Part shown: positions 1 to 10,675 of the stretch, in pieces
Position numbering within the stretch: position 1 is the stretch's first letter
How the letters are laid out: each line of letters starts with the position of its first letter
IMG/VR virus record: IMGVR_UViG_2645727640_000051
Coordinates: 1 to 10,675 of that record
From: a virus
Lineage: Duplodnaviria > Heunggongvirae > Uroviricota > Caudoviricetes
DNA length: 10,675 nucleotides
Strand: one strand, 5' to 3'
Notes under the pieces: model-generated
What the model was told of the DNA's origin: nothing
The model's input: the letters and a program-made list of their open reading frames with translations, nothing else
The model's database searches: none
Translations under genes and position numbers: made by a program

Positions 1-531
1 TTATTCAGGCTTTTGTGGCCATTCGGGCTTTGCTGTATCCACACGGTTGACCAGAACGCTGTAGCGTTCCCATGACTCCAGTCGTGTACGCTCCTCATCC
101 GTCGCCATATTCAGCCTGACAGCGCGTTCCAGTGGCTGAATAACGCTTTCAGCTTCAGAAAGCAACGCGGCCTTTTGTGATTCGGCCTGTTGTTGTTGCT
201 CGTCTGCCGTATAAATCCGTTTAACCACAGCTCCGTCCCTAAACATCCACTTACCGGAATCATCAGCGCGGCGGTTGGCTGTAATATCTGGAACCTCAAC
301 GACGCTATAACCTTCAGGGTTAAGCGTGGAGGCATCTTTGGTGATGGCGACAATAATATTATTTGCATCGTAAACAATCTTTATTGTGTCTGGCTGAAAG
401 TTCTTCACTTCCTCATACCAGTTTTTTCCGTCTTCGGACCATAACCAGATAACATCAAAATTCTTTGTTAGCTGATATTGTTCTTTCGTTTTAGGATTTC
501 CAGACTTAATATTTTTTAAATGCTGCATCAT
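1..531 (-). CDS. Tail fibre assembly protein (Tfa; Mu U / P2 G / TfaE family)
   Basis: 176-aa ORF with tandem ATG start (MMQ...) placed directly after the stop of the upstream tail-fibre ORF (TAA-ATG-ATG). The C-terminal part (…[27 protein letters not shown]) resembles the conserved C-terminus of Tfa proteins. The window starts at its stop codon. Confidence 0.88.
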
Positions 532-1698
532 TTACACCTGTGCGACGTTATACCATGTGCCATTGATGTATTTTTGTATTGGCCTGAATACTGCTGGGTC
601 ATCACCATCAACAGCGCCAATAATGCCAAGCCCTGTAATTACATGACCTGATTTTTCATACATCACACCTTTTCGCATAGTCTGAACAACACGTGTACCC
701 AGGCGAACATCTTTTACATAGCGTGAATCAAAATTCCCCCAGTTGTTGGGCTGTATCTGACCGTTAACAGAAAATATTACCGAGTTATCTGTATTTCGCT
801 GACTATAGAAATGCCAGCCTGAATCATCACCAAGCTCTGCAACAGTTGGTCTTGACGAATTTCCCCACAAGCTAAATGATGCATTACGGGCAGCGGTATT
901 TGCACTTGAAAGTGTGAATAACTTACTTTCCCCAGCCTGAATACCCTTTAATGATATTGCTGAACCATTTATAAAGCGGAATACATGCACACCATTAGCA
1001 TAAGCATCCAGCACCCCATCACCATTTTGTTTAAACCCGGTATCGTTATCTCCTAAAACAATCGAGTTACCGCCAAGAGCACTGGATGTTCCGATGCCCA
1101 GTGCACCATTCAATTGACCGCCAGATAATGACAACGCCCCAACCTCAGCAGCAGTCGGTTTAATGTGCGAACTGTAAATTACATATACAGTTCCATCTGT
1201 CAGACCTGTTGGTTTATTCGCTGTATAAGATGGTGATGTATGAATCGTTACGCTGGCGTTACTGGTATAATCCCACTGAATATTAACACCTGTGGCGTAA
1301 TTACCTATTTCAACATAAACATCATAGGTATCACCGGATGTATTCACCCATGCAAAATTAGTAAATCCAACCGATGTCCGTCGCCATAATGCACCAGTAA
1401 TGCCTTTTGGATTCCCATTTCCTGCACGCAGAACCAGCTCAGAGATGCCTGCTTGATGCGAGGAGCCAACGTTATACCCTGCGCCACCAATCAGGCTTAT
1501 GTAAACCACGGAACTGGCTTGTGGCATTGTTACAGTTGCCAGTTTGAACCATCCAGCACCACCACTAAAAGACATGGTTGTTGAATTTGTTGTGCCGATA
1601 TTACGCAGGAATAGTTTTTTATCGGGAATATCTGCGCCGTTCTGGTTTTTCTGTAATGCACCAGAAGCCTGATTTACCGTTTCCTGTAAACCGAGGTT
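532..1698 (-). CDS. Tail fibre protein, variable C-terminal (receptor-binding) cassette; N-terminally open, no own start; currently in the non-expressed orientation of an invertible segment
   Basis: The ORF track gives 532-1575 from the first ATG, but the frame stays open upstream to 1698 and is closed only by a TAA (minus strand, 1701-1699) lying inside the recombination site. Gly/Ser/Thr/Asn-rich fibre-like composition, followed immediately by the tfa gene. This arrangement matches Mu Sv-U, P1 and e14 cassettes. Confidence 0.8.
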   Translation of the reverse strand, partial: NLGLQETVNQASGALQKNQNGADIPDKKLFLRNIGTTNSTTMSFSGGAGWFKLATVTMPQASSVVYISLIGGAGYNVGSSHQAGISELVLRAGNGNPKGITGALWRRTSVGFTNFAWVNTSGDTYDVYVEIGNYATGVNIQWDYTSNASVTIHTSPSYTANKPTGLTDGTVYVIYSSHIKPTAAEVGALSLSGGQLNGALGIGTSSALGGNSIVLGDNDTGFKQNGDGVLDAYANGVHVFRFINGSAISLKGIQAGESKLFTLSSANTAARNASFSLWGNSSRPTVAELGDDSGWHFYSQRNTDNSVIFSVNGQIQPNNWGNFDSRYVKDVRLGTRVVQTMRKGVMYEKSGHVITGLGIIGAVDGDDPAVFRPIQKYINGTWYNVAQV

Positions 1699-1706
1699 TT
1701 AGATAA
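1681..1706. other. Serine-invertase crossover site (gix/hix/cix/pix-type), 12-2-12 imperfect palindrome TTCCTGTAAACC-GA-GGTTTTAGATAA
   Basis: Read directly from the sequence: two 12-bp imperfectly inverted half-sites (…AAACC / GGTTT…) around a 2-bp core, located 55 bp upstream of the invertase start and overlapping the 5' end of the tail-fibre cassette frame. From memory it is near-identical to Mu gix. Confidence 0.8.
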
Positions 1707-1760
1707 TGGCGGTTTCTGGCCTGCATGGCATGATTTGTGCTTTTGGACGGGAGATTCAGC

Positions 1761-2351
1761 GTGCTGATTGGCTATGTAAGGGTATCAACAAATGACCAGA
1801 ATACAGACCTGCAACGAAACGCTCTTGTTTGTGCAGGATGTGAACAAATATTTGAAGATAAATTAAGCGGGACAAAGACTGACCGACCGGGATTAAAACG
1901 CGCTTTAAAGCGCCTTCAACAAGGTGACACGCTGGTTGTCTGGAAACTGGATCGCCTCGGGCGAAGCATGAAACATCTGATTTCTCTCGTCGGGGAACTA
2001 CGGGAGCGAGGGATTAATTTTCGTAGTCTGACCGACAGCATAGATACATCTTCTCCAATGGGGCGTTTTTTCTTCCACGTGATGGGTGCCCTGGCTGAAA
2101 TGGAACGTGAATTAATTGTTGAACGTACACTGGCCGGACTGGCGGCAGCGCGCGCACGGGGGCGCACAGGCGGACGTCGACCGAAGCTGACAAAAGAACA
2201 GCATGAGCAAATAGCAAGGCTGATTAAAAACGGTCACGACAGAAAACAACTGGCAATAATTTACAGCATTGGTATATCGACAATTTATCGTTACCACCCC
2301 GCAGGAGAATCAAGTGGAACAATTGAGAAGAGTAAACAAAATAACCGCTAA
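1761..2351 (+). CDS. Site-specific DNA invertase, Gin/Pin/Cin/Hin family (small serine recombinase)
   Basis: Translation from the GTG at 1761 gives MLIGYVRVSTNDQNTDLQRNAL…, the canonical N-terminus of this family, with the catalytic Ser in the VRVSTNDQ motif and a C-terminal HTH region. GGGAG lies 8 nt upstream. The ORF-track start at 1737 (also GTG) adds 8 non-conserved residues and is less likely. Confidence 0.93.
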   Translation: MLIGYVRVSTNDQNTDLQRNALVCAGCEQIFEDKLSGTKTDRPGLKRALKRLQQGDTLVVWKLDRLGRSMKHLISLVGELRERGINFRSLTDSIDTSSPMGRFFFHVMGALAEMERELIVERTLAGLAAARARGRTGGRRPKLTKEQHEQIARLIKNGHDRKQLAIIYSIGISTIYRYHPAGESSGTIEKSKQNNR

Positions 2352-2376
2352 TCTGGCCATTAGCGGTTTTTGTGTT
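2343..2376. terminator. Bidirectional intrinsic terminator between convergent invertase and U genes
   Basis: Perfect 10-bp inverted repeat AACCGCTAAT / ATTAGCGGTT (2343-2352 and 2359-2368) with a 6-nt loop, followed by TTTTTGTGTT on the plus strand and by AUUUUGUUU on the minus strand. The left arm contains the invertase stop codon. Confidence 0.7.
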
Positions 2377-2379
2377 AAA

Positions 2380-2874
2380 TCAGAACAGCCCTTTAACGGA
2401 GCTGGCCGCGCTGTTAAGGGATGATGTGACCTTATCTTTGAAGCCGGACAGCATATCGCTGAACGATGAGGATTGCAGGCGCTCCCGCAAATCCTCATCA
2501 CAGCGTTCAAGGGTCAGTGAAAACTCTATCTTTTTCGCCTTGCCGTAGCGATCAAACTCGGAACGGGTCGTATTCGTTTCAGTCAGTACATACATGCCGT
2601 AAATCTGCCCGACACCATCAATCAGAGGCCAGGGGCGTCCTGTATATGCCTGCGTGGTCAGCAACGAAAGCGACACTTCGCCACCTGTAATTTCAGGATA
2701 AAGCACGCCGGAAAGCACGATGCGATCATCACCTGCGCCGATATACTGCCAGCTTGCTGAACGGTTAACGCGTTCATTTTTCACATGCCGCCAGCTTTTG
2801 TTTTGCTGTAACTGCTGATGCGGCAATGTGCGCAGCTCAAAAACAAACATGCCGTAGATCATCATCATGGCCAT
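2380..2874 (-). CDS. Phage tail protein, P2 gpU family
   Basis: 164-aa ORF (…MFVFELRTLPHQQLQQNKSWRH…) in the position and of the size of P2 U, directly downstream of the tape measure gene. The true start may be the 3rd ATG (2868), since GAGGAG lies only 2 nt before the first ATG. Confidence 0.8.
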   Translation of the reverse strand: MAMMMIYGMFVFELRTLPHQQLQQNKSWRHVKNERVNRSASWQYIGAGDDRIVLSGVLYPEITGGEVSLSLLTTQAYTGRPWPLIDGVGQIYGMYVLTETNTTRSEFDRYGKAKKIEFSLTLERCDEDLRERLQSSSFSDMLSGFKDKVTSSLNSAASSVKGLF

Positions 2875-2880
2875 GACTCC

Positions 2881-5730
2881 TCAATCTTTATCGTAAAAAC
2901 TGCCACGCCCGGCACGGGCGCGCCGTTCCATTTCTGCCCTGACCATTTCGCCAACCAGTTTCGCCAGTTCGCGGGGATTCTGTGTAACAACGTTATGCAG
3001 ATGAACATGAATTTCACCGCCAAATCCGGAGGCAACAGGCTCCCGGTTACGGGAAGTTGCAGGAACTGATGCCACTGGCGATCGTATAGCCTCCGCCACC
3101 GGGCGGGAGCTGGCCGCAACAACAGGGACCAGCGCCGGAGGCAGCGGAGCCGGAACCACGGGTGTGATAGTAATTGCGGGGGCAGGCTTACTGACCTGCG
3201 CAATCTTCCGCTCCTGCCACTCCCCACGAACAGCAAGTGCGCGGGGCAGGTTCTTAAAGACAATATCGCCAGGGCCAATGCGTTTTTTCGTCTCATCAAC
3301 CAGCTTACCTGTGTTATCAGCAATTTTGCTGAGTCTGCGTAGCGTACCGGTATTGTTGTCTGTGAGCGGTTTGTTGTCTCTGGGTTTATCGCCTTTTTTG
3401 TCGTCGACCTTATCTGACGGGGCCGGGCCGGGAGTCCATGGTTTCTGAACCATTTTCTTGAGAACCGGATCCCATTCCCACATTACAGGAGCCTTTGAAG
3501 CGTTCTCTATTTTCTTTCTCGCCCGTTCCGCTTCATCCGGAAGCACTCCGAGCTTTTCAAGTATCCACGCCAGTGAATCCATCAATGCTTTTGTTGGCGT
3601 CAGGACAAGCTCTATCGCTCCACCGAGTACCCTGCCGAATACCTCGCCAGCACTGGTACATTTATCCAGCGTTTCCTTGCTGGACTCCATCGGTGACAGC
3701 AGCGATTTAAACCAGTTAAAGACCTGAATAATCCCATCGCGCACGACATCAAAAACTGGACCGAACCGTTCAAAGGTTTCGCGCAACGGAGCCAGCCGTT
3801 CCATAATCCCACTGAACACCCCTGCATAAAACGCCTTGATGGGTTCCCAGTATTTCCAGATGAGAACCGCCGCAGCCACAAACGCAGCAGCAATCAATCC
3901 GACCGGGCTGAACAGCGCCCCGATAGCGCCCCCCAGTAACGAAACGGAACCCGTCACCATTCCCCATAGTGCTGGCAGGAGCCTGACAGCATTCATTGAT
4001 CCGGTCAGGAGGGAAAAGCCAAGACGCAGTTTTGCCAGCGGGCCAGCAAGCACACCAATAGCCAACGACAACGAGCCGACCGTTGCAGTCATCGCCAGCA
4101 ATGCCCCACCTGCAATCAGTAGCTGGCGCGTCAGTGCCGGATGGGCCTGCGCCAGCGCCGTCACCTTTGATACCACCCGCGTGAGCCACTGCGTGACAGA
4201 ACGCAGCGGACCGTCAATCAGATCTGCAATGCGGATGCGCAACCCTTCCCATGCACTGCCGAGTGATTTCAGATCGCCGTCAAGGTTGTTGGCCATAACC
4301 TTTGCCGTGCGTTCAGCCTCACCGCGTGCGCCTTCAAGTTCTTTTCTCAGTTTAGGTAAGGATCCGTCACCTGCCGCATCAACGAGGGCCATAAATGATG
4401 TGAAAGCCTCTTCTCCGGCAATGTCCTTAAAGAACGATACCCGATCAACTTCTCCGTATTTGCGGGTGGCTTTATAAAGGTCAGTCAGCAGATCTTCCAT
4501 CGGGCGCATTTTGCCCCCGGCATCCGAGACAGACACGCCCAGCTCTTTCAGCGCCTCTGCTGCCGCCTTTGGCGGTGATGCCAGACGAGCCAGGCTGGCA
4601 CGCATTGCCGTCCCGGCATCACTTCCCCTGATACCCATATTCGCCAGCACGCCCGCCATCGCTGCGGCCTGCTCCAGCGATATTCCCAGCTTACCCGCCA
4701 CCGGACCTGCATATTTCATGGTTTCGCCCAGTGCGCGAAGGTCAGTGTTGGTACGGGTAAACGCTGCAGTGAGTGTGTCACCGACCCGGTCCATCTGGTC
4801 AGCAGAAAGGCCGAACTGCGTCAGGATATTTGAGCCAATATCCGCCGTCTCGCCGAGATCCATACCGCCAGCCGTTGCCATGCTCAACACGCCGGGAAGC
4901 GCAGCCTGAATGGCCTGCGGTGTGAAGCCAGCCATTGCAAGAAATGCCTGCCCACTGGCGGCATCGCCTGCGGTGAACTGCGTTTCAGAGCCAAGTTTTA
5001 ACGCCTGCTCACGCAGCGCCTTAAACTGCGGGCTGTTCTGGTCGATTCGCGTCAGCGCCTGAACGCGGGACATCTCTTTCCCGAACCCGATCGCAGGCTG
5101 CAAAAAACGCCCGGCAGCATAGCCGCCCGCCGCTGCCGCACCTGTTGCCAGTGCACCACCTGTTTTCAGTTTTCCCGCGGTTTCCTGCGCGCGCGAATAC
5201 CGCTCACGCGCCCGCGTTACACGCGCAAGCGCCTGCCGTTCGCGTTCAAGCTGGTTGTTGTACTGTTCGGTGCGTCTGATGGCCTGTTGAATGGTGTTAT
5301 CGCTGCCTGTCAGGGAAATGCCGTGGCGTTTCAGCTCTCCGCCAAGCTCCCGCATTTTCTGAATCTCCCGTGTGCGCGATTCATTCAGGCGTTCAAGCCG
5401 GGTGCTTAACTGCTGCATCAGCTTTTGTTGTTTTTCGCTGAGCACTGTACCCGTGTGTTGTAACTGATTAAGGGCGTTAAGCTGGCGTCGCGCTTTCAAT
5501 ATGCCAGCATCCGCTTTACTGACAGCGTCACGGGCGCGCTCAAATGAACGCGCCTGACGCTCGAGATTTTTGATCGCCCCCTGCGTTCGCTGGATGGAGT
5601 CACCAAACTGCCCCATCAGGCGGCGGGCGTTTTCGGCAGGCCGGGTCAGCCTGTCAACGGCGCTGAAAGCGACCCGGATATCAAGAGTCTTCATTGTCTG
5701 CATTCCCGCTGCGAAGTGCCGCCCGCTCAC
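2881..5730 (-). CDS. Tail tape measure protein, P2 gpT family
   Basis: Very long ORF, Ala/Gly/Leu-rich with a predicted coiled-coil N-terminal part and hydrophobic Gly-rich stretches, sitting between E/E' and U as in P2. The ORF-track start (5730) is a GTG; ATG starts at 5703 or 5694 (MKTLDI…, overlapping the E' stop) are more likely. Confidence 0.85.
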   Translation of the reverse strand: MSGRHFAAGMQTMKTLDIRVAFSAVDRLTRPAENARRLMGQFGDSIQRTQGAIKNLERQARSFERARDAVSKADAGILKARRQLNALNQLQHTGTVLSEKQQKLMQQLSTRLERLNESRTREIQKMRELGGELKRHGISLTGSDNTIQQAIRRTEQYNNQLERERQALARVTRARERYSRAQETAGKLKTGGALATGAAAAGGYAAGRFLQPAIGFGKEMSRVQALTRIDQNSPQFKALREQALKLGSETQFTAGDAASGQAFLAMAGFTPQAIQAALPGVLSMATAGGMDLGETADIGSNILTQFGLSADQMDRVGDTLTAAFTRTNTDLRALGETMKYAGPVAGKLGISLEQAAAMAGVLANMGIRGSDAGTAMRASLARLASPPKAAAEALKELGVSVSDAGGKMRPMEDLLTDLYKATRKYGEVDRVSFFKDIAGEEAFTSFMALVDAAGDGSLPKLRKELEGARGEAERTAKVMANNLDGDLKSLGSAWEGLRIRIADLIDGPLRSVTQWLTRVVSKVTALAQAHPALTRQLLIAGGALLAMTATVGSLSLAIGVLAGPLAKLRLGFSLLTGSMNAVRLLPALWGMVTGSVSLLGGAIGALFSPVGLIAAAFVAAAVLIWKYWEPIKAFYAGVFSGIMERLAPLRETFERFGPVFDVVRDGIIQVFNWFKSLLSPMESSKETLDKCTSAGEVFGRVLGGAIELVLTPTKALMDSLAWILEKLGVLPDEAERARKKIENASKAPVMWEWDPVLKKMVQKPWTPGPAPSDKVDDKKGDKPRDNKPLTDNNTGTLRRLSKIADNTGKLVDETKKRIGPGDIVFKNLPRALAVRGEWQERKIAQVSKPAPAITITPVVPAPLPPALVPVVAASSRPVAEAIRSPVASVPATSRNREPVASGFGGEIHVHLHNVVTQNPRELAKLVGEMVRAEMERRARAGRGSFYDKD

Positions 5731-6219
5731 GCCAGCTAACCACTTCGCCGGGCGTCATCATGAAGATTTCGGCGGGCGACCAGTTAAAAATGGCGGCAAT
5801 ATCCGCCACCAGATCTTCGATGTGCTCAAAGCACACCAGGGTGATTACGCTGCCGTCTCCTGCACGCTCTTCGCGCCAGAGTCTGGCTCGCTCATAAAAT
5901 TTACAGCCACAGCGCACAACTGAATAAAATCGCGTGACGACATTTTTTTAATCATCACTTCATCCAGTCGTGGCGAGGTCACGCGAGGCAACAGCGTGAA
6001 CATGGTATCCGCTTTCAGATTCAGCACATCAGACAGCGACAGACCACGCAGGGATCCAGCCTGCTCAATAGCCCCGGTGATCTCCACATACGTGATTTTT
6101 TCGCCACCACGCTCAATTGGTCGGGTCAGTTTTACGCCACGTTCGACAGCCATATCCTCACCTGCCGTCACATCATCCGCCACGGTGTTATTCCGGGTTT
6201 CAGTATCGATGTCTTTCAT
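5681..6219 (-). CDS. gpE+E' fusion product made by programmed -1 translational frameshift (inferred)
   Basis: The -1 frame relative to E is open from the TAA at 5950-5948 to the TGA at 5683-5681 and overlaps the last ~35 codons of E. The conserved G/GT- and E/E'-type frameshift is established for tail chaperone genes upstream of tape measure genes. Confidence 0.6.
5845..6219 (-). CDS. Tail assembly chaperone, P2 gpE family
   Basis: 124-aa ORF immediately downstream of the tail tube gene, with a strong RBS (AAAGGAGA, 6 nt spacer, ATG at 6219). Its position between the tube and tape-measure genes is that of the lambda-G / P2-E chaperone. Confidence 0.75.
   Translation of the reverse strand: MKDIDTETRNNTVADDVTAGEDMAVERGVKLTRPIERGGEKITYVEITGAIEQAGSLRGLSLSDVLNLKADTMFTLLPRVTSPRLDEVMIKKMSSRDFIQLCAVAVNFMSEPDSGAKSVQETAA
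5943..5949 (-). other. Candidate slippery run (A7 on the coding strand) for the E to E' -1 frameshift; alternative canonical heptamer A-AAT-TTT at 5896-5902
   Basis: On the coding strand the sequence reads ATT AAA AAA ATG in the E frame, and the -1 frame opens exactly here (its stop TAA is 5950-5948). A second in-frame X-XXY-YYZ heptamer, AAATTTT, covers E codons N107-F108. Which one is used cannot be decided from sequence. Confidence 0.35.
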
Positions 6220-6274
6220 CAGTTGTCTCCTTTTCAGTCAGAGGCGACGCACTGCGCCGCCTGCATATTACTTA

Positions 6275-6787
6275 TCAGCCAAGCCCAAGCGCGGAACGGA
6301 TACGGTCAGGCACAATGTCCTTGCCGTCCTTCCGGTAGATGTGGTTCAACAGGTCGATTTCCCACAGCGGGCGATCGTTAACGCTCAGCTTGTAGTAGGT
6401 GTTTTTGACAGCGTAAGTGTGTGATGTGGCTTCGCCCTGTTTGGCTTCCCCCATATCAATTTCCGTCACACGTCCGCGCATCTCGATTTCATACAGATCG
6501 CTTTCTGCATCGGTGTAGTATTCACCCGCAAAACGCAGCAGCGTGCCGTCAATCGTGCCGCCATATTTAAGGAACAGCGCACGAACAGCTCCCCCCATAA
6601 CAAAACTCGCATCAAGCGCGGAGTCGTCCAGACCGAGATCAATACTTACCGCCCCCATCATGCCACCACCACGATAGCTGTCGGTTTTGCGCGTCAGTTT
6701 GGGCGGCGTGACGGATGTCACTTTACCCACTTCGTTTTCACCATCCACAAACAACGTAAAAAAGCGAAGATGTTTTGGTACAGCCAT
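6275..6787 (-). CDS. Tail tube protein, P2 gpFII family
   Basis: 170-aa ORF whose start overlaps the sheath gene stop by one base (TGATG), in the position and of the size of P2 FII. Confidence 0.85.
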   Translation of the reverse strand: MAVPKHLRFFTLFVDGENEVGKVTSVTPPKLTRKTDSYRGGGMMGAVSIDLGLDDSALDASFVMGGAVRALFLKYGGTIDGTLLRFAGEYYTDAESDLYEIEMRGRVTEIDMGEAKQGEATSHTYAVKNTYYKLSVNDRPLWEIDLLNHIYRKDGKDIVPDRIRSALGLG

Positions 6788-7971
6788 CAGGCACCTCCCA
6801 GCACCGCAAATGCGGGACCAAAGAATTCATCAGTAAACGTCTGGTAAAGCTCCATGTCTTCCAGTGGCGGAACGGGCGTATATTTGTAGCGAATACGCAC
6901 ACGTCCCTGACGTAAATTCGTGGTGCCGTTATCCACCACGTCATACCAGCACTCCGCACCAATCAGTTTCCCGGCAGTAACCAGCGAATCCAGTTTTGCC
7001 CTGATGGCACTGATAACATCCTTCACGTTCGCAGGCGTCAGTGGACTGTCGATGGTTTCAAACTGCGCTTCCGCAATTGAATCAGCCAGCACCTGTGCGG
7101 TTCGGGTATACACCTCAAAGATGTAGGCGTTCGTTTCCGGTGTGCGGTTGCCCCAGAAGCGGAACCCGTTGCGACGAATAATGGTCGTGATTTCTTTGTT
7201 ATTGAGGCTGTTGGCATCACTGTCTTCGGCCTGCAACGACCAGAACACATGCCTGGACATTCCCAGCACATTTTTAACCGGAACGTTGGACAGCGATTTG
7301 TGCCAGCCCTGCTCATGGTCAATGTACGCACGAAGGCCGCACGCATAAGCAGGCGCGGGGAACGTTTCGTTTTTGCCACTTTTCGGGTTGTAGGCGATGA
7401 AGTCAGGCCATAAGAGCATCACCTCACGTTCGTTGAATTTCTGGCGGTAGGTAATCGCCTCAGCCATCGTGTTACAACCATGACATGTGGCATACACAAA
7501 CGCGCGCAGTTTACCCGCAATCACGCACAGGGATTTTGTTACCGCCTCCGTGTCCAGCTCCGGCGCGGCCAGAATACGCGGACGGTATCCGATGCTTTCA
7601 TCCTGCTCTGCAACAAGCAGCGCATACATCCCCGTATAGCTGCCGTCATCCTCAGAACCACCGATAACCAGTTGATCCTGCGTCTTTCCGTCTTCTTCTT
7701 TGTGTTCAGCCACGCGAACGACGATCACCTTTGTGCTCACCTGGTCTGCGATGGCCTTAAGCGCACGATAAAGCGTCCCCGTTGTTCCGCATTTTCCCAG
7801 CACGTCATTGACGCGGGTCAGCAGTGTGGGCTTGTTCAGCGGGAACAGCTTCGCGTCCGCATCATCCGCCGTTGCCACGATACCGATAACGCTGGAATCA
7901 ACATCGTTAATCGCTGTTACCAGGTCGGTATTTTCCGTAACACGGGCACCATGAAAACGAGTTTCACTCAT
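6787..7971 (-). CDS. Contractile tail sheath protein, P2 gpFI family
   Basis: 394-aa ORF with several stretches recalled as conserved in P2 FI (…WPDF…, …FRFWGNRT…YTRTAQV…, …Y.YTPVPPLE…), and the right size. Confidence 0.9.
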   Translation of the reverse strand: MSETRFHGARVTENTDLVTAINDVDSSVIGIVATADDADAKLFPLNKPTLLTRVNDVLGKCGTTGTLYRALKAIADQVSTKVIVVRVAEHKEEDGKTQDQLVIGGSEDDGSYTGMYALLVAEQDESIGYRPRILAAPELDTEAVTKSLCVIAGKLRAFVYATCHGCNTMAEAITYRQKFNEREVMLLWPDFIAYNPKSGKNETFPAPAYACGLRAYIDHEQGWHKSLSNVPVKNVLGMSRHVFWSLQAEDSDANSLNNKEITTIIRRNGFRFWGNRTPETNAYIFEVYTRTAQVLADSIAEAQFETIDSPLTPANVKDVISAIRAKLDSLVTAGKLIGAECWYDVVDNGTTNLRQGRVRIRYKYTPVPPLEDMELYQTFTDEFFGPAFAVLGGA

Positions 7972-8127
7972 AGCTTCAGCCCCTTGTATCCGTTAAATGA
8001 TTCGGCAACAATCATCACCCACCACGCGCGTAATCTCACCCCTGCGCCGTTCTCCCGACCCGGCGACAACAAAAAGCAGTAACCCCCTCCGCACGCACAT
8101 GCGACCATGCCGCACAGGGAGGGAAAG
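7972..8127. promoter_or_regulatory. Divergent intergenic region expected to carry the late promoters for the FI operon (leftward) and for D (rightward)
   Basis: 156-bp gap between the divergent starts of FI (7971, minus) and D (8128, plus). This is a positional inference; no canonical sigma70 or Ogr box could be confirmed by eye. Confidence 0.35.
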
Positions 8128-9237
8128 ATGACCGACACCACCATGCAATTGCTCAGTCAGGGCACAGACCCCGTGAAAATGCCGGATTTTGATATTCTCG
8201 CGGAGGGTAAAACGCTGTCAGGCGTGGCAGAGCGCCTGATGAGCCTGTCACTGACCGACAACCGGGGATTTGAGGCGGACCAGCTCACCATCACGCTGGA
8301 TGATGCGGATGGTCAGTTGCAGCTACCGCCACGGGGCGCGCGCCTGACGGTTCTCATTGGCTGGAAAGGAGAACCGCTGACAGAAAAAGGCACTTACATT
8401 GTTGATGAAATCGCTCACGAAGGACCGCCGGACAGGCTGACTGTTTCAGCCAGAAGCGCAGATTTTCGGGATGAATTTAACGTTAAACGTGAGGTGTCAT
8501 GGCATGATGTGACCGTTGAGCGTGTGGTATCCGCCATCGCTCATCGGTACGGCCTGAAACCGCAAATCAGCGAAATGCTGATGGATATCGAAATCGACCA
8601 CGCCGACCAGACTGAAGAAAGCGACATGTCCTTCCTTACGCGCATGGCGGAAATGCTGGGCGCAATCACCACGGTAAAAAGCGGTAATCTGTTATTCATC
8701 ATGCCCGGCGGTGGCGTGAACGCACAGGGCCAGCCGTTGCCATCGTTCGCCATCACACGCAGCAGCGGCGATCGCCATCAGTTCCGCATTGCTGACCGCG
8801 AAGCGTATACGGGGGTACGCGCTTACTGGCTTGATCTTAATTACGGGAAAAAGAAAAAAGTCAGCGTGAAACGCCGCAAACCGCCAAAACCCAAAAAGGA
8901 GAAAAGCAGCAGCCGTGAAGGTGATTATATGGAAGGCGCGGAAGGCAATGTGTTTGTGTTACGCAAAACTTATCAGAACGAGCAGGCAGCAAGACGCGCA
9001 GCAGCGGCAAAGTGGCAGCAGCTACAACGCGGAGCCGCATCATTCTCCATCACGCTGGCGCGTGGACGTGCAGAACTCTACCCTGAAATGCATGGCACGG
9101 TGACAGGCTTCAAAAATGACATCGACAATCAGGACTGGATTATTGCAAAGGCCGAGCACACCATTGATAACAGCGGTTTTACCACGCAGCTTGAGCTTGA
9201 AGCAAAAATTCCTGACTGGATAGCGGAAACTGAATAA
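8128..9237 (+). CDS. Phage late control / tail protein D (P2 gpD family)
   Basis: About 370-aa ORF immediately upstream of ogr, as in P2 (D-ogr). The start at 8128 (MTDTTMQ…) is preceded by GGGAGGG; the ORF-track start at 8107 lacks an RBS. Confidence 0.8.
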   Translation: MTDTTMQLLSQGTDPVKMPDFDILAEGKTLSGVAERLMSLSLTDNRGFEADQLTITLDDADGQLQLPPRGARLTVLIGWKGEPLTEKGTYIVDEIAHEGPPDRLTVSARSADFRDEFNVKREVSWHDVTVERVVSAIAHRYGLKPQISEMLMDIEIDHADQTEESDMSFLTRMAEMLGAITTVKSGNLLFIMPGGGVNAQGQPLPSFAITRSSGDRHQFRIADREAYTGVRAYWLDLNYGKKKKVSVKRRKPPKPKKEKSSSREGDYMEGAEGNVFVLRKTYQNEQAARRAAAAKWQQLQRGAASFSITLARGRAELYPEMHGTVTGFKNDIDNQDWIIAKAEHTIDNSGFTTQLELEAKIPDWIAETE

Positions 9238-9275
9238 AATGAAATGGAGTTCAACTCTCACGGGGAGTCATCATT

Positions 9276-9524
9276 ATGTTCAGATGTCCATTCTGCGGCG
9301 CTATGGCCCGCACCCGCACCAGCCGAAGAATGACCAACATGACAATCAGGCAGTATCACCAGTGCCAGAATCTGGAATGTAGCCGGTCATTTACCACGCT
9401 TAATAGCGTGGAAAGGGAAGTCACAAAGCGCGCAGGTATTGCGCCGTTACCGCCTGACTTCATACCCCACGATGCCTTTCCGGCGTCTCACTACGGAAGG
9501 GATCAACTAAGCCTGTCATTGTGA
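9276..9524 (+). CDS. ogr: Ogr/Delta-family zinc-finger late transcription activator
   Basis: 82-aa ORF with a Cys-X2-Cys…Cys-X4-Cys pattern (MFRCPFCGA…HQCQNLEC) typical of P2 Ogr, 186 B and P4 Delta. GGGGAG RBS 8 nt upstream. Position after D, as in P2. Confidence 0.85.
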   Translation: MFRCPFCGAMARTRTSRRMTNMTIRQYHQCQNLECSRSFTTLNSVEREVTKRAGIAPLPPDFIPHDAFPASHYGRDQLSLSL

Positions 9525-9626
9525 TAAAACCCCACTAACATGCGGGGCTTTATCATTGTTATGTGGACACTTTTGTCGAAGTGTAGTCAATATGTAGACG
9601 AAGTTTAGGATAAATCCTTTTGTTCC

Positions 9627-9649
9627 ATAAGGTTAAGGGCGAGATTTTT
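9627..9649. other. Candidate attR core region (tentative)
   Basis: Sequence ATAAGGTTAAGGGCGAGATTTTT resembles, from memory only, part of the P2 att core (…ATAAG…TAAGGGAGATT), and sits where attR is expected between ogr and host DNA. Unverified. Confidence 0.2.
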
Positions 9650-9665
9650 CCCCATCCCTGTCTTC

Positions 9666-9691
9666 CCCCACATGATGTGGGGTTTTTTTTT
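9666..9691 (+). terminator. Intrinsic terminator (GC stem CCCCAC…GTGGGG followed by a T9 run)
   Basis: Hairpin CCCCACATGATGTGGGG followed directly by nine T residues on the plus strand. It would stop ogr/D read-through before fieF. Whether it is phage- or host-derived is unknown. Confidence 0.75.
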
Positions 9692-9772
9692 ATCCTCAAT
9701 TTGCCTGCTGCTTAATGCATTGCAGATGATTTGCTTCCGTTATACTAGCGTCAGTTGATAGCGGGAGTATTT

Positions 9773-10675
9773 ATGAATCAATCTTATGGACGGCTGGTCA
9801 GTCGGGCGGCGATTGCTGCGACGGCGATGGCTTCGTTGCTATTGCTGATTAAAATTTTTGCATGGTGGTATACCGGGTCGGTGAGTATTCTCGCCGCGCT
9901 GGTGGATTCGCTGGTGGATATCGGCGCGTCGTTGACGAATTTACTGGTGGTGCGATATTCCCTGCAACCTGCCGACGATAATCACTCGTTTGGGCACGGT
10001 AAAGCAGAGTCCCTCGCGGCGCTGGCGCAAAGTATGTTTATCTCCGGTTCGGCACTATTCCTGTTTTTGACGGGTATTCAACATCTGATATCTCCAACAC
10101 CGATGACAGATCCAGGCGTCGGGGTTATCGTGACAATTGTGGCGCTAATTTGTACGATTATCCTTGTCTCGTTTCAGCGTTGGGTGGTGCGCCGGACGCA
10201 AAGCCAGGCGGTGCGGGCTGATATGCTACATTACCAGTCTGATGTTATGATGAACGGCGCAATTCTGCTGGCGCTGGGGTTGTCCTGGTACGGCTGGCAT
10301 CGCGCCGATGCTCTGTTTGCATTGGGAATCGGCATCTATATTTTATATAGCGCGTTACGCATGGGATATGAGGCGGTACAGTCATTACTGGATCGCGCAT
10401 TGCCTGATGAGGAACGGCAAGAAATTATTGATATCGTGACTTCCTGGCCGGGTGTTAGCGGCGCTCACGATCTTCGCACGCGGCAGTCAGGGCCGACCCG
10501 CTTTATTCAGATTCATTTGGAAATGGAAGACTCTCTGCCTTTGGTTCAGGCACATATGGTGGCGGATCAGGTAGAGCAGGCTATTTTACGGCGTTTTCCG
10601 GGATCGGATGTAATTATCCATCAGGACCCCTGTTCCGTCGTACCCAGGGAGGGTAAACGGTCTATGCTTTCATAA
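9773..10675 (+). CDS. fieF: Cation-diffusion-facilitator ferrous-iron/zinc efflux transporter FieF (YiiP)
   Basis: Translation from the ATG at 9773 ([38 protein letters not shown]…) matches enterobacterial FieF: 300 aa, multi-TM N-terminal domain, cytoplasmic C-terminal domain. GGGAG RBS 5 nt upstream. The ORF-track start at 9755 is a TTG and is rejected. Confidence 0.93.

Follow-up and report, generated by a model that had tools for sequence, protein, structure and literature searches.

A probable tail-fibre switch of the Mu G-segment type, seen from its invertase-proximal end, in a P88-like Escherichia coli prophage beside fieF

In this study, the window, meaning the whole 10,675-nucleotide stretch of DNA that was analysed, was found very probably to represent the invertase-proximal end of an invertible tail-fibre switch of the Mu G-segment type, carried by a P88-like prophage (Peduoviridae, Xuanwuvirus) of Escherichia coli that lies beside the host gene fieF. 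An earlier note on this DNA had proposed an architecture like that of the Mu G, P1 C and e14 P segments, and this is borne out, as the elements it named are all present in the window and both isomers occur in relatives. Gin-, Cin- and Pin-type invertible fibre segments have been textbook knowledge since the 1980s. The type of switch is already known and its flipping has been shown in the same prophage family; as a discovery the finding carries little weight, as the P2-family carriers form a named genus (P88, Xuanwuvirus), are present in many E. coli genomes and flip in culture.

The invertase-side border of the invertible segment is marked by a gix-type crossover site at 1681-1706 on the plus strand, TTCCTGTAAACCGAGGTTTTAGATAA, which has the organization used by DNA invertases, that is, 26 bp in which a 2-bp core separates two 12-bp half-sites. 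This sequence occurs only once in the window, at the position given, and differs by one base from each of the Mu sites gixL and gixR. Its significance was assessed with 200 dinucleotide-preserving shuffles, in which a match was counted at three mismatches or fewer, and none of the 200 shuffled controls matched. The invertase-side sites of P88, L001, L012, L014, L017 and L022-L031 were identical to that of the window. A second gix-like site was not found anywhere in the window, either at up to three or at up to nine mismatches. The site is followed by a spacer (1707-1760, plus strand) that leads to the invertase gene and carries the ribosome-binding site GGGAGA at 1749-1754. These data agree with the 26-bp 12-2-12 site described earlier, and also with the statement that it lies 55 bp upstream of the invertase, the gap between the end of the site and the start codon being 54 nt. 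The spacing between site and gene equals that of Mu, where gin starts 67 nt from the G-segment boundary.

The gene at 1761-2351 on the plus strand encodes a Gin-type DNA invertase of 196 aa, which begins with GTG at 1761, ends at 2351 and was also called as a gene in the source assembly. The protein has the composition of a small serine recombinase, with an N-terminal catalytic domain containing the serine (Pfam Resolvase, E 2.1e-50) and a C-terminal helix-turn-helix (HTH_7, E 3.5e-13). It matches the Mu Gin structures PDB 4m6f and 3uj3 at E ~1e-100, and the catalytic Ser9 is kept in the motif YVRVSTNDQ, which aligns to both structures. The invertase is intact, in agreement with what had been claimed earlier for this member of the Gin/Pin family. 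The residues specific to invertases, which contact Fis or the enhancer, comprise Q, R and L of DNA-binding helix 1 together with basic residues of helix B (PMC3798978). Both groups are present in the window, as helix 1 reads EQIARL against EQAGRL in Gin, with Q, R and L kept (Q-x-x-R-L), and the helix-B stretch DRPGLKRALKRL is identical in the two proteins. The exact invertase protein was detected in 152 blocks of the assembly collection, with the same context in all 10 loci shown.

The Fis-dependent enhancer of gin is situated in the 5' part of the gene. Judging from the identity to Mu gin, the 5' part of the invertase gene of the window (1761-2000, plus strand) is the putative location of a Fis-dependent recombinational enhancer, which has very probably been retained, because the first 240 coding bases agree with Mu gin at 232 positions and differ at 8, with complete agreement over the first 110. 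Over the longer stretch 1620-2000, 27 differences separate the window from the gixR-gin region of Mu, of which one falls within the site.

The silent cassette is located on the minus strand, with its 5' end overlapping the site, and consists of a variable C-terminal tail-fibre segment, Hv', and a tail-fibre assembly gene, tfa'. Hv' comprises 388 codons (532-1698, minus strand; identified from the translation and the list of open reading frames) and stands in the silent orientation. Translated across the site on the minus strand, the sequence gives ...I I * N L G L Q E T V N Q..., and the frame remains open from the site to the TAA at 532-534, with no ATG, GTG or TTG in frame before the ATG at 1575 in the list of open reading frames. 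The TAA at 1699-1701, in the outer half-site, stops the Hv' frame, and the codon phase over the site (CTC GGT TTA CAG GAA) agrees with that of the constant fibre gene H of the related P2-type prophage L001. The chaperone gene tfa' (1-531, minus strand) encodes 176 aa and matches Pfam Caudo_TAP with E 2.7e-37. Close coupling of Hv' and tfa' is plausible, because the ATG of tfa' at 531 is the base right after the fibre stop codon. A variable fibre end of this kind, start-less, in frame with the site and with its own tfa next to it, is the arrangement of Mu G / P1 C-type invertible tail-fibre segments. Moreover, a scan for promoters showed no sigma-70-like promoter upstream of Hv' on the minus strand, which is weak evidence alone and fits a silent cassette.

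Three claims of the earlier note concern this cassette. The description of the fibre ORF as start-less, with the site in its 5' end and a TAA closing it, was confirmed when the frame was read through the site, and the silent orientation is upheld by the missing start codon, the missing promoter-like site and the position of the TAA. Regarding the translational coupling of fibre ORF and tfa, the abutting of start and stop codons stands, and the coupling itself is rated as plausible. A protein identical to that of tfa' is also found on SSU5-like phage-plasmids, and in the P2-like prophage L009 the tfa' protein is present in the expressed orientation. The practical use of the finding is in annotation, where the 'partial' or 'pseudogene' fibre ORF beside the recombinase is to be read as a functional silent cassette and not as a product of decay.

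To the right of the invertase, a bidirectional terminator-like hairpin (2343-2368; repeat I5) separates it from the tail operon, which occupies 2380-7971 on the minus strand and is reversed relative to phage P2. From gene calls and Pfam, the operon contains U (2380-2868), T (2881-5694), E' (5681-5836), E (5845-6219), FII (6275-6787) and FI (6787-7971), all on the minus strand, and the order and strands of the genes from U to FI are the same in P88. These are followed on the plus strand by D (8128-9237; Pfam Phage_GPD) and ogr (9276-9524; Pfam Ogr_Delta), which together (8128-9524) form the right end of the prophage. The host gene fieF (9773-10675, plus strand) lies just beyond, and the junction between prophage and fieF recurs in E. 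coli KA0011 and 81009. P88 (NC_026014) is colinear with window positions 1625-9233 at 93.8% identity over 7,629 aligned bases (~7.6 kb). In its high nucleotide identity to P88 and in its gene order, with an invertase that stands between fibre cassette and reversed FI-to-U operon, the window has the features of Xuanwuvirus. The tail module of canonical P2 (genus Peduovirus) does not fit, as the window has an invertase and a different strand layout.

The closest relatives are those in E. coli 99-3165, SCU-111 and 81009, the last inserted at the same fieF site, together with phage P88 and ten loci at which the invertase matches that of the window at 100% identity. The full architecture, consisting of a constant fibre gene, two convergent cassettes and the invertase, was observed in L001, L014, L017, P88 and L022-L031. 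In the relatives the partner site TTCCTGTAAACCGAGGTATTCGATAA lies in frame within gene H, and the tfa stop codons of the convergent cassettes are ~28 nt apart. In all intact relatives, including the ten with the identical invertase, the second site stands in inverted orientation 2.9-3.1 kb away.

Comparison of the relatives revealed both isomers of the segment. L022 and L024, which both carry an invertase identical to that of the window, are colinear in their flanks at 99.3-99.9% identity, and between the flanks a 2,953-bp segment is inverted at 98.6% identity and bounded exactly by the two 26-bp sites. L001 is likewise the opposite isomer of L014 and of P88, with the breakpoints at the sites. 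Additionally, one lambdoid prophage at the trp/ompW locus displays the cassette segment in opposite orientations in two strains, the outer half-sites remaining with the flanks. For the P2-like prophage of EPEC E2348/69 at 1.89 Mb, co-existing inversion variants have been documented by sequencing and PCR (PMC4272514); its backbone is 93.6% identical to window positions 1767-9238. The paper on P88/pro147 (PMC5285337) nowhere mentions inversion. It had been predicted that a partner site, a second cassette and the constant fibre region would lie to the left of the window, and all of them stand at the expected places in relatives, but the 154 nt that adjoin the window here are without the 3' end of a convergent tfa.

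With reference to known systems, P88 and P88-like prophages, including that of EPEC E2348/69, share one order and strand arrangement, namely H, tfa, tfa', Hv', the invertase, U-T-E'-E-FII-FI in reverse, and D; in L001 and L019, which are related prophages, D is followed by ogr, a gene left unannotated in the P88 record. The deposited P88 genome carries a tfa and fibre tip like those of the window in the expressed orientation, and the prophage of EPEC E2348/69 differs from the window in its cassettes and its site variant and has three repeats. The cassette of the window is a private mosaic. The Mu G segment with gin shares with this type of prophage a constant fibre gene, two convergent cassettes of fibre end plus chaperone, and an invertase gene directed away from the segment. 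It differs in its carrier, which is phage Mu as against a member of the P2 family here, in Gin having 193 aa against 196 aa for the invertase of the window, with divergence in the C-terminal DNA-binding domain, and in the outer half-site, where the TAA stop of the window corresponds to CAA in Mu. The P1 C segment (cin) and the e14 P segment (pinE) follow the same switch logic on other phage backbones and with other constant fibre parts, and e14 has a site of the AAACCTTGGTTT type (PMC4272514 supplement). Lambdoid prophages (e.g. at trp/ompW) contain the cassette family of the window, again with different constant fibre parts and backbones.

Phage P2 shares with the window the protein families of U, T, E, FII, FI, D and Ogr and of the H/G-type fibre tip, and window positions 1-1081 align with G and the distal part of H of P2 at 82.5% identity. 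Beyond the fibre tip, DNA-level alignment to P2 is restricted to 140 bp within gene D. In P2 the H-G pair is single and fixed, an invertase is lacking, and the genes from FI to D, with ogr, share one strand; the P2 map agrees with what had been said earlier of canonical P2. The related proposal of a module grafted onto a P2-like tail holds as regards the P2-like tail, but the arrangement is the normal layout of a described genus (P88, Xuanwuvirus) and nothing unusual.

The mechanism proposed here is based on the relatives and on the Gin/Hin literature, from which we infer both the flipping of this copy and the left half of the segment in this genome. The Gin-type invertase (1761-2351) would bind the site at 1681-1706 and the inverted partner site within H, and host Fis, bound at an enhancer within the 5' portion of the invertase gene, would promote strand exchange at the central 2 bp. 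This exchange would flip a segment of ~3 kb. In the present orientation, Hv'-tfa' (from 1698 down to 1) would face away from the constant part of H and, with no promoter, no start codon and a closing TAA, would be silent. Inversion would let translation run from the constant part of H directly into Hv' (...I E Y L G L Q E...), with tfa' translated behind it, and the flipped state would be expected to yield virions with a different receptor-binding tip.

The left edge of the window requires separate consideration. The source contig, JHRS01000145.1 (GCA_001265595.1), is 100% identical to the window and ends 154 nt to the left of it. In this flank, ~33 shared bases are followed by the backbone of an SSU5-like phage-plasmid, and the 35 nt past the tfa stop match the central part of the P1 and P7 C segments exactly. 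A convergent cassette with its tfa stop codon at a spacing of ~28 nt is absent from the 154 nt beyond the window, the stretch over which this was assessed. The phage-plasmid loci L004, L007 and L010 match window positions 1 to ~590 and the flank at 100% identity, and Hv' is a mosaic that resembles the P2-type prophage L001 down to ~1055 and the SSU5-type plasmid L010 below ~1059. The plasmid-type distal half of the cassette, with the flank, reflects either genuine recombination or a chimeric assembly. In a tentative reading, which we consider possible but not probable, the silent cassette was rebuilt in vivo from an unrelated phage, an SSU5-like siphovirus phage-plasmid having supplied a receptor-binding tip, its matching tfa and 120 nt or more of the backbone downstream to the invertible segment of a P2-family myovirus prophage; the silent arm would then serve as a cost-free landing pad for host-range modules until inversion. 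If the exchange is real, tip and chaperone move between different architectures, a siphovirus-type phage-plasmid and a P2-family myovirus. Somewhat doubtful is the opposite reading, according to which the switch itself is real but the distal half of the cassette is foreign, window positions ~1-1059 and the 154 nt having come from a co-resident SSU5-like phage-plasmid and been joined through homologous fibre sequence during assembly. Apart from the identity to the three plasmid loci, it is favoured by the last ~120 nt of the flank, a plasmid-backbone sequence which among 5,426 complete E. coli genomes occurs only on plasmids (72-126 kb, mostly ~110 kb) and never beside a chromosomal invertible segment. 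The 347-aa fibre ORF, moreover, is found in its exact form only in GCA_001265595.1, the nearest full-length protein reaching 91% (at the DNA level, window 1-1780 is matched at 90.6% at best in complete genomes), and the join lies 1.2 kb from the contig end. Nevertheless, L001 and L010 as parents share few bases at ~1055-1059, too short for a k-mer-based mis-join, and a third-source patch at 589-694 and base 1072 are unlike both parents, which resembles natural mosaicism of fibre genes. The uniqueness of the ORF also says little, since the tape-measure protein of the window likewise occurs in its exact form in this one assembly only. A simple two-parent, repeat-mediated mis-join was not demonstrated, given the few shared bases at the switch point and the third-source patch, but is possible. 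Draft assemblies tend to break or mis-join at silent cassettes of this type.

Returning to the reading of the window as one end of a G-segment-type switch, it is unlikely, though worth weighing, that the invertase and the right-hand site are what remains of a switch whose left segment has been lost or disrupted, leaving the visible cassette permanently silent. Such decay does happen in this lineage, because in KA0011, the closest prophage at the same fieF site, IS26 stands in place of a stretch running from the distal part of H into tfa' and the middle of the segment is lost; strain 81009 has frameshifted cassette genes. The 154 nt at the left, which are not the expected convergent tfa and at which the contig stops, point in the same direction, contig ends being typical of repeats such as an IS element. 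However, technical breaks of contigs are expected in invertible segments anyway, and long disuse is disfavoured because the invertase, the site, Hv' with its 388 open codons and tfa' are all intact. We regard it as highly improbable that the invertase acts mainly elsewhere, for example on the FI-to-U tail operon or in trans on a host locus, in the manner of the Fin invertase of Fels-2 on the Salmonella flagellar switch. The FI-to-U block is indeed reversed relative to P2, and cross-action of prophage invertases is documented (Kutsukake 2006, as cited in PMC4272514). Invertase sites bordering this block are nonetheless ruled out, as no second gix-like match with nine mismatches or fewer was found there or elsewhere in the window, and all relatives examined carry the FI-to-U block in one and the same orientation.

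The interpretation of positions 1-2351 in the earlier note, that of a Mu G-type invertible tail-fibre switch in its silent orientation, was found to be correct in kind, with every described element confirmed in the sequence and the full layout and both isomers observed in relatives. It is an unexceptional example of a type of switch that is already well known: the parts present in the window are a Mu-type gix site, a Gin invertase and a silent cassette of fibre end plus chaperone, and the host prophage belongs to a described genus in which this layout is standard and flipping has been demonstrated.

The proposed 26-bp crossover site, TTCCTGTAAACCGAGGTTTTAGATAA, occurs only once in the window, at 1681-1706, and no match to it with three or fewer mismatches was obtained in dinucleotide-preserving shuffles. 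On the minus strand the frame at the site reads I I * N L G L Q E T V N Q, with a TAA (1699-1701) inside the outer half of the site, and then stays open for 388 codons, ending at the TAA of 532-534; the earliest in-frame start codon of this variable fibre segment (Hv') is the ATG at 1575, so that the fibre frame is start-less and closed within the site, as had been described. Its suggested pairing with a tfa gene also holds, as tfa', a 176-aa ORF running from 531 down to 1 and assigned to the tail-fibre assembly family (Caudo_TAP, E 2.7e-37), begins on the base directly after the fibre stop codon. The neighbouring gene is a Gin/Pin-family invertase as claimed: it has a GTG start at 1761, 54 bases to the right of the site and preceded by GGGAGA, and encodes 196 aa with Resolvase and HTH_7 domains, matching solved phage Mu Gin structures with E about 1e-100. 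It keeps the catalytic serine and, in DNA-binding helix 1, the Q-x-x-R-L residues which set enhancer-dependent invertases apart from resolvases (PMC3798978). Comparatively, each of the two gix sites of Mu differs from the window's site by one base, the distance from site to gene start is equal, and the gene shows no difference from gin over its first 110 bases and only 8 over its first 240. Since the Fis-dependent enhancer is located in this nearly identical 5' part of gin, it is very probably retained here. Between the converging invertase and U genes lies a hairpin (2343-2368) whose 10-bp stem is perfectly paired and which has a T run on either side, likely a bidirectional terminator.

The window as such is absent from all complete E. 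coli genomes, and the same prophage type is found in hundreds of genomes. In E. coli 99-3165, V, W, J, I, a 2.4-kb fibre gene H and tfa are followed on the opposite strand by tfa' and a start-less fibre fragment, then by the recombinase, U-T-E'-E-FII-FI on the reverse strand, D and ogr; SCU-111 and 81009 share this order, the latter integrated at the window's fieF site. Phage P88 (Peduoviridae, Xuanwuvirus) keeps to it up to D, with 93.8% identity to window 1625-9233. All four carry a partner site, TTCCTGTAAACCGAGGTATTCGATAA, inverted inside H and about 3 kb from the invertase-side site. Because its translation, I E Y L G L Q E, is in the same codon phase as the window cassette, strand exchange at the two central bases would join Hv' in frame to the constant portion of H.

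Inversion itself is evident among relatives. The window's exact invertase protein was found in many assemblies, and of the ten such loci displayed, some express a 760-aa fibre with a 176-aa chaperone and others a 788-aa fibre with a 177-aa chaperone. Two of these prophages (L022 and L024) have colinear flanks (99.3-99.9% identity), with the 2,953 bp between the sites inverted at 98.6% identity and the breaks falling at the outer edge of each site. The same pattern separates 99-3165 from SCU-111 and from P88, as well as two strains that share, at their trp/ompW locus, one lambdoid prophage with cassettes of this family, where the outer half-sites remain with the flanks, as expected from central crossover. 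In EPEC E2348/69, inversion variants of two P2-like prophages co-exist in single-colony cultures, as revealed by sequencing and PCR (Goldberg et al., PMC4272514). One of the two, at 1.89 Mb, shares its backbone with the window (93.6% identity across window positions 1767-9238) and differs from it in cassettes and site variant.

The left half of the switch in this genome is putative, drawn from relatives. The window matches a portion of contig JHRS01000145.1 (assembly GCA_001265595.1) at 100% identity, and the leftward extension that had been proposed was run, reaching only the contig end 154 nt beyond position 1 (L011, 11576-11729). Though the predicted partner site, second cassette and constant fibre region are present in relatives, the convergent tfa, which starts 28 nt past the tfa' stop codon in every intact relative, is absent from these 154 nt, and mostly plasmid backbone stands in its place. 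Agreement with relatives is limited to the first ~33 nt, a terminator hairpin; the centres of G and C segments have this hairpin too, with identity to P1 and P7 across the first 35 nt. The ~120 nt after it correspond to SSU5-like phage-plasmid backbone, as in phages Cyrano and CMS-2020a, and among 5,426 complete genomes were found only on plasmids of ~72-126 kb. The cassette is itself a mosaic: from 1720 down to about 1055 the nearest sequence is that of the 99-3165 P2-type prophage, below about 1059 it is that of the plasmid fibre and tfa (with full, 100% identity leftwards of about 590), and 589-694 is close to neither. The tip-plus-chaperone module may truly have been captured from a phage-plasmid, or the sequence may have been mis-joined at the contig end, and the distal half of the cassette is only a candidate part of the prophage. 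The exact mosaic was found in no other assembly or protein of the large collections searched; the window's exact tape-measure protein was likewise in no other assembly searched, so that this prophage lineage as a whole is a rare one. Within it the switch may also have decayed, because in the KA0011 prophage at the same fieF site IS26 takes up the middle of the segment. In this prophage, the closest at that insertion site, an IS26 copy (L002, 11245-11949) replaces distal H, the first cassette and part of tfa', destroying the switch and leaving the invertase intact.

SSU5-like phage-plasmids (L003-L008, L010) encode a tfa protein 100% identical to the window's, and so does a P2-like prophage (L009), where it is expressed. 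Fibre tip and chaperone appear to travel jointly among siphovirus-type phage-plasmids and P2-like, Mu-like and lambdoid prophages. The sole lead with some novelty is a possible exchange of host-range modules between a siphovirus-type phage-plasmid and a P2-family prophage, via the switch's silent arm.

Elsewhere the window consists of a P2-family tail module, with U (2380-2868), T (2881-5694), E' and E (5681-6219), FII (6275-6787) and FI (6787-7971) on the minus strand, and D (8128-9237), ogr (9276-9524) and the host fieF (9773-10675) on the plus strand. The FI-FII-E-E'-T-U operon (2380-7971) thus lies opposite to D and ogr (8128-9524). As the earlier note said, P2 has a single fixed H-G pair without an invertase; the P2 map also places the genes from FI through D, and ogr, on a single strand. 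The window is therefore P2-family of the P88 type rather than the P2 type. Since the FI-U operon runs on the opposite strand, unlike the single operon of P2, D must have its own promoter in the divergent spacer 7972-8127. The reversed FI-to-U arrangement was also noticed in P88 and all related prophages examined, and no gix-like sites flanking this block were found in the window. The second phase-variable 'P2' locus of EPEC E2348/69 (L020, 2.977-2.987 Mb) is a prophage remnant that retains only the invertible cassettes, a recombinase and the genes from FI through D plus ogr, all of them on a single strand as in the P2-type order; hence both tail-operon orientations co-exist with invertible fibres in E. 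coli. At 9525-9772 the right end of the prophage (ogr) adjoins host fieF. E. coli KA0011 and 81009 share this junction, which makes the stretch upstream of fieF a recurrent attachment site of such phages.

Follow-up and report, generated by a model that had tools for sequence, protein, structure and literature searches.

Divergent FI–U and D–ogr tail genes in a P88-like Escherichia coli prophage: an inherited gene order with a proposed shared late promoter

In a P88-like prophage of Escherichia coli, the tail genes FI to U are read in the opposite direction to D and ogr, and a gene for a serine DNA invertase lies beside the reversed block. This raises the question of whether the block was turned around in this prophage, was joined wrongly in its assembly, or is inherited in this orientation, and of how D is expressed apart from the other tail genes. 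The window, which is the whole stretch of DNA analyzed here (10,675 nucleotides; positions 1 to 10,675 of IMG/VR record IMGVR_UViG_2645727640_000051), covers the right end of a prophage that is integrated upstream of fieF in E. coli and belongs to the P88-like branch of the Peduoviridae, the P2 family. The divergent order of FI–U and D–ogr is read here as a fixed, ancient and inherited gene order common to a large group of phages related to P2, P88 and other working phages among them, with a shared late promoter between FI and D as proposed below. The probability of this reading is put at roughly 0.85. The inverted tail block of the window is an ordinary arrangement.

The window contained the complete contractile-tail late set of the P2 family, FI, FII, E, T, U, D, and the Ogr zinc-finger activator, with Pfam or PHROG matches for every gene. 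The genes FI, FII, E, T, and U occupied the minus strand from 7971 down to 2380, and the invertase, D, and ogr occupied the plus strand. The gene identities and strands given in an earlier note on this DNA, which had listed E/E′ among the minus-strand genes, were confirmed by these matches. The tail sheath protein gpFI (6787–7971; PF04984, PF17482, phrog_23) was encoded by the first gene of the predicted leftward operon, and was followed by the tail tube protein gpFII (6275–6787; PF04985). The tail assembly chaperone gpE (5845–6219; phrog_103 and a weak PF10109 match) was accompanied by the E′ extension, an overlapping minus-strand reading frame (5681–5917) taken from the ORF list and annotated as a GpE family protein in relatives. 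Inspection of positions 5700–5960 by eye did not reveal the E/E′ frameshift site. The tape measure protein gpT (2881–5730; PF10145, phrog_28) and gpU (2380–2874; PF06995) followed, U being the last gene of the operon and 99% identical to U of P88.

On the plus strand, gpD, the baseplate hub or late control D protein (8128–9237; PF05954, phrog_52), was assigned the same start as in the P88 and PGAP annotations. The longest D reading frame begins at 8107, and the ATG at 8128 was backed by homologues and a GGAGGG Shine-Dalgarno sequence. With this start, the gap of 156 bp between FI and D that had been reported before was obtained again. The ogr gene for the zinc-finger late-gene activator (9276–9524; PF04606) was the last gene of the prophage. 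A sigma-70-like site (9212–9240) was located just upstream of ogr, where P2 has its ogr promoter, in a scan whose overall count equalled the shuffled expectation. Host DNA extended along the plus strand from 9652 to 10675, with the prophage–chromosome junction near 9652, a hairpin at 9666–9682, and the ATG of fieF at 9774 (KA0011 annotation). All 5426 of 5426 E. coli genomes matched the window from 9652 onward, and the ogr–fieF junction at this insertion site was common to only 3 of the 5426.

When the window was compared with P2 by local tblastn, the FI–U block mapped in the opposite direction to D and ogr, as the earlier note had claimed. In the P2 genome, FI, FII, E, T, U, D, and ogr were indeed co-directional, and the F operon of P2 (FI, FII, E, E′, T, U, and D, read from promoter PF, then ogr) comprised the same genes as the window at 33–52% protein identity. 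The seven genes of P2 formed one rightward operon in which U abutted D, whereas in the window FI–U was inverted and D was detached, with its own predicted promoter. The window therefore departed from the canonical FETUD arrangement, in which FI through D are co-directional and contiguous and U abuts D. The deduction that D must be transcribed apart from FETU held, since these genes were on opposite strands. In P2 and the window alike, ogr was placed after D and had its own promoter-like site.

The left part of the window was occupied by an invertible fibre segment, the invertase gene, and a terminator. A G-like tail-fibre assembly gene (1–531, minus strand; PF02413, phrog_136), the alternative copy within the invertible segment, agreed with P88 gp41 in position and strand. 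It was adjacent to an alternative tail-fibre C-terminal cassette (532–1575, minus strand; tail-fibre PHROGs), which had the same layout as P88 gp42 and E. coli KA0011. The cassette lacks its own promoter, and flipping of the segment joins it to the constant part of H. The plus-strand fibre constant region, which had been deduced before, lay beyond the window edge; P88 and the closest E. coli relative both carry it upstream. The right edge of the segment was assigned by reading of the sequence to the crossover site TTCCTGTAAACCGAGGTTTTAGATAA (1681–1706, without strand), the sole gix/hix-type site in the window, which is assigned to the gix type by its likeness to the Mu gix sequence. The serine DNA invertase of the Gin/Hin/Cin type (1761–2351, plus strand; PF00239, PF02796 (HTH_7), phrog_125) presumably starts at the GTG at 1761 (MLIGYVRVS...), the longest reading frame beginning at 1737.

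A two-way terminator hairpin with a 10-bp stem and T-runs on both strands (2343–2368) was found by the terminator scan and as inverted repeat I5. The hairpin scored terminator-like on each strand and was located 12 bp from the stop codon of U (2380–2382). It would end both converging transcripts, that of the invertase gene and that of the leftward FI–U operon. A crude scan found a terminator-like hairpin after U in 15 of 29 diverse relatives only, and a terminator after U is therefore not claimed as a clade-wide feature.

The orientation of the block was shared widely. Of 5426 complete E. coli genomes, 1358 had an intact FI–D junction (7650–8450), and the invertase–U junction was intact in 621 E. 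coli genomes. Across the FI–D junction, 801 bp were 100% identical in the complete genome of E. coli strain 81009, and over 1300 further genomes had at least 95% identity. By local tblastn, the order of U, T, FII, and FI on the minus strand followed by D and ogr on the plus strand was found in 131 of 131 loci in which D was at least 61% identical, from about 25 enterobacterial genera, and the canonical order in all 32 P2-proximal loci with D at most 54% identical. These loci were sampled with D-protein motifs as seeds, within the Enterobacterales and their phages. The divergent order was also identical in cultured phages of three Peduoviridae genera, P88 (Xuanwuvirus), SEN5 (Senquatrovirus), and phiT5282H (Novemvirus), and the literature describes P88 and phiSM as active (PMC5285337, PMC6456863). 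The full layout of the window was also present in the closest relative with an insertion at this chromosomal site. When a chimeric junction query for a co-directional U-then-D order of the window's lineage was used, a match covering both halves was found in none of 1411 E. coli carriers.

The earlier note had offered two readings, a block inverted in place, perhaps by the invertase, and a lineage-specific gene order. It had named a shared orientation with conserved junctions in many independent P2-like genomes as the mark of a lineage trait, and because this was what was found, the order is regarded as a lineage trait rather than a rearrangement. The second reading was retained, and the local or invertase-made inversion was given up in the face of the same order in P88, SEN5, phiT5282H, and a quarter of the E. 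coli genomes (1358/5426).

P88 and its relatives P884B11, 520873, and Citrobacter phage phiSM had the same order and strands as the window, running H, G, then G′, H′, then the invertase, then U, T, E′, E, FII, FI, then D. They were 93–97% identical to the window over 1625–9230 (P88 approximately 95% at the nucleotide level), and the length of the FI–D gap and the dyad within it were the same. However, ogr of the window was only ~48% identical to that of P88, nucleotide similarity ended at the end of D, and the fibre cassette at the left end differed. Salmonella phage SEN4/5 (Senquatrovirus) and Enterobacter phage phiT5282H (Novemvirus) likewise had G and U converging and FI and D diverging, but had neither the invertase nor the invertible fibre segment of the window. 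The D protein of SEN5 was 63% identical to that of the window, and phiT5282H had ~80% nucleotide identity to window positions 8246–9694, from D to ogr. The large P88/SEN4/phiT5282H-like branch of the P2 family can be recognized reliably by its divergent FI–D order, which should therefore not be flagged as a rearrangement or a mis-assembly. It has little importance beyond annotation.

The 156-bp gap between FI and D (7972–8127) is, from its sequence, most likely a back-to-back late promoter that serves FI leftward and D rightward. The gap had a conserved core, which was nearly free of indels in an alignment of 34 diverse relatives, and an anchored consensus was obtained over 103 unique sequences. 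A putative Ogr/Delta-type activator dyad, TCT-N12-ACA, then ACAACAAAA (8051–8068, without strand), was centred at 8059.5. The ACAAC of the dyad was present in 34 of 34 diverse relatives, and T[GC]T was found 12 bp upstream of ACAAC in 100 of the 103 unique sequences. On the FI side, the -10-like hexamer GATGAT (8011–8016, minus strand) was 46.0 bp from the dyad centre, with a predicted transcript start at ~8004. At this offset, 31 of 34 relatives had an nAnnAT hexamer, against no more than 8 of 34 at shifted offsets. On the D side, the hexamer of the extended -10-like element TG-n-GACCAT (8100–8108, plus strand) was likewise 46.0 bp from the centre, with a predicted start at ~8115. Of the 34 relatives, 26 had it at this offset and another 6 at +1, and shifted positions gave no more than 8 of 34. 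With the usual spacing from -10 to start, both predicted starts would be ~55.5 bp from the centre. Across the 34 relatives, the sequence of the spacers varied while the dyad and both hexamer offsets persisted. Small ORFs annotated as 'hypothetical protein' over the FI–D gap in public records are probably spurious.

The geometry was compared with the PP/PO region of P2, where one annotated activator site serves both pO and pP. The mapped starts of P2 at 3016 and 3127 are 111 bp apart, and the dyad centre at 3071.5 is 55.5 bp from each, whereas the equivalent starts of the window were predicted from the -10 positions. The two regions differed in the gene pair (P/O in P2, FI/D in the window) and in the left half-site (TGT in P2, TCT in the window), and the function is established for P2 but predicted for the window. 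In P88, the P–O gap had the same TCT-N12-ACAACAAAA motif as the FI–D gap of the window, with spacings of 46 and 47 bp. In addition, the Ogr-type site upstream of FI was ~83 bp from the start codon in P2 and 88.5 bp in the window.

If the proposal is right, one Ogr bound at 8051–8068 would switch on FI–U leftward and D rightward. The genes FI, FII, E/E′, T, and U would form a leftward operon terminating at the two-way hairpin, and D would be a separate rightward transcription unit with ogr next. Alternatively, the order could be a lineage trait while D has no shared activator site, being expressed from a promoter of its own, either constitutive or served by a second activator site that escaped recognition, or from elsewhere. 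This alternative is unlikely, although it fares best among those considered. The D-side hexamer of the window, GACCAT, is a weak -10, the TCT-N12-ACA dyad is imperfect, and the dyad pattern by itself was not significant, with 1 occurrence against 0.63 expected in the 10.7-kb window and 3 against 1.5 in P88. The promoter argument is therefore based on position, conservation, and spacing. The dyad was the sole conserved one in the FI–D gap, and TG-n-nAnnAT was kept at a fixed distance from it on the D side in 32 of 34 relatives (6 of these at +1) despite the variable spacer, in a geometry equal to that of the mapped PP/PO pair. Furthermore, no sigma-70 consensus promoter was found in 7972–8127 by the scan, whose overall count equalled the shuffled expectation, and the plus strand upstream of D contained antisense FI only.

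Full-text searches of the literature on P88, phiSM, SEN4/5, and the late promoters of P2 gave no passage that dealt with the inversion of the block or with a promoter between FI and D, an absence that is no proof that they are unpublished. As far as these searches went, the shared-site promoter may not have been described. Activation in both directions from one Ogr site within these 156 bp between FI and D is a testable prediction and a mildly useful by-product of the analysis. If true, the activation of two divergent late promoters by a single site would show how a symmetric activator site permits an operon to be split by inversion with regulation retained.

The divergent order was most likely produced by a single ancient inversion, as judged from gene trees and outgroups. 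In neighbour-joining trees of D, FI, FII, and U, which carried no bootstrap support, the divergent and canonical orders were separated by a branch with the window on the divergent side, and the outgroups phi52237 and phiMhaA1 were canonical in order. The breakpoints would be the U/D boundary and the variable 'cargo' slot that separates the fibre genes from the F promoter. We lean towards the view that the inversion was tolerated, and then fixed in the clade, as the dyad-symmetric activator site of PF was moved beside D, where bound Ogr could drive D in the opposite direction. The flip of the block would have created a second two-way late promoter in the style of PP/PO and uncoupled D from the sheath–tube operon.

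Several independent origins of the order, through recurrent inversion at a hotspot, are improbable. As a hotspot would suggest, the left breakpoint falls in a known variable slot with widely differing contents among carriers, but the split was one branch in the trees of all four genes (neighbour-joining without support values), the bands of D identity to the window's D did not overlap (at least 61% against at most 54%), and the core of the FI–D junction was homologous across the clade.

That the 5.6-kb block was inverted locally and recently in this prophage, perhaps by the neighbouring serine invertase at secondary gix-like sites, is very improbable. Such an event was suggested by the reversal of the block relative to P2 and by the invertase gene and a true gix site (1681–1706) immediately to its left. 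However, the 1358 complete E. coli genomes and phages belonging to three genera had the same junctions, and the opposite orientation was found in 0 of 1411 E. coli carriers. The invertase was beside U in just 13 of 102 scorable divergent-order loci, and SEN5, phiT5282H, and an O157 remnant had the same order without an invertase. The idea that the invertase had acted at degenerate gix-like sites at the two junctions found no footing, as the best matches there had 13–14 mismatches out of 26, which is at chance level (random segments of the same size averaged 13), and the only genuine site was that at 1681–1706. Inverted repeats bracketing the FI–U block were not found; the only junction repeat was the terminator hairpin at 2343–2368.

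The FI–U block (2380–7971) was also considered as an invertase-switched segment, and this was rejected, as it had no gix sites at its ends, did not occur in both orientations, and had no consistent linkage to an invertase. Of the kind of system known from the Mu G and P1 C invertible segments (Gin/Cin/Hin), the window had one for the fibre cassettes only; in contrast to those segments, the FI–U block had neither flanking gix sites nor orientation polymorphism. Least probable of all is an assembly artefact with one or both junctions mis-joined, a doubt raised in the earlier note and contradicted by independent complete genomes and cultured phages, since both junctions were intact in independent E. 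coli assemblies (FI–D in 1358, invertase–U in 621) and the independently sequenced phages P88, SEN5, and phiT5282H agreed.

The genes of the window were identified by an ORF listing and profile searches. Sheath FI (6787–7971), tube FII (6275–6787), chaperone E (5845–6219), tape measure T (2881–5730), and gpU (2380–2874) were located on the minus strand, as were a tail-fibre assembly gene (1–531) and a fibre C-terminal cassette (532–1575). The serine invertase (ending at 2351), gpD (8128–9237), and ogr (9276–9524) were located on the plus strand, with the host gene fieF to the right of ogr. The longest D ORF opened at 8107; the ATG at 8128, with a GGAGGG ribosome-binding site, was the start that agreed with the homologues, and the FI–D gap is therefore 156 bp. 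These ORFs, profiles, and the D start bore out the opposed orientation described in the earlier note. A hairpin with a 10-bp stem (2343–2368), terminator-like on both strands in a scan, lay between the invertase and U stops. In P2, all genes from FI to ogr point the same way and U lies directly next to D, whereas FI–U of the window was opposite to D–ogr; the window proteins were 33–52% identical to their P2 counterparts. The co-directional FI to D of the canonical P2-type F operon was thus absent from the window, which is a member of a P88-like clade with divergent order and showed every defining feature that could be tested.

The same layout, collinear over about 1625–9230 at 93–97% identity, was found by megablast against phage records in the cultured phage P88, in P884B11, in Citrobacter phage phiSM, and in others. 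The annotated order of P88 is V W J I H G (plus), G′ H′ (minus), invertase (plus), U T E′ E FII FI (minus), and D (plus). P88 and phiSM have been described as active phages, inducible or spontaneously released (PMC5285337, PMC6456863). Of 5426 complete E. coli genomes, 1358 carried an unbroken FI–D junction, as judged with an 801-bp probe, one of them at 100% identity. The invertase–U junction was intact in 621 complete E. coli genomes, and other carriers matched the U side only. Strain KA0011, the closest relative at the same chromosomal insertion site, showed this layout in full, and with it the plus-strand fibre genes that had previously been inferred. In this strain (locus L169, 7060–9181), IS26 broke the tail-fibre gene and part of the invertible segment was gone; this prophage copy is probably defective.

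A D-protein query built from the aligned window, P2, and P88 sequences yielded 80 viral contigs and, from species-representative genomes, another 80 loci, with flanks of 10 kb, and the order was scored by local tblastn with the tail proteins of the window and P2. All 131 loci with a D at least 61% identical to that of the window had U, T, FII, and FI on the minus strand and D and ogr on the plus strand; all 32 loci with a D at most 54% identical, nearer to P2, had the canonical co-directional order. Hosts of the divergent class included Salmonella, Citrobacter, Enterobacter, Klebsiella, Kosakonia, Serratia, Erwinia, Pantoea, Pectobacterium, Brenneria, Edwardsiella, Xenorhabdus, Photorhabdus, Providencia, Morganella, Hafnia, Yersinia, and others. 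The order was also present in cultured phages of other ICTV genera, SEN5 (Senquatrovirus) and phiT5282H (Novemvirus). In neighbour-joining trees of D, FI, FII, and U, one branch separated the two orders, and the outgroups, Burkholderia phi52237 and Mannheimia phiMhaA1, had the canonical order. For this sample of D-motif retrievals, with trees that carry no support values, the simplest history would be that the ancestor of the clade underwent one ancient inversion. The block was also present, with a D 97% identical to that of the window, in a 226-kb contig of a genome with a Firmicute label (locus L085, Vagococcus sp. WN89Y, NZ_JBQPOM010000071.1), likely through contamination or mislabelling of that assembly.

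The observation of the earlier note is thus confirmed, and of its two readings the lineage-specific gene order is supported by the 131 loci and the cultured phages. Its other reading, a local rearrangement of the block, is rejected by the measure set in that note, as the order is common to many phages and genomes. Nothing favoured the invertase as the cause of the inversion. SEN5, phiT5282H, and an O157:H7 remnant carried the inverted block without any invertase. The gene at the 3′ end of U, scored in 102 divergent-order loci, was an invertase in 13 and a fibre-assembly gene converging on U in 26; in 17, U was preceded by unrelated cargo of 0.2–3.5 kb, and in 45 neither a fibre-assembly nor an invertase homologue could be recognised. 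These mixed contents place the left breakpoint at the variable slot occupied by Z/fun in P2. The remnant, a degraded prophage belonging to this clade in E. coli O157:H7 EC4115 (locus L003, 10704–18002), was cut by IS elements; its tape measure gene was frameshifted and its D truncated. A serine O-acetyltransferase gene occupied the interval from the fibre-assembly gene to U, which identifies the U-side junction as a cargo slot. The sole gix-type site of the window, the genuine one at 1681–1706, borders the fibre segment, and the best gix matches at the two junctions had 13–14 mismatches in 26 against a random-segment mean of 13. No inverted repeats bracketing the FI–U block were found. A synthetic probe in which U and D of this lineage were joined as they are in P2 gave adjacent, co-directional halves in none of 1411 carrier genomes; the orientation of the block is fixed and not switchable. 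The block (2380–7971) is not an invertase-switched segment, as it shows none of the three features that define one. An assembly error was ruled out by the same junctions in the cultured P88-type phages, the 1358 of 5426 E. coli genomes, and KA0011.

In the P2 reference record, one activator binding site serves the divergent promoters pP and pO, with transcript starts at 3016 and 3127; the centre of the TGT-N12-CCA dyad (3071.5) is 55.5 bp from either start. The FI–D gap of the window contained one dyad, TCT-N12-ACA then ACAACAAAA (8051–8068, centre 8059.5). A −10-like hexamer on the FI side, GATGAT (minus strand, 8016 to 8011), and that of the D-side TG-n-GACCAT (plus strand, 8100–8108) were each exactly 46.0 bp from the dyad centre. 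From the usual −10-to-start spacing, starts are predicted near 8004 and 8115, a separation of 111 bp that places each 55.5 bp from the dyad centre, matching pP and pO of P2. The P–O gap of P88 had the same TCT-N12-ACAACAAAA motif with spacings of 46 and 47 bp. When 34 diverse FI–D gaps were aligned, the spacer was variable, the core was nearly indel-free, and ACAAC was invariant; the left half-site was TCT or TGT in 100 of 103 unique sequences. The FI-side nAnnAT hexamer kept its offset in 31 of 34 representatives, and the D-side hexamer in 26, with six more one base off (control offsets, at most 8/34 for either). The dyad pattern by itself was no rarer than chance, and the D-side hexamer of the window was weak. 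In the proposed, most likely mechanism, a single bound Ogr would activate both the leftward FI-FII-E/E′-T-U operon, which would end at the hairpin 2343–2368, and the rightward D unit; ogr retains its own promoter-like site (9212–9240), as in P2. Such a shared-site promoter would modestly extend the P2 PP/PO model and is testable. The divergent gene order itself is already known in databases, being readable in the public annotations of phage genomes and present in a quarter of the complete genomes of E. coli; a full-text literature search found no paper discussing it.

Small 'hypothetical protein' ORFs were annotated over the gap in P88 (gp50; locus L001, 26315–26446), SEN5 (SEN5_27; locus L165, 8800–8952), and many E. 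coli genomes (PGAP), corresponding to 7951–8148 of the window. They are probably spurious because they lie over the predicted promoter core, their strand differs by record, and the spacer is unconserved. The 8107 ATG overlapped the predicted −10 element. PGAP naming of this one D protein was inconsistent, with 'phage late control D family protein' in some E. coli genomes and 'contractile injection system protein, VgrG/Pvc8 family' in others.

At the left end, 1–1706 made up the right half of an invertible tail-fibre segment of the Gin/Cin type, with its partner site beyond the window. It encoded, on the minus strand, an alternative fibre C-terminus with the accompanying assembly gene, ended at the gix-type site directly before the invertase, and matched fibre genes of Mu-like phages and P2/L-413C at 85–93%. 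The right end (9238–9652) was mosaic. The P88-type similarity ended with D, at about 9230–9238, and ogr was about 48% identical to that of P88 and about 90% identical to those of Enterobacter, Pantoea, Erwinia, and Symbiopectobacterium prophages (e.g., loci L031, L038, and L088). Among the 5426 complete genomes of E. coli, only 3 shared the ogr-to-fieF junction. The prophage–host boundary lay near 9652, just upstream of a hairpin and T-run (9666–9682) and fieF (ATG 9774); the TTG start at 9755 from the ORF finder is probably too long. The E′ extension ORF (5681–5917) overlapped E at its 3′ end and T at its start, and relatives likewise annotate a 51-aa 'GpE family' protein. No P2-like TTTTTTG slippery site was found by eye in the E/E′ region; a hairpin and T-run were located at 5811–5791 (minus strand), within this region.

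Follow-up and report, generated by a model that had tools for sequence, protein, structure and literature searches.

The frameshifted E+E' protein of phage P2 is reportedly made at a level of about 10% and is said to be essential for tail assembly. P2 gene E yields a protein of 91 aa and, via a -1 shift at the sequence TTTTTTG, an E+E' protein of 142 aa, with no downstream structure being known (PMC3091744). The P2 frameshift was described by Christie et al. (2002, J Bacteriol 184:6522; via PMC3091744 and PMC5009743), and P2-like phages frameshift 2-3 times as efficiently as the lambda G-T pair (PMC5009743). The lambda gpG/gpGT pair itself, and the conserved tail-assembly-chaperone frameshift of long-tailed phages to which it belongs, were treated by Levin (1993) and by Xu, Hendrix and Duda (2004), as reviewed in PMC5009743.

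The stretch of DNA analyzed here (the window) comprises 10,675 nucleotides, positions 1 to 10,675 of IMG/VR record IMGVR_UViG_2645727640_000051, and represents the minus-strand tail operon of an E. coli prophage that is P88-like (Xuanwuvirus) and belongs to the P2 family. Pfam matches give the gene order FI-FII-E-E'-T-U on the minus strand, as in annotated relatives, and place the E/E' pair after the tail tube gene FII and before the tape-measure gene T in a contractile-tail operon (Table 1). A 701-nt query around the site of interest shares 99.3-99.7% identity with Xuanwuvirus P88_4B11, Citrobacter phage Shae_phiSM and Escherichia phages 520873 and 503458, and 86.5-87.2% with phage P88, Chuche, PhiR44_2 and 500465-2 (all Peduoviridae). 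Two Xuanwuvirus clades are accordingly distinguished below, that of the window and that of P88. The E/E' region is also 99-100% identical in many E. coli prophages; the region has matches in 1374 of 5426 complete E. coli genomes, one of them at 100%, and in about 600 of the 5426 the identity is at least 95% when the alleles are pooled.

Table 1. Coordinates of the E/E' pair, its sequence elements and the neighboring genes in the window.
Feature	Coordinates	Strand	Remarks
Gene E, putative tail assembly chaperone, 124 aa, frame 0	5845..6219	-	ATG 6219, TAA 5847-5845; phrog_103 1e-36
Shine-Dalgarno AAGGAG	6227..6232	-	7 nt before the E start codon; read from the sequence
TAA of the -1 frame, upstream bound of the open -1 frame	5948..5950	-	Clade-specific; CAA in the P88 clade
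A7 run (Lys91-Lys92 and the A of Met93)	5943..5949	-	Rejected as shift site
Slippery heptamer A_AAT_TTT (Asn107-Phe108), candidate -1 shift site	5896..5902	-	In phase; invariant; homologous to the P2 site
Dual-coding stretch, last 17 E codons and first E' codons	5845..5895	-	Window-versus-P88 substitutions; -1-frame motif
E' extension, 71 codons, -1 frame	5681..5896	-	TAT 5896-5894 to TGA 5683-5681; PF06528, phrog_1756
FI, sheath	7971-6787	-	Pfam
FII, tube	6787-6275	-	Pfam
Gene T, tape measure	2881..5694	-	Pfam PhageMin_Tail 4.6e-58; start codon ATG 5694 from the NC_049391 annotation
gpU	2874-2380	-	Pfam
DNA invertase, serine type	1737-2351	+	Pfam
gpD (Phage_GPD)	8107-9237	+	Pfam

The surroundings of the operon have several features of their own. 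The invertase gene adjoins tail-fibre and tail-fibre-assembly genes (Caudo_TAP at 1-531), and positions 1-2351 of the window are probably an invertible host-range segment like those of Mu gin and P1 cin. The gpD gene lies beside ogr, upstream of FI and on the opposite strand, whereas the FETUD operon of P2 has gpD downstream of U. An ogr/delta-like zinc-finger gene (9276-9524) is followed by a host cation-efflux gene (9755-10675; Cation_efflux and ZT_dimer), and the end of the prophage is therefore placed at about 9525-9754. In 2014C-3075, whose E region is 100% identical, the prophage lies beside flk instead. Finally, 34 nt of the E'/T overlap (5726-5759) match, at 100%, a feature annotated as 'CRISPR' in E. 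coli GmM066 (NZ_CM183652.1), which suggests a host spacer aimed at this phage family.

An earlier note on this DNA, made from its letters, had assumed a start of gene E at 6219 and described two possible slippery sites in it, an A7 run next to the TAA of the -1 frame at 5950-5948 and an in-phase A_AAT_TTT at 5896-5902, and this layout was recovered in full. On the coding strand the first site reads ATT AAA AAA ATG, with its seven A's at 5949-5943, and the second reads GT[A AAT TTT] ATG, in the X_XXY_YYZ phase; no other in-phase X_XXY_YYZ sequence occurs in the whole E gene. The fusion of about 179 aa expected from either site was likewise confirmed, as 108+71 residues for the heptamer and 92+87 for A7, and so was the overlap of the -1 frame with the start of the tape-measure gene, which amounts to 14 nt counted from the annotated ATG (5694). 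The length of the -1 frame, given as 87 codons, is counted here as 88 sense codons (5947-5684). The open overlap between E and the -1 frame spans 34 codons, and shuffling of the E codons produces an in-phase heptamer within the last 34 codons in 9% of cases and a -1 frame open for that length in 8%. Since both the heptamer and the open frame are thus within reach of chance, the sequence alone is not significant, and the case rests on homology and conservation.

Homology to the P2 pair extends over both parts of the predicted protein. In the -1 frame there is a match to Pfam PF06528 (Phage_P2_GpE), with 2.9e-12 and 46.3 bits (cut-off 23), and phrog_1756 matches the -1 segment at 7.8e-38, beginning with the first residue after the heptamer. 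The match of E to Pfam Phage_TAC_7 (PF10109) is weak, at 20.6 bits and below the cut-off of 25, and NCBIfam holds no model matching E or the fusion. When the conceptual heptamer fusion is compared with P2 E+E' by BLASTP, the two align as a single segment across the junction (1e-28, 33% identity), and Phe108 aligns with the Phe of the P2 G-F-L sequence, encoded by GG[T TTT TTG] and marked 'site of -1 translational frameshift' in the P2 record. The match to Phage_P2_GpE and the alignment of the fusion bear out the earlier assignment of the locus to the E/E' arrangement of P2-like phages. Alignment with P2 E/E' had also been proposed as a way of learning which of the two sites is conserved, and here the two part company: A_AAT_TTT lies at the homologous Phe codon of P2 and is invariant in 37 distinct Xuanwuvirus-type sequences, whereas A7 is absent from the wider family.

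Coding constraint also changes at the heptamer. In the 16 codons between A7 and the heptamer, the window and P88 sequences differ in frame 0 by 7 synonymous and 2 non-synonymous changes and in frame -1 by 0 and 10, and 9 of the 15 sites that vary among the 37 sequences are frame-0 third positions. Between the heptamer and the E stop, the corresponding counts are 2 and 8 in frame 0 versus 6 and 4 in frame -1. In frame -1, a purifying-selection pattern thus follows the heptamer, and the -1-frame motif W-x-x-E-R-x-G-D-G within the dual-coding stretch is conserved across genera. The reversal of the substitution pattern directly after the heptamer argues that -1 translation would start there, not at A7, and upstream of a GTG codon at 5836 that is considered below.

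A shift at A7, through -1 slippage of tRNA-Lys or through transcriptional slippage by RNA polymerase, would likewise give a fusion of 179 aa, reading ...MIKK/NVVTRFYSVVRCGCKFYER... at the junction. In favour of such a shift, homopolymeric A runs are prone to slippage, and no heptamer is more under-represented in E. coli genes than AAAAAAA (PMC4066793); moreover, A7 is conserved in both Xuanwuvirus clades, and the open -1 frame of the window clade begins just upstream of it. The phase of the run is AAA AAA A, however, whereas tandem slippage would need T_AAA_AAA, and in the P88 clade (ACG ATC AAA AAA ATG GCA TCC CGT GAC) a -1 TGA within CGT GAC separates A7 from E', so that in this clade translation shifted at A7 would end short of E'. 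The frame-specific counts given above for the codons following A7 also speak against it, and the run itself is explained by the coding of Lys-Lys-Met. For efficient transcriptional slippage, moreover, a run of seven A's is short. A7 was rejected as a ribosomal or transcriptional slippage site on its phase, the TGA of the sister clade and the substitution pattern, and a shift there is regarded as highly improbable. The competition between two sites described in the earlier note is therefore not supported, and A_AAT_TTT is the conserved candidate. The position of the A run directly after the -1 stop, which had been described as an unusual geometry, is a coincidence, the TAA arising because the window clade has ATT as the Ile codon that precedes Lys-Lys.

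In the GenBank/RefSeq records examined, E' (5681-5836) appears as a 51-aa GTG ORF under the names 'tail protein', 'tail fiber protein' or 'GpE family phage tail protein'. The frameshift is annotated in no record of this set, and the Shae_phiSM record omits E' altogether.

It is conceivable that no frameshift takes place and that E' is a separate protein of 51 aa initiated at GTG 5836, a codon that is indeed present and that agrees with the treatment of E' as a separate ORF in the public annotations examined for this phage group. No Shine-Dalgarno sequence lies 5-12 nt before this GTG, however, the nearest GGAG being 21 nt away, and the codon is not conserved, with GTT or CCG in its place in relatives. 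In addition, conservation and synonymous-type variation in frame -1 start at the heptamer, 20 codons before GTG 5836, the phrog_1756 match covers this upstream part of the segment as well, and in P2 it is by frameshifting that E is extended into E' (P2 record; PMC3091744). Independent initiation at this codon is unlikely, and an E' made entirely without frameshifting has very little probability.

Another possibility is that several sites are used in the window clade, the heptamer together with either A7 or the in-phase GA[T_TTT] at 5929-5926, producing minor isoforms with different linkers. The -1 frame of this clade is open across the heptamer, A7 and GA[T_TTT], and U_UUU tetramers shift at 0.8% when a stimulator is present (PMC4066793). 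At the position of the tetramer, however, the P88 clade has GAC TTT, which is not slippery, with a TGA just before it, and constraint on frame -1 is absent upstream of the heptamer; any extra products would be adventitious and not under selection. The use of several sites is thus given only a slim chance, and E+E' is very probably produced by a -1 frameshift at A_AAT_TTT (5902-5896).

The wider family was surveyed through 160 related loci; with the window and phage records added, these amounted to 154 distinct E/E' sequences drawn from many genera, chiefly of the Enterobacterales. The sequence NNT TTT TTG occupies the homologous x-Phe-Leu codons in nearly all of the 154 distinct loci, with an occasional TTA or TTC. 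Six loci were scored as site-less by script, of which two are truncated (L088, L132), two have a single frame (L008, L011) and two were mis-parsed (L068, L082); in the mis-parsed pair the -1 frame is open far upstream, and the T-run is still visible in the -1-frame translation. The two single-frame loci come from Symbiopectobacterium MAGs, as prophages of insect symbionts, and have E and E' in one continuous frame, which represents either a hard-wired fusion or an indel/pseudogene.

Within Xuanwuvirus, the P88 clade has GTA AAT TTT TTG, in which A_AAT_TTT and T_TTT_TTG overlap, and the window clade has GTA AAT TTT ATG, in which A_AAT_TTT alone survives, T_TTT_ATG not being a heptamer. The P2-type heptamer T_TTT_TTG at the conserved x-Phe-Leu codons is thus absent from the window (AAT TTT ATG), and its loss is a difference in signal, not in gene family. 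The ATG allele was also found on a P88-type background with the -1 TGA, in one fetched locus (L125) and four IMG/VR contigs. Direct inspection of the open overlap of L125 revealed A_AAT_TTT as its sole canonical heptamer, and the four contigs agree with it in their list of heptamers and in the 28-codon length of the overlap. The E gene of E. coli AHB24 (L168) is a mosaic of a window-type N-terminal part and a P88-type C-terminal part with the TTG allele and the -1 TGA. Taken together, this mosaic and the occurrence of the ATG allele on a P88-type background point to recombination within E or recurrent mutation. All ATG-allele sequences among the fetched homologues have GTA as the codon preceding AAT, and two TTG-allele relatives (L130, L131) have GTT. 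IMG/VR scans with GTBAATTTTATGAGC and GTBAATTTTTTGAGC returned random matches, E' being encoded by 0 of 240 among the matches listed.

A Klebsiella-type clade (L133-L156, L023-L024) has GTC CCT TTC TTG about 19 codons before the E stop. Its T6 run is broken by a synonymous change from TTT to TTC, so that C_CCT_TTC is the only heptamer left, an independent parallel to the window clade. A further variant occurs in a sequence labelled Vagococcus sp. WN89Y (L010) that is Enterobacterales-like, and the label looks like contamination. This locus reads ACG ATA AAA AAA ATG, an A8 run that includes an in-phase A_AAA_AAA; its -1 frame is open from A8, and three heptamers lie in the overlap.

Stimulated -1 frameshifting of the dnaX or IS-element type involves a hairpin or pseudoknot 5-9 nt downstream of the slippery site and/or a Shine-Dalgarno-like sequence upstream of it, and the window falls outside this class. 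A stretch of 111 nt around and downstream of the site folds no better than its shuffles (z = -0.36), and the nearest hairpin in the centroid fold starts 14 nt after the heptamer. Similarly, a consensus fold of 14 diverse relatives (-2.76 kcal/mol) has no pairs near the site, and no Shine-Dalgarno-like element was found upstream of the heptamer in the window sequence. In P2 and its close relatives (e.g., L004, 1668-1692), Shine-Dalgarno-like AAGGTGGT/AAGGTGAT sequences, which span Lys-Val-Val/Ile codons, lie 3-4 nt upstream of T_TTT_TTG, and these are absent from the window clade.

The intrinsic slipperiness of the motifs can be gauged from reporter work in E. coli, where H_HH.U_UU.Y heptamers are among the most efficient and UUY in the A site surpasses UUG and UUA (Sharma et al. 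2014, PMC4066793). For AAAUUUU, the -1 rate was 0.070% with no stimulator, 0.355% with IS911 stimulators and 11.4% with the IS3 pseudoknot; the respective rates were 0.118%, 0.247% and 0.765% for UUUUUUG, and 0.193%, 1.39% and 23.2% for CCCUUUC (PMC4066793, Table S3). The unstimulated value for AAAUUUU is close to the reporter background of 0.055% (PMC4066793). By these reporter data, the heptamer of the window is intrinsically better than that of P2 when stimulated, and both are near background when unstimulated. As with the X_XXU_UUY reporter heptamers, tRNA-Asn would occupy the P site and a UUN codon the A site in the window, and A_AAU_UUU is frameshift-prone in that setting when stimulated; the reporter systems, however, rely on a downstream pseudoknot or hairpin, and none is detectable in the window. 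The gag-pol site of Rous sarcoma virus, A_AAU_UUA, is also close to A_AAU_UUU. The gap between the rates of the bare motifs and the rate reported for P2 is not specific to the window.

In the mechanism proposed for this locus, most ribosomes translating E would terminate at the TAA at 5847-5845 and release a 124-aa chaperone, gpE. A minority would slip back by one base on A_AAU_UUU, either through the tandem movement of the P-site tRNA-Asn and the A-site tRNA-Phe or through tRNA-Phe alone on U_UUU, with the same protein resulting either way. Translation would then continue in the -1 frame from the TAT at 5896-5894 (Tyr-Glu-Arg...) to the TGA at 5683-5681, giving the 179-aa E+E' protein with a predicted junction of ...AVAVNF/YERARLW... 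and DFIQLCAVAVNFYER as the heptamer junction peptide. E' would be expressed only as the C-terminal part of this protein. By analogy with P2 gpE/gpE+E' and lambda gpG/gpGT, E and E+E' may coat the tape-measure protein while the E' domain recruits tail-tube subunits, and neither of the two would be expected to end up in the virion.

The likeness to P2 is close in arrangement. In both P2 and the window the pair is placed between FII and T, the -1 shift (a predicted one in the window) falls on the homologous Phe codon in the last part of E, E' has no independent start and extends into the beginning of T, and downstream RNA structure is found in neither. Differences concern the signal and the dimensions of the proteins: the window has the heptamer A_AAT_TTT, the T_TTT_TTG of P2 being destroyed by a TTG to ATG (Leu to Met) change, and its E has about 22 extra N-terminal residues. 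Moreover, the dual-coding tail spans 17 codons in the window versus 7 in P2, and the E' linker of the window is 10 residues longer; the placement of gpD, as mentioned above, differs as well. The lambda system is alike in having its chaperone genes between the tail tube and tape-measure genes, in a -1 shift of low frequency, on a heptamer close to the 3' end, that sets a fixed ratio of short to long chaperone, and in not requiring a stimulatory structure. Unlike the P2 pair, however, it has no sequence similarity to the window, its heptamer is G_GGA_AAG, and the lambda tail is non-contractile.

The window thus represents the known P2-type E/E' recoding in a very common prophage family that lacks its annotation, with a variant heptamer that overlaps the canonical position, and the understanding of the mechanism is unchanged by the finding. 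A rather doubtful further reading starts from two points: the T_TTT_TTG of P2 has been lost here while E' is kept under selection, and bare heptamers shift at about 0.1% in reporters, the native rate of P2 being said to be about 10%. On this reading, Xuanwuvirus-type phages, and maybe also the many relatives with C_CCT_TTT_TTG, would use the upstream X_XXT_TTY and not T6G as the effective shift site, and shifting throughout the P2 family would depend on an unrecognised stimulator other than RNA structure, such as the nascent peptide or the local mRNA context.

The main value of the finding lies in annotation, as 1374 of 5426 E. coli genomes are matched and E' is listed as a free-standing ORF in the records examined. 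Beyond this, the TTG to ATG allele indicates that the T_TTT_TTG of P2 would be dispensable given an overlapping A_AAT_TTT, and the P88-type and window-type alleles form a ready pair for measuring how the identity of the heptamer affects the ratio of E to E+E'.
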